64,000 bases of DNA from Ministeria vibrans ATCC 50519 (taxonomy: Eukaryota; Protista; Filasterea): the NCBI GenBank assembly GCA_943704425.1, contig CALSCP010000945.1:217165-281164 (forward strand), given 5' to 3'. Below, one piece after another: positions 1 through 64,000 of this stretch. Each line of letters opens with the position of its first letter. Positions within the stretch are counted from its first letter, which is position 1. The position numbers and the translations under genes were made by a program. Below the pieces are notes generated by a model that was not told the origin of the DNA, did no database searches, and worked only from the letters and a program-made list of their open reading frames with translations.

Positions 1-280
1 CGATTAGGAAGCCCTACTGTTCATAACTCAACTCTCATCATCGCAAATAAATTTTTTTTTGCTCTCTTTCTCTCTCTCAATTCTCTACCTGATCAGTCCT
101 TCATCTCGTACAAGGCTTACAATTAAATTACTCATCTATGTTCTCCATGACTCCATCTCAAAGCAAGAAATAAGTTTGGCTTTGAATAATGAAAAATGAA
201 TAGATTGATCGTGCGATCAAAATATGATCCTCTTTTATTAATAATAATTTTTTTTCGATTTTCATTTTTTTTCATCAAAA

Positions 281-743
281 ATGGATCTTGAAGACGTTGA
301 CGCCCTTCTCGACGCACCACTCCGTGCCCCCGTGGCAACAGACAAGGCCCCCACGGTATGTGAATGGCATCTCGTGTCACACATGCGTCTCATTTTTTTT
401 TTTTTTTTCTCAGACAAAAGAAACTTCGCCACGCGACCGCGAGCCAGAGCGTGAACGGGACCGGGATCGGGACCGTGAGCGGGACCGTGACCGAGACCGC
501 GAGCGTAGCCGGCACAGCGACCGCGAGCGGGACCGCGATGGGCGCGACAGAGACGACAGACACCACCACCACCACCACCACCATCGCAGAGGCAGTCGCG
601 ATGACCGTCGCTCCGACGATCGCAGACGCGACGACCGCCACTCCCGCGACCACCGCGCCGGCGAGCGACGACGCAGCCGTACCCCGCCTGCCCCCGCCGC
701 CAGAAGGTCTCCTACGCCTCCAGAGGCCACAACATTATCAAAG
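281..743 (+). CDS. RBM39: RBM39/CAPER splicing factor, N-terminal part (exons 281-355 and 414-743; RS/RD-rich)
   Basis: MDLEDVDALLDAP resembles the RBM39 start (MADDIDIEAMLEAP). GT-AG intron 356-413, then an RD/RS-rich exon. It ends ...TLSK with a phase-0 donor at 744 that joins in frame to EERMIRTV at 14688 (cf. NLTPEERDARTV). Confidence 0.85.
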
Positions 744-794
744 GTTCGCCGATTTGCCCCGAGGTGAATGGCCAGCAGTGCGCTGGGCATGGTT

Positions 795-804
795 NNNNNN
801 NNNN
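795..804. other. 10-N scaffold gap
   Basis: Run of n in the sequence. Confidence 1.
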
Positions 805-1440
805 GGGGGGGTGAGGGAGGAAGGGGTCGGCGATGGGGGTCGGCGGAGGGGGCTGCGGTGTGAGAGTGGCAGCGAGGGCCGCAATCTGGGAGGCGGAGGG
901 GGGGTGGCGCGGGGTGGCGCGGCGAGGAACGCGTCCCGAGCGGACGGTGGGCGGTGGTGGTGGTGATTGCGGATGCTGGTGGTGGCTGTCTGTGGTCGTG
1001 GTGTGGGATGATGGTTGTTTTTGTGTTTGTGGCGAGGATTGGTGTGGTTGTTGTCGTAGCGGTGCGGCGTGGGAGGTGGATGGGCGGTGGCGTTTGGGTG
1101 GTGGGGGGTGCGTTGCGTCGGATTGTTGGTGTGGTTGTGGTGCTTGGTGGGTTGCAGGCCGACGTTTGCGCGATCGCGATCCGCCGCTGCCTGTACCGCG
1201 TCTGCTTGGCGCTGTGCTGAGGATCGCGGGAGCTGACACCCCTGACGCGGATGCGCTTGAAGCCCCCACGGCCGTTGCGGAGGCGCCTGGAGCAGGGCTT
1301 TCCGGTTCAGGTTCGACGTAGCGCGAGGGTTTTTTCCGTTGACGCTTGTTCGGCGACGAGCCGCTGCCACTGGCGCCGTTGCGGGAGCCACCAGAGCGAC
1401 CGTTTTCCCGCGTCGTTGCTAACTTTCCGTCGCTGTGCTG

Positions 1441-1474
<34 letters not shown>

Positions 1475-1950
1475 TCGTGATCGTCGTCGTCGTTGTCGCT
1501 GGCTGCGGCGCCATCGCCAATGCCTTGGCTGTCGACAACCGAATGTTGCGTCGCTCCTTGTCCAGCAGTCGGGCTCTCGATGAGCGTCGAATGCGGGGCC
1601 AGGAGTGTGTCCAGATCCATAGGTATGCTTGGAGCACTCGGATCCGCCTGAGACGGCGTGGGCGCTGTGCCAGAGGCGTGGGCATTTTTCACAGACGGCA
1701 AAAGCAAGGCAGTATGGGCGTTTGACGCATCAACGCCGTTTCCCACGCTCTCTCCGAGCGAGGCAAGCTCGTACGACATGGATGTGTCCACTGGGCCGGT
1801 AGCGCTGAGCAGAGAGGACTTTGCAGCCGCAAGCGGACTGTGCGTTGACAGCGGCTCTGTGTCAATGTCCAGCGCCTCAGAAATAGGCAGGGTGGCTTTG
1901 GAGAGCTCCTGAAACGACGCAAGTGGTGCGTCAGGGGATGGGGGTTCCAT
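805..1950 (-). CDS. Hypothetical low-complexity protein, 3' end truncated by the gap
   Basis: Long open frame from MEPPSPDAP with a poly-D tract and an NLS-like KRQRKKPSRY. It runs into the N gap. Confidence 0.6.
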
Positions 1951-2186
1951 AAAGAAAGAAAAGCTAATCAGAAATGTGAAATGAGGAATGAGATCAATGA
2001 GTTGACAAAAGTCAATCATTCACGAGAAACGAAAACGATGTTATTGGCTAAGAGGGCGTTTTCGCTTTTCAGCGATTTTTTATGTGTACTGGACTGGTGT
2101 TGGTTACTTGATCATTCAGAATACTATTACATTAATTCTATTTATAGTCCATCTCACTCATACTTTGACTGGACGAGCCGCTCAGC

Positions 2187-3028
2187 TCATTCTTTGTCGA
2201 CGACTTGCCCTTCTTCGTACTCGGTTGTGGCCGTGGGTCTCTTCAGCAACGGTGCACCAGGGTTGCGATGGAGGTTCTTGCGACAGGCCCGCACAAATCC
2301 TTCGACGTCCGCAGGTGACACAAACACATTGCGAAAGTTGCCCTAATAACAATAATTATAAAACATTTATATAATAAAAAAGTAGAACAAGGTCGGTGAG
2401 TGAGTCCATGTATACCAAAAGAATGGTGTTAGAAAGAGGATGCAAGATGCGGTGTGGGGCGTACATGACGGCGGATGGTGACGCGGTTCTCAAGCGAAGA
2501 GGTAAACTTGAGTCCTGTCATGTAGATAAATCCAGGATCTGCCATAACCTCAATCACTTCCTCGATGGGCAACGACCAGGTGATGAGGCCCAAGTAGATG
2601 TCGATGTGAGTTGATCTGGGACGAATACGAGCGGGTTTTCAGTGTTGAGATATTGTGGGAATGTTTTCAGATGACATTGGAAGGTAAAAGTGAAACAAGG
2701 CAAAGAAACTAACCTAACGGCCAAGCGCCGCGGCATGATGCAGCCCAGGAGCGGAATGATGATGGCCCATGCAATGAGGATGGAATAGCCGGCTGAGTTG
2801 GGCACCTGCGAGCTGGAGAAGAACCAGGCGGCCATGGCGATGTTGAGGGCAGCGACGAAGACCAGGAGGACGACGATCCACGAGGCATACTCGCTGGAGC
2901 ACGAGAATCTAACGGGGAACGGGAGGAGGGGGATGAGAGAAGAGATGAGACGACTAATGAATGACTAATCGTTGATCGTACTCCTCATCGGGAATTCGGC
3001 GACGACACGAGCACTTTCCGCCACACAT
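2187..3028 (-). CDS. Small 2-TM membrane protein with a bacterial-type PH (bPH)-like domain, 4 exons
   Basis: Phase-consistent GT-AG splicing gives MCGGKCSC...WIVVLLVFVAALNIAMAAWFF...ILIAWAIIIPLLGCIMPRR...SLPIEEVIEV...SSLENRVTIRRHGNFRNVFVSPADVEGFVRAC...stop. Confidence 0.6.
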
Positions 3029-3290
3029 GCGAGAGATACGATGGCACAGAGACTACCTGTCTGTTCGAGGGAACGCACTGCTTCGACTGAGAGGAAAGAT
3101 TAATTCTATTTAATCATTATTATTTTTAATTTTTATTATAATAATTAAATTAAATTTTTATTATTTTTGTATATTTTTAACGGCAGTAAACAATAATGAC
3201 ACTATGACTCAAATAATTTTAAATTCGTCTCAAATAATTACTATTAATTATTATAAAATTAATACATAAAATAGCAATGAAACTGTGAAA

Positions 3291-5014
3291 CTACTCATTC
3301 TCCTCCAACACCCGCAACACCTCGCGCATGGTAGGTCTTCTCACTGCCTCCCTGTGCCAACATGCACGCATCAACGCCGCCAACCACGCTTCGCACGAAT
3401 CGGGTATCTTAGGGCGTCGCCCGGCCACCACTGCCTCAAACACAGCGTGCGCTGGCATGTCCTTGAACGGTGTCTTGCGCGCCACCATCTCCCACAACAG
3501 TACTCCAAACCCATACACATCCACTGCCGCCGACGCCAATTCACCACCACTGACATTTCGTGCAATGAGCATCTCGGGTGCAAGCCAGGCAGGCGTGCCC
3601 CGCAGTGCGCCACTTGTGCCCACATGGGATGTCGAGACACGAGCAAACCCAAAGTCCGCCAATTTCGCCGTCACCGATCCAACCGTGAGACTGCTCAGCA
3701 ACACATTAGCGCTCTTCACATCCCGATGCACCACCTGTGCCGCGCGCGAATGCAAATAGTGCAGTCCACGCGCCACATCCGCAGCCAGTGCGCTCAGAGA
3801 CACACCCGTAAGCGCAAAAGACGGCACTCGCAACGCACTGTGCAACGTCCCACCCATCATATACTCCATGACCAGCACCACATCATGACACGCTCCATAG
3901 TCCAAACACACGCCAAGCAACTGTACCACATTGGGATGACGCAACGACCACATCACACCCGCTTCAGCGCGAAAATACTCTCCGTCACGCACACTCACTC
4001 CCGCACGCAGTCGCTTTACCGCCACCCGCATCTCCGCAAACCTTCCCAAAAACACCTCCCCAACGGCACCCGTGCCCAGTCGTGCGCTTTCATCCACTTC
4101 AATCGCCTCTTCATCCAACTCATAGCATGTCACTGTCGCCAATACTGCTTCAAGCTGTGCCACACGTCGCTCACTCGCGCGACACTCTTCTTCCAATTGT
4201 TTAATGCGCTCTTCCAGCTTTCCAGTGCGCTGAAAACCCCGTCATATTAGTTATCTGTATTTTTCGTTACGTCGTATGTACTATGTACCTCACGTACAGC
4301 CTGTGCCGCAGTTGTTTGGGTTGTTGTTGGTACTGTTGCAGTTGATGGTTTTGGTGGTTTTACATTGGACGATCGCAGAAGGGACTGCTCCGCCTGAGAT
4401 GCAGTGTACGAGCGCAACCAGCCACTAGCAGCGACAAGAACCCGATTGATTTCGCCCGTGTCACTTAGTCCGGCACGACGAAGAAGTGTTTGAGCGCGTA
4501 TGCGAGCCAGGGAACAAAACTGAAGCACCGAATTTACCCCAAGACGATTTAACGAGACACACAACGATTCCGCCTGACAAACTCGACGTCCGCGCAACCA
4601 CAACAAGAGCGATTCCTCTTCGGCGGCAACGCTAGGCACACTTGCAAGAGCATCTCCTACAGCGGCAACGGCCGTCTCCGCCACAGTGGTGGAGGAGGGA
4701 GAGAGAGGCGCCAATGGACCAACGTCGCCGTCGTTGTCGTCGTCGTCGTCCGCTGTCGCGTCGCTCACTTCAATCCCATCGTCGCGCGACATGACATGCA
4801 CTCGCCGATGATGCTCCAACGTTGCTCCAATGGTTCTGGCACTCGTCATTGGCTGAGCGGCTCGAGGAAGCGAACTTGACCATCTCGGCTGTGACGACAG
4901 CAAAGAAGATGAAACGGAAGTCGAAGCTGCCCGTTTTTGCCCATGCGACCGTTGCTCCAACAAGTCAACTTCGTGTTCTAGCGTCTTGATGCTGGGTGCG
5001 CCGGTGCGGGGCAT
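3291..5014 (-). CDS. TKL-group Ser/Thr kinase with a SAM-like region and coiled coil (intron ~4231-4288)
   Basis: GTGAVG, VAVK, HRDVKSANVL, DFG and GTPAWLAPE motifs. A phase-0 intron joins ORFs 4247-5020 and 3291-4196. Confidence 0.85.
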
Positions 5015-5060
5015 TATCAATCACAAAAAATAATAGAAAAAGATTTAAGAACGTTCCATA

Positions 5061-5087
5061 ATCAATCACAAACGAAAAGCGACAACA
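5061..5087 (-). promoter_or_regulatory. 27-nt upstream motif TGTTGTCGCTTTTCGTTTGTGATTGAT (copy 1)
   Basis: Identical to 41583-41609. Lies ~47 nt upstream of the TKL kinase ATG, in the same orientation relative to its gene. Confidence 0.5.
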
Positions 5088-5135
5088 TAAATAAAGAAAG
5101 GAAGCGAAATGTACAATAAAATATTGAATATCTCT

Positions 5136-7474
5136 TTATACTACAGACCAAACTCTCGCAGTCTTATCAGCACTCGACGTGGCAAACATTGTCCCTTCAG
5201 GATGCCACCGTGCCTGCACAATCTTTCCAGAGTGCGTTGCCACAATCGACGATTCGAACGTCTAAAAAATCGAAATCAATCACTATCAATCAAAACAAAC
5301 ACACTGATAATTATATTAATTATTATTATTATTATTTTGTCACTACCGCCATGTCAGTAAGACACACTGAACCATCGTAGGAAGCAGTGAGCAACCATTT
5401 TGAATCAGGCGAAAACCTACTCCACTCAAAATTAACACATTGAAAACAAAAACAAGAACATACCTCACAGAGCGCACATCACTCGAATGAACATCCAACG
5501 ATCGCACATACGACCCATTTGCGTAGTCAAACAAATGCACGCCACCAGCACCACCACTTCCACTATAGCTAGCAGCATCATTGCCACTCACAGCCAACCA
5601 TTTTGTGTGTGCGTCCACATCACACGCAAGCACTGCTCCCAAAGGACTGTCTCGCTGGAGATCAAACACACGCACACACGTCTCACTGCGCAAATCCCAT
5701 TCGCGCACAGTCCCATCAAGCGCACCACTCAGCACCGAGTGACTTGGGCTCGCAAGCACACTTGACACATGATCGGAATGCCCTTTGAACACACTCACAC
5801 ACGTCCCACGCCCCACATCGCTTGTCCGCACAGCACAGTCCCCCGCTCCCCCACTCACTACCATTTCATCACCCTTCACAAACACCACATCGCGCACTGT
5901 GCCGTCGTGCACCCACATCTCTCGCTCTGCATCAACACACAGCTCATTCGCATCCACTCCACTCGTGTACCCAACTCGCGCCACTCGCACACTCTTGTCA
6001 TTCGACCCACTCGCAATCAGCCTCCCACTGCCACTCCACGCCGCACAGTAAACTGACCCGTCGTGATACTTATCCCTCTACGCATCACACACTCTAATCA
6101 GACCTCAAACACCTCATATACTTCCATCTTTTTTACCTTTGCAAGCACAGTGAGTGGTTCGTCGCTCGCACTGCTATCGGGCACTGCACACACTCGCAGT
6201 GAGCGTGAGTTTGCACCCACCGCCAAGTGTGTTCCATTGTGGGAGAACGACACACAGCGCACCGGCTGAGCATCGCGGAGTACGCCACAGCAGTGGAATG
6301 GGCGCGAGAGCAGGGAGCGAGATTCACTCCAACGAGCAGACGTCGCCGGAGCAACTGCTGCCAGTGTGTTGTACAGCTGTTCCCTTTCTTTTTCTTCTTC
6401 TTCTTCGTCTTCGTTTTGCTGTAGTTGTTGTTGTCGCTCTTGCAGTGCCACCCGAGTGCGCTCGCGTGCTGTCTCCATGGCCGCGCGCAGTCCACTGTCC
6501 GTCTCGTCTGCGTTGGCTGCCAGTCGTTGTGAACTACGAGTCGCGCTTGCCAGTCGCACCACGCTGGAGCACAGTGGTGTGTCGCCTTCTGCTGCGACTG
6601 TTGCAATCTTGTGTTCCTCCCGCTTCTCTCTGTCCCCTTCAATTCTCGCCTTCTCTTCCGACTGCAAACGCTCTGCCCGAATTCGCTCTGCTCGTGCTTG
6701 CTCCACGCGCTGTCTTGCCTCCTCTTCCTTGTTCTGTTCGTCTACACTGCTTGCGCCACATAGATGCATAAGATGCCCGCGAGACACGACATAGGGCCAG
6801 TCGAGGACGTCGACGTTGACGTCCGCCTTGCCAGTGAGCGCGCGCGAAAACAACGGGACGATCTCAACAAAACACCGCTCGCGACCGATCGCTACAGTCC
6901 AATCGTCAAACTCGGTGTGTGGCGGCTCATCAGCGGTCTGCGGTGATGGATGGCTTAGAAGGAAGCAGAGACGCTCGAAGTCGCTGTCGCTGACGCTGGA
7001 CAACTCACGTAAGCGAGTCAACACTGACACAAGTTGACTGACGAGGCGAGGCGACGACACGCCGCGTTCGCTGCACGCCCCAATAATGCCAGAGTCGGCA
7101 TCAGCTCCGTCGCCTGTCTCGCCGATAGCCTCGTCGTCTGTGACGCCGCCGTCGTCCACAATCTCAAAAGCGTCGTTGAAACCGTTGCCAAGCAACTCGA
7201 AAAACTGTGCGCGCAACAGGCAACGCTTCATGGCCGGAAAGACTTCGGGCCACTGGCAAAGATGCTCACTCTCTCGCATCGGGGCAATAAAGTGAAGCGC
7301 CGACGCCCAACGACCGTCCAGGATGCATGCACGCAAAAACCGTACTTCTTCGCTTCCCTTCACACACTCCTCCAAATGCGCCTCCCTCTCAAGGCTCCTG
7401 GCAGTGCCCACATAGCCGCGCTCGTACAGATACCCGAGGACTAGTTGATCTAGATTCGAGAGGATAGTCGCCAT
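5136..7474 (-). CDS. WDR47: WDR47/nemitin-like LisH-CTLH-WD40 protein
   Basis: LisH (LVLGYLYERGYVGTARSLEREA) and CTLH (FLRACILDGRW) motifs. The first WD repeat (QPVRCVSFSHNGTHLAVGANSRSLRVC) is WDR47-like. Ends SSADKTARVWSVV*. Confidence 0.85.
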
Positions 7475-7597
7475 GAACAAGAAAATAATTAAAAGAGATC
7501 GTCATGAATAAGATTGTCGAAAACCTTTCTTCTTTTCACTTTTCAGTGAGTTTTCACTTTCTTTTTCGTCTTTTTGACTGAATACGAACAAATTCCC

Positions 7598-8795
7598 ATG
7601 AGATCTATCGTGTACCTCACGTTGTGCCTCTACATGGCGTCGGCAAGCGAAATGTACGCTGTTCTCTGACATTCCTTCGCCTAAACATTTTTGTTTTTTT
7701 TCGTTTCTCGTTTTCAGTGTTTCGCTCAATGGCAATCTGCAAATGGAGGCCAAGGCGGGCGGCAGCGTCGTGGTGTTGGCTCCCACCAGGGTCCAGGGGT
7801 TGGGTGTCGCCACAGTGAGCAGTCTGGCCGCAGAGCTGGTCGATATCAACGCAAACATGGCGCGACTCGAAGCAGAAGTGGCGGACGGCTGTTGCACGGT
7901 CGCCCTCGACAGTATCAGCCTTGTGGGCGACCCCGTGGCCCTCGACATGTCCCCCTGGTCCGAAACAACGCTTGTTCGCAACGATGTGACGGTCAGCTCA
8001 AACAGTGCACTTGCGTCGCTGACGGGACTCAACAGACTGTGTACTGTCAAGCGACACATCACGATCCACTCCAACCCAGTGATGACCAGCCTGAATGGCC
8101 TCTCTCGTCTGACCATTGTCAATGGTGACCTTGACCTTGAAAATCTCGGGGCCCTCATCTCACTGCGGGATCTCGGCTCGCTGTTGACCGTCGACGGCAA
8201 CCTTCGTCTCTCACAACTCCAGCACCTCGGGTCGCTCACTGGCCTCGAATTGCTCGGCTCCGTGGGTGGCAATTTTCACCTTGAACTCCTCCCTTCTCTC
8301 ACTACCCTGGGCGCTGCGTCGTCGCTCACCACCATTGGCGGCAATCTCCAACTCAGCAGTCTCACTCAACTCAGCTCGCTCTCTCTCGACTCTCTCCAGC
8401 TCATCTCGGGCTCTCTGTCCATCACCGACGCAGATCTCGTCACCACATCATTCCCCGCTCTGCAGCGCATTGAAGGCAACGCCTTATTCAGCATTGGATC
8501 GACGGCCGAGCGTCTCTCGCTCCCTCTTCTCACCCACATTACAGGCAACCTTCAAATCTCCCTCAACACCAATCTGCACACCGTCGACGCCTTTGCTGTC
8601 GCCTCCCTCGGCGGAACCCTTCGCATCACCTTCAACGCTCTTACCAGTCTATCCTTCCTCGACTCCCTCCGCTCCTTTTCCGGCCCCCTCGACATCTGGG
8701 AACCCTCTGCCTCCATCTGCAACTCCACTCTGGTCCGTCTCACTGCTCTCGCCTCCTCTGCCTCCGTCAACGTTGGCCAGATTAACAACTGTTAA
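7598..8795 (+). CDS. Secreted Receptor-L-domain (beta-helix) repeat protein
   Basis: Signal peptide MRSIVYLTLCLYMASAS, one intron, then repeated LxxLxxLxxIxGxLxI units. No TM segment. Confidence 0.7.
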
Positions 8796-8988
8796 ATTAG
8801 TATCGTCATTAAAAATCAAACCCATATTAATACTAGGATATTATGTCGTAATAAAATAAAAATAATAATAATAGTAATAATAATTATATATTTTTATAAA
8901 TAAATTTATTATTACTAATATTAATTACTATTATTATTATTAAAAATAATTGTTATTGCTTCTTTCAAATCAAATTGTTTATCATTCA

Positions 8989-9921
8989 ATGGATTCAGAT
9001 CACTCAGAGGAACCCCCACAAGAACAAGAAACCAGCCTTAGTGACACAGTCAAGGCTTTGGGCGGGACGTTCAATGGCGCCTTCAGTGTACGCTGAGGGG
9101 AGAACACTCAAAAGCAAAAATAATATTATAATAATAATAATAATTCTCCAGCAACTCTCTAAGACCCTTTCTCAAACCGTGGAGATTACAGGCGCCATGA
9201 ACGGTCTCTTGGAACAGCTTCTTGTTTCCAACATGCACATCGGTAGAATACAAAATTGAGTGTCGTTTGATCGAAACTCAGTTGTGTAGATTGCTCGATT
9301 GGCCCAACGGACACGCCCGACTCCTACACGGTGACAGTGACGTCGCGAAACACCTCTCCGTTCGATGTAGCCTCTGTGAGTCACACGCTGGCGCTCGCGA
9401 CTGCCGCCACCGCGACAGCAGTGCCGTTCGACGACGACCACAGCAGTCGAGCCCCGTCCCCTCTCAACAGTCTCCACCACACCATCGACACGCACCGCAT
9501 CTCTCTGAAAGGCGCCCCTTCATCTACACTGACTCCTCTTGTACTCACCGCCACCCTCACCGTCCTCAATCCAACGAGCGGCAAAGCACACCACAAACAA
9601 GCAACTGCGACTCTGTCTCGTCTTGCTCAATGCACCTGTACCGCAAGCGCTCCACAGCACCCTCACTTAGTCGAACCCCTCTACGACCATCACACAACAT
9701 CAGTCGACGCAATGGCACTGCGACATCTCTTCCGTCTGTCGCCACTCAACGCTATCCAGCGCCATCTTCACCTTCACATTGCTCACCCTCCATCCACACT
9801 CTCCGTCACTTTCACTGTCCTCGACACTGACCCAACTCGCACCGACGCAGTGCTCGTTGTACCGCTCACGGATGATCCCTCGGCGGCGCTATTCGCCCAA
9901 GAGCTGAGTGCATTGTTATGA
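8989..9921 (+). CDS. Hypothetical protein (3 exons)
   Basis: MDSDHSEEPP... splices with consistent phase through two short introns into ORF 9331-9921. Confidence 0.55.
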
Positions 9922-9946
9922 AGAAGTAATAAAAAATTGTATTTTA

Positions 9947-12900
9947 TCACTTGTCGTTCGACAGGAGACTGTAGTCGTGAACGGGACGGATTTTGACCGC
10001 AGTATGGCGGCCATGGCGGGGGGATCTTGGGGTGCGGGAGGTGGCAGAGGAAGGAGAGGAAAGAGAGAGGCCGTTTGTGGTGGGGGTGGTGGTGCTGGGG
10101 GAGGAGGAGGAGGAGGGGGAGGAAGGAGGGGGAGGAGATAGGGGTTGGAGGGGAGAGGGAACGGCGGTGGAGGGAGGAGGGGAGAGGGCTTTGGTGCGTG
10201 GCGGTGTGGATGTGAGTGTGGATGTGAGTGTGGGCGTAGGTGTAGATGTGGGTGTGGGTGTGGGTTGCGGTTGAGCGGGTTGTGGTGGCAGTTGGGGTTG
10301 AGCAGATTGCGGGTGTTGTAGGAGAGGATGTTGCGGCTGAGAAGAAGGCGGTTGCTGGTAATGCTGATTTGGTTGCTGCTGTTGCTGATGCTGATGTTGT
10401 TGCTGCTGTTGGAACATTTTCATTTGCTGGTATTGTTGCTGTTGCATCATTATGGCGACCTTCTGCTGTTGTTGTTGCTGATGCTGTTCGCGCATCATCA
10501 AATACTGTAGCATGAGCATCTTCTGGCTAGGTGTCATTTCAGGGCATTGCTGCTGCAGAAGCATCATGGCACTAAACACCGATGGTGACATAGCAGCAGC
10601 GACAGCAGCCACATTCGCTGCAGAGGTAGCGTCGGTGGTGGGAAAGGGCGGCGCACTCTCGACAGGCGCGTTGCCGTCGGTGCTCCAGCGGGGGGCACTG
10701 GCGACGACTCCCGCTCCTGTTTTAATTGTTGGTGTTGCTACTGCTGCTGCTGCTGTTGCTGCTGTTGGTGGTGTTAGTGGCAGTGATGTTGTTGTTGTCG
10801 ATGGCGTCGAGGGAGACGTGGATGTGGTGCCGTTAGAGCTGCTGGTGGTCGTAGACATAAAGGGCGTCGCGTGTACATTGAACTTGGACGCGGCCGACGC
10901 AGACTCACTGTCGTCTGCGGACGCAGAGCCATTCGCGCCCATGTCGACGGTAGGCAGAAGCTGTGACTGCGGTTGCGGTTGTGATGCGTATGGAGCATAG
11001 TTGGTCGGCGTACTGTTCATACGCGGCGAAAAGTTGTTTAGCAGCTGCTGCTGATGCTGTTGGTGGTATTGCGCTTGTGCAAGATACTGGGTTTGTTGCT
11101 GAGGAGACACGGCAGACGAAGCTCCAACGGCCGCCGTGCTGTTGGCGTAGTAGAGGAGCTGCTGTTGAGTAAGCGTGTTGGGATTGACATAGGCTGCGGC
11201 AGCGGCTGCTGCTGCTGCGGCGGCGGCAGCGGCAGACGTTGCATGAGTGTTAGCGGGCGCGGATGTGCCCATGGGAGGCCAGCCAGCAAGACCCGCTGCG
11301 CCAGGCAACACAGATGCTTGGGATTGATGTTGCTGCTGTTGCTGCTGCTGCTGCTGTTGCTGCTGTTGCTGCTGCAGTTGTTGTTGTTGTAGGTACGCCA
11401 GCTGGTGAGGCGAGTACATGGGCATCAGGGGAACTGCTGCAGTCGGGTCAGCAACCAGAGGTGCTCTCGCGGCATCCGCGGTAGTCACAGAAGGATCGAC
11501 TACCTGACGGTCCACACCGCCCTCCTTCTTCCTGTCCTCTTCCGCCGCCGCCGCTGCTGCTGCTGCTGCTGCTGCTGCTCCCGCTGCTTCCTCCTCTTGC
11601 TGGCGCTTGGTCGCAGCTAAGGCTTGCTCTTGGAGCTGCTTTGTCTTCTTGCGCTGCTCTTCCTCTTCCTCCTCTTGCTCCTCCTTGGCACGCGCTGCAG
11701 CCTTTTCTTCCTCCTGTTGTACCTTGGCTGCTTGATCAGCAGCACGTCGTGCCAACTCCACAAAGGTGATGGCAGAGCTCATGCTGGGCAGCTTGAGTCG
11801 CGCTTTGGGAGGATCATTGCGCGGAGCCGCCGGCTGTGGTTCAAGGCCCAGAGGACGTAAAGGATCGGGACGTGCTGCGGCCGCCGCTGCCTGGCTCTGT
11901 TCATCGGCAGCTGTGGACACAATGGTGTCAATGCGAGCACTGAGAGCCGAAGCAATGCGTGCGTCGCTGAGTGGTGAGGCACCAGTACTAGCGCGAGGAT
12001 TCGAGCGACTGGGAAGACGCACGGTGAAGGGGCAGCGAGGCAACGGAGGCGGCGCGGGACGCTGAGCAACGACGGCGGCCGCAGAGCGACGAGTTGAAGC
12101 GGCAGAGGCAGCAGTGGCGGTAGCAACGGTACTGGTGGTAATGAGAGTCGCGGCAGCACTTGTGGTTACAACGGACACAGATGGCTTCTTGGTGTTGGAA
12201 TGCTCGCGGGTCTTGGAAGGTGCGGAAGCGGTAGTTGCAGCACTCGCAGGCCTCACGGTGGGCTTGGCGGTGCGTCGCCAGTCGGTTGAGGCGTCGGCGG
12301 CTACAGCAACGGGTGCTGCTGAGCGAGACGATGATGCTGGAGTAGCAGAGGCAACAGTGGTAGAACTGCTGTTGTTGCTGCTGTTGGTGTTGGTGGCGGG
12401 AGCGGGAGCGGGAGCGGGGGCGGTGGCGGTGGCGGTGGCAGACGGAGTGGCCCAGACAGAGGAGCGGGTGGGTACGGAAGATGAGTCATCGTCGTCGGTT
12501 CGACGCATAATGCGCACCGATGACTCGTCGCGACTGTTGCTTGTGCGTCGTCGCGCCGACGCCGCTGACCCTGTCGCTGGTCCTGTTGATGCACCGCTCG
12601 CTGCGCTGTCCTTGGCTTCGGGAGAACCACTTGAGCCCCACAAGTGACGCGACGCGTCAGTGCCACTACCACGCGACGCCTGACGGCGGCTAAACGTGTC
12701 GGTGCCCACACTGAGTCGCTGTTGTGGCGATGTCGGGCCCTTTGACGACGAAGTCACCAACAAGGGTTCGGCAGGGGGTGTGGGCTTGCGGCGCACTTCG
12801 AGAGCGGCGAGTTTCTCGAGAGCGCGACGTTTAGTTTCGGCTTCGCGCTCAGCCTGTTCGCGTTCACGACGAGCACGCGCAGCCTCGGCACGGGCACGCA

Positions 12901-14301
12901 TCTGCGTCTCGTAGTCGGACAGGTCGGCGGGAGTTTGCTCGGGAGAATTTGCGGCAGCAGTGGGAGCGGCAGTACGAGAAGCTGCGACAGTCGGAGGGGG
13001 AGTACTGGTCGACGACGGAGGGGCGCCGGACGGGCGCGCACGGATGGTGACGGGCGCCTGTTGCTGCTGTTGTCTTAAAAGGGCACGTGTTGACAATAAT
13101 CCACTGGCATTGCTGGCAATGGTGGGACGGGGCGGAGGAATGTCGACGGCAACAAGTCGTTCGGTCGTCGAGCGTGCCTTGGTCGCAGACGAGACCGACG
13201 ACGACGATAGTGAGGAGGGTGCTGCCTTTGGCGCAGACGACGATGCCGCTGCCCGTTTCTTTGCGGGTTCTTCAGCAGGAACGTCTTCGACGAGGTCGCC
13301 CCACGCAACCTTGGTGCTCTTCTTGGGCGCCACCTTCTGAGAATCGGGTTCCTTTTTCGTCGCAGGTGGAATTGCACTATTTTTCTGCGGCTGCTTGATA
13401 GGCTCGTCGCCAAAAATGGGTTCGTCAAAGTCCATGTCTTCGCTGGCAAGCCACTCCGAGTCGAGTGCCGATGTGGTCGTCTTCTCAATGGCTTCGGCAC
13501 GCACGGTGGAGGGACGAGCGGCGCGTCGAGAGCTGTTGCCGCTCAAAGACGCGGCTGAGGCAGAGGCCGAGCCGGACGTGGACGAGGAGGCGCTGCCAGC
13601 CTTCACGGCGCCCAACGAAGGAAACTCGCGTGCGCTCAATACAGCGTCGACGGCGGGCGTGTCCGAAAGGGTGCTGGACACATTCCACGACCGCACGGGC
13701 GCCGGCGCAACCGACGCCCCGCTGTTGCTCGCACCGCCAGCACCGGCCGCGGCAGCGCTCCCGGCCGCGGCAGCTCCAAGCGGCTGGGCTGTGGTAGACG
13801 CTGCTGCTGCAGTCGCCGCCGCCGCCGATGCCACCGCTGCCGCCGACGACGTGGCGCCAACGTCGTCGCCGGCGTGGAGCGATGCGTCGCCCTCGACAAG
13901 TTCCTTCGCGAGCATGCTTGCCGACAGAACCTGCCCTTTCAGCGCAGACACCACGCCTACACCACACCCAAAGACGTGTCAGTAAGCGCAAAAGACAGCC
14001 CCGGACGCATCCACACGGCCATGGCGCGCACAAACGAATATTCTTTTTTTTTATCAAGCACTTCCCCCACAAAAAAACGTGCAAATAAATTCCGACCATC
14101 GCCGCGCATGAGTGGAGGCGGACACACATGCACACGGGCGTGTCTGGCAGCGGTACAGGACGCAGGGCAGGCAGCACAAGCAAGAATCCCCTCTAGATCA
14201 CCTTTTGTGCGACTGGGCGCACCCAGCGTCCCCTTGGAGCGCATCCCGGACGTATTCGTCGCGCCAGCGTCCAATGACGGTGTATCTGAATCGCCGCTCA
14301 T
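9947..14301 (-). CDS. PRRC2/BAT2-like low-complexity protein with a PAM2 motif
   Basis: EFPSL motif, W..EDMDFDEPIF, a coiled coil (MRARAEAARARRERE...RALEKLAALE), PAM2-like SKFNVHATPF and polyQ tracts. Short first exon ~14203-14301. Confidence 0.65.
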
Positions 14302-14467
14302 TCAATAACTAATAATAAATCTAATTATTTATTATTCTAAACTAAATCTTCATACTATTTTTTTTCTGGCTGACTCAGCGTCTCTTTGCCTCTCTCTTGT
14401 AACATTGTTTGATCCTACTGTCTACTGAGCTCGATCAAGGCTGTCTAGTTAGTATATACTCGTTTTC

Positions 14468-14479
14468 ATGTCGGTCGAG
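14468..14479 (+). CDS. Orphan first exon (MSVE) followed by a GT donor and poly-A; rest of the gene not in the window
   Basis: ATG TCG GTC GAG|GTATAAAA..., divergent from the PRRC2-like gene. Confidence 0.3.
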
Positions 14480-14480
14480 G

Positions 14481-14515
<35 letters not shown>

Positions 14516-14528
14516 AACAATGGAAACT

Positions 14529-14610
14529 CCAAGTGATGAGTTGCGTACAAATTGGAATTACCGTACTAGTGCCCACACGGGTGTGAGTAGGATAGCGCAC
14601 GACTGATGAA
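14529..14610 (+). ncRNA. Intronic box C/D snoRNA, SNORD65/snR77-like (18S rRNA guide)
   Basis: Box C GTGATGA (14533-14539) and box D CTGA (14603-14606). TGGAATTACCG (14553-14563) is complementary to the conserved 18S sequence CGGTAATTCCA. Lies ~80 nt upstream of the RBM39 3' splice site. Confidence 0.65.
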
Positions 14611-14687
14611 CCTTTTTTTCATTAATTTTCATTTTGTCCTTTTTGCTTCATCTCATCTCACTCTAAATGTGTGTGTGTGTTTTGTAG

Positions 14688-16282
14688 GAAGAGCGGATGA
14701 TCCGCACCGTGATGGTATCGCACCTGCACGCGCGCGCCCGGTCCAACGACCTGCGTGAGTTCTTCAAGCCTGCTGGCCGTATTCGCGATGTGGTCATTGT
14801 CGGTGACAAAAACTCTCGCACCAAAGGTTGGAAAACATTATTTTTATGTTGTGTTTTGCTGTCTGTCGTTGTGTGTGCGTGTTTTGTTTTTGTGTCGTCT
14901 TTTATTGTCCTACCCTGTTTGTTGATTGCTTCTCCTTCGTCATAGTTTCAAAAGGCTGAGAGAAAAAAAGTGTTTTTTTTTTGGGTTAGCACTGAAAAAG
15001 CAAAACACACAACAAAAGCACAGTCAATCAAACCTGCCCTTCTTCTCATAGCACGCACGCATTTAAAAACACGTTTGTGTCCCATGCGCGGGTCGTTCCT
15101 ACGAGTGTGCCAAACAACAGAGAAAAGACATTTTGTGTGTGGTTGTGTGCCTCGTCTTGTATGTGTTGTGTTCTGTTTGCATAGGGAAAGCTCATTTGTC
15201 GCGCGTGCGCCTCTCTCTGTGTTGGTTTGTCTACTCACAATCTTGTTTGTTTTTGCTTCTCTTCTTTTCTCACCTCGTATTCAGGAGTTGCGTATGTTGA
15301 GTTTTATGAGCTAGACTCGACGAACCGCGCCATTGCCATGTCGGGACAGCCCCTCATGGGGATGGCACTGATTGTGCAGGAGACGCAGGCACACAAGAAT
15401 TTGCTGGCCGAGATGCAGGCCAAGGCGAACGTGGTGCGTCCCGCCGGTCCGTCGCGTCTTGCCGTCTCCAATGTGCACGCATCACTCGAGAGCAACGACC
15501 TCAAGCTCATCTTTGAGCCGTTTGGAGCGCTCTCCGAAGTGACGCTGGACCGTGACGTGGCCGGTCACAGTCGTGGTTCGGGCATTGTGGCCTTTCGCGA
15601 CCGTGCCGATGCGACCAAGGCCCTTGAGCAGCTTGATGGCTTTGTGCTGACTGGTCAGCCTCTTGCTATCACCTGGGCGCCAGAGGTCGCCGACGTTTCC
15701 CATTCCGCACCCACTTCCCTCGACGAGAGTGACAATGGCGTGGCACTGACTGCGTCCGCTCGCTTCCAGCTCATGGCCAAACTTGCTCAGAGTGGTGGTG
15801 GTGTTAGTCAGATGGGCCTGTCGTCGCAGCCGATTCTCTCTGCGGCCACGACGGCTGCTGCGGCTGCGTTTGGTGCGCCTACCATAGCCGTTGGCGCCCC
15901 TGGCGCTCCTCACATGGCCGTCAGTGGTGACTCTTCACTGAGTTCGGGTCTGTCGGTGTGTCCCGATCCGACACCTTTTGTTCTGCTCAAGAACATGTTT
16001 GACCCGGCCAAGGAGACGGAAGAGGGTTGGGAGCAAGATATTCGTGACGATACGCTCGATGAGTGTTCCAAATACGGTCCTATTTTGCACATTTTTGTCG
16101 ATCCCAAATCCCAGGGATTCGTCTACCTTAAGTTTGCCACTGCGGAGGCCGCACAGGCCGCCCAGCGTGCCCTCCATGGCCGTCATTTTGCCGGTCTGCT
16201 TGTCGTTGCCGATTTTCTTGTTGCAAACGACTACTTTCGTCTCTTTCCCGCTGCGGAAAGTGCGACTCAGCCTTTGCAGTAA
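14688..16282 (+). CDS. RBM39: RBM39/CAPER, C-terminal part (exons 14688-14826 and 15285-16282; RRM1, RRM2, UHM)
   Basis: RTVMVSHL...DLREFF, KGVAYVEF, IFEPFG, ALEQLDGF and LKNMFDP...GWEQDIRDD...ALHGRHFAG match RBM39. Confidence 0.93.
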
Positions 16283-16498
16283 CAGATTCTCGAATACACA
16301 CATCAAGCACCACTTCGTAATTGACAATCCTTCATGAGTTTTATCATTTGACTGAAAGTCGCACACTCCTCCAGAAGCCCCTAGCCAGCTGGGACGGGGG
16401 TTTTTTTTTTGGAAACTGGAAAGTCAAAAGTCTGTCAGAACCAAAAAATTGAAAAATAAAAATAAATAATAGTGAGTTTAGTAACAAAAATTCTTTGA

Positions 16499-16997
16499 AT
16501 GTCGAGTGAATCGATGCAGTCGACCCCCAAGGGTATGTCAAGTGCCAGCTCGGTTGTGAGTTTTCGCAGGAAAAAGCCTCGTTTTCAGGGCGAGATTCTG
16601 TGCAAGACATCCAACACCTTCTCGTCATGGAGACACCGCTGGCTCTACATCGACGGCTGCGAAGGATGCATCGTGAACAAAAAGGGCGACAAAGTAAGGG
16701 GCAGCTGTGCCAATGGCGTGCCGGTGTCAAAAAATAAAATAAAATATAAAAATCTGCCGTTCGCTCACGTGAACGCCCCCGCCCACCTGGCCCACGCCGT
16801 CCACTGACACCTTGCCTGTGTTTGTGTAGTCGTCGGGCTACATCATCGCATTGCCGTCGGCCAAACTCGATTTCTTACCACAGAAAAACCAAATCGACAT
16901 TCGACTGCCGGTCAAATTGCACGCAACAAAGGTTCGCGATTGATGCACTAGCCACCGCGCCCCATTCGTCGCTGTGCTGATGTGAATCTGCACATGC

Positions 16998-17064
<67 letters not shown>

Positions 17065-20000
17065 TGTGTGTGTGTGTGTGTGGCGCGCGCTCGTCAGCTC
17101 ACCCTCCTCTGCTCTCTGTGTAGTACTACATTCGCGTCAAGTCCGCCAACGAGTTTCAGTGTTGGATGACTGTCTTGAAGCGCGCGCAAACATACAAAGA
17201 AGTGCGCCGCGACTCTGGTAGGGATTCCTTATCATCTCCACTGTCTCAAGAAGGAGACAGAAAAGTAGAGGAGTCTAACACTCATATATTGTGCGTGTAA
17301 CGCTAGGGAGTGTGGTAGACAAGACGACCGTGCTCGAGGGTTCGCTCGACGACGCCCCTACAACTGCCGATCTGATGCGCGGCCAGGGAAGGTCGCCTGA
17401 GAACAGCGAACTTGACGAGGACTCGGACGATGAGTCGGTCTGGGACGACCGTGTCGGTGCTGGTACACACACACACACAAAAAAAAAACATTAATTTTTT
17501 ATTTGTGTACTCAGACGACTTGCCTGGAACTGAGCGGGACGAACAGATCGCGCAGCGAATGGAAACGTTGGTGAAGCAAATGTTACACATGACAGCAGAA
17601 ATGATGGCAGACACATCAATGAGCATCGCTCAGCAACGACGCGTAGCAGAGCTCAACGGCACAACGGCAGACCTCAAAGTCGCCATGTTGGGTATTCAAA
17701 GCCTCTTTCTTTCTCTCCGTCGTTTGTACGTCGTTCTGACTGTTGTTTGGTTTGTTTGGTTGTGTGTGTAGATTACACTGAGTCGCTTGAGATGAAGGCC
17801 AATCTGTGGTACCGTCGGTGCACACAGCAGACGCGACGCAGACAGACCATGGAGGTATACTGTGCGACTGAAACCTCACTCATCCTGTGCTGACTCTGTA
17901 TGTTTCTTTTTTTTTCTCTCTCTCTCTTTCTATTTTTCTTTGTGATTAGGCGACGGTCAACAATCTGGCGACAGAGCAGCATCGACTGGAAATTAAGAGC
18001 AAATGGGCGGCAGAGGGTCTCACCCAGGCAGAAATCGAACACAAACTCACTGGTACACACACACACACACACAGCACAGTCACTCATGTCTGCCCCTCTC
18101 TCGTTGTGTTTTATTTTGCAGAGGGCGACTCTGACTCGGAAGACATCTACTACGATGCAATGGAGCCGCGCAAGTCGCTTTTTGAATCCGGGTCTGACGG
18201 TTACTCCTCTCCAAAACCCATTGCTCGGTACTTTTTTTTTCTCTTGTTCTTGTTTTTCTTCTTCTCTCTCACACACTCTTTTGTTTGTTTAGGCGCACTC
18301 ACCTTCCTGCTGACAGGTCGCAGAATAAGTTCAGTGTGTGGAAACTACTCAAAGTACGCAAAGTGACGAACACTGAAGACGTTTTGAACATACGATATAA
18401 ATTATACTCTAGGACAACATTGGAAAAGACCTGTCGAAGATTGCAATGCCGGTTGTGCTGAACGAGCCACTGAGTGCACTGCAGCGCTTCAGCGAAGATC
18501 TGGAGTACTCACACCTGCTGGATCTGGCATGCGAGACGGAAGACCCAGCACTGCGCATTGCGTACGACGCGCGTGCACACGACTTTAAACTCACATCCAC
18601 TCAATTTATCCGGGGGTTTTCTCTTTATCTGTTCCAGGTACGTTGCTGTGTTTGCAATTGCGAGCAATGGGAGCACTGTGGGGCGACTGGGAAAGCCATT
18701 CAACCCGCTCTTGGGCGAAACCTTTGAGCTTCTGATGCCCGAGCTGGGATTCAGAGCCATCAGCGAACAGGTTTGACTATCAGACTCACTTTTCACCGAC
18801 ACCGGCGAATGTTAATGGTCGTTTTGTGTCTTGCAATTTCAAACATTGGTTCAGGTGAGCCATCATCCGCCAATTTCAGCGCACTTCGCAGAGGGGCAGA
18901 ACGGCTGGCAGTGGTGGAAGCAAGTGCAGGTCAAGAACAAGTTCAGGGGGAAGGACATGGACGTCTTTCCGGCGGGACACAGGTACGAAATAAGAGCTAA
19001 AGGGGCTGCGATAGAGGCATCACTGATTTTTTTTTATACTTACTCTATAATGCCAGCCATGTGCGTCTGAAAGCGTTTGACAACGAGCACTATACATGGG
19101 AGAAGAACACCACTACCGTCGTCAATGTCATTGTGGGCACAATGTGGATCGACAATGTACATCTCGTGCGCTCTTTCCTTGTTCTATTCTTACTCCATCT
19201 TCTTTGTTTCTAGTCGGGTGAAATTCGAGTGCAAAACCACCAGAATGGGTTTTACTGCATCATCAAAATGAAGCGCTACTCATACTTTGCAAAGGTACCA
19301 ACGCAAATCACATCTCAAAGGTTTCCATGCTGAAGCAACATAATATTAATGAAGACGAGTGTGGGGCGCGTGGAGGCAACAGTGTACTCTCCATCAGGGC
19401 AGGAGTGCTACGTCGTCGACGGCAAGTGGACCGATGCGCTTTACCTGCGACGCGCCGGCGATGCGGAGGAGGCGGGTCGCTGCGTGTGGAAGCGCAACGA
19501 GCTCCCGGTGTCCACCGACCGCCAGTTCAACTTCACATCCTTTGCCATGATGCTCAATGAGGTAAATAACACACACACGCACATACACAAGATAAATTGT
19601 GATTGTTTTTTTTCGTTCATCCACTAAAATCAATTCTTGTATTCTTGTGGTGTGTGAAGGCTGTTCCGGGCATGAAGAGTGGGGTGGTTGCGCCGACCGA
19701 CTCGCGTCTGCGTCCCGACCAGCGATTCTTTGAAGGGGGCGATCTGGTCGCAGCGCAGAAGGAGAAGAGTCGGCTCGAGGAGAAGCAGCGTGCGGCCCGT
19801 CGCATGCGCGAGGCTAACGGTACGCCCATCTCACTTTGGTGTTTTGCTTTCTTTTCTCTCTTTCTTTTCTCGTTCTCTCGGTTTTGTTTCAACACGCACT
19901 CTTTCTTATTCTTCCTCTTTTGTGCGGTACACATTTCTGTTCCCTTTCAGGCGAGGTACTATGACATGAAAACGTCTCTTTTTTTATCTGACACAATTAT

Positions 20001-20136
20001 TTAGGAGTTTTCGCCGCGCTGGTTCAGAATGGTGGAAGACGATGATTTGAGCGGACAGCCCACGTGGGTGACCAAGGGAGATTACTTTGACCATCGCATG
20101 GGGCAGGACTGGCAGGACTGTCTTGACATTTTCTGA
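16499..20136 (+). CDS. Oxysterol-binding protein-related protein (PH domain, FFAT-like motif, ORD), many introns
   Basis: N-terminal PH-like exon, FFAT-like [42 protein letters not shown] (split by an intron), [12 protein letters not shown]-terminal WQDCLDIF*. Confidence 0.93.
17003..17082. repeat. (GT)n microsatellite in an intron
   Basis: Direct observation. Confidence 0.95.
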
Positions 20137-20177
20137 CGTGTACCGGACCGCACTTGCACAGTACACAGACTGCACAA

Positions 20178-20814
20178 TCATTTCTTACACACTCGCAACT
20201 TGAGCCATTGAAGAATCGCTTGCTCGCCTGTCGTGTCACTCATTTTTAGCATACTGCATTCGACTATATGCAAGGGTCGATTGGTGGAGAGTTCGTCAAG
20301 GCGCAGCAGTTGACGACATTGTGCCAGTCCATCACTGTCGCATACATCACTATAATAATAATAATAATAACAGTTAGAATCGCCTCACTCGTCTTTTGAT
20401 TTTCACTCGTACGCCTTGTTCAGGACCACCAGCAAGGGGTTTGCGTCAGCCTCCTTGTTCTCCAGCAGCGCCCACAGCTCCGTCGCCGCACTTGCCGTCT
20501 GCGACCCGTTGCTTGCGTCGACCACGAACACCACAGCGACACAATCTCCATAGTAATCTCGCCACACAGGCGCCATACAGCCCCCCAGCTCTTGAAGAGT
20601 CACGCCAACATCGCCTAGCACGTCCGCGTACTCCACTCCAATGGTCGGAAACAGCGCGGGTGGCCAGACGGCGTCCGCTTGAAATGGGTCGCCTAAACAG
20701 TTTGTGTAATGCGCTTTTTTTGGTGAGAAAAATTTCCACCTTACCTCTCAAGCGTCTGAGTAAAACACTCTTTCCAACACCCACGGGCCCTATAACAACC
20801 ACTTGGTCCATCAT
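20178..20814 (-). CDS. ARL16: ADP-ribosylation factor-like GTPase ARL16
   Basis: GPVGVGKS P-loop, PTIG, the ARL16-diagnostic ELGGCM.P.W..YY, and VVLNK. 3 exons. Confidence 0.85.
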
Positions 20815-21099
20815 CCTAGTTGAAAAAAAGTGACAGGACAGAGATTGAGAGTCAAACTGACTGATAGTTTCAAAATGAGAAAAAGACAAATCGTTCGATT
20901 GGCCGTCATTGCCGCGAGGGTTGACTTAGTTTATTCAGTTAAGCGTTAACAAGGGGTTAATCAAGCTACACTCGTTTCACCATAATTATTGTAGTATTTA
21001 CACTCAGTTACTTAGTTTGATATTAATTTTTTACTCCCAATAGGCAATAATAAATAATAATTAATATTATTATAATATTATTATTATTATATATTGAGA

Positions 21100-25851
<4,752 letters not shown>

Positions 25852-26053
25852 TAATAATATTTTAGTTATCTTTATCAAGGAGCAAGCCTCTTTTCGTTGT
25901 TGCTTGTTTCAAGAAGACGAAGTTTTATTCGATAGTGGGTTAAATTAAGCTAAAATTTTATTGTTCAGGATGCGGAACAAAAGTAGACGAAAAGGCAAAC
26001 AAACATAAACACACAACGCGACAAAGAGGGAGTAGAGAGAACCAACTTGGGAA

Positions 26054-28228
26054 TCATCGCGAAGTGCGCTGTTGTGCAAGAGTGAGCTGAAGGGCAGCAA
26101 GTGAGTAGCGTTCGTGACGGTGACGGGCGAGCATGTCACGGTGAGCCGACGCGTAGTGCTGAACGAGCGTCGCAATGCGCTCGTCGACGGACGAAAACGA
26201 GTTGACCTGTGGCAGTGTGTCACTTGGAAGCGACTGGTGTTGTGGTCTCATGGGCTGCACCTCTGAGCGGCTCAGGGCAATGAGACGTGCACAGTCGCGT
26301 TCTTTCGCTTCTAGCAGTTGCGACAGTTCGCTGCGTTGTCTAGAGAGAGTACTATTGTTACAAGAGCCCTGACTGAGATGGAAGTTTGATACCGTTCTCC
26401 GAGCTGCTCTTGGGCAGTAGGCGCAGGAGTGTGGTAGCTGATGGGTGCGTAGTCACACGCTGACACGGCGCTTGGAGCAGACGACTATGAAGAACAAACA
26501 AGAAAGGGCTGTGAATGGACACGCGCGCGATTTGTGTGTTAATTTTGTTTGGCACGACGTACTTCTTTGAGTTGGAACAGACTCAAAGCACATTCGCGTT
26601 CTGAGGCAGTAAACTGCAAAGAAATGAAAAGATTTAGAGAGCTTTTTTTTTTGGGGAGTCGTGGTTTCAGTATACTCTCGTGGGAAACGGAGGAAGATCG
26701 AAAGTGTCGTCTTCGTCTTCGGTCATGTCGGAAGAAGGAGCCGTAGGGGCAGTGGCAGCAGCAGTAGCAGCAGCAACAGTAGCAGCAGCAGAAACAACAG
26801 CAGAAGCAGCAGTAGTAGTAGTGGTCGTAGAGGTGGCCGTGGATGACGAGACAGGGGTCCAGGGAGTGGGATTGAAGGAGAGAGACGGAGCGGGTGGTTT
26901 GCGACTGACAGGTGCGGATGTGGTGGAGGGCGCAGAAGGTGCTGACGTGGATGGCGCATTGAGGTCGCGGGTTCTCACACGGGACACTTTGGCAGGTTTG
27001 ATGGACTGTGTTTTGACGGGGCTCAACGAGCGCTGTTCTTCCAAGGGCTTTTGCGGCGAAGAAAGCGCTGACAGCGAAAGTGGTTCGCCGTTGGAGAACA
27101 TGGCAAGAATGTGCGAGATGTTTTTGTTTGCGGCGACATCGCAGGGCGTTTTCCCGGCTTTGTTGCGCGCCATGGGATTTGCACCGTGTTTGAGAAGGAG
27201 ACGCACAATGTTGAGGTGACCGTTGACCGCGGCGTCGTGCAAGGGAGTGTCCTTGCCGAGTCCCAGAGCATTCACGTCGGCGCCTCGAGCCACCAGACAC
27301 CGAGCAATCTCAAAGTAGCCGTGATTCGATGCCTCGTGAAGCGAGGTCCAGCCTGCGTAATCCTTGGCGTTGACATCTGCGCCCGCCTCGATGAGTTCTT
27401 CGACGCGTTCGAGATCGCCTTCGATGGCGGCCACCTTGTATGTGTTTTTTTGTGGTGAATGAGGAGGGAAGGGGTATTAGTCGATGAGACAGGGGAAACG
27501 GGGGATGTTTGTACCTGGAGAGGCGATTCGCCGCGACCGTTTTTGCTGTTGACCTTGACCGGCTTAGCTTTGGCCTTGAGTTTCTCGTCTAGTTTCGCTA
27601 GCAACGCCAGTTGCTGACGTTCGGTGAGGGCTGCGGGAACGACGTGCCCCGGTGCATCTGCAAGCATGCGTGCAGCCTCGTCCAGCATGGTTTCGTCGGC
27701 GCCGCGGCGTGCTCGTTTGGAGGCGGGCGTGGACGAAGAGCGCGCTGATGATGCTGATGCTGATGCTGATGCTGATGCTGATGCTGAGGTTGATGTCGAC
27801 TGTTTCGGTGGCTCAGTCTGCTTATTGGCGTCGCTGGACTCGCTGGCGGCGGCGCCCGTAAAGTCAAGCTTCCTTTTTAGCGACTGCGAGACAAGGGAGG
27901 AGTCAGAGGAGGCGGCGCTGGCTGTTTTGGGCAGTTGCGCCTTGGACGTTTTTCGGGGCGGCCCGCGCGGCTCCAACGGATCCTGCTGGGGCTCGCTGGG
28001 CGGGTCTGGGGCGCTCTCGGACGGATGGGAGGAGGAAAGACTCGGGGACTGCCCGTTGGCGGCCGTCGGCTGGGCCGGTGGGGGCGACAGAGAGAGCGAG
28101 CGGTCCATGAACGACGTCGAGTCGGAAACGGCCGTTGACTTTTTCGCCAGAGACGCCGCGACGGGCGTCTGGTCAGCCGTCGGCGCCATGGCCATCAGCG
28201 TGTCGCCTTGGAAACCCTGCTCACTCAT
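26054..28228 (-). CDS. Compact ANKRD11/ANKRD12-like ankyrin-repeat cofactor
   Basis: LTERQQLALL (cf. LSERQQVALL), then VNSKNGRGESPL...AAIEGD...GADVNAKDYAGWTSLHEASNHGY...DTPLHDAAVNGH, and C-terminal MLARHRHERYSLAALQ. Confidence 0.85.
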
Positions 28229-28583
28229 CAGGGGCACGGATTGCTGACTTTTTTTTTCTTCTCGTTTTCAATTTTGGCGCCCAAACGATTGGAAAAAAAA
28301 ATTAATTGAGATTTGAGTTGAATAAAAAAATGATGTAAAAATTAAAAAGCGGAAATCGCAACGAATGATTGAATCGTCGGACTTGAGACAGTAAAAAATT
28401 GTAGACGATTATTATTGTAGAACTAAGAAGTGAGAACAGTGAGTTGGAACACTAGAATGTAGAATGGAGAAACTATTCGAATTTCGATCAATTTTTGTAG
28501 TGAAGATCGCTCATCGCTCTCTCTTAATACTGCTGCTACTTGATCATTTGCAGACTGTACTCACTGTGGTGGCATTGTAAGCC

Positions 28584-29314
28584 ATGGAAGACGCTTTTGG
28601 AGACGAGGTATGATTGCAGCGGCGTTGCGTTGGCAACCGCGTGTGGTGCTGTTCCGCTGTCTTTTGAGGTGTGTCCACCTTCGCCAGAGCCCGGTGCATT
28701 GTTGTGTATCTGCATGCTATGGATTTGAGAGGAGGAACGAAAGGCGGAGAGAGAGAAATGGAAAAGGTTTGCACAATTTGAGACTTTTCGTGTTCCTTTC
28801 TTGCGCCCCTCGTACTATAGACGGCGTTTGTGACGGAAGAAGTCAACGTGATAGTGAAAGAGGTAAGAAGGCGCTGGTCAGGGAGCGACGGGGTGACTCG
28901 AGTTGATCTATGTGTGCGCATGCGGTGGTTGCCTAGACGATTGAAGGCGCACTGGGCACACAGCACTACCAGCAGGCGAAGATTGGACAGTGGACAAACA
29001 CCGTTGTCGAGCAGTGCTTGAAGAAGCTTACTGCACTGGGGAAGCCCTTTAAATACGTGGGTAAGGAGCAGGAAGAGGAGGAGAAGGAGGAGGCGAGCGA
29101 CCTCTGATGTTTTCTTAGTGACCACCACTATAATGCAAAAGAACGGTGCCGGATTGCACACGGCAAGTTCGTGTCACTGGGACAACTCGACGGACGGTAC
29201 ATGAAAGTCACTCGAAGACCAATTGTAGTCACTGTTTTTGCAGGGAGTTGTTCGGTGCGATGGGAAAACAAAACGATGCATTGTGTCACGAGTGTGTATG
29301 GTCTTGCGATTTGA
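28584..29314 (+). CDS. DYNLT1: Dynein light chain Tctex-type 1 (5 exons)
   Basis: Spliced product: [29 protein letters not shown]...[73 protein letters not shown]. Confidence 0.95.
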
Positions 29315-29689
29315 ACGGTGTTCCGCCACGCGACTGCGCCACCGCCTTCTTCTTGACTCAACCTTGAACTGTATGATAAAAAGAAAATGAAATTGGTTTC
29401 ATTTCCATTGCGTTGTCGATGCGGTGGGGGACGGATGCAGTTAGTGCGTGCAGATGAGGTGAGGCGGTGCGGAAGATGGCGGGAGACGACGAGAAGAATG
29501 CTCTACTAGTACAGTAGTCAGTAGTAGACTAGTAGTAAGTTATTTGTTAGTCACCCACAGGGCACGCATGTATTAGTGCTTTGTCTCGTACCAAGCCAGG
29601 ACATCTTTCCAATCTGAACCAAAATAAATGTTGATTGAAAAGTTCCGAATATATTAAAACTAATTATATTTATTATTGCAGCTCTTCAC

Positions 29690-32200
29690 ATGCCTTCGAT
29701 CAAGAGAGGCGTGCGAAACGGCACGCCCTTTGTGGTGGTGCCTGAAGGCAATTTTATTCCGGTGCCGTTGTACAAGCTGATCCACACTCTGGTCAACAAG
29801 GGACTGTCGGTACGGGCCACTCCGCGCGCCGTTTGCTGCTCACTCGTCGCCCATGGCGGTGTGTTTGTCTCTTTTTTTGTTGTGCGGGTGGGCGTGCAGG
29901 ACGACAAGGAGCGTCGGTTGTTTCTGGATTTTGCGCGTCGTCTCGAAAGTGTTTACCGGAACCGCTGGTACGACGAGTACAAGTCGCTAAAGCGGTCCTT
30001 CTCGCTCTTCTCCCCACACCTGGAGGTACGTTGATTGGTGTTGTCTGTTTGGGTTGCGTCAGGCCCGCATGGCTGCGTCCCTGATGCCCGTGGGCCGGGC
30101 CAACACGCCCCGCTTGGGTGGCGCCGTGTCCCAGCCGAACACACCGCAACTGCCGCTGTGCCGTTGGGCCGCTGCGGGTCCGTACACCCGGTGGCGATGG
30201 TGTGCTTTGGTGTGGAGCGCATGCGACACCATGCAAACCGTCTTCTTCTTTTCTGTGTTGTGTCTTGTGTTAATGTGTGTTTTCTGCCTTCTGCGCATCT
30301 CTCAGGGTCGCGACTTGTTGGACCTGAAGGATGCCACCATCGATGCCGAGGAGGATGCCTTTCTTGACAAGTTTCACCAAATGATGTTGCGCGGCAACTA
30401 CCTCATGCTATCGCAGTCAGAGTACGACATGGCCATGGAGGAAGGTACTCATTAATAATAAAGATGACGATTATTATGCTCCAATCATAATAATAATTTT
30501 TTGTACGATATTTATTTCGATAGATTACATGTTCAATGTACGAGCGACCGTCAAGTGGAACAAACTGGATTCATCTTTATTTTCTCGCTTTCTCGAGAGA
30601 CACGAAGGAGAGGTGCGCACTCATACCACACCCACTCACAACAACGTATTAGACAATAAAATAATATGTATTTTGTGCTTTTTTTTGGTTCTTTTGTAGT
30701 TGTCCGAGTTGGGCCCGGGAGGAGCAGCATCGATTCTGAAGCACTCGCTAATCTACCATCGGGGTGTTGGGTGTGATCGTGTGACGGCGCCCATGATGAT
30801 GGAGAAGATTGATATGATGTTCTATCGTGCGCAAGAGGCACTCTCGAGCATTGTACGTCTCGCTCTCTCACCCAGTTCCTATCTTTGTCTCTGTGTTTCT
30901 CATGGGGGTTCTTTTTCTTTTAGATGTTCTTTTGGCGAAAACGAGAGAGCCAGACGCCGGAAGAGCTTCGTCTTGCGGCGGAAGCGGCAGCCGCGGCGGA
31001 CGAGGGCCATGTGCAGGTGGTGGAGCGACGCAATGTGCGGTCGCTGTTGTCGCTGGGCAACCTGCTGCGACCGCTGCGCATGCAAGAGCCGACCTTCAAA
31101 CAGATTATCATTTTGTATCGGCCTGTGGAGCCTCTGATAACGCAGAAGAACGCGTCGCTGCTCAAGACGACGGGAGTGGTAAGCCATGCGGACCAGAACC
31201 GGCGACGCGTGGCGCGCCGGCCAATCTACATCAAGAGCTTTGTTGACGTGCCCATGGCCGACATGGAGATGGTGCTGCCCGAGAAGGAGATCCAAATGAA
31301 CCCCGTCGACCTCATTAAGCTTGTCGTTGCCCTACTCGGCGCCTTTATCGCCGTCTACGTCAAGTTGACGGGCGACATGGACGACTCGGAGCAGAATGAG
31401 AACGCCGCCTTTGCCACTCTTGCGCTCATGGTCTCGTATGTCGTCAAGCTGGTGCTGCAGTTTAACACTCAGAACCAGAAGTATAATCTCATGGTCACGC
31501 AGAGCATTTACAAGAAGAGCCTAGACAACCACGATGGCGTCATGCTCTATCTTGTCGACTCGGTCCTCGAACAGGAACTCAAAGTAACCCACACTTGCAC
31601 TATATGAGCAGGTATCTCACACACTTTCTCTCACCTTGTATTACTTGTTTCTCTATCACTTTGTTTCTCTATCACTTTGTTTCACTATCACTTTGTTCCT
31701 CTATCACTTTGTCTCTCTATCACTTTGTCTCTCTATCACTTGTTTCTCTCTCTCTGCATGTGTGTGCTAGGAGTCCCTTTTAGCATACTTCTTTTTGTGG
31801 CGTGAAGGACCCAAGACTATGGAGGAACTTGATGAGATTTGTGAGTCATTTCTACGCAGCGAGTGTGACGAAAAGGTCGATTTTGAGGTGAGTTTAGAGA
31901 TTGTGAGCGAGAGAAAGAAACAATAATTAAATTATTGTGAAGGGGAGAGAGGAGGGAGAAAGACACAAAACAATATTAATCAACAGAATGAATGTCTGAG
32001 ATGTTAAATGGGCGCTTATTTTGCGAATGTAGGTTGATGATGCACTTGAAAAGTTGCAGCGCGATGGGTTTGTCAAGTATGTGCACGGAAAAGTGCGGAG
32101 TGTGCCAATCACAATGGCCATTCAGCAGCTGGACACCATTTGGGCGGGAGTGCACACGACCAAGAGTGCCCCTTGTCCGTACTGTCTGCATTTGAAGTGA
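29690..32200 (+). CDS. DUF3754 / TMEM143-like membrane protein
   Basis: EPTFKQIIILYR, IKSFVDVPMADMEMVLPEK, two TM segments, QELKESLLAYFFL and VDFEVDDALEKL. Confidence 0.8.
31640..31750 (-). repeat. CAAAGTGATA(GA)n minisatellite (intronic)
   Basis: Tandem TCTATCACTTTGT units on the + strand. Confidence 0.85.
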
Positions 32201-32228
32201 GACGGAGAGAGATAGGTCATAGGAGGGG

Positions 32229-32263
<35 letters not shown>

Positions 32264-32338
32264 GGCGTGTGGTAATGAACTGAGCGAAAGTTTGAACGAA
32301 AAAGAAAGGGGGAATGTGTACAGACAGAGTGATTGTAA

Positions 32339-35300
32339 TTAGTCCTTCTCAACCAACTCCATTTCGTGAGCCAACTGCTCAATGGTGAGGGGTGCAGGAG
32401 TGGGGTTGAGTGGGAGCAGTGCAGTGCCATTGGGCGTGACGGTGCCGTGGCGGGGCTCGCGCGGGCGCGGCGGAAGCACGTGAATCAGCTCAAGCAGATT
32501 TCGCATGCGAACCACGCGTGTGAACAAATGTATTTTCCTATGTGTGTAAGAAAGTGTGTTTGTGAGCTCTAGGGCAGCGGCATGGACAAACAGAAAACAG
32601 AGGAAGGTGTGTTGTGATCGTCTGTTTGTCGTGTATCCTTCTAACCTGGCTTTGGGTCCAAGAACACGCCAAATCTCCAAATTTCTGTGCCACTGAATCA
32701 CACTTAGCCCAAAGTCATGCACAGCTTCAATCTACAAACACAATATAAGACTAACAGAGAAAGGAAGAAAAAAATATAGAGGCAGAGAGAGGGAGAAAGA
32801 AAGAAAGAGAGAGAGAGAGAAAGAGAGAAACAAAGTGATACAGAGAGATACAAAGTGATAGAGAGAGAGGGAGAGAAACAAAGTGATAGAGAGAGAGAAA
32901 GAGAGAAAAAAACAGGTGATAGAAAACAGGTGATAGAAACAGGTGGTAGAGATAATCTTACAACTTGCCAATGCTTCCATAGTCCCATGTTGATATTTCT
33001 TTTTGTGCCATAGTGTTGCCACAGTTCCAGACAGCGCACTTCACTCTACATGCAATGCAACATGATAAGTATGAACTGCTGTGAATTGCCCTGTTTTATT
33101 GTGTCGACGTACAGTGCACTTTGCGACGCCCATGTGAAATTCAAAGCGTGGATCCGCAATTGCAGCCTGAATCATAAGTAGGAAGATATTAAGTGAGATA
33201 GGGGCTGAGTAAGCGAGCGACTGAATGACTGAGTTTTTTTCTTCTTTTCTTATGGGTGGTTTCTCATTGTTTTTCAAGCGTGTACCTCTTCAAAATCAAT
33301 CACTGCTGACAAATGTCCTGTTGAATTGAGCAGTACATTTTGCGCGTGCAAATCGCGATGCACTAAAACGCCCTCAAGTTTCTATCATGCGTTTCTATAT
33401 CAGTTTTCCATCTCTCGATAAAAATAACTAGAGTCGCCTTACCGGAACTGTTCCGTTTTTGATGAATGCCGTTGCAACTTTTCGCGCACTCTCAAATGCT
33501 CCAAATTTGGTTTCGTCAGACCACTGTTTCCAACGACCCATTAAGGTGTCAAGATCACCCTAAGCATACAGAAGAAGGTACTGTCCAGTTAGCATCACAC
33601 GAAACAAGAGAGCAGAAGTTGAGCACAGTACCTTTGGAAGAATATTCTCAGGATCAGAGCCAGTCATATTAATCCTAAATGAGTAGGGAGAGTGGTGAGT
33701 GAGTGACGCAAAGTAAAATAATAATAATTATAATTATTATTATTATTATTGTGTGTGCATTGTCTCAGCGCTTACGAGTGTAGTGCTAGCATAGCATCCA
33801 CTGCCATCTCAGACACGTGACATCGCGTCCGATCGTGTCGATCAACCCTATACAAAACACGATATGTTAATAATAATCATGTGTGGTTATTGAAATTTTT
33901 GTTTATTTCAAACCATTCTTTGTCGGAGTCTAACACTTCCAACAGAGCAAAAAAACTTTTGACTGATTCCAATCGCTCATCTTTTTTGCGCTGTCTCCTA
34001 ATTGATCAACATAAAATTAGTTGCTTTCGTTTCTTTTCATCCCTCTCATACATTATATAGCCATTTTTGTAGACTTTCGGAACGCGAATCACATTCGCAT
34101 TACGAACAATTTGCAGCGCTCTAAAAAAAAAAAAACAAAAGAAATACAGTGAGATTTGTTTTCGGGTTCATTTTTTTCGTGTTTTTTTTTGGCGCACTTC
34201 ATTTCGATTTCACCCATTGAGCGTTGAAGGAATCCCTCCCAGAGAGAGACATGGCCGTTCCAGATGCGTAGAATGACGCGCGGGGCGGGCGGGAATCCAC
34301 TGACACGCAAAAGAACCACTTCTTGCTGGTACGATCCTATATCCCCGCCAAAGAGGGTTAAGGTTGTGACTTTCGATTTTTCTTTCGTGTTCCTTTTTAC
34401 CAAGATTTTTCACCGCTGTGATTTGTGCTTTTGAGTGGCGAAAGAACCATTCGTGGATTTCTCGTGGGACATGAGAAAGAGGAAGATTGCGGTCATAATT
34501 ACCGGCACGAAGAACAAAGTCAGGAGCGGGATTGGGACGGATAATAGGATTGGGCGCGAGAGGGAGAGGAGCGTCGCTAGTGGTTGGGGAGTGGTGGTGG
34601 TTGGGAGTGAGCCAGGCGAGATGTTGTTGTGGTGGTGGTCGTAGCTGTGGTGGCGATGGTGGGGTGAAGTTGCTGTGCTGGGGGGCAGACAGGAGTGAAG
34701 GGACGGTGAGGAGAAGAAGAAGCGAGACCACGAGCAGCGCGAAGGGGCTCCTGTTGCCGGCTGGTGCGCTGGCCGAGGGGCTGCGCCGCATGCGCAGAAG
34801 CGGAAGCAGATACAGATCCACCAGAACCACAATCGCCACTATGGCATATTATTAATTGTTTGGAGTGTTTGTGTGAGTATATTGATGCTTGAGACTGGAT
34901 AATTATGTGTACCGAACGACTGGACGAAAGAAGAGTGCAACGGACCGTAAAGGGCACAAAATGTGGCAATGAGGAGCGTCAGTAGAACGAAAGCGGATTG
35001 AGGAAGCTCAAGCGACACAAATCGCTATGAAAAAAAAAACACACGATGATTCGTTTGGTTTGGTAGTTTGATTGACTTACCATTGTGACTCGAGCAAAAG
35101 TCCACGAACAAGAAAGGACAATGAGTGGAAGGGAAGCTAAACTCGCAAGGAGGTACGCTAAAGAGAGACGGGTCGAACAGGTTTAATTGATCATTATTAT
35201 TTGTAGGGTTGAGGGTATTATTAGACTAAGAGTTGGGGGTAAGAGTCTCCTGTATCATTAGGCGTAGAGATATTTGTCCTAGACTATACCGATTTTCATG

Positions 35301-36590
35301 AAGTGAATGATTCCGGTTTCTGAAGACATTAGAGTTGGAAGTTCGCTGTAAGGAATGCTTGGGCCAAACGAAAGCACACCCAACACACCAATCTAAAACG
35401 AAAAGCAACCCAACATATGAATGAGAAAGAATGAAAGAAAGAAAAAAAAACAAAGTGATACAGAGAGAGAACCAAAGTAAGAGAAGCAAAGTGAGAGAAG
35501 CAAAGTGATAGATAAAGAAACAAAGTGATAGAGACAAAGTGATAGATAAAGAAACAAAGTGATAGAATGGGAGGCGTACAGTGACATAGAAGAAGGCAAG
35601 AAGGGCAAGCGACGATTGGACGGAGCGGAAGAAGGTGGGCGCAAGGTCGCGTCGGAAGCACAGGAACATGTACTGGATTTGACTGCACACAGCAGGATCA
35701 AAAGAGAGAGAAAATGTGTGTGAGTGTGAGGAAAGGGTGCAGTCAATGGGCGTGAATCGGGAGTATTGTGTGGGTACGGTTGGACAGCATAAGTGAGCAC
35801 CAGAGTGGGCAGAACACTTGTGAGATTGTCGATGCGCCAGAGGGCAATGTCGTTCCAGGCATCTCTATTGGTAGGTGTGAGAGGGGGAGAGAGAAACGGG
35901 CGTGAGTGAGTGTGTGAAAGAGAGAAGCGAGCAAACCTGTTTTCAAATGCGAGGACGGTGAGAATGCCCAGGAAGGCGGCAAGCAGAACGAAGATGGTGT
36001 AGCAGGCGGGCAAGAGACTTCGCAAGAGTCCCGACGGTGGTCTGTAGGCAACAAAGGCGGTTGCGGCCGGGGTAAGGAGCAGACCGGTGATCATGATGGT
36101 GTGGGACTGACTGAGAGAGGCGCTGATTTCAACGAGCGTGTGAGTTTGGGCGGTCAGCATGGAAGGGGCTCACCTGGCGCTGTGCTCTCGAGCAATGTGG
36201 GGTGCCAGCTGACCAAAGAAGGTGATCGACGAGACGAGCAGGCTGAAGAGCGTCAGAAGCGCCGCCAGTTCGGTGGAGAAGCGAGCGCCTAAGGTAGCGG
36301 CACATCATGAGAATGATGCGGGTTTCCCAGTGGGCAGTGGCGTACCTTCGCGCGGCACAAGCACGCTATCGGTGCGTGATATACAGTAAGAAGACAGCCA
36401 GAAGTAGCCGAGGACCAAAAGCGGGCCTGTGGAGCAACGCAGCAGCCGGGATGAGGCAGACGGCGGTCTTGCATTGCGACATACCGCCAATCAGCCCAAC
36501 CTGGTCCATGATCCACGGCATGGACGCCGCCGCGTTCATGTGGAGACACCCCAACGTTACAAGCGTTGTGATCTCCGGCGATGCCGACAT
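32339..36590 (-). CDS. Fusion of an Aa_trans/SLC38-like multi-pass transporter to a C-terminal APH/choline-kinase-fold phosphotransferase
   Basis: Phase-consistent exons give SMPWIMDQVGLIGGPLLVL, TYAVQPQIQYMF, FYVTIGVLGVLSFG, LASLPLIVLSC and FVAIVVLVDLYLLP. A last TM and P-rich linker lead to EMKALQIVR...VPKVY, LALHS, LVHRDLHAQNVLL and AVIDFEEAAIADP. Junction intron 34839-34912. Confidence 0.72.
32820..32952 (+). repeat. CAAAGTGATA/CAGGTGATA(GA)n minisatellite (intronic)
   Basis: Direct observation. Confidence 0.8.
35445..35565 (+). repeat. CAAAGTGATA(GA)n minisatellite (intronic)
   Basis: Direct observation. Confidence 0.8.
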
Positions 36591-36719
36591 ACCGCCTCAG
36601 ATGATGTTGTGCGGTTGCACAAATGAAAACACAGATGAATGAAAAAAAGCTGATTATTTTTGATTTTTCAATTAGTTACGCTGATCAGAATAAATTTCCA
36701 AAAAGCAATTTAAAGAAAA

Positions 36720-36911
36720 ATGGCTGCGGCAGCACAACGAGCTGCTATGAAGCTGTTGCAAACAGCCAGTGGGCTTGTGCCGAAAGCGAGAATGGCGGCA
36801 GAGAGCACGATTGACCTGGCCAAGGCGGCCAAGGCCAAGGCAGCGCCCCACGTCCACTGGTTCATGCAGCACGCCCCCAAGGAGCTTGGGCCCCCTTCCC
36901 TCGCCAAGTGG
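36720..36911 (+). CDS. ATP5MG: Mitochondrial ATP synthase subunit g, exon 1
   Basis: ...HWFMQHAPKELGPPSLAKW, with a phase-0 donor at 36912. Colinear with subunit g (ELxPP motif) when joined to the exon at 40737. Confidence 0.85.
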
Positions 36912-37005
36912 GTACGTCTCCATCGTCTTCTCGCTTCTTCACGCCATTTCCTTTCTTTTTTTTTTTTTTTTTTTTTTCCCCTATTTCGTCTCCACGTCGA
37001 CATAG

Positions 37006-37247
37006 GCAAAGGCGAGTGTCTGTTGCGCGCGACGTTGGGCTCACGCAAGTTGAGCACACTGATTGGACCCCGCGACATTACCAAATTTCAGATTTCATAT
37101 GGCAATGTGATTAAGGTGAGAGAGTGTGTGTTGTGTTGTGTGTGTGTTACTGTACAACATGACTGGCTGGGTGCTGAAACATCGTGACAGGCACACATTG
37201 ATGCTTTGAAGAAGAAGGAGAGGCGGCCACGCGGAACGGTCGAGTGA
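37006..37247 (+). CDS. SRP14: Signal recognition particle 14 kDa protein, C-terminal exons only (37006-37115 and 37191-37247)
   Basis: ECLLRATLGSRKLSTLIGPRDITKFQISYGNVIKAHIDALKKKER matches SRP14 (CLLRATDGKKKISTVV...KFQMAYSNLLRANMDGLKKRDK). Phase-1 acceptor; the first exon is not in the window. Confidence 0.85.
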
Positions 37248-37304
37248 TAGTGCACAGTGTGTGGTAAAGTAGGTTTATGTATATTACAAGACAAATTGTC
37301 ATGC

Positions 37305-38433
37305 TTAAGGAGACGGCGGGTTGAAAAGAAAGTCCTTCTTTGGTGGCAGAGATGCGTGTCGAGCGTCGCGACGCGCACGGTACTGGGCAATGACACGCTC
37401 ACGGTCGTTGGCCAACATTGCTGCTTGGGCTGCTGTTCGATTGCGGTCGAGGGTGGCACGCGCAGCTTTCTGTTGCGCGAGCATTGCGCTGGCACGACTG
37501 CTTGTGTGCGCCGTGCTCTGTTGCTTTTTCTTCGCTGCTGCCGCCACAGGATCCGCAACGCCACCACCACTGCCAGCTGCAAGTTTCTGTTGAGCAAGCA
37601 TGGAGCCGGCAATGCGGGACGCCTGAGTGGCCTGAGCTGTGCGAGGCACGGCAGTGATCTTGGGCGGTGCGGTCATTCGGTCACCAAAGCGCGCTGGAGC
37701 CTGTGAAAGTCGTTCGAGAACCTTGTCTTCGGCCTTTTCCGCTCGTCGTGCTTGTGCACGTTGTTCTCGATCCTCTTGGCGCTCCTTGAGTGTCCTATAA
37801 TGCAATTGTTTTTTTTTTTGTTTTGTCAACAGCCTGAGTGCGTACTGTGAACGACGTTTGCGTCTCTTGGACACTTTGGTCATTTTGTCAAGAAGAGAAT
37901 CTCGCATGGCCTCATCAACGCGCCAGTTGAACGATGAGAGGGACTCGCCCTCCTCGAGAGTGGGCTATGCAGCCGCAAGCAAGCACGAGCAGTGGTTAGG
38001 AGGGCGCAGTGCTTCGAATGCGTCTCAGCGTACCATCACAACCGCTTTCGACGCCGCCTGCTCCGGCTTCTGTTTCTTGGCTTTGGACGATGACTCGCCG
38101 TCGTCTACACAGTCCCTTGAGCAACGGCACGCCCCACAACACTTCTTTTTTTTTTTTTTTCCGTTCAACCTTCGCGTGCACGCACTCGTTTGCCGCTCAT
38201 CGCCGCTTTCAGGTCTTTGAGCTTCCTGGGCGTGTCGGATTTCTTTAGGGCCGCCTCTGACGGAGCCTATGGAAGAGCAGAGAGCGCAGGAAATGGCGTG
38301 AGAGGCGGACAATGACCACAGCGCCAGTGTGAAGTGTTACGCGTGCAACTTCCTCATCGGGTATCTCCTTTGGCTTGTTCTTGTTGAACGGATCGATAGC
38401 ACGAAGTTTCCGAAATCGTGCAACTCGGCCCAT
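37305..38433 (-). CDS. CCDC137-like basic nucleolar coiled-coil protein
   Basis: KLRAIDPF, EGESLSSFNWR, ARFGDRMTAPPKITAVPR and DRERVIAQYR. Confidence 0.6.
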
Positions 38434-38531
38434 TCTGTATGCAGTCCCGTCAAATAAATTAATGATAACAGATAAATGAATAAATAATTCAAAATCGAGA
38501 GCTGACTGAGCTGGACTCAATGAAAATCTAT

Positions 38532-39463
38532 TCAAGTAAAGCTTGTTAACTGTAATCTGACTAAGAAGAGTGTTGATACTCCACTAGACACTGTACTCGA
38601 TGGCATTGCACTCACTAGGCAGTAGACATGACAAAAATACAAAAGGCAGATATGACATAACAACACATAAAAATACATTATGCTGATAAGACATAACAAC
38701 ACTCCCTGGGTATTCTGAAAGAAAGTTGGTTTATTGTGGAGGCAACGAATAAACCACAACGTCGGGGCCAGTGACTTGAATTGTGTGCAAGAGAGAGTCG
38801 TCGGCAGAGAGAAAATCAACACGACCAGCGGCAAAGTAACGCGAGCCGGTGGAGGAGACGAGCGAGAAGGCGGAGGAGACATCGACTTCAATGGTGGAGA
38901 TGAGACGAGACTGCTGGGCGGGCACATGTGTGCGAGAGAAGGCACAGAGAGAGCGCAGTGGAGTGACACTGGAGAAGGTGGATTTGACAGTGGTAGTGCG
39001 TTTGGCAAAGGTCAGGAGAGTATAGTCGGAGGCGATGGTGCTGTGGGTGTTGTTGAGCCTCACGGCGAAGGAGAGACAGGCAAGGGAGCGAGAGGGCGAG
39101 GCAAACGCACTTGCAAGAACCGCTGTCGTGACAGTGGTGCACGACGGACGACGCTCATAGGTGGCCGTAAAAGGAGCATACCTAAACGTCAAGAAGCGCA
39201 TAAGTGCACAAAAGATGGTGGAGAAACATACGTGAGGCCGTGGCCAAAGGGAAACACCGGCTTGCCCGTGTAGTAGCGGTATGTGCGACCCGGAGGTTTA
39301 GTGAACGACATGTCAAACATGGACATCTCGTTGACATACGCCGCTGGATACATCTAAAATATAGATATAATATTATAATATGTATAGTTATTATAAAATA
39401 TAAATATAATTATATATAGAGAGGTGGGAGCAACGAAGGAGAAAAGCGTGAGAACACACAACA

Positions 39464-39553
<90 letters not shown>

Positions 39554-40559
39554 TATTTAGCGTACGGTGACGGGAAGACGCCCGGCCGGCGCACTGTCGC
39601 CGAAAAGGGTGCTGACAATAGCCGAGCCGCCACTCTGGCCTGGATAGCCCACCCATAGGACCGCAAAGCGTTGCTCTTTCTTAATTCGCGTCAGATCAAC
39701 CATTCCTCCTCCAAATACAATCATCACAACGCGCTTGTGCGTGTCCAGCACCGTCAGATCGCGCACCAGCTCAATCATCTCCCACTGTGCTTCGGGCAGT
39801 TCCAGCGACGTGCGGTCGTGGCCCTCGGACTCGAGTGACTCGTCCAATCCCACTGCAAGCACAATAAGATCGTGACTGCTCGCAACCACTCGTGTAATCT
39901 CCGCCCGCTCCACATCGCTCAGACGTGTTCCGCCCACTGTACATCCTTGCGTGTGCTCCACGGAGACGCCCTCCAGACTGTCAAGAGCCATCAGTGGCGT
40001 CTCAACGCTCTCCGGCAGTCCAAAGTAGTTTCCAAGCAGCACATTTTTGCTGTTGCCATTGGGGCCAATAAGCCCGACCGATTTCACCGACGCACGTGAC
40101 ACCGGCAGAGTGCCCTGGGCATTCTGCAGCAAAACAAAGGTCGCCTGGGCGGCACGCAGCGCGAGGGCTTTGTGCGCAGGGCTGTTTGCGGCACTGGGTG
40201 GTATCTGTGCGTACTGCTGGTGCGCAGGCGCGTCAAACAGCCCCAGTTGCATGCGTGCAGAGAACAGCCGCTCAAGCGAACGATCCACAACAGCCTCACT
40301 CACATCGCCCTGCAGCCAAGAAAAAAAAAAAGAATACCCCCGCCCCCCGCTCAAAGTGAGTGCGGTTGTGCCGTTGAAGTGATGTGTGCGTGAGTGATTA
40401 CTTGGCGCACAGCCGTCTGCGTGTGTAGGGGCATGACAAACCCACAGTCGACGTCACAGCCGCCTTTGAGTGCCGCTGCTGCTGCCAGTGGGAACGACGT
40501 CGTGTAGTTGTGTGTCTTGGCAATGTCCCAGATAGCACCACAGTCAGACGAGACAAAAC
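38532..40559 (-). CDS. Glycoside hydrolase family 3 (beta-xylosidase/glucosidase-like), 5' part missing
   Basis: FVSSDCGAI nucleophile motif, VLLQN...LP, ESEGHDRTSLELP, GYPGQSGG, PAGRLPVT and PGRTYRYYTGKPVFPFGHGL. Upstream exons are lost at the gap at 40656; the 3' end is approximate. Confidence 0.88.
39468..39550. repeat. (CA)n microsatellite
   Basis: Direct observation. Confidence 0.95.
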
Positions 40560-40596
40560 CTTTTTTTTGGTGGTTTAGTAAGTCATACTGTCTGCG

Positions 40597-40655
<59 letters not shown>

Positions 40656-40665
40656 NNNNNNNNNN
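40656..40665. other. 10-N scaffold gap
   Basis: Run of n flanked by (TA)n(TG)n and poly-T. Confidence 1.
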
Positions 40666-40736
40666 TTTTTTTTTTTTTGCTTTCTCGCTCTTGCTCATTT
40701 CGTATCTGTCTCTCTTGTCTGTCTCGATCATTGCAG

Positions 40737-41218
40737 GGTGCGGCACAGAACGAAGGAAGAGCTGTTGTAAAGACGATCACGACGGGAAGGATCTTTTCCA
40801 TGCCAGTCAGAGATGTAAGTGGCCCGTCGGGTTTGCCCCTCTGCTGTTGTCACCCGGCGAGTGTCTCGCGTCCACTCGCACGCTTGTGGTTGTAATCCCC
40901 ACTCCTTATCTTTTTGTGGTCTTTCTTTTTTGTGACAATGGGTGTGCGAAAACGTATTGTTATCACTTTGTTGTTATGTGTTTTGTGCATTGTGATACAC
41001 ACGCCAGACTCACTCAACCTTCCCTATTCCCCTCCCTTCCTCCCCCTCACTCACTCACATTCTCTCTCTCTCCTTCTCCTTCTCTTTCTTTCTCTCTTGC
41101 TCTCTCTGTGTATGTTCAGGTTGCTGGCGGAGCACTTGTTGCGTTTGAGGTCATGTGCTGGTTCTACGTTGGAGAGATTATTGGCCGAGGGAACCTGGTT
41201 GGCTACAAGACACATTAG
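40737..41218 (+). CDS. ATP5MG: ATP synthase subunit g, exons 2-3 (40737-40814 and 41120-41218)
   Basis: GAAQNEGRAVVKTITTGRIFSMPVRD|VAGGALVAFEVMCWFYVGEIIGRGNLVGY carries the subunit g signature. Confidence 0.92.
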
Positions 41219-41582
41219 AGTAAAAGGATCTGTGACGAAGTAGTCTTTGTAAAAACAAAAACGAATCAAACATCTATCAAAGAGAACGACGGTCTTTCCC
41301 AGTTCAGCAAACTCGAGGCGTTTTCCTTCATTTGAGATATCTGGCTTGTGATCGAAGAACTGTGCTGGCGAGCTGAAGAGAAAACGGAACCGATTTGCCA
41401 CTTGTTGTTAAGAATCCCTTGAGCAAGGATGATATTACTGTGTTGTTCAATGTTGTTTACTTCTATAATCTATTCAGTTTTCTACATTAAATATTTTAAT
41501 AATTATTAATAATATAATTGCCAACCTGTCTCTGTTTTCTCTCGACGCTTCTGTAGCTTAGAAAGTGGTTCTGAGCTGTTTG

Positions 41583-41609
41583 TGTTGTCGCTTTTCGTTT
41601 GTGATTGAT
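41583..41609 (+). promoter_or_regulatory. 27-nt upstream motif (copy 2)
   Basis: Identical to the reverse complement of 5061-5087. Lies ~78 nt upstream of the 6PGD ATG. Confidence 0.5.
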
Positions 41610-41686
41610 AATAAATTGGAAATGTCTTGTTCGTCTTTTTAATATTATAATAATTATATTTTTTTGCAATCTTCTTCTGCTTTGTC

Positions 41687-41899
41687 ATGTCGAACACCAT
41701 TGGACTGGTTGGCTTGGCCGTGATGGGCCAGAACCTTGCGCTGAACATTGCCGAGAAGGGCTTTAAGATTGGTGTTTACAACCGCACTCTGTCCAAGGTC
41801 GACGACGCTGTGCGCCGCGCCGCCGACGAGGGCAACCTGCCTTTGACGGGCTACCAGGACATGGCCTCATTTGTCGCGGTACGTCGTCGACATGTCTTC

Positions 41900-41943
<44 letters not shown>

Positions 41944-43047
41944 TCGCCAAAATATACAATCACGCCACTTTTGAGCACATATAAAATAATCATGATATGT
42001 AATGAGATGGCATGCGTCATCCTTGTGCCAAAGTGAGCGCACCACGGCGAATGGCCTCTGGCCGTGGGCGCCTGACTCCATCCCTTGAGCTGCTTCCGGC
42101 CCTGGCCACACGCTGTTGAGCCATCGCTGGTGTTGTGGCGCATTGTGTTGACTGACTGTGTGTTTCTTTCTGTGTGTGTGTGTGTGCAGTCTCTGGAGAA
42201 GCCGCGACGTGTGATCATTCTGGTGAAGGCCGGCAAGCCTGTTGACCAAACAATCGATGCGTTGCTGGAGCACATGGAGGCGGGCGACGTGATTATCGAC
42301 GGCGGCAACGAGTGGTTTGAGAACACGGTGGGGCGTGCCGAGCGGGTTGCGGCGCAGGGCATTCGCTACATGGGAATGGGCGTCAGCGGCGGCGAGGAGG
42401 GCGCCCGCAACGGCCCGAGCCTCATGCCGGGCGGCGACAAGGAAGCATTTGACCTGGTTGAGCCAGTCCTCAAAAAGGTAAACGCATCATCGGTGTTGAG
42501 TCTTGTTCGTTTTGAATGTTTGTGATAGATTGCAGCGCAAGTGAACGACGGACCGTGTGTGACGTACATTGGGTCGGGGGGTGCAGGCAACTACGTGAAG
42601 ATGGTGCACAACGGCATTGAGTACGGCGACATGCAGCTCATTGCCGAGTCGTACGACATTCTCAAGCAGGTGCGACACCATCATCTACTTCATCATGATT
42701 CAAACAATGTGTGTGTGTGTGTGTGCGTGCATTGTGAATATTTTAGGTGGGTCATTTGAGCAACGAGGAGCTGCATGAAGTGTTCAACGAGTGGAACAAA
42801 GGAGAAATGGAGTCGTTCCTGATTGAGATTACAGCGCAAATCTTTGCCAAGCGGGATCCGCTGGCGCCCAGCGAGTATCTGGTGGATAAGGTGCTGGACA
42901 AGACGGGAATGAAGGGCACGGGCAAGTGGACGGTGAAGGAGGCTGCTGAGCAGGCGGTTCCCGCGGCGACCATCAGTGCTGCTCTTGACGCACGTTATCT
43001 CAGTGGTCTCAAGGCGGAACGCGTTGCAGCTGAGAAGGTGACACTCA

Positions 43048-43098
<51 letters not shown>

Positions 43099-43802
43099 TA
43101 TCTGTCTGTCTGACACTTTTTTTCTCCCTCTTCCTCTCTCTCTCTTTGTGTGTGTTAGCTGTTCACTTTTGAGGCTCCTTCCGGTCCTGTTGACAAGAAG
43201 CAGCTGATTGACTCCGTCCGAAAGGCTCTTTATGCCTCAAAAATATGCTCATACGCTCAGGTACTACAATTGGTTCAAAACGAATGGGTGACTCACCGTT
43301 TTGAATTGAAAGGGGATGAACATTATCCGTCTTGCAAGTGAGGCATTTGGCTGGTCACTCAATCTGGGCGAAATTGCGCGCATTTGGAAAGGTACGCCAA
43401 GTGACAGCGAGAGAGCCCTCGAGTATAAATTATAAATAATATGACTGTGTGTGTGTGTGTGTGTTGTCCTTAGGCGGATGTATCATTCGCGCTGTGTTCC
43501 TGGACCGCATTAAGGCAGCCTACGATCGCAATGCGCAGCTGCCGTCGCTGCTGGTTGACGCCGAGTTTGCCGCTGAGCTGCAGTCGCGCCAGTCCGCCTG
43601 GCGTCATGTCGTCACGTTGGCCGTGTCCCATGGCATTGCTGTGCCTGCCTTTAGTGGCTCTCTGGCCTACTTTGACAGCTACCGCCGTGCTCGTCTGCCC
43701 GCCAATCTTGTGCAGGCCCAGCGCGACTTCTTTGGCGCACACACTTTTGAACGCACTGACAAGGAGGGTGCTTTCCACGAGGACTGGGCAACGCCCCAAT
43801 GA
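41687..43802 (+). CDS. PGD: 6-phosphogluconate dehydrogenase, decarboxylating
   Basis: [50 protein letters not shown] and [11 protein letters not shown]. Confidence 0.97.
41990..42160 (+). ncRNA. Possible structured intronic RNA with U6 snRNA complementarity
   Basis: GTCATCCTTGTGC (42016-42028) is complementary to U6 GCGCAAGGATGAC with one G-U pair. GC hairpins and CTGA boxes follow; no canonical box C. Confidence 0.25.
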
Positions 43803-44048
43803 CTAGCCTCGTCTCTCTAATGAAAAACCTTTATCGAGAAGTGATAAGAGCACATTCAAGTTGAAGTCACTCCGGACTCTACAGTTTGAAGTCTGAACAG
43901 ACTTTCGGCACTCTTTCATCTTTGACTGATTGACCAGTCACTCACCTCAGTGACCTCACAGTGATCACACAGACACACACTTGTTTACTTTTCTTTCTGC
44001 ACCTGCTGCACCCCTCCTGCTATCTCATCCTCCGCCGCAAGGGCGCAC

Positions 44049-46993
44049 ATGGCAATGGTGCTTCAATTGGTCGGAGTTGGATTGCTCGCGGTCGTGTTCT
44101 TGACCGGCATCTTTTTCAAGCGTGGAGACGACGCGACGACGCTCCTTGGCATTGACGGGTGCCACATTGGCGACAAAGGATGCCGACCACCGATTGATCT
44201 GGGGCCCACACGGGAAACAGCGCGTACGAGGTTTTTTTTTTATGAGTTGAATGATGATTGCGCACGCACAGCCAATTGCGCTTTCTGCGCTGCTCAGCTT
44301 GCTCTGGCGGGTCCACCTTTAGCACGCCATTGCACTCGCAGGCATGTGCACGTGGTGCGGGGCTTGACGGCGGCGCGCAACTCACCCAATCTCTCTTATC
44401 TAGTGAGTGCGTCGCAACTGGCCACCTTCCTCTCGTGGCTCCTTCTCGTCGCCTGGTTTGCTCTTGCCAAGGCCGTCCCCTCCCGCAATACCACACGCAC
44501 GAAAGCCAGCGGCCCCGCCGACGACTCCAACAAGGGAAAGGAATCATTGGGCGAGGGGAGCGACATTGAGCAGGCTGTGCATCACACGGTGGAGCGCACG
44601 CACTGGCTCTCCCTCTCGCCTGAGGCGACCAAGGCCCTCCACGCCGCTGTTCTCTTTGGTGCCATTTTGATGTACTTTTTCTTATGCGACGTCTACGAAG
44701 CACTGGGCCCCGGTAAGAGCAAAGGAGGGCCGACCGAGACTCAAGACTCTACTTACTCCCCCCCCTTTTTTGGCACAGGAGGAAAAAAGTCATACAATCG
44801 TGACATTTACGCTTTTATTCTCATTGTCATTCTTCTTCACGCCTTTTCCACATTTGAAGCTCTCAAAGACGACACAGTAACACCTAAAATGAATTCTATT
44901 TGTGTCACGTTAATGTACTGTTTCGTTAGCTCATGAACCGCCATCAAACGGAAGAATGGAAAGGGTGGATGCAAATTATCTTTGTGCTCTATCACTATTT
45001 TGCCGCAGGGTATATATAAAACACAAACACTCTGAGCCATTCTTATTGAGTTTCTCAATTGGATTCACTCGCACTGCATCACTCTACTCACTCTCTGTCT
45101 GTGTGTCTCTCCGTGACAGCGAAACATACAATTCGATCCGTATTTACATTGCCGCTTATGTGTTTCTCACTGGCTTCGGTACCTTTTTCTTTCCTTGTTT
45201 TACTGTCATTCAAACTGAGCTGTATATATGTGTGTATATTTATAGGGAATTTCAGTTTCTTTTGGATCAAAAAGGACTATTCATTGTACAGAGTGTCAAA
45301 AATGCTTTTTCGGCTCAACTTTATGGTCAGAGAACTACAACACACATGAAGTGCTGAGTATGCTTATAAATACAACAATATCACATAGGTTGTATTTGTG
45401 TGTCTGGTGACAGGCAATTCGTACATGCTCTACTACATCTGCCCAATGCACACCTTCTTCTTCCTCTCTTGTAAGTTCAATGTGACTGTGTTTTTTTTAA
45501 CCTTCTTTTTTCTCTTTATCACGACTTGTATAAATTGTGAGTGTGTAGTGTGAGTATGTGTGTGAATTGTGAGTTTTTGAGAAGAATGTGGTGTACGAGT
45601 GCTTTCCTTCGTTCTGCTTCTCTTGGGTGTAGTCCATATGTGACTGCACTCTAGTGATATTATTGTATTGTTTGTATTGTGCATGAGTGAAAGTGAGTTA
45701 GCGAGAGGCGTATAGTGTATTTCTCTCTCTGTTTGTCGATAGAGTGAGAGTTGTGTGTGTACATGTGTGTATTTACTTCCTATTCTTTTCTTGGCTGTCT
45801 CTTCAAAAACCTTTGTGTTGACTTTTTCTCTTTTGCCTTTTCCCCATCTTTGTTTTTGTTTAGGTTATCTATTTATGCGAATTGGATCGAGTTGGAACAC
45901 AATTCCCTACAAAATGGCCATCAAGTTCGCAGTTTACTTTCTACTCTCGTTCCTCATTTGGGACATAAAAGGTACACATAACAAGTAAATGAGTGATAGA
46001 GCTGAATGGAAAGTGATATTTCATAGGAGTGGGAGAGATTGTGTTTGTACCATTGTATTCAATCGTACGGTACCAACAGCAAATGCACGAGTGGCTGTTC
46101 CGGACGGGTCTGGACCACTTTGCAACCCCCGTTGGAATGCTCGTGGCCTACTTCCATCCCAACTTGAGTGCCCTCCTTGCGCGTGCAGAGGTAGCAGCTG
46201 AGCAAGATCTCCTCATCCCCCCCCCCCCCCCCNNNNNNNNNNGGATTCCGCGGAACGTACCTCCGGTGGTAAAGATCTGCGTCCGGCGCTGAAAATTGTT
46301 GATGCTCAGGGCATCACCTTAAATCAAACCTTCACCCTAACGACTACAACACTTTTTTTTATATCATTTTGTAGAATCACCCTCGAGGCACTCTGTTCAA
46401 GTCGCTCGTCGCAGTTCCCGTCGCACTTACATTTGCTCTCTGGGCCTACTACGTTCACTCACTTCCCAAATGGGACTACAACGCCCTCCATCCGTACCTC
46501 TCGTGGATTCCTCTTCTCTCCTATATCTTCTTCCGCAACATCTCTAAATCCGCTCGTGGCTACGCAAGTGCCTTTCTTGTCTGGTGCGGAAAGGTACAAA
46601 TTATATATAAATAGACAGGACAGGGTAGATCCTTCTCATTACAACTTTTATAGATTACCCTTGAGACCTATTTGGCACAGCTACACATTTGGCTGCAGAG
46701 CAATGCCAAGGCACTTCTAATCTACATTCCAAACTATCCTCTTGTCAATTTCACCATTGCCAGTGTCATTTACTTTGGTCTGTCATACTACTGCTTCCTC
46801 TTTACCAACACAATTAGTGCTTGGTTCCTTCCTTCGTACGACCGCATGCGATTCTCATACATTGTGATAAGAGATGTGGTGTTTTGTTGTGTTTAGGAGA
46901 GATCGATTAGGCGAAAGCGCGCGCAAGGGAGCCAAGTTGGTCGGCGTCTGGTTGCTGCTCCTGGTCGTGTCGTACGCTATTCTGGCTGTGTAG
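44049..46993 (+). CDS. CAS1/RWA-type membrane O-acetyltransferase
   Basis: RHQTEEWKGWMQ, YNSIRIYIAAYVFLTGFGNF, LFRLNF, YYICPMHTF, HEWLFRTGLDH and GKITLETYLAQLHIWL. Confidence 0.92.
46233..46242. other. 10-N scaffold gap in a CAS1 intron
   Basis: Run of n. Confidence 1.
46243..46313 (+). other. rpoC: 70-bp enterobacterial rpoC fragment (probable contaminant chimera)
   Basis: Translates to [23 protein letters not shown], nearly identical to recalled E. coli beta' [23 protein letters not shown]. It abuts the gap. Confidence 0.8.
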
Positions 46994-47178
46994 ATAATCT
47001 GACTATCTCGCCCTGACATGAGTGTTTAACCACGTCATTATAATAAAAATACGTCTTATAATACCTTATTAATTTATTATAATAATTATTTTTATTGTCT
47101 TATTTTTTGTATTATTATGACGTACTTATAATGAAGTTCAAAGTAAGTCGAAATTAACTTTTCTTTTTCACTTTTCCT

Positions 47179-48031
47179 ATGAGCCAAATTGATCAACTCC
47201 GTGCATCGTTGGCTTCGAGCAAGACTCTCCGGATATTCTTGTCGTCGCCCTTTGGTGGGATTGAGAGGGAGCGAGAACGTCTGACGGATTTTTACGCTCC
47301 TCAACTGCGCAAGATCTGCGAAGAAAAGGGAATCATGCTACGATTTGTTGATCTACGCTGGGGTGTAACCGAGCAACAAGCACAGCAGAACCAAACTATC
47401 AATGTTTGTTTGGAGCATATCACAAAATCATCAGTGAGTTTTCTCTCACTCACTCTCACTCACTCTCTCTCACTCTCTCACTCACTCTCCTCCTTCCCCC
47501 CCCTAGATATTCATTGGCATCTACGGACGACGCTATGGATCGACGGACACGGGCGTCGAAGCGACGCACTGGGTGACCGAATGCATTGACGCTGCTCTGC
47601 CTGCGCATCCATGGATTGAGCGCCACCGCAACAAGTCCATCACCGAGCTAGAGTATGCCACTCACTCAACTACTGCGCATGTCTAATCCGCTTGCTTCAG
47701 ATTCCGACATGGCACTTTGAACGACCCGACACAGCGCGTCTCGCTGTTCTTCTTCCGTGACCCCACCTACGACTGTGAGCGCGAAGCGTCGTTTCGCGCC
47801 GCTGGCAACGAACACGAAGCACGCAAATACGTAGATGACCACCCGGAGTTTTTGACGGCCTTGAAGGACGAGGTGCGCTCGCTGAATCGTGACCAGGCCG
47901 TCCATCTCACCGACAGCTATGCAACGCCCGAGGACGGTGCCCGGGCAATCTACGAGAAATTAAAGGATCTCATCGACAGACTACTGCCCGGCGACCCCGC
48001 TACGGAGAGCGTACGACACAGGATGGCACCT

Positions 48032-48125
<94 letters not shown>

Positions 48126-50784
48126 AAAAACTAACGACCTTTGTCGCGTGCAGGAGAAGGAGACGCAGGCGCATCAGGCGTACCAGGAGGTGCGACGCCA
48201 GCTTTTTGTTGGAGGAGACAAGTACATTGATAAGCTCAACAGAATACTCGACAGCAATGACAGGTACATACATGCACACAGACGCGTGCGCACGCGATAA
48301 ACACACCACTTTATATTTTCTCTTTAGAGGGATAGTACTCGTCACAGCGGAAAGTGGAATGGGAAAAAGTGCTCTCTTGTCAAACTGGCTTGCGCAGGTG
48401 CCACCGCAAGAGGCCACGCAACAGGAAACCATTTTTCTGTCACACTTTTGTGGCGCCACGAGTGCGTCGACGCGGCTCTCGTCAATGCTTGCACGTCTCT
48501 GTGTGGCACTGTCGGAGCGCATTGCATTGACGCCCGAGGAGCATGCGATTGTCGTGGAGATGACGCAGTGCAACGGGGCCATGTTGGGCCACGAGCTATT
48601 TGAAGGGTTGCTGGTGCGTGCGAGCGAACGTGCATACCGTGTCGTTGTTGTCCTTGACGCTCTCAATCAGCTTGACGACGCGTTGCTCACGGACGATCCA
48701 CTCTTGCTCAGTGCAGCGTCGCTCGAGGAGGTCGTTGTTGACGACAACAGCCAACACAACCGCAGCAGCGACGTCCACAACGACATTACAGAATCTGAAT
48801 CGTTGTCGTCACTTGGCTCGGTCGTCCTGACTGAAAAGCAGCTGAAACGACTGCGTGCGCGCTATACGGAAACCAGCACAGTGCATGCACTTCAATGGCT
48901 GCCTGTGGCCACGAGACACAGGGACACAGTCGTTCTCCCGCCCAACGTGTATCTAGTGCTCTCAGCAACCCCTGATAGCAAAACATCGCGAACGCTCAAG
49001 GATTGCAGCACGGCCGAGGCTGATGGCAATGTTGCGCACTACGCGATAGAGCTGTCGCCTGTCTCGATGGACGACCGTCGTGCTCTCATCATTGCCGTCT
49101 TGCAAGGTGCTTCCAAGGCGCTCGACGATGCCAGTGTTGAGTTGATTTTGCAGAATCCACAGACGGAAAATCCCCTCCACTTGCTGCTGGTGCTCTCCGA
49201 ACTGCTTATCCACGGCGACTACTTTACCCTGCAGGACAAAGTCAGTGCACTCGCGCAGCACTCATCTATTGCCAGTTTGCTCAGTGCTATTCTTTCGCGT
49301 TTGGAAATCACCTTTAGCGAAGAGCAGATTTCGCGTGTGTCCTCAGTGCCGACCACAAGCGACGAGCCCCTCTGTGACGGCAAGGGTGTCGTTGGTGCGT
49401 TCCTCTCCTGTGTGTTTGCCGCTCACCGTGGAATCACCGAAGAGGAACTCGCGGCACTGCTTCAACTGAGTCCTCACTCGTTTGCACTGCTGCGCTCTGC
49501 ACTGGGGCGCTTTCTTATCGAGAGTGCCTCCTCCCACATTGGCTTTCTCCACGATCACGTCCGCCAGGCCGTTCACGAGCGCTACCTCGCCAATCGCTTT
49601 GACCGCTTCAAATTGCACGCACACCTTGCGCGCTTTTTTGAGCGTTCTCTTGCCACCGCCGAGCCCGAGGTGGAAGGGAGTATGCCTGCTGTGCACACAC
49701 ATTTGCGCGCGTTGGAAGAGATTCCTTTTCAACATTTGCAGTCGCAGCAGCCTGAGCTTGCACACTCCCTCGTCCGCCTCTGCAGCACGCATTCCTCCCT
49801 TGCCGACCGTCTCATTTTCAGCAGTCCTCTTCAGCTGACCGCAACACCCCTCAGCGACTTGGATGGGGCCGCCCTTGGACGCCTCCTCAGCAATAACGCG
49901 TCGCTGACGTCGCTTGCGCTCAACAATGTTCGTTTGGTGGACACCGTCATGGAGGCCCTCAACGGTGTACTGACGAGTTGCTCGACGCTCACGTCGCTCT
50001 CGCTCATCGACCAGAGCCTGCGCGAGGCGAGTCTTCTGCCACTCCTCAGTGTCCTGGCCGATTCGAATGGCGTCATTCGCTCGCTCACCATCCACCATGT
50101 TCGACCGCTGTCCACTCAGTCGCTTCAAGTCGTGTCACGTCTCCTGTCGCACCGTTCCTTTCCACCGTCGCTGGTGCACCTCGACCTTTCTCACTGTATG
50201 TTGATGGGCACTAATCTCTCTCTGCTCGTTCCCGCCCTCATGTCGAATCGGACGCTCAAGACACTCATTCTGAATGGAAACCAAATTGGCGAGTCGGGTA
50301 CGGTTTGTCAGTCTCCTGGTCAACAACTGTGGTTGTTCATCAAGTCACGATTGATCTTCGTTTACCTCTGTGTCTTTGTTACCAATAGGTCTCACGCAAC
50401 TCATCAATGGTCTGCGGCACAACTGGAAGCTGGCGACACTCGAGCTGGAGCGTTGTCAGCTCAGCGGGGCTCGTGCGGTCGCTCGACTCGCCGAGATGCT
50501 CACAGCCCTTTCGCGTTTGCAGTCGCTCAATATGGCACACAACATGATAACATCGGTAGGGTCGACTCCCCTCCCCGCTTCGAGTAGAATGGAGTTTAAT
50601 ATCTAATAATTGCGGTTTTAAATTTTTTTTATTTTCATAGAAGGATGGCTCGACTTTTGTGACCGCTCTGAAAAATCATCGTGCTCTGCGCTCTCTAAAT
50701 TTCCGAGCGGGAAACATGATGCAGGCACTAGAGAAAGATATGTCGGGGGCGGCCCGCTCAATGAAGTGCACAATGTTAAAGTAA
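47179..50784 (+). CDS. DUF4062(TIR-like)-NACHT/STAND ATPase-LRR protein (NLR-like architecture)
   Basis: RIFLSSPF...ERE...FVDLRWGVT...SITELE (DUF4062), Walker A AESGMGKSALL, Walker B VVVVLDALNQL, NPL motif, and C-terminal RI-type LRRs (LVHLDLSHC, LKTLILNGNQIG, LQSLNMAHNMI). Confidence 0.82.
48034..48124. repeat. (GT)n microsatellite in an intron
   Basis: Direct observation. Confidence 0.95.
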
Positions 50785-51113
50785 AATAGAAATTATTTTG
50801 AAGAATTAATTTTTGGGGGAACCGCAACGATTTTTTTTCCGTGAGGGAATGCGGTGGGTTCAGTGCCCACCGCATTCCCAGCCCCTTTTCCTCTCTTCCC
50901 CCTAGTTCCCACCCACGATCGCCCGTACTCGAACGATACGACATGTACAAGTGAGTCACTTACGAATATGCGTTGAGAGGGCCTCTAACTACCGCTGTAG
51001 GGTCGACAGAGAAACAAACCGCAATAGTTCCGTCGATCGTTTTAATTTTTTTTCTTCACGATTGAGAAATTCTAAATTTTCAAACCACTTCTTTTCCCAA
51101 CTTTTCCAGAACC

Positions 51114-53681
51114 ATGAAGCTTATTATCGCGACGCTGGTCGTCGCTCTGGCTCTGTTGCACCAGGCTCATGCAGGTATGTCGTTCTTTCGCTCGCTCTCT
51201 CTTTCTCTCTCGACTTTTTTTTTTCACTCATCCTCCACCGCTTGAATGAGCGCCTGAAAGCATGCGCGGGTGATGTCAAACAAGTCATAACATGCCACAA
51301 TGTTCAATGATGCCGCAGATGCGGGCAGCGTTGACCCCACAGTCGCGCGTGGTTTGTGGGACATTCGCGGGTTTCTTTTTTTTTTTTTCTTCTCCCGTGT
51401 AGTCATTGTGGGTTTCGTCTGAAAACCCTCATGCCAAGAAATCCGTTGCACATTTCTCGCTTTATTGCTATCCAAACTACGACTTGGGTAGCTCTTGCCT
51501 CCCACAAGTCTGCGTTGTGCTTTAGGACACTTCTATTTTTCACTTTTCGCTTTGCTGGGGTTTTTGACGTTTTCTTTTTCTGTTCGTAGCCTGCGAAGGA
51601 GGAGAGTGGAAGAAAGACTCGTCCAAGTTCAAGAACTGTGTCACCCTCGCCGGTGACCTCGAAATCAATGACGAGGACATTGACACCAGCGAAGTAAGAA
51701 CTTTTCTTTTCTTTTTTTTCTTTTTTTTCTCATCTGACTCACACACATTCCCTCTTACTTGTTCTTAGTTTGACAAGATGAAGTCGCAATTGTCGTCGCT
51801 CAAGACTATTAACGGTCGTCTTTACTTGAAAAAGGCCGACGGTATCAAGTCGCTCGAGTTTCTCAACAACCTGCAGTACATTAAGGGCACGTCGTGGGGC
51901 GGCTCGGGTCTTCACATCGACGACTGTGACGACCTCGAGAACGCCAACTTGCCTAACCTCAAAGAGGTGTGGGGCGAGACAATCATCAAAAAGAACAAAA
52001 AACTGCAGCAAGTCCATTTTGCTGCTCTCGTTGCACTCGGTAGCTACGTCTTGATCGACGACAACGATAAGCTCACCGGCGTTCAGATGGCCCAGCTGTA
52101 CGCCCTCTCCGGTGGTCTCACCGTCACCAGCAACCCGCTCATGACCAGCCTGACAATGTCAACAATGAGTTCCTTCTCGGGCTACTGCATCATCGACGAC
52201 AACGACGCGCTCGTCAGCAACCAGATTTTCTTCGGTGCCAGCTACATCTACGACCAGTGCTATCCCTGCACATCGAGCACCTGCAAGAACGGCGGTACCT
52301 GTGCCACCACCCAGTCCTCGACAGCTCCTTTCTTCACCTGCGCTTGCGACACGCACTACTCGGGCACCACTTGTGCCACGGCACTCCCATGCGCCGCGGC
52401 ACCCTGCAAGAACGGCGCCACTTGTTCCAACGTGGGCTCCACCGGCTACACGTGCGCCTGCGGCGCCGGCTTCTACGGCACCAATTGCGACCTCTGGCTC
52501 ACACAGCAGTATGTCGCCGGCTCGAAAACATCCAAACTTGTCTCGGTCTCCATCGACACTGCCACCGGCATCACGTACGCCGCTGGCTTTGCCGACTCCA
52601 AGATTCCCGGCGTCACTACACACAACGATAAGACCGACTTCTTTGTGGTCGCCGTTAACGAAGCGGACGGATCCTCCGTCTACAACTCCATGTTCGGCTC
52701 GGACAAGGAAGACGAAGTGGTCACCATGCAGGTGAACCCCTCCTCATCGACGATCTACCTCGCGGGAAAGTCTAAGGGCGACTTTGGCAACAGCGACGCC
52801 AGCAAGAACAACGGCGACTTTGACACCCTGTTTATGTCGGTGAGCAAGGCGACCGGTGGTCTTAACTGGGCCAAGAGCTTTGGTGACAGCAAGGACGACA
52901 TTCCGCTCGATATGGAAATTGACTTTAGCACTGGCCATGCGTACATTGTGGGCAGCACCTTTGGCAAGTGGAGCAACCTCCCCGAGAAGAGCAAGGCTTT
53001 TGGCTACCTGGCCAAGATCAACATCGCCGACGGTTCGCTCGTCTACACCGTAGCACTGGGCCCGCTCGGCAAGACGAGCGCCGCCACCGGCATCGCTCTC
53101 GACCTGTCCAACTCGCGTGCTTTCATCTCCATGAACACCGACGATGTGCTTCCTAACTCGGGCGCCACTAACGCCGGCAAGGGCGATATTGGTCTTATTG
53201 TGGTGAACACCGCCACAGGCGCCATCACCAGCACCACTCAGTGGGGTACCGCCGTTGAGGACGAGACGGCCGCCATCGCCATCGACACCAACCTTGGCCA
53301 GGTGTACATTGTCGGCCAGACGCAGGGCGACCTCAACGGTGTGTCAGGCAGTGATGTCAAATTCTACAACGCCATGGTTATGGCTATCGACACCACGACT
53401 CTTGCCGTCACCTACACTAAGCTGTGGGGCGACAAGGGAGACGCGTTTGCCTCGGACGTTGTCGTCGACTCGACTTCTGGTCGCGTTCTCGTTACCGGCT
53501 CTACCACCGGTATCTTCTACGGAGATGCCATTGGCGGAGACGCTCGTCGTCGCCGTGCATGGGCCAAGGTCGGCACGACGACCACCACCACCACCACCAC
53601 GACAACTTCGTCAGACGATCGTCGTGATGTCACCGTCGCCGAACAAGACTCGCTCCTTTATTCCGTCCACCGTGGAACTCG

Positions 53682-53718
<37 letters not shown>

Positions 53719-56700
53719 AACCCCATCTGTGTCACCGCCACCACCACGACCACCACCACCACGACAACGTCGGGCGACGACCGTCGTGACATCAGCGAGG
53801 AAGAAGAGGCTGCCGCTGAACTCAAGACCGAGCTCGAAGAGCTTAACAACCTTGCCCACCGGATGCGCCGAAGCGGAAGCAAGAGCGGCAAGAGCAAGAG
53901 TGGCAAGACGTGCAAGAGCACCCCGTCCGTTGACGAGGCTTTCCTCGTTCAGTTCAACGGTGCCAACGGCGAGCGTGTCTACTCGCGCACCTGGAACAGT
54001 GGTTCGGGTGGCAGTGCCTACGGCTTTGGTGTTGCTGTCGATGCCAGCCGCAAGAATGTCTATCTTGCCGGACAATACTCGGGCGGTTCCACCATCGACA
54101 CCAACTTGCTCTCGTTCATCAACACCAAGGCAACCGCCTTTCTCCTTCAAGTCGACCAAGACTTTGCCACGCCCAAGTCGGACGTCAATGAGTGCGCTTC
54201 GAACCCTTGCATCAACGGCGGCACTTGTGTCAATGACCTCCTCTTCTTCACTTGCGTGTGCCCTTCGGGATACGTTGGTGGGATTTGCGAGAGCGAACAG
54301 GACGAGTGCATCAGCTCTCCGTGCAAGAACAACGGCACTTGTGTCGATGGAATCTCCGACTACTCCTGCACCTGTCTGACTGGCTACGAGGGCACTCGCT
54401 GCGAGACCGACATCAACGAGTGCGCCAGTTCGCCTTGTGCCAACGGAGCGACCTGCACCAACCTTGTGGGTTCGTTCTCCTGCTCATGTGCCACTGGCTA
54501 CACCGGTGCCCAGTGCCTCACCAACATTGACGATTGCCCCAGCACAAACGCCTGCCACAGCCACGGCACTTGTAACGATGGCATTGAATCGTACACCTGC
54601 TCATGCAACGCCGGTTTTACCGGTACCCTCTGCGAGACCAACGTCAACGATTGTCCCACAGGCACCGTTTGCAGCGGTCATGGTACCTGTAACGATGGTA
54701 TTGCCTCGTACACCTGCACCTGTGACACAGGATACACCTCGGCGCTCTGCCAGACAAACATTAACGACTGCGCGTCGAACCCGTGCAAGAACCAGGGCGC
54801 GTGCAAAGACGGCATTGCCTCGTACACCTGCACTTGCCCCGCCGGCTACACTGGCACACACTGCGAGACGAACATCAATGAGTGTGAGGGCGTCACCTGC
54901 ATGAACGGTGGCAACTGCATCGACAAGGTGAACTATTTCAAGTGTGCGTGCGTCACCGGCTTCACCGGCGTGTACTGCGAAACGAACATCGATGACTGCA
55001 CTGCGTCGTCGTGCTCCGCGTACGGCACTTGCCAGGACGGCGTTGCCTCGTTCTTTTGCGCTTGCGCTCCCGGCTACACCGGCACCTCGTGCTCCAGCAA
55101 CATTGACGATTGCGCGTCGAACCCGTGCAAGAACCAGGGCGCGTGCAACGACGGCATTACCTCGTACACCTGCACATGCCCCGCCGGCTACACTGGCACA
55201 CACTGCGAGACGAACATCAATGAGTGTGAGGGCGTCACCTGCATGAACGGTGGCAACTGTATCGACCAGGTGAACCATTTCAAGTGTGCGTGCGTCACCG
55301 GCTTCACCGGCGTGTACTGCGAAACGAACATTGATGACTGCACTGCGTCGTCGTGCTCCGCGTACGGCACTTGCCAGGACGGCGTTGCCTCGTTCTTTTG
55401 CGCTTGCGCTCCCGGCTACACTGGCACCTCGTGCTCCAGCAACATTGACGATTGCGCGTCGAACCCGTGCAAGAACCAGGGCGCGTGCAACGACGGCATT
55501 ACCTCGTACACCTGCACATGCCCCGCCGGCTACACTGGCACACACTGCGAGACTGACATTAATGAGTGTGCTTCGAATCCTTGCGAGAACGGCGGCACTT
55601 GCAATGACCATGTCGGCTCTTTCTCGTGCAACTGCGCCGGAACTGGCTTTGTTGGCTCCACATGCAACGCTCAATTCGATGAGTGTGTCTCGAGCCCGTG
55701 CCAGAACAGCGGCGTGTGCTTCTCGGGCATCAACTACTACTCTTGCAACTGCGACGGAACCGGCTACACCGGTACCATGTGCGATGTGGAGGTCGACGAA
55801 TGCGAAAGCAGCCCTTGTGCCAACGGTGGCGTCTGCTCCAACCTCATCAATGCATTCTCGTGCTCCTGTGCTGCAGGCTTTGTAGGCACACAATGTCAGA
55901 CCAACACAAACGAGTGTGCCTCGAACCCGTGTGTCTTTGGCGTGTGCACTGACCTCGTCAACGGCTTTTCTTGTGCCTGCACCGCCGGCTACGAAGGTGT
56001 CGTATGCGACGTGAACACCGACGAGTGCGGATCGTCGCCGTGCCAGAACGGCGGCGTGTGCACCGACCTTGTTAACAGCTTCTCGTGCGGATGCCCCAAC
56101 GGGTTTGCCGGCGATGTGTGCGAGACAAACATTGACGATTGCGCTGTTGCGCCTTGCAAGAACGGCGCGACCTGTGTCGATGGCATTGCACAGTACACCT
56201 GTACGTGTAGCGCCGGCTACGAGGGCACCCGTTGCCAGACAAACACAAACGAGTGTGCCTCAAACCCGTGTGTCTTTGGCGTGTGCACTGACCTCGTCAA
56301 CGGCTTTTCTTGTGCCTGCACTGCCGGCTACGAAGGTGTCGTATGCGACGTGAACACCGACGAGTGCGGATCGTCGCCGTGCCAGAACGGCGGCGTGTGC
56401 ACCGACCTTGTCAACAGCTTCTCGTGCGGATGCCCTAACGGGTTTGCCGGCGATGTGTGCGAGACGAACATTGACGATTGCGCTGTTGCGCCTTGCAAGA
56501 ACGGCGCGACCTGTGTCGATGGCATTGCACAGTACACGTGTACTTGTAGCGCCGGTTACGAGGGCACCAACTGCGAGACCAACATTGATGACTGCGCGAC
56601 GAGCCCATGCCACCAAGGCGAATGTATCGACGCGGTTCAGGACTTCACCTGTGTGTGTAGCCCGGGCTACACGAACACTCTCTGTGACGAGAACATTGAC

Positions 56701-59700
56701 GATTGTGCATCGAATCCGTGCCAGAACGACGGCACCTGTGCCGACGGTGTTGTTTCCTACACTTGCTCGTGCCCAGGCGGTTTCAAGGGCCGTCTTTGTG
56801 AGGAGAACATCGACGATTGTGCCGTCACGAAACCTTGCAATGGACAAGGCAGCTGCAACGATGGTGTTCAGTCGTCCACGTGCTCATGCGACACAGGCTA
56901 TACCGGTACCGAATGCGAGACGAACATTGACGACTGCGCCGGAGTCACTTGCCAACACGAGGGCACCTGCGTCGACTCCATTGCCGCTTTCGCATGCACT
57001 TGCGCCGGTGGCTACACCGGCACTGTGTGCGAGACCGAGATCGACGAATGCGCCTCTTCTCCCTGTCAGAACGGCGGAGTGTGCACCGACTTTGTCAACT
57101 ACTACACGTGCGCTTGCGAATATGGCTTTGTTGGCAGCAACTGCGAACTTGTTGGCTTTATTCTCTCCCCGGCAGGCGGTGTCTTCACCATTGGCTCGAT
57201 CACGGCTGAGTTTCCCGAAGATGCCGTTTCGCAGACCGTCACTGTTTTGGTGGAGCTCGCCGCCGACCTGACGGTGCTCCCGACCGGCCCGAGCGGCTCC
57301 ACCTCGCTTTTGACCAGCGCTGTCTCGTTCCGTACTCTCGAACTCCGTACCGCCGACTTCCTCTTGCCCTACTCGGTTGTTCTCACGCTGTCCACCGCCA
57401 CCAGCAAGGATGTTGTTCCCCAGATGTACTACACCAACCCAGATGGTCTCTCGACAAGCTGGACTCTCGCTGACGATTTGCCCGCGCGTCGACGTGCCCT
57501 CTCGTGCAGCGCCGGTCAAGGTTGCGGCACCGTCTCTGGCACTAACATTGCCTTTGGTGTTTTTGTTGTTGACGAGTGCGCTTCGTCGCCCTGCCAAAAT
57601 GGCGGCACCTGTGTTGACCTTGTTGACCAGTTCACTTGCACATGCCCTATTGAGTTTCTCGGTACTCTTTGCGAGACTCCGAACCCGTGCGAACCGTCGC
57701 CGTGCCAGAGCTTTTCTGAGTGCACTATCATTGGCGGTGGTACCGACTTTTTCTGCGACTGCATTGGAGCCGGTCTCACCTGTTTCGACAAGGTGTGCGG
57801 CAACTGTACTATTGACGCGGGAGCCGCTCAAAACGGCGGCGGCGCCTCGGGCACCAGCAGTGGCTCAACGAGCTACGCGGCCGCCGGTGCCGCCGGTGTT
57901 CTTTTGCTTTTGGCGCTCGCGCTGCTTGCTAAACGTCGCCGTCTGCGCAAGACTGCGCTCGGTGATAGCGAGCTGGAGACTGTCGAGAGTGTTCCCATCA
58001 TGATCAACCCTGGCTACAAGATGACCAAGGCTGACTCGCTCGTGCTCGGCATGGCTCCCGGCGACCAAATGGAGGACACTGACTCACTCCTCGACTACGC
58101 CGCTCCCATCGACTTTGCCCAGCGTGCCCCGCGTGTCGCTGAGTATCAGGCTCTGGATAACAAGAACAACTCGGCCGGCGAGTACGGATCCCTGAAGTAT
58201 GTTGTGCTCAGCCGCGATGGTGCTTACCGCGTTAAAGGCCGCGGCGACCCCGTCGATCTGTCGCTCAAGGTCGACGAATCGACTGGTGCCTACACCGATT
58301 TTGAGGGCAACCTTGTGTATTCTGGACCGGGCAAGCTCAAGCTTGGTAAGGACGGAATTTACCGCAGCGAGGCTGGCGAGGCTGTGTACGGCAACCGCTC
58401 GCTCACGCGTGGCAGTGATGGTGTGTACCGAAACGCGGAGGGTGACGCCGTGTACGGCAATGGACTCACGCTCGGCCGTGACGGTGTCTGGTACTCGGAC
58501 GACGGTCAACCCATCTATGGAAACCGCGCAGCACACGAGCGTGTGCTGCGCTGCCCCGGCAACGTGATTGAGGGTGACGATCGCATGACAGTCTACGGTA
58601 ATGGAAACGGACGAAACCGTCCCGCTCGTGACAAGGACGGTTTTGCCGTGTACGGCAACGGTCAGGCACGCCGCGGACGCGATGGTGCCAACAACGCCGA
58701 CGAAGATGCCATGTACGGCAATGGCCAGGCACGCCGCGGACGCGATGGTGCCAACAACGACAACGAAGATGCCATGTACGGCAATGGCCAGGCTCGCCGC
58801 GGACGCCGCAGTGACAACGGTGACGACATGGACGGTGATGACGTGTACGGCAACCGCAACCGCGACGATGGTGCCGACTATGGTGAGTTTGCCAACCGCA
58901 AGCGTGGACCCCGCGTCGACGCCTACGGCAACCCTGTTGAGGACAATGACGATGTGTACGGCAATCGCAACCGCGGCGACGATGGTGCTGAGTATGGCGA
59001 GTTTGCCAATCGCCAGCGTGGACCGCGACGTGTCGATGCCTACGGCAACCCTGTCGAGGAAGATGATGGCATGTACGGCAATCGCCAGCGCACGGACGGA
59101 CAACAGTACGACGAGGAAGCCTACGGCGAGTTTGCCAACCGCAAGCGTGGACCACGCGTTGATGCCTATGGCAACCCGGTCGAGGACGATGACATGGACG
59201 GAGTGTATGGCAACCGCGAACGTGACGATGGTGGCGCCGAGTACGGCGAGTTCGCCAACCGACGTCTGCCACCTCGTCGTGGCCCCGGCGGCACAGCTGC
59301 CGACGATGAGGATATGGATGCCTGGTACGGCAACCGTGACCGTGGTCAGCAGCAGGACGGCGCTGAATACGGCGAGTTTGCCAACCGATCGATGCCCCCG
59401 CGTGGCTCGCGCCGTCCCGGTGGCGACGACAGCGAGGATGCTTTCTACGGCAACCGCGCTGGCAATGACCAAGATGCCTACTACGGTGCTCTTCAGGGTG
59501 GCGATGCTATGTATGGCAACCGCGCTGGCGGCGAACAGGACGCGTACTATGGTGCGCTGCAGGGTGGCGATGCTATGTATGGCAACCGCGCTGGCGGCGA
59601 ACAGGACGCGTACTATGGTGCGCTGCAAGGTGGCGCAGTCTATGGCAACCGTGCCTTTGGCAATGGTGAAGATGAGTATGCCGCCTCGAACGTGCGCACA

Positions 59701-61184
59701 CGCGGTCACGACGGTGTGTACCGCAGCCGCTCGGTGCTTCCCGACGAGCAGGGCGTGTTCGACGACGAAGAGGCTGTCTATGGCAACCGCGTCGACGAGG
59801 GTGCTGTCTATGGCAACCGCGCCGTTGACGAGGGCGCCGTCTACGGCAACAACGTTGGCGGTGAGGATGCCACGTACGGCAACCGCAACAACTTTGGCGA
59901 CGACGAAGAGGAGTACGCGGCGACTGCCGTGAAGATTGGCCGCCAGGAAGAGCGTCTGGTGCCCAAGGGCATTCAGCTGTCGGCACCTCAGGCATCCTCG
60001 AGCATTGCCCGTCAATACGACGTTGTGACCTCAGAGCCCGGTGATGACTACCGCAAGTACGCTGAGGCTGCCGCTCGTGGTGATGCCGACGAGGTCATCT
60101 ACTCGCGCGTGTTTGTGGCTAAGAAGAGCAAGGCGAAGGGCGACCGTGCCGACTCGCGCAACGTCTTTTCGCTGACGGGCGCCACCGAAGGCGAGTCGGT
60201 GGCGAACAACATGCAGCTGAGCCGCACTCAGTCGTGTTTCCGTTCGGCCAATGCTGCGGCCACGTCGGACTTTGTGCCTGAAATTGCCGATCTGGCCGGA
60301 AACTTTTACCCGCGCGAGTGGCTCACCAAGGTGTGCGAGCTTGGCGACGGCGAGTTCGGTCAGGTGGTGCAGGCGAGCACTGACGACGGTGGTTCGCGCC
60401 CCGAGAAGTACATGGTCGCTGTCAACTTTTTGGACGAGCAGGCGACTCCACGCGAGCGCAGCGCGTTCATCCGCGAGGCTCGTCTTATGGCCATGTTCTC
60501 TCACCCGAATGTGTTGAACCTCGTTGGTGTGTGCACTCCGGATCAGCCTTGGCTGCTCCTCACCGAGTTCTGCCAGTACGGCGACTTGCGCAACTTCCTG
60601 CGTCGCTGTGCCACGACCGAGTCGCTCAAGGTTACGTACGCCGACCAACTGGGCATCGCCGCGCAGATTGCCGAGGCTATGCAGTACCTGTCAACCAAGT
60701 TGTTTGTGCATCGCGACGTGTCGGCGCGCAACTGCTACGTGTGTGAAGGTGGCGTCGTCAAGCTTGGTGGCTTCGGTCTAGCTCGTCAGCTCATGGGCGA
60801 GGAGGACTTTTACTCGGTGCAGTCGCGTGGTCGCCTGCCTGTGCGCTGGATGGCGCTCGAGTCATTGACGCACCAGCGCTTCACCGTCAAGTCGGATGTG
60901 TGGTCGTACGGTGTGCTTCTTTGGGAGATTGCGACGTTTGGTACGGCGCGTCCTTTCAAGGAGCTCAAGCCGCCGCGCATGATTGAGGCACTGCTCGAAG
61001 GGCGCCGTCTGGCACGACCCCGCGGGTGCCCGGTGCAGCTGCACAAGCTCATGTTGGAGTGCTGGAACCGCGACCCGACCATGCGGCCGACCTTTGTCGA
61101 GTTGTCCGAGGAACTCGCGGAGATGGCATCGCGTGCCGAGAAGGCCTGCGGTCACACCGCCGACCTGGGTCTGTCCCTGGACCA
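51114..61184 (+). CDS. Giant receptor tyrosine (pseudo)kinase: signal peptide, Receptor-L, 2 EGF, beta-propeller, 26 EGF, ZU5-like, 2 EGF, TM, Tyr-repeat region, TK domain; 3' end in the gap
   Basis: Exons 51114-51174, 51590-51693 and 51769 onward. Signal peptide MKLIIATLVVALALLHQAHA; L-domain start NCVTLAGDLEI; TM AAAGAAGVLLLLALALLA-KRRR; kinase motifs HRDVSARNC, LPVRWMALE and SDVWSYGVLLWEI. Confidence 0.93.
54766..55553 (+). repeat. Intragenic tandem duplication, 342-bp unit (3 EGFs), ~2.3 copies
   Basis: Near-identical DNA starts at 54766, 55108 and 55450. Confidence 0.9.
55900..56570 (+). repeat. Intragenic tandem duplication, 339-bp unit (3 EGFs), 2 copies
   Basis: Near-identical DNA starts at 55900 and 56239. 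Confidence 0.9.
58380..59890 (+). repeat. Coding repeats of YGN / YGEFANR / YYGAL tyrosine motifs
   Basis: Manual count gives ~23 YGN, 5 YGEF and 3 YYGAL. Confidence 0.9.
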
Positions 61185-62117
61185 NNNNNNNNNNNNNNNN
61201 NNNNNNNNNNNNNNNNNNNNNNNNNNNNNNNNNNNNNNNNNNNNNNNNNNNNNNNNNNNNNNNNNNNNNNNNNNNNNNNNNNNNNNNNNNNNNNNNNNNN
61301 NNNNNNNNNNNNNNNNNNNNNNNNNNNNNNNNNNNNNNNNNNNNNNNNNNNNNNNNNNNNNNNNNNNNNNNNNNNNNNNNNNNNNNNNNNNNNNNNNNNN
61401 NNNNNNNNNNNNNNNNNNNNNNNNNNNNNNNNNNNNNNNNNNNNNNNNNNNNNNNNNNNNNNNNNNNNNNNNNNNNNNNNNNNNNNNNNNNNNNNNNNNN
61501 NNNNNNNNNNNNNNNNNNNNNNNNNNNNNNNNNNNNNNNNNNNNNNNNNNNNNNNNNNNNNNNNNNNNNNNNNNNNNNNNNNNNNNNNNNNNNNNNNNNN
61601 NNNNNNNNNNNNNNNNNNNNNNNNNNNNNNNNNNNNNNNNNNNNNNNNNNNNNNNNNNNNNNNNNNNNNNNNNNNNNNNNNNNNNNNNNNNNNNNNNNNN
61701 NNNNNNNNNNNNNNNNNNNNNNNNNNNNNNNNNNNNNNNNNNNNNNNNNNNNNNNNNNNNNNNNNNNNNNNNNNNNNNNNNNNNNNNNNNNNNNNNNNNN
61801 NNNNNNNNNNNNNNNNNNNNNNNNNNNNNNNNNNNNNNNNNNNNNNNNNNNNNNNNNNNNNNNNNNNNNNNNNNNNNNNNNNNNNNNNNNNNNNNNNNNN
61901 NNNNNNNNNNNNNNNNNNNNNNNNNNNNNNNNNNNNNNNNNNNNNNNNNNNNNNNNNNNNNNNNNNNNNNNNNNNNNNNNNNNNNNNNNNNNNNNNNNNN
62001 NNNNNNNNNNNNNNNNNNNNNNNNNNNNNNNNNNNNNNNNNNNNNNNNNNNNNNNNNNNNNNNNNNNNNNNNNNNNNNNNNNNNNNNNNNNNNNNNNNNN
62101 NNNNNNNNNNNNNNNNN
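61185..62117. other. Scaffold gap (~930 N)
   Basis: Run of n. Confidence 1.
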
Positions 62118-62199
62118 ACACACACCACAAAGACACAAAAAAAAAAAACACCGTATTAAAAACATACAACATTTTGTATTTTATTAGAGAGTTTTTTGT

Positions 62200-63220
62200 G
62201 CCTTTTCTTCTTCGCGCAGAGTGTGAAGGGAGACGCGTTGGAGCTCTCTTGCCGTTTCACAATATAATTCAAACTTGGGCGATGCGCCAATACCTACAAA
62301 GGAGAGAAAAAAGAAAAACGCAATTAGTTTATATTGTTTAAGTATGGGTCGATCTGTTGACCTGAGTAGTCGACGAAGCGACCGTCATCGGAGAGGAATT
62401 CGGCGTAGAGGGAGAGGATGTTTTTTCTGAGGCGTTGAGAGAGGAGGAGGGCGGAGAGGGGAGCTTTGAGGGAGAGAGGGGAGGCATTGAGAGCGGTGGG
62501 GTGGTCGTCCCAGAGGAAGCGATAGAGGATGTCGGGCGAGTCGCTGAAGGAAGCGGTGGCGGCAACGCCGTTGCTGACGACGCGAAGGAACATGCGGTTG
62601 CGTAGGAGGTCGGCTGTTTCAATGGCGGCCGGGCGTGAGTGGAATTGGTGCTGGACGAGCCAGTCGACTAAGGCGCTCCCGCTGAAGCACCGCTCGACGT
62701 GCGAGTACGCGAATCCAAGGAAGCTTCGCGAGACGGTGGCGACGGGGAGGCCCTCTTGGCCACGGAGCTCTTCGACAAGACTCGCCAGCGGGTCCTTCCG
62801 TTGCTCTGTGTGCCCAGGAGCGGGTGCGTGCTCATTTGATAAGGAGGACGATTTTTCCGGTTGCGCTTCGAGTGGCGCCACGACACGTTTTATTGCCACC
62901 TGGGGCACGGGGGTCGCCTGCGCACACGAAACACTCACGTCAGGAGTGGATTTCCCCTGCCGCCGAGGTCTCGTGGTCGCTGTGGGCGATGGCGAGTTGG
63001 ATGCGGTTGCGGTTGACGGGACCGGATGAAATTCGACAATGGCGCTGTCGTGGGGCTCGCCAACGAGGGCAGCGGCGACGGACGTGACCGTCTCCGACAT
63101 GAAGCCGTCTTGGTCCCTGTGGGGAGCGCGTAAGACGCGTCCGTTGTGTGCGCGCACCGTCGTCAATGAAATCTCCGTCTCTGATGACATGCCTGAAGAA
63201 TAGGGGGCGGGGGGCGACAC
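62200..63220 (-). CDS. DEP domain + DUF547 protein, 3' end truncated by the gap
   Basis: DEP motif RCFSGSALVDWL...SRPAAI...FSDSPDILYRF, then LYAEFLSDDGRFVDYSGI...ELQRVSL...EEK typical of the start of DUF547. Confidence 0.78.
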
Positions 63221-63439
63221 CTATAGCGGAGGGACGTCGAGAGAAAGAGAGAGAGAGAGAGAGAGAGACGCGGAGGAAGACAACAAAAAGTTAATTTGAC
63301 AGTATTTATTTTGACTTTCACTTGGGTGATGAATAGCGTGACTGAACATTATAATCGAAACTCAAAAAGGTCATCTTCTTTCTTTTCTTTCTTTTCTTTT
63401 CAAAGATCAATGATTGGTACTATTGATTTTCAGACAGTT

Positions 63440-64000
63440 TCAAGCGTATGAGTCGGTGTTAAAGGGAACGGCCATGTCGGAGTGGTCGTGGAGCTGGATG
63501 TGAGAGGAGGCTGAGGAGGAGGAGCGTCGACGGCTCTTGGCCACAATGACACCCAAGAAGACGCCGCCCACAATAATGCCCAGAATGATACCGGCGACGG
63601 CGGCGTCGGAGAGGCCCTTTGAGGATGGAGACACATTGTTGTTGTTGTTGTTGTTGCTACTGTCGGTGGTGGTGGCGGTGATGACGGTGCAGGCAAAGTG
63701 CTGGCCAAAGGAGTCAACGAGGTACAGGGCGTGACCCACAATGGATTGGGCGCCGTGCAGTGGCACACCCTCGAGCGTGAATACCTGCTGGGTAGCGCCG
63801 GTAGCGGGCAGAATAAGCGGACTGCCCGCCTTACCACTGAGATCGCCCACGGCACAGCCGTCGGTCTGATTGAATGGGGAGCAGTCGGTGGCGGGATAGA
63901 CAACGCGTGCGGGATTGTACACACCAGGAGTGCTTGCACACGAGCCACTTGTGTCCACATACCACACGCCGACAGTGACGGCTGCGGCAGACACGCTCAG
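63440..64000 (-). CDS. Membrane-anchored Cu/Zn-SOD-fold (copper-only SOD repeat-like) protein, 3' part
   Basis: YNP...C...CAVGDLSGKAG...LHGAQSIVGHAL...FACTVI, followed by a TM segment and short tail. Metal-binding His residues appear lost in this domain. Confidence 0.7.
   Translation of the reverse strand: MSVSAAAVTVGVWYVDTSGSCASTPGVYNPARVVYPATDCSPFNQTDGCAVGDLSGKAGSPLILPATGATQQVFTLEGVPLHGAQSIVGHALYLVDSFGQHFACTVITATTTDSSNNNNNNNVSPSSKGLSDAAVAGIILGIIVGGVFLGVIVAKSRRRSSSSASSHIQLHDHSDMAVPFNTDSYA

What the first reader, a model, noticed from the sequence alone, without database searches (positions are those of the whole stretch)
32339..36590. Hidden SLC38-like transporter fused to an APH/choline-kinase-fold phosphotransferase
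Seen: a run of small minus-strand exons splices with consistent phases wherever I traced them. They give ~11 hydrophobic segments with Aa_trans/SLC38A10-like motifs. These continue via the 74-nt intron 34839-34912 (no stop codon, no intergenic spacer) into a P-rich linker and a kinase-like domain with intact HRDLHAQN (33337-33360) and IDFEE (33286-33300). Known: APH/choline kinases phosphorylate small molecules, and 11-TM Aa_trans carriers are N-in/C-out. Inference: a single-chain transport-plus-phosphorylation module or transceptor, possibly with a luminal or extracellular kinase. The loops look shortened, so the carrier may be degenerate. The ORF track does not show this gene.
Basis: partly seen in the sequence, partly recalled or inferred. 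Interest (0 to 1): 0.8.

Follow-up and report, generated by a model that had tools for sequence, protein, structure and literature searches.

The report
Carrier-like membrane protein fused to kinase
An intron-rich gene of an unidentified microbial eukaryote appears to encode one 816-residue protein that joins a very divergent 11-helix amino-acid-carrier-like membrane module to an APH-type small-molecule kinase domain. The kinase domain is predicted to lie outside the cytosol, the combination is unusual, and no transcript confirms it yet.

Summary
On the minus strand, 21 exons (36590..32339) join through 20 canonical GT-AG introns into one 2451-nt open frame of 816 codons. Twenty of the 21 exons have their best codon usage in the modelled frame.

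- **Kinase half:** it is APH-type. The catalytic exon alone exceeds Pfam's APH cut-off (35.1 vs 23.2 bits). It is not a choline kinase or a protein kinase by score.
- **Carrier half:** no Pfam or NCBIfam model recognises it exon by exon. In a local profile comparison the joined N-half aligns end to end with Aa_trans (AAAP) carriers (P 4e-4 to 8e-4). It scores above 100 of 100 hydropathy-preserving shuffles, and other membrane proteins of the genome score much lower. The TM1 signature looks lost.
- **Topology:** 11 TM helices with a clean positive-inside pattern give N-in/C-out. The kinase is therefore extracytosolic, whether the protein is fused or starts at ATG 34791.
- **Fusion:** intron 9 splits TM10, and exon 10 carries TM10b, TM11, the linker and kinase strand β1 in one frame. 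Without splicing the carrier would stop at about 9 helices, 48 nt before the next ATG.
- **Missing:** I found no transcript, orthologue or paralogue.

The joined protein was not sent to any database or structure tool. Verdict: probably a real fusion, a new variant of the transporter-plus-kinase kind, with unknown function.

The parts
32339..36590 (-). Whole coding region of the 21-exon model (816 codons plus stop TAA at 32339-32341; start ATG at 36588-36590)
   Evidence: a continuous 2451-nt frame across 20 GT..AG introns; codon usage prefers the model frame in 20 of 21 exons.
36485..36590 (-). Exon 1 (residues 1-35): short cytosolic N-terminus, TM1-like interrupted segment, start of TM2
36346..36426 (-). 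Exon 2 (TM2 and the R-rich inside loop)
36174..36288 (-). Exon 3 (TM3)
35937..36122 (-). Exon 4 (TM4 and TM5); single copy in the genome
35778..35864 (-). Exon 5 (outside loop with sequon NLT, first part of TM6)
35580..35682 (-). Exon 6 (second part of TM6, inside loop, start of TM7); best-aligned region against Aa_trans carriers
35290..35392 (-). Exon 7 (TM7 with a Y..IG..G..SFG pattern, outside loop)
35081..35157 (-). Exon 8 (TM8)
34913..35024 (-). Exon 9 (TM9 and the first four residues of TM10)
34839..34912 (-). Intron 9, the junction intron: 74 nt, GT..AG, 32% GC, TTAAT about 15 nt before the acceptor. If retained, the frame stops at TAG 34839-34841.
34401..34838 (-). Exon 10, the junction exon, one frame of 146 codons. 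It carries the rest of TM10, the R-rich inside loop with ATG 34791, TM11 (about 34687-34743), a Pro-rich linker (about 34513-34683, 17 Pro in 57 residues, sequon NFT) and the first strand of the kinase N-lobe.
   Evidence: the 47 nt upstream of ATG 34791 score +7.6 in the model frame against -3.8 and -2.3. TM10, loop and TM11 align with the family's TM10, loop and TM11.
34198..34336 (-). Exon 11: glycine-loop equivalent and the strand with ILRIW (putative ATP-anchoring position), start of helix C
   Evidence: motif reading only. No family model hits this exon.
34052..34120 (-). Exon 12 (N-lobe)
33914..33997 (-). Exon 13 (N-lobe and hinge)
33776..33847 (-). Exon 14 (helix with the ...LALHS motif typical of APH enzymes)
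   Evidence: motif reading
33632..33674 (-). Exon 15 (14 codons, sequon NMT)
33443..33559 (-). Exon 16 (helical insert before the catalytic loop; APH model positions from about 115)
   Evidence: the six-frame PF01636 match at G000:C945:250447-250698, which is window 33283-33534, scores 36.5 bits over model positions 115-197.
33286..33381 (-). Exon 17: catalytic loop HRDLHAQN (33337-33360) and metal-binding IDFEE (33286-33300)
   Evidence: PF01636 APH E 1.5e-8, 35.1 bits (cut-off 23.2), model positions 167-195.
33113..33166 (-). Exon 18 (AAIADP..E.. segment that follows the DFE motif in APH enzymes)
   Evidence: motif reading
32962..33045 (-). Exon 19 (C-lobe helices). It is the only exon whose model frame is not the best by codon usage (2.5 vs 4.7).
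32646..32731 (-). Exon 20 (C-lobe helices)
32339..32537 (-). Exon 21 (last C-lobe helix, Pro-rich tail of about 45 residues with sequon NGT, stop)

Best explanation
This is one gene that makes one membrane protein. Residues 1-375 are a compact, highly divergent relative of the AAAP/Aa_trans amino-acid carriers. It has 11 TM helices, with the N-terminus in the cytosol and the C-terminus on the far side of the membrane. TM11 leads through a 57-residue Pro-rich, probably glycosylated stalk into an APH-fold small-molecule kinase domain of about 340 residues. That domain therefore sits in a lumen (secretory pathway or vacuole) or outside the cell, followed by a Pro-rich tail. Shown: the exon chain, the APH identity of the catalytic core, the 11-TM positive-inside pattern and the distant but specific Aa_trans likeness. 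Inferred: the kinase is catalytically competent, because its catalytic loop, Asn and metal-binding Asp are intact. It phosphorylates a small solute or a glycan on the trans side of the membrane. The carrier-like module holds it there and may deliver or sense the substrate. The apparent loss of the carrier's TM1 signature makes a scaffold or sensor role at least as likely as classical transport.
For: Gene model: one 2451-nt frame across 20 GT..AG introns, and codon usage prefers the model frame in 20 of 21 exons.

Fusion:
- Intron 9 cuts TM10 after four residues.
- The 15 codons between the acceptor and ATG 34791 complete TM10 and score as coding in frame (+7.6).
- Exon 10 has no stop and also carries TM11, the linker and kinase strand β1. 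The exon 10/11 junction splits the nucleotide-loop region.
- Intron retention would end the carrier at TAG 34839-34841, only 48 nt before that ATG.
- TM10, the R-rich loop and TM11 align with the same elements of Aa_trans carriers.

Kinase:
- PF01636 scores 35.1 bits on exon 17 alone and 36.5 bits over model positions 115-197 in six frames.
- The nearest NCBIfam catalytic loops are mostly small-molecule kinases: homoserine, Kdo and thiamine kinases, CotS and Mph, all weak. A PASTA Ser/Thr kinase and two lanthionine synthetase models scored in the same weak range.

Carrier:
- hhalign of the N-half against an 8-sequence Aa_trans profile gives a local score of 34.3 (P 8e-4, 218 collinear columns) and a global alignment of 350 columns (P 4e-4).
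- 100 block-shuffled decoys gave mean 16.1, sd 2.6, max 24.6.
- Eight natural MFS/APC proteins of the same genome scored 15.8-22.9.
- The N-half scored 13.6 against an MFS profile.

Topology:
- K+R counts are 3, 2, 3, 2, 4 in the alternate 'inside' loops and 1, 2, 1, 0 in the 'outside' loops.
- This matches the 11-TM N-in/C-out layout of SNAT2 and SLC38A9 (PMC4927162; bioRxiv 10.1101/288233).
- The C-terminal part has 5 N-x-S/T sequons against 1.9 expected, and the sequon NLT lies in an outside loop.
Against: - There is no transcript evidence. Exon 10 and exon 4 were not found in public metagenome or transcriptome contigs, even though a near-identical organism has transcript-like contigs there.
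- Exon 10 has no relative among 1.84 billion representative proteins, and exons 4, 10, 11 and 16 have no paralogue in the genome. Conservation of the fusion therefore cannot be shown.
- No curated family model recognises any N-half exon.
- A small HMM built from five Aa_trans sequences gave no score above shuffles.
- Only about a third of the APH model is matched. The N-lobe assignment rests on motif reading, and a small APH profile aligned only the catalytic region.
- The inside loop plus TM11, read from Met340, looks like a signal peptide or signal anchor, so an internal-start isoform is plausible.
- An ATP-dependent APH enzyme outside the cytosol is unusual.
Confidence: 0.55

Rival explanations
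1. There are two products rather than one. A kinase-only protein starts at ATG 34791 (Met340) from an internal promoter or an alternative transcript and uses the inside loop plus TM11 as its signal peptide or signal anchor. The upstream exons make a separate, truncated carrier-like protein, or the fused form is a minor isoform.
For: From Met340 the sequence reads like a classic secretion signal: a basic n-region (M-R-R, N-R-S-P), a 19-residue hydrophobic core (mean hydropathy 2.46) and a small-residue end. Retaining intron 9 gives a stop exactly at the acceptor. No junction-spanning transcript could be found. The genome is compact: the divergent neighbour's ATG lies only 129 nt from this gene's ATG.
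Against: Only 48 nt would separate that stop from the ATG. Those 48 nt complete a TM helix begun in exon 9 and score as coding in frame. The carrier would lose TM10b and TM11, although the LeuT-type core needs 10 helices (bioRxiv 10.1101/288233). TM10, loop and TM11 align with the family's own TM10, loop and TM11. Intron 9 has the size, GT..AG ends, low GC and branch-like TTAAT of the gene's other introns.
Confidence: 0.2
2. This is the reader's first reading: a cytosolic kinase coupled to uptake. The carrier brings a solute into the cytosol and the attached kinase phosphorylates it at once (trapping by group translocation), or the protein signals as a transceptor.
For: It is the mechanistically simplest use of ATP. 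Transporter-kinase single chains exist, for example CbrA (PMC13022988). The count of 11 helices depends on two weakly hydrophobic segments, TM1 and TM6.
Against: The loop charge pattern does not depend on TM1. It puts the loop before TM11 inside (4 Arg) and so puts the domain after TM11 outside. The AAAP family layout is C-out (PMC4927162; bioRxiv 10.1101/288233). Sequons are enriched in the C-terminal part, and the stalk is Pro/Ser/Thr-rich.
Confidence: 0.1
3. The gene is not functional as modelled. It could be a decaying gene or a chance chain of open exons, or a polytopic anchor whose likeness to Aa_trans carriers comes only from TM composition.
For: There are no relatives or paralogues. 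No family model hits the N-half. The TM1 signature residues of the family are not kept (low-confidence columns).
Against: 816 codons are free of stops, with 20 canonical introns and the correct codon-usage frame in 20 of 21 exons. The positive-inside pattern is clean. The catalytic motifs are intact. The hhalign score lies 7 sd above shuffles that keep the hydropathy pattern and well above real TM proteins of the same genome.
Confidence: 0.07

Closest known systems
AAAP / Aa_trans carriers (Pfam PF01490; SLC32, SLC36, SLC38, fungal AVT, plant AUX/LAX), e.g. SLC38A9 and SNAT2
   Same: Both have 11 TM helices with N-in/C-out topology. The alignment to a family profile is collinear from end to end, best over TM1b-TM7. 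The TM6 pattern (V-L-P-x5-Y-x2-Q) and the TM7 pattern (Y..IG..G..SFG) are shared, and an R-rich loop precedes TM11 (PMC4927162; bioRxiv 10.1101/288233).
   Different: No curated model recognises it exon by exon. It has no paralogue among this genome's own Aa_trans genes. The N..N...GxG signature of TM1, including the position of the proposed Na+-site Asn of SNAT2, appears lost. It has almost no N-terminal cytosolic domain. No known member that I am aware of carries a C-terminal enzyme domain (my knowledge, not surveyed here).
APH family (Pfam PF01636): aminoglycoside and macrolide phosphotransferases, type II homoserine kinase, thiamine kinase, CotS and similar
   Same: It shares the catalytic loop H-x-D-x4-N, the metal-binding D-F-E followed by A-x-x-A-D-P, a long helical insert between hinge and catalytic loop, and an L-R strand in the N-lobe. 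The score is above the family cut-off.
   Different: It has HRD rather than HGD, so pairwise searches also pick up protein kinases (EGFR E 1.9e-4; CK2-like paralogue P 1e-5). Only model positions 115-197 of 239 are matched. It is membrane-tethered and predicted to be extracytosolic, whereas characterised APH enzymes are soluble and cytosolic (my knowledge).
CbrA-type bacterial transceptors (SLC5-like transporter fused to a histidine kinase)
   Same: A LeuT-fold transporter-like module and a kinase lie in one polypeptide, which the paper itself describes as rare (PMC13022988).
   Different: CbrA is bacterial, its kinase is a cytosolic histidine kinase of a two-component system, and its carrier belongs to the SSS family. 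Here the carrier is AAAP-like, the kinase is an APH-fold small-molecule kinase, and it is predicted on the trans side.
TRPM6/TRPM7 channel-kinases and ammonium-transporter/histidine-kinase fusions
   Same: A transport protein is fused to a kinase domain (my knowledge).
   Different: The membrane folds and kinase folds differ, and those kinases are cytosolic.
Secretory-pathway kinases (FAM20 family, POMK and others)
   Same: A kinase-fold domain sits in the lumen of the secretory pathway or outside the cell, tethered by a membrane segment. Some phosphorylate sugars rather than proteins (review PMC13170776; POMK and FAM20B from my knowledge).
   Different: Those are single-pass or secreted proteins with protein-kinase-like folds of other families. 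None is attached to a polytopic carrier, and none is an APH-family member as far as I know.

Membership tests
Aa_trans / AAAP (PF01490) | Match to the curated family model above its gathering score (25.6 bits) | tested here: inconclusive
   Exon by exon there was no hit at E up to 10. The six-frame PF01490 search of the genome finds other Aa_trans genes exon-wise but nothing at this locus. The joined 375-residue module could not be scanned because it has no reference. The exons are only 25-61 residues long.
Aa_trans / AAAP (PF01490) | Profile-level, collinear similarity to family members beyond TM composition | tested here: met
   Local script, hhalign against 8 Aa_trans sequences: score 34.3, P 8e-4, 218 columns. 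Global alignment: 350 columns, P 4e-4. 100 block shuffles reached at most 24.6. Natural TM proteins scored 15.8-22.9. The MFS profile gave 13.6. Caveats: the profile is small, and hmmsearch with a 5-sequence HMM was not significant.
Aa_trans / AAAP (PF01490) | 11 TM helices, N-terminus cytosolic, C-terminus extracytosolic | tested here: met
   Hydropathy and the positive-inside count (14 K+R inside, 4 outside). Family layout from PMC4927162 and bioRxiv 10.1101/288233. No dedicated topology predictor was available.
Aa_trans / AAAP (PF01490) | TM1 signature (N..N...GxG before L-P-x-A), including the Asn proposed as Na+ site in SNAT2 | tested here: not met
   These columns are invariant in the 5-sequence family alignment (N105, N108, G112, G114). 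In the global alignment they face P, T, T and G, with a 6-residue insertion. Alignment confidence is low there.
Aa_trans / AAAP (PF01490) | Solute transport activity | not testable with these tools
   Needs expression and uptake assays.
APH (PF01636) | Match to the curated model above its gathering score (23.2 bits) | tested here: met
   Exon 17 alone: 35.1 bits, E 1.5e-8. Six-frame match across exons 16-17: 36.5 bits.
APH (PF01636) | Catalytic loop H-x-D-x4-N and metal-binding Asp of D-F/W-E/G | tested here: met
   HRDLHAQN at 33360-33337 and IDFEE at 33300-33286, aligned to model positions 167-195.
APH (PF01636) | Complete bilobal domain, including the ATP-anchoring basic residue of strand β3 and the helix-C Glu | tested here: inconclusive
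   Motif reading finds ILRIW and a following E-rich helix in exons 11-12. No model hits exons 10-14, and a small APH profile aligned only the catalytic region.
Choline/ethanolamine kinase (PF01633) | Match above the gathering score (29 bits) | tested here: not met
   14.6 bits, E 0.02 on exon 17.
Eukaryotic protein kinase (PF00069 / PF07714) | Match above the gathering score; DFG, activation loop and APE after the catalytic loop | tested here: not met
   16.8 and 16.6 bits against cut-offs of 31.7 and 23.1. The sequence after DFE is A-A-I-A-D-P, the APH pattern, with no APE segment. About 85 residues lie between hinge and HRD, the APH spacing (reading).
Transceptor / transporter-kinase single chains (e.g. 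CbrA) | Transporter-like module and kinase encoded in one translated chain | tested here: inconclusive
   DNA logic favours one chain. No transcript or protein evidence exists.

The most novel reading that the evidence does not exclude
This is a eukaryotic single-chain 'vectorial phosphorylation' machine. An AAAP-type carrier moves a solute across a membrane and the covalently attached APH-fold kinase phosphorylates it on the trans (luminal or extracellular) side. The product is trapped or tagged there. This would be a eukaryotic, ATP-driven counterpart of bacterial group translocation, running in the opposite direction.
Probability: 0.08. Interest if true: 0.85.

Novelty: new variant of a known kind. 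Interest (0 to 1): 0.5.

Why it matters
Both halves belong to well-known superfamilies, but I know of no described protein that joins an AAAP-type carrier to an APH-fold kinase. A full-text search for the two Pfam accessions together found no paper. If the chain is real, two things follow. First, it adds a eukaryotic, non-histidine-kinase example to the very short list of transporter-kinase single chains such as CbrA and the TRPM6/7 channel-kinases. Second, it would place an APH-type small-molecule kinase outside the cytosol, where only other kinase families such as FAM20 and POMK are known to work. That would give a tractable handle on luminal small-molecule or glycan phosphorylation in protists. 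The limits are serious. It is a single-copy orphan in one unidentified organism, with no transcript, orthologue or structure, so its weight at present is that of a well-supported gene model.

Tried and rejected
1. Pfam and NCBIfam on every exon of 20 residues or more, and on the one stop-free two-exon stretch (35780-36121). Only exon 17 hits anything meaningful.
2. Six-frame PF01490 search of the genome: nothing at this locus.
3. HMMER search of exon 10 against 1.84 billion representative proteins: 0 hits. This was the session's only such job. Exon 10 was chosen because it spans the junction, but it is mostly TM and low-complexity linker, so the blank says little about the kinase core.
5. Own-genome searches with exons 4, 10, 11 and 16: only the locus itself.
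6. PDB sequence searches. Exon 17 gives only generic kinase catalytic loops, the best being EGFR at E 1.9e-4. The exon 4-5 stretch gives nothing.
7. Pairwise phmmer of the joined halves against this genome's Aa_trans and APH paralogues: not significant.
8. A 5-sequence Aa_trans HMM: not above shuffles.
9. Two word-index protein searches to enlarge the Aa_trans profile returned only 4 and 7 proteins.
10. ESM Atlas look-up of the exon 4-5 stretch: scores of 0.84 with unrelated clusters, no information.
11. A small APH profile and single paralogues aligned only the catalytic loop.
12. GC3 shows a 5'-to-3' decline that begins inside the carrier half, at exon 7, not at the junction. It gives no sign of two compositional units.
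It is not human-like: the genome is 29.7 Mb with 50-230-nt introns.

Rejected readings: choline kinase membership and protein kinase membership, both by score.

Left out: every search, family scan, topology prediction or structure prediction of the joined 816-residue model in the database and structure tools, because a spliced model has no reference.

Full report
**What is in the sequence.** I read the minus strand from 36590 to 32339 and chose splice sites once, by eye, at GT..AG pairs. The result is 21 exons whose joined length is 2451 nt. They read open from ATG 36590 to TAA 32341-32339, which is 816 codons. An in-frame TGA lies 9 nt upstream of the ATG. All 20 introns are GT..AG and 51-230 nt long, and from intron 6 onward they are clearly AT-richer than the exons beside them.

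As an independent check I trained a codon-usage log-likelihood on 14 long ORFs from other contigs of the same genome. The modelled frame is the best of three in 20 of 21 exons (chance about 4e-9). The totals are +205 against -121 and -177, and introns show no consistent frame. Every coordinate in the finding is correct: intron 34839-34912, HRDLHAQN at 33360-33337, IDFEE at 33300-33286 and ATG 34791. The ORF list shows only fragments, so the gene is indeed hidden from an ORF track.

**Setting.** The window is contig C945 of a 29.7-Mb, 2860-contig eukaryotic assembly. The gene sits tightly between its neighbours. A convergent plus-strand DUF3754 gene has a probable last exon ending near 32200, about 140 nt from this gene's stop. 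A (TG)14 microsatellite lies between them. Introns 6 and 19 carry the CAAAGTGATA minisatellite that another note (s1-764643) describes.

**The C-terminal half.** Exon 17 is only 32 residues long, yet it scores 35.1 bits (E 1.5e-8) on Pfam APH PF01636, whose cut-off is 23.2. The alternatives fall below their cut-offs: Pkinase 16.8, PK_Tyr_Ser-Thr 16.6 and Choline_kinase 14.6 bits. A six-frame family search of the genome finds the same place across exons 16-17, with 36.5 bits over model positions 115-197.

The nearest NCBIfam catalytic loops are mostly those of small-molecule kinases: type II homoserine kinase, Kdo kinase, thiamine kinase, CotS and Mph. All are weak, and a PASTA Ser/Thr kinase and two lanthionine synthetase models scored in the same weak range. 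Because the loop reads HRD rather than HGD, pairwise searches also find protein kinases: EGFR at E 1.9e-4 in the PDB and a CK2-like paralogue at P 1e-5.

What follows the DFE is the APH pattern (A-A-I-A-D-P...E-F), with no activation loop or APE. About 85 residues separate the hinge from HRD, which is the APH spacing (reading). The N-lobe assignment rests on motif reading only: a strand ending ...NLG|SYQQEVVLLRV, then ILRIW, then an E-rich helix. No model hits exons 10-14, and small local APH profiles aligned only the catalytic region. I therefore file the domain as an APH-family member with an intact catalytic core and an unverified N-lobe. It is not a choline kinase.

**The N-terminal half.** Curated models do not recognise it. 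There is no Pfam or NCBIfam hit on any exon, nor on the single stop-free two-exon stretch. There is no PF01490 candidate at this locus, although other Aa_trans genes of the genome are found exon by exon. There is no PDB sequence match.

The joined model has no reference, so I did not send it to any database, family or structure tool. That step is left out.

- A 5-sequence HMM gave nothing above shuffles.
- hhalign gave a score of 28.4 (P 0.0065) with five sequences.
- With eight sequences it gave 34.3 (P 8e-4) over 218 collinear columns, from TM1b to the TM7-8 loop.
- In global mode, 350 columns aligned from end to end (P 4e-4).

The controls were as follows.

| Control | hhalign score |
|---|---|
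| N-half against the 8-sequence Aa_trans profile | 34.3 |
| 100 shuffles within 12-residue blocks (hydropathy pattern kept) | mean 16.1, sd 2.6, max 24.6 |
| Reversed N-half | 20.8 |
| Eight real MFS/APC membrane proteins of this genome against the same profile | 15.8-22.9 |
| N-half against an MFS profile | 13.6 (P 0.55) |

The best-matching stretch includes the family's TM6 and TM7 patterns. I conclude that the module is a specific but very distant relative of AAAP carriers. It cannot be placed in SLC38, let alone SLC38A10. In the global alignment the invariant TM1 columns of the family (N, N, G-x-G) face other residues and a 6-residue insertion (low confidence).

**Topology.** Hydropathy gives nine strong helices plus the two interrupted ones, TM1 and TM6. 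Lys+Arg counts alternate cleanly: 3, 2, 3, 2, 4 in the loops after TM2, 4, 6, 8 and 10, against 1, 2, 1, 0 in the others. That gives N-in and C-out, the layout reported for SNAT2 and seen in the SLC38A9 crystal structure (PMC4927162; bioRxiv 10.1101/288233). The domain after TM11 is therefore luminal or extracellular. Weak supporting signs are a 57-residue stalk with 17 prolines and an NFT sequon right after TM11, five sequons in the C-terminal part against 1.9 expected, and an NLT in an outside loop. This conclusion does not depend on the fusion. If translation began at Met340, the inside loop plus TM11 would act as a signal peptide or anchor and would still send the kinase domain out of the cytosol.

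**One chain or two?** The DNA favours one chain.

- Intron 9 cuts TM10 after its first four residues. The 15 codons between the acceptor and ATG 34791 finish that helix and score as coding in frame (+7.6 against -3.8 and -2.3).
- Exon 10 is one 146-codon frame that holds TM10b, the R-rich loop, TM11, the stalk and the first kinase strand. The exon 10/11 junction falls inside the nucleotide-loop region.
- Without splicing the carrier would end at TAG 34839-34841 with about nine helices, 48 nt before the next ATG. That leaves too little room for a 3' end, a promoter and a leader, even in this compact genome.
- TM10, loop and TM11 align with the family's own last two helices.
- Intron 9 looks like its neighbours in length, GC content and branch-like TTAAT.
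- The GC3 decline begins at exon 7, not at the junction.

What is missing is any direct evidence. Exon 10 has no relative among 1.84 billion representative proteins. Exons 10 and 4 are absent from the metagenome/transcriptome contigs, even though a 99.7%-identical fragment of another gene of this genome is present in JGI sample 3300017493. There are no paralogues. I put the fused protein as the main product at about 0.75. The whole best explanation, including the extracytosolic placement and the domain identities, stands at about 0.55.

**How it most likely works.**

- *Shown:* the gene model, the APH catalytic core, the 11-TM positive-inside pattern and the distant AAAP likeness.
- *Inferred from family knowledge:* the APH domain transfers phosphate from ATP to a hydroxyl of a small molecule or sugar, and the AAAP-like module forms a LeuT-type bundle.
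- *Inferred from topology:* the kinase acts in a lumen or at the cell surface.

My preferred reading is a membrane-tethered, trans-side small-molecule or glycan kinase. Its carrier-derived module holds it at the membrane and may deliver or sense the substrate. With the TM1 signature apparently gone, a scaffold or sensor role is at least as likely as true transport. The rivals are two products through an internal start (0.2), a cytosolic kinase with uptake-coupled trapping or transceptor signalling (0.1), and a non-functional or composition-driven artefact (0.07).

**Comparison with what is known, and novelty.** The protein works most like the rare transporter-kinase single chains. These include CbrA, an SLC5-like module joined to a histidine kinase (PMC13022988), and, from my own knowledge, the TRPM6/7 channel-kinases and Amt-histidine-kinase fusions. 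By location it resembles the secretory-pathway kinases (review PMC13170776). It differs from all of them in both folds and in joining a polytopic carrier to a trans-side APH domain. A full-text search for the two Pfam accessions together found no paper. I could not survey domain architectures in protein databases, so absence elsewhere is not shown. I rate it a new variant of a known kind, with interest 0.5. It is a well-supported and unusual gene model, but an orphan without transcript, orthologue, structure or function. The earlier notes of this scan touch only the neighbours and the intronic repeats, and none reported this gene on other DNA.

Noticed in passing
window 36591-36719: Only 129 nt separate this gene's ATG (36590, minus strand) from the ATG of a divergent plus-strand ORF at 36720. 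The promoter region is therefore very short and bidirectional. Pfam gave no hit on the 64-residue ORF.
   Followed up: partly
window 30924-32200 (+ strand): A convergent neighbour encodes a DUF3754 (PF12576) protein (E 4.7e-30 on the first exon). Its probable last exon ends near 32200, about 140 nt from this gene's stop, so the 3' ends must nearly touch or overlap. A (TG)14.5 microsatellite lies between them at 32232-32260.
   Followed up: partly
window 35465-35567 (intron 6), 32754-32950 (intron 19), 31645-31749 (intron of the DUF3754 gene): The same minisatellite family (core CAAAGTGATA, with AG-rich spacers) sits in introns of two neighbouring genes. The unit lies in opposite genomic orientations, so it reads the same way relative to each gene's sense strand.
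   Followed up: partly
L016 (JGI 3300017493, Ga0186467_1015184) and L010:1213-2721: A 1098-nt public contig encodes a 344-residue fragment that differs by one residue from an intronless Aa_trans gene of this genome. The sample looks like a transcriptome of the same or a near-identical organism. It could be mined for reads of the gene studied here.
   Followed up: partly
window 32339-36590: Third-position GC falls from 0.6-0.8 in exons 1-6 to 0.33-0.46 in exons 12-20, then returns to 0.67 in the last exon. Intron GC follows the same trend (0.5-0.6 down to 0.23-0.45). I have no explanation for this within-gene compositional gradient.
   Followed up: no
L001, L002, L003, L005, L008 (other contigs of G000): The genome holds a varied set of APH-superfamily genes: two ACAD10/11-like genes, a hydroxylysine-kinase-like gene, a DUF1679/CHK-like gene and an ABC1/ADCK-like gene. 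None is close to the kinase half studied here.
   Followed up: partly

Follow-up and report, generated by a model that had tools for sequence, protein, structure and literature searches.

Does the large open frame in the 64,000-nt window (i.e., the whole stretch of Ministeria vibrans DNA that was analysed) encode a receptor kinase that has lost its catalysis, and, if so, what would such a protein do with the tyrosine motifs repeated in front of its kinase fold? Judged from its sequence, the product is most likely a cell-surface receptor of ~3,200 residues, in which a predicted pseudokinase is combined with 24 Tyr-x-Asn (YxN) motifs and which would serve as a platform for docking, its phosphorylation being left to other kinases.

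The gene model comprises a ~9.4 kb open frame without a stop (51778–61184) and two short 5′ exons starting at 51114, the second of which joins the reading phase of exon 1 (phase 1) to that of exon 3 (phase 0; Table 1). The first-pass annotation had correctly placed the gene start at 51114, where the signal-peptide exon is encoded; the gene end that it gave (61184) is the edge of an assembly gap and holds no stop codon. Homologs terminate ~10 residues past the aligned position of this visible end. The three exons were searched separately, by reference, without being joined into one spliced protein. From its N-terminus onwards, the predicted product consists of a signal peptide, a Receptor-L domain, two EGF repeats, a seven-blade SBBP-like propeller and 26 EGF repeats, followed by a ZU5-fold module, two EGF repeats, a transmembrane (TM) helix, a 794-aa juxtamembrane region and a tyrosine-kinase domain. 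The architecture of a receptor tyrosine kinase (RTK) is thereby present, i.e., a signal peptide, a single TM helix (aa 2034–2051, inside-positive) and a cytoplasmic PF07714 domain. When a 5.8-billion-protein collection was queried over the full-length range, the protein itself was absent and only kinase-level relatives were retrieved, while a later search of this collection recovered the environmental relative P0049 alone.

Table 1. Features of the receptor gene, with positions in the window.
Feature	Position	Strand	Remarks
Exon 1	51114–51174	+	Start codon and 20-residue signal peptide; donor GTATGT at 51175; three-frame translation
Exon 2	51590–51693	+	Receptor-L start; acceptor TAG 51587–51589; donor GTAAGA 51694
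Exon 3	51769–61184	+	3138 codons, no stop, up to assembly gap
Receptor-L domain, single, extended	51778–52257	+	Pfam PF01030, E 6.8e-12
EGF repeats 1–2	52267–52488	+	Pfam and six-cysteine pattern
SBBP-like beta-propeller, seven-blade	52489–54153	+	Iterated blade HMM
Low-complexity insert, blade 6	53524–53898	+	125 residues: poly-Thr, SG repeats, basic clusters
26 tandem EGF repeats	54193–57144	+	Pfam EGF, E 6.7e-139; pattern count
ZU5-fold beta-sandwich (predicted), membrane-adjacent	57154–57570	+	AlphaFold2 pLDDT 78, pTM 0.73
RRR	57487–57495	+	Loop preceding last two ZU5-like strands; candidate convertase cleavage site
EGF repeats 29–30	57577–57783	+	Pfam and six-cysteine pattern
TM helix	57877–57930	+	Followed by KRRRLRK
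Conserved juxtamembrane module	58081–58611	+	~21-residue units, G.DG.YR...G..VYGN
YxN array	58387–59883	+	23 YGN (24 YxN), 5 YGEF, 3 YYGAL; irregular spacing, 10–46 residues
EPGDDY motif	60034–60051	+	~100 residues N-terminal of kinase domain; conserved
Tyrosine-kinase-fold domain, predicted pseudokinase	60328–61116	+	Pfam PF07714, E 2.8e-82
VAVN	60415–60426	+	Beta3 Lys to Asn, codon AAC
HRD	60709–60717	+	Kept
GFG	60769–60777	+	DFG Asp to Gly, codon GGC
Assembly gap	61185–62117	.	933 N; conceals roughly the last 8–10 residues and the stop codon

HMMER alignment with the solved RET and EGFR kinases set an Asn against the beta3 Lys and a Gly, the first of GFG, against the DFG Asp. VAVN and GFG lie exactly where they had been annotated, and HRD is retained. 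Tyrosine-kinase signatures aligned to RET/EGFR are present in both the catalytic loop (HRDVSARN) and the P+1 loop (PVRWMALES). The best solved match was RET (E 4e-69, 236 bits), each EGFR domain scored 160.6 bits, and EGFR does not match the kinase more closely than RET, MuSK or ABL do. Since a competent kinase is recognised by the VAIK Lys and the DFG Asp, and VAVN and GFG stand in their place, the domain is a pseudokinase by the usual sequence definition. Moreover, with neither the beta3 Lys that anchors ATP nor the DFG Asp that binds Mg, phosphotransfer has been lost in the best explanation, and the annotated receptor with a predicted pseudokinase is to that extent borne out.

The kinase CASK nevertheless has GFG instead of DFG, as does the receptor, and is an active, Mg-independent Ser/Thr kinase, so that inactivity cannot be concluded from the missing Asp by itself. 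CASK, however, keeps its beta3 Lys, where the receptor has an Asn. A non-canonical activity of this type (cf. the GFG of CASK or the displaced Lys of WNK), with which the domain would phosphorylate its own array, could draw on the intact G-loop (GxGxxG), alphaC Glu, HRD Asp and catalytic-loop Asn (HRDxxARN), and on a Tyr retained in the activation loop. It is nonetheless improbable, since Lys and Asp are both gone, no substitute Lys is found in beta2 or near beta3 of the kinase domain, the paralog on contig C1494 has a Glu at the Lys position, and the G-loops are degenerate in the environmental relatives P0022 and P0049.

Given how fragmented the assembly is, with its 2860 contigs and its gaps, the two odd codons might also be assembly or sequencing errors, or the gene might be a decaying pseudogene. 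The C1494 paralog, however, carries VAVE and GFG, P0022 carries VIVN and GFE, and P0049 carries GFG, so that the Asp-to-Gly change recurs in the paralog and in two environmental sequences whose samples are independent of each other, one of these sequences also sharing the Lys-to-Asn change. The kinase tree, in which the two kinase exons of the C1494 paralog were entered as separate rows, joined the gene, this paralog, P0022 and P0049 in one clade (SH-aLRT 96), and grouped the gene with protist and environmental kinases. Because the altered motifs are thus shared within a supported clade, the substitutions are unlikely to be assembly errors. Together with a frame that stays open over 9.4 kb and a branch without acceleration (terminal branch length of 0.18 vs. 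a median of 0.48), this leaves error or decay a very remote prospect. The kept G-loop, alphaC Glu, HRDxxARN and PVRWMALES, and the short terminal branch, show the kinase fold to be still under constraint. Elsewhere in the genome, VA[VI]K and DFG are retained at approximately 25 further kinase loci. A 39-base pattern across the GFG codon found no independent copy in JGI metagenome contigs. The EPGDDY motif is kept in the paralogs, in P0049 and in P0022 (as EPADDY), is absent from the further relative P0063, and recurs, relaxed to GDDY, in receptor kinases of the genome that are active.

The juxtamembrane region between TM helix and kinase fold (aa 2052–2845 of the ORF) had been annotated as ~500 aa long and measures 794 aa, while the annotated counts of 23 YGN, 5 YGEF and 3 YYGAL motifs were all confirmed. 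YxN is enriched sixfold in this region (24 vs. 3.8 ± 1.8 in composition-preserving shuffles, with 0 of 2000 shuffles reaching 24), and exceeds expectation in the C1494 paralog (20 vs. 2.7) and in P0022 (8 vs. 0.5) as well. The paralog keeps the Asn while varying the +1 residue (G, A, S, V, Q, W, R or E), and the Tyr is mostly preceded by V, I, M or L at –1, with acidic residues further upstream. As such, the array is real, non-random and conserved. Its exact copy number is partly due to recent duplication, since ~8–9 of the motif copies sit in tandem repeats that are young at the DNA level (63 nt x2.6, 66 nt x3.0 and 117 nt x3.6). YxN arrays N-terminal to the kinase are likewise present in active receptor kinases of the genome (e.g., 12 copies in the C1042 receptor).

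Nearest to the membrane, the array overlaps a conserved module that is 61% identical in the C1494 paralog and 33% identical in the C1674 relative. AlphaFold2 modelled only ~50 residues of this module at a pLDDT of 70–82 (mean of 48), and the module may thus be partly folded. The first 5–6 YGN tyrosines may even be structural, as they lie inside the ~21-residue repeat, possibly a folded beta-hairpin. This bears on the alternative that the Tyr-Gly-Asn repeats are not phosphorylation sites at all, but are structural (i.e., degenerate MORN- or YD-like beta-hairpins) or belong to a self-associating Tyr/Arg-rich low-complexity region that clusters the receptor independently of phosphorylation. The membrane-proximal ~21-residue period, with Gly, Asp and aromatic positions conserved in three paralogs, would fit such a role, as would the short beta-hairpins modelled by AlphaFold2, the 63-nt repeats (YGNGQARRGRDG...) that preserve the same period, and the abundance of Tyr (54) and Arg (80) among the 794 juxtamembrane residues. 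Past aa 2350, however, the spacing of the motifs becomes irregular (10 to 46 residues), and the spacers are rich in Gly, Asp, Asn and Arg, with charge and hydropathy placing aa 2279–2712 on the disordered side. Moreover, the paralog keeps Y-x-N alone within unrelated spacers, no Pfam repeat family was found there at E up to 1, the mean pLDDT is low, and the active receptor kinases of the genome have the motif without the repeat frame. A structural or self-associating role for the repeats as a whole is therefore unlikely, although it deserves serious consideration.

The genome yielded ~26 SH2 matches, and the translations, judged by eye, include SH2 proteins that resemble Csk, Crk, Nck and SHP. 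A Src-family kinase is encoded on C1507, as confirmed by a PDB search, and SH3-SH2 adaptors are encoded on C2106 (Nck-like) and C209; an SH3-SH2 adaptor queried against the 5.8-billion-protein collection gave no match. This holozoan-type toolkit agrees with the annotated probable origin from a unicellular holozoan. In Grb2, a Trp in the EF loop confers pYxN specificity. None of the ~26 SH2 matches showed this Grb2-type Trp, several of the SH2 domains being split by introns or gaps. Of the annotated Grb2-type docking, the enrichment and conservation of YxN thus stand, whereas the Grb2 label itself is unproven for want of an SH2 match carrying this Trp. The ligand of the Grb2 SH2 domain is pY-X-N-X (PMC3787023), and YGEF, which the array also contains, forms the centre of AEEEIYGEFEAKKKK, the standard Src substrate peptide (PMC4936181).

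The domain order, both substitutions with their conservation in the clade, and the enriched and conserved hydrophobic-Tyr-x-Asn motif in a predicted disordered, acidic array can be read directly from the sequence. On balance, we lean towards an intact, lineage-specific, single-pass RTK-type receptor that has a kinase fold without catalysis and that would serve as a YxN scaffold phosphorylated in trans; the annotated likeness to the manner of HER3 appears to be the best reading. The large ectodomain might allow the receptor to be clustered by ligand or contact, upon which the array would be phosphorylated in trans by active kinases, with the active sister receptor encoded on C1674, further receptor kinases of this organism's genome and the C1507 Src-family kinase as candidates. 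The resulting 20-plus phosphotyrosines could then recruit SH2-domain proteins at high valency, so that the receptor would be its own docking protein and do the job that Gab, IRS, LAT or p130Cas does in animals. Any condensate formation is purely conjectural. It is rather doubtful that this dead-kinase receptor clade of unicellular animal relatives amounts to a membrane-anchored LAT-like hub, in which sister receptors or Src would phosphorylate, in trans, more than 20 YxN sites on each chain, and these sites would engage a multivalent SH2/SH3 adaptor and nucleate condensates. If true, however, a pYxN-SH2 reader system and receptor-embedded docking arrays would predate the separate docking proteins of animals, as active receptors of the same genome share the hydrophobic-YxN code.

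Lineage-specific receptor kinases are known from unicellular holozoans (PMC4342544), and the closest functional precedent is the RTKB family found in Monosiga brevicollis (a choanoflagellate), which likewise has EGF repeats in its ectodomain and in which three of nine receptors are predicted pseudokinases (PMC3584944). The six RM2 repeats of RTKB2 are disordered acidic Tyr modules; once the receptor or Src has phosphorylated them, they bind an SH2 domain (PMC3584944), a likeness that is functional only. Whereas the RM2 repeats are ~80-residue units located C-terminal to an active kinase, the receptor has short YxN motifs N-terminal to a dead one, at a far higher valency (24 motifs) and behind a different ectodomain. 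The architecture had been annotated as not recognised in any animal RTK family, and any claim that it lacks precedent calls for qualification, since the combination of a predicted pseudokinase with repeated phosphotyrosine docking modules is found in RTKB (PMC3584944).

Among animal receptors, HER3 (ErbB3) is similarly a kinase-impaired, multi-site docking platform whose phosphorylation in trans is the work of an active relative, and the present genome, too, has an active relative with the same juxtamembrane architecture, on C1674. HER3 nevertheless retains the beta3 Lys and DFG and binds ATP, and it docks via ~6 YxxM motifs in its C-terminal tail instead of a juxtamembrane YxN array. EphB6, EphA10, PTK7, RYK and ROR are TK-fold receptors that have lost catalytic residues and that signal as scaffolds or co-receptors, EphB6 lacking both the Lys and the DFG Asp and being phosphorylated in trans; their ectodomains are unrelated, however, their catalytic loss is independent, and they have no multivalent YxN array. 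Conversely, LAT, the p130Cas substrate domain (15 YxxP), Gab/DOS and IRS present a disordered, multi-copy SH2-binding Tyr motif phosphorylated by Src-type or receptor kinases, but these animal docking proteins are separate proteins, whereas the array in question forms part of the receptor itself. Monosiga yielded no bona fide Gab/DOS protein (PMC2747914). The design is thus known from choanoflagellates and human HER3, and the receptor is an extreme, clean example of it and not a new principle.

Phosphotyrosine signalling expanded before animals, and, to our knowledge, Monosiga RTKB2 is the sole receptor kinase of a unicellular organism that has been studied biochemically. The gene, its paralog and the active sister form a natural set of dead and active receptors in one small genome. 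With a docking motif that is not only simple but also conserved and present in many copies, several questions become directly testable, i.e., how old HER3-type trans-phosphorylated scaffold signalling is, whether docking functions resided inside receptors before Gab-, IRS- and LAT-type proteins, and which SH2 domain read pYxN first.

The ectodomain fits neither of the two families to which the first-pass annotation had likened it. Pfam found PF01030 only once, where several Receptor-L domains had been annotated, and found no furin-like Cys-rich region, so that the L1-CR1-L2-CR2 ectodomain of ErbB is absent; with a kinase nearest to RET, the protein is not EGFR-like. An EGF array is present, as in Notch, but there are no LNR, RAM or ankyrin matches and the intracellular part is a kinase fold. 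The annotated ~30 EGF repeats were recovered as 30 six-cysteine patterns, and nine calcium-binding-type patterns (DxD/NEC) were counted across the whole protein. The annotated beta-propeller is supported at the sequence level by an iterated HMM that resolved seven blade repeats (domain E-values of 1e-9 to 1e-26), by language-model (Atlas) neighbours that carry SBBP, and by a distant paralog from the genome itself, which scores above the cut-off of the Pfam SBBP model (PF06739; 34 vs. 20.5 bits). The same Pfam model did not match the protein itself, nor did the propeller find any sequence match in the PDB. The low-complexity insert is flanked by the two halves of blade 6 (aa 555–582 and 708–732), and was ruled out as an unspliced intron because its DNA is GC-rich and coding-like.

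Finally, the annotated ZU5-like domain is backed by its predicted structure. The top 16 Foldseek matches of this model were all ankyrin and UNC5 ZU5 domains (probability of 1.0, TM 0.51–0.68), the best of these reaching a TM of 0.62–0.68 and GAIN coming next in the list; the Pfam ZU5 model did not match the protein at E up to 1. The beta-sandwich fold is common to ZU5 (ankyrin, UNC5, PIDD) and to the GAIN domain of adhesion GPCRs, and the module is placed like GAIN, i.e., next to the membrane after an array of adhesive repeats, whereas animal ZU5 domains are cytoplasmic and this one lies on the extracellular side. The HFS/GPS autoproteolysis motif is absent from the protein, where the last ZU5-like strand reads IAFGVF, while P0063 has SHFS at this position. 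Since this motif is missing and the RRR loop is conserved, cleavage by a convertase is suggested instead of autoproteolysis, and would probably cut within the ZU5-like module to yield a two-chain ectodomain. RRRAL is invariant across three paralogs, and the genome encodes two P-domain convertase genes.

The gene begins at 51114 of the window, where the first-pass annotation had placed its start and where the signal-peptide exon is indeed found, and a single open frame continues in its third exon from 51778 to an assembly gap at 61185; the exons were searched individually and unspliced. The end coordinate originally assigned (61184) marks the break in the assembly and not the terminus of the gene, and relatives terminate ~10 residues past the aligned position of this break. 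It encodes an intact receptor whose kinase fold, judged from the sequence, is inactive. Among its relatives, the paralog on contig C1494 (L034), P0022, P0034, and P0032, most have C-termini of the S-x-V or S-x-I type (SGV, SAV, SLI), resembling class I PDZ ligands, with P0032 (SAA) as the exception; the matching end of the focal gene falls inside the gap, where some 8–10 residues closing with S-x-V/I would be expected.

Features of the receptor gene and their positions in the window
Feature	Position	Strand	Remarks
Exon 1	51114-51174	+	start codon and 20-residue signal peptide; canonical GT/AG borders
Exon 2	51590-51693	+	first 34 residues of the mature protein; canonical GT/AG borders
Exon 3	start 51769	+	
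Blade-6 insert, 125 residues	53524-53898		two poly-Thr runs, SG repeat, RRRR/RR clusters
RRR loop	57487-57495		directly precedes the last two strands of the ZU5-like module
Assembly gap	61185-62117		933 N; conceals the 3' end of the gene

From its N-terminus, the protein contains a single extended Receptor-L domain (Pfam PF01030, E 7e-12), two EGF domains, a ~555-residue region without Pfam match, 26 tandem EGF domains, a 139-residue module, two further EGF domains (30 in total by six-cysteine pattern count), a transmembrane helix (aa 2034–2051 of the exon-3 ORF) followed by KRRRLRK, a juxtamembrane region of 794 residues, and a PK_Tyr domain (Pfam, E 3e-82). The type of N-terminal domain is thus as first proposed, although only one copy is present where several had been claimed. 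Another open frame with a Receptor-L match (PF01030, E 3e-10) is located at 7743–8792 (+) of the window.

Within the kinase domain, VAVN, HRD, and GFG sit exactly at the positions first reported, and HMMER alignment against RET and EGFR placed Asn under the beta3 Lys and Gly under the DFG Asp, with the G-loop, the alphaC Glu, HRDxxARN, and PVRWMALES being kept. The first-pass annotation had also called the receptor EGFR-like. RET, MuSK, ABL, and MET were at about equal distance, and EGFR headed the match table solely owing to the two domain copies in that chain, so that the kinase is not specifically EGFR-like.

Comparison with related kinases argues strongly that the two substitutions are genuine. 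VA[VI]K and DFG are kept in all but three of about 30 kinase loci in the 29.7-Mb genome. One of these exceptions is the C1494 paralog, which has VAVE and GFG and is laid out as an L domain, ~27 EGF domains, the same ZU5-like module, a transmembrane helix, a YxN array, and the kinase. When 1.84 billion representative proteins were searched exhaustively with HMMER, two environmental fragments were recovered: P0022 (JGI sample; VIVN and GFE) and P0049 (groundwater metagenome; VFVK and GFG), both with YGN repeats N-terminal to the kinase. Maximum-likelihood analysis of 87 kinase domains (with the C1494 kinase entered as two exon rows) grouped the focal gene with the C1494 paralog (SH-aLRT 100) and placed P0022 and P0049 (SH-aLRT 100) as their sister group, and this clade of four sequences (five rows) received an SH-aLRT of 96. 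Three of these four sequences lack the beta3 Lys. Moreover, the terminal branch of the focal gene was shorter than the median (0.18 vs. 0.48), arguing that the domain is not decaying. Taken together, the paralog, the environmental relatives, the tree, and the short branch indicate that loss of the DFG Asp has been inherited and selected in a small clade, whose members known to date come from this genome and the two environmental fragments alone. A probable further pseudokinase of the genome, outside this clade, is L014 (G000:C2371:48177-51962), in which the beta3 Lys is absent (VLIAQSA), HGD replaces HRD, and DFG is kept.

The motif counts initially given for the juxtamembrane region (23 YGN, 5 YGEF, and 3 YYGAL) proved exact. 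The focal array holds 24 YxN motifs vs. 3.8 ± 1.8 expected, a number reached by none of 2000 composition-preserving shuffles, and shuffling likewise yielded 2.7 expected vs. 20 present in the C1494 paralog and 0.5 vs. 8 in P0022. In the C1494 paralog, the Tyr and Asn are constant and the middle residue is G, A, S, V, Q, W, R, or E; the residue preceding the Tyr is mostly V, I, M, or L, with acidic residues ahead. Such a pattern would be expected if the motif were a short linear one, phosphorylated by a tyrosine kinase and recognized through the +2 Asn. The standard Src substrate peptide has YGEF as its core (PMC4936181), and the ligand of the Grb2 SH2 domain is pY-X-N-X (PMC3787023).

This picture has two qualifications: about a third of the YxN copies lie within young tandem DNA repeats (63, 66, and 117 nt), and the first five or six are part of a ~21-residue unit (G.DG.YR...G..VYGN) that is conserved in all three paralogs and weakly predicted to form beta-hairpins (pLDDT 70–82 over ~50 residues, mean 48). 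Spacing in the distal array is irregular (10–46 residues), and by charge and hydropathy aa 2279–2712 lie well past the boundary to disorder. It seems that the array expanded out of a structural repeat as the latter degenerated, with the hydrophobic-Tyr-Gly-Asn part alone being kept; by these predictions and counts, the array is conserved, non-random, and largely disordered.

Receptor kinases have radiated separately in every lineage of unicellular holozoans, and the ectodomains of these kinases are absent from animals (PMC4342544), so an unfamiliar architecture is to be expected here. The closest published precedent is the Monosiga RTKB family, in which three of nine members are without catalytic residues and in which either the receptor or Src phosphorylates the six disordered RM2 repeats of RTKB2, after which these bind an SH2 domain (PMC3584944). 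Among animal receptors, HER3, EphB6, and PTK7 are functional analogues, and LAT, p130Cas, and Gab are analogues of the YxN array; in Monosiga, no Gab/DOS proteins were found (PMC2747914), in keeping with receptor-embedded docking in such organisms. Neither the EGFR-like nor the Notch-like label of the first-pass annotation holds, as membership of the ErbB or the Notch family fails on defining features. The description that fits the gene best is that of a putative pseudokinase receptor in which a multivalent tyrosine-motif array is embedded, an extreme form of an already known type.

An active sister receptor on contig C1674 has EGF domains, a ZU5-like module (with RRRAL), further EGF, a transmembrane helix, and a juxtamembrane module as in the focal gene, followed by a kinase with VAVK and DFG that is predicted to be active. 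Hydrophobic-YxN arrays also occur in the active receptor kinases L017 (C1042; 12 YxN), L003 (C86), L020 (C2362), and L022/L035 (C1674), together with GDDYxx[YF] ~100 residues N-terminal to the kinase. Their presence in active receptors points to a juxtamembrane YxN design common to the receptor kinases of this lineage, of which the focal gene is the extreme and, by sequence, catalytically dead case.

The C1674 relative (L035) is 99.8% identical to an ENA metagenome protein (P0087; ENA ERZ23497376, SAMN09406036); across this pair and that of L007 and P0145, identity is ~99.8–100%. Such identity in a public metagenome assembly places the organism, or a strain very close to it, in an environmental sample and thus in nature. 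Among the environmental proteins, P0001–P0007 and P0016 (~2900 aa, ENA) scored about 1000–1200 bits against a single kinase query, with 10 separate matched stretches in P0016, and apparently contain many tyrosine-kinase domains in tandem.

A Src-family kinase is encoded on contig C1507 of the genome as well, so that the focal gene coexists with both this kinase and active relatives. Csk-, Crk-, Nck-, and SHP-like proteins were recognized among about 26 SH2 matches (translations judged by eye), several of which are split by introns or gaps, and none of the readable SH2 domains has the Grb2 EF-loop Trp. Clustering through the ectodomain may carry the array to an active kinase, after which the many phosphotyrosines would draw SH2 proteins. 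The initial observation holds up, and the core of its interpretation, a multivalent receptor phosphorylated in trans, is plausible; Grb2 as the reader and the formation of condensates are speculation.

The beta-propeller, as a predicted fold, and the ZU5-like domain initially suggested for the ectodomain were both supported. An iterated HMM seeded with one blade resolved the ~555-residue region into seven units; its language-model neighbours carry the SBBP propeller repeat, and a distant paralog in the same genome exceeds the Pfam SBBP cut-off. Blade 6 is interrupted by a low-complexity insert, whose DNA is GC-rich and coding-like and does not resemble an intron. The structure of the 139-residue module, predicted from a four-sequence alignment (pLDDT 78, pTM 0.73), matched ankyrin and UNC5 ZU5 domains (probability 1.0, TM 0.62–0.68 in the top ten; TM 0.51 for UNC5b ZU5), with GAIN domains from adhesion GPCRs next in rank.

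The RRRAL loop of this extracellular module is kept in three paralogs (the focal gene, L034:8521-8940 (-), and L038:1480-1908), and the relative P0063 instead has the ZU5 autoproteolysis motif HFS, located in the last strand. Together with two P-domain convertase genes in the genome (L082 and L083), this suggests membrane-adjacent processing, and we hypothesize that the ectodomain could be cut near the membrane, in likeness to Notch S1 and GAIN cleavage. A further locus, L074 (G000:C352:8055-11372), combines an SBBP-like propeller, EGF, and GPS (PF01825, E 4e-12) in a single open frame, and looks like an adhesion-GPCR-type ectodomain built with the same propeller family.
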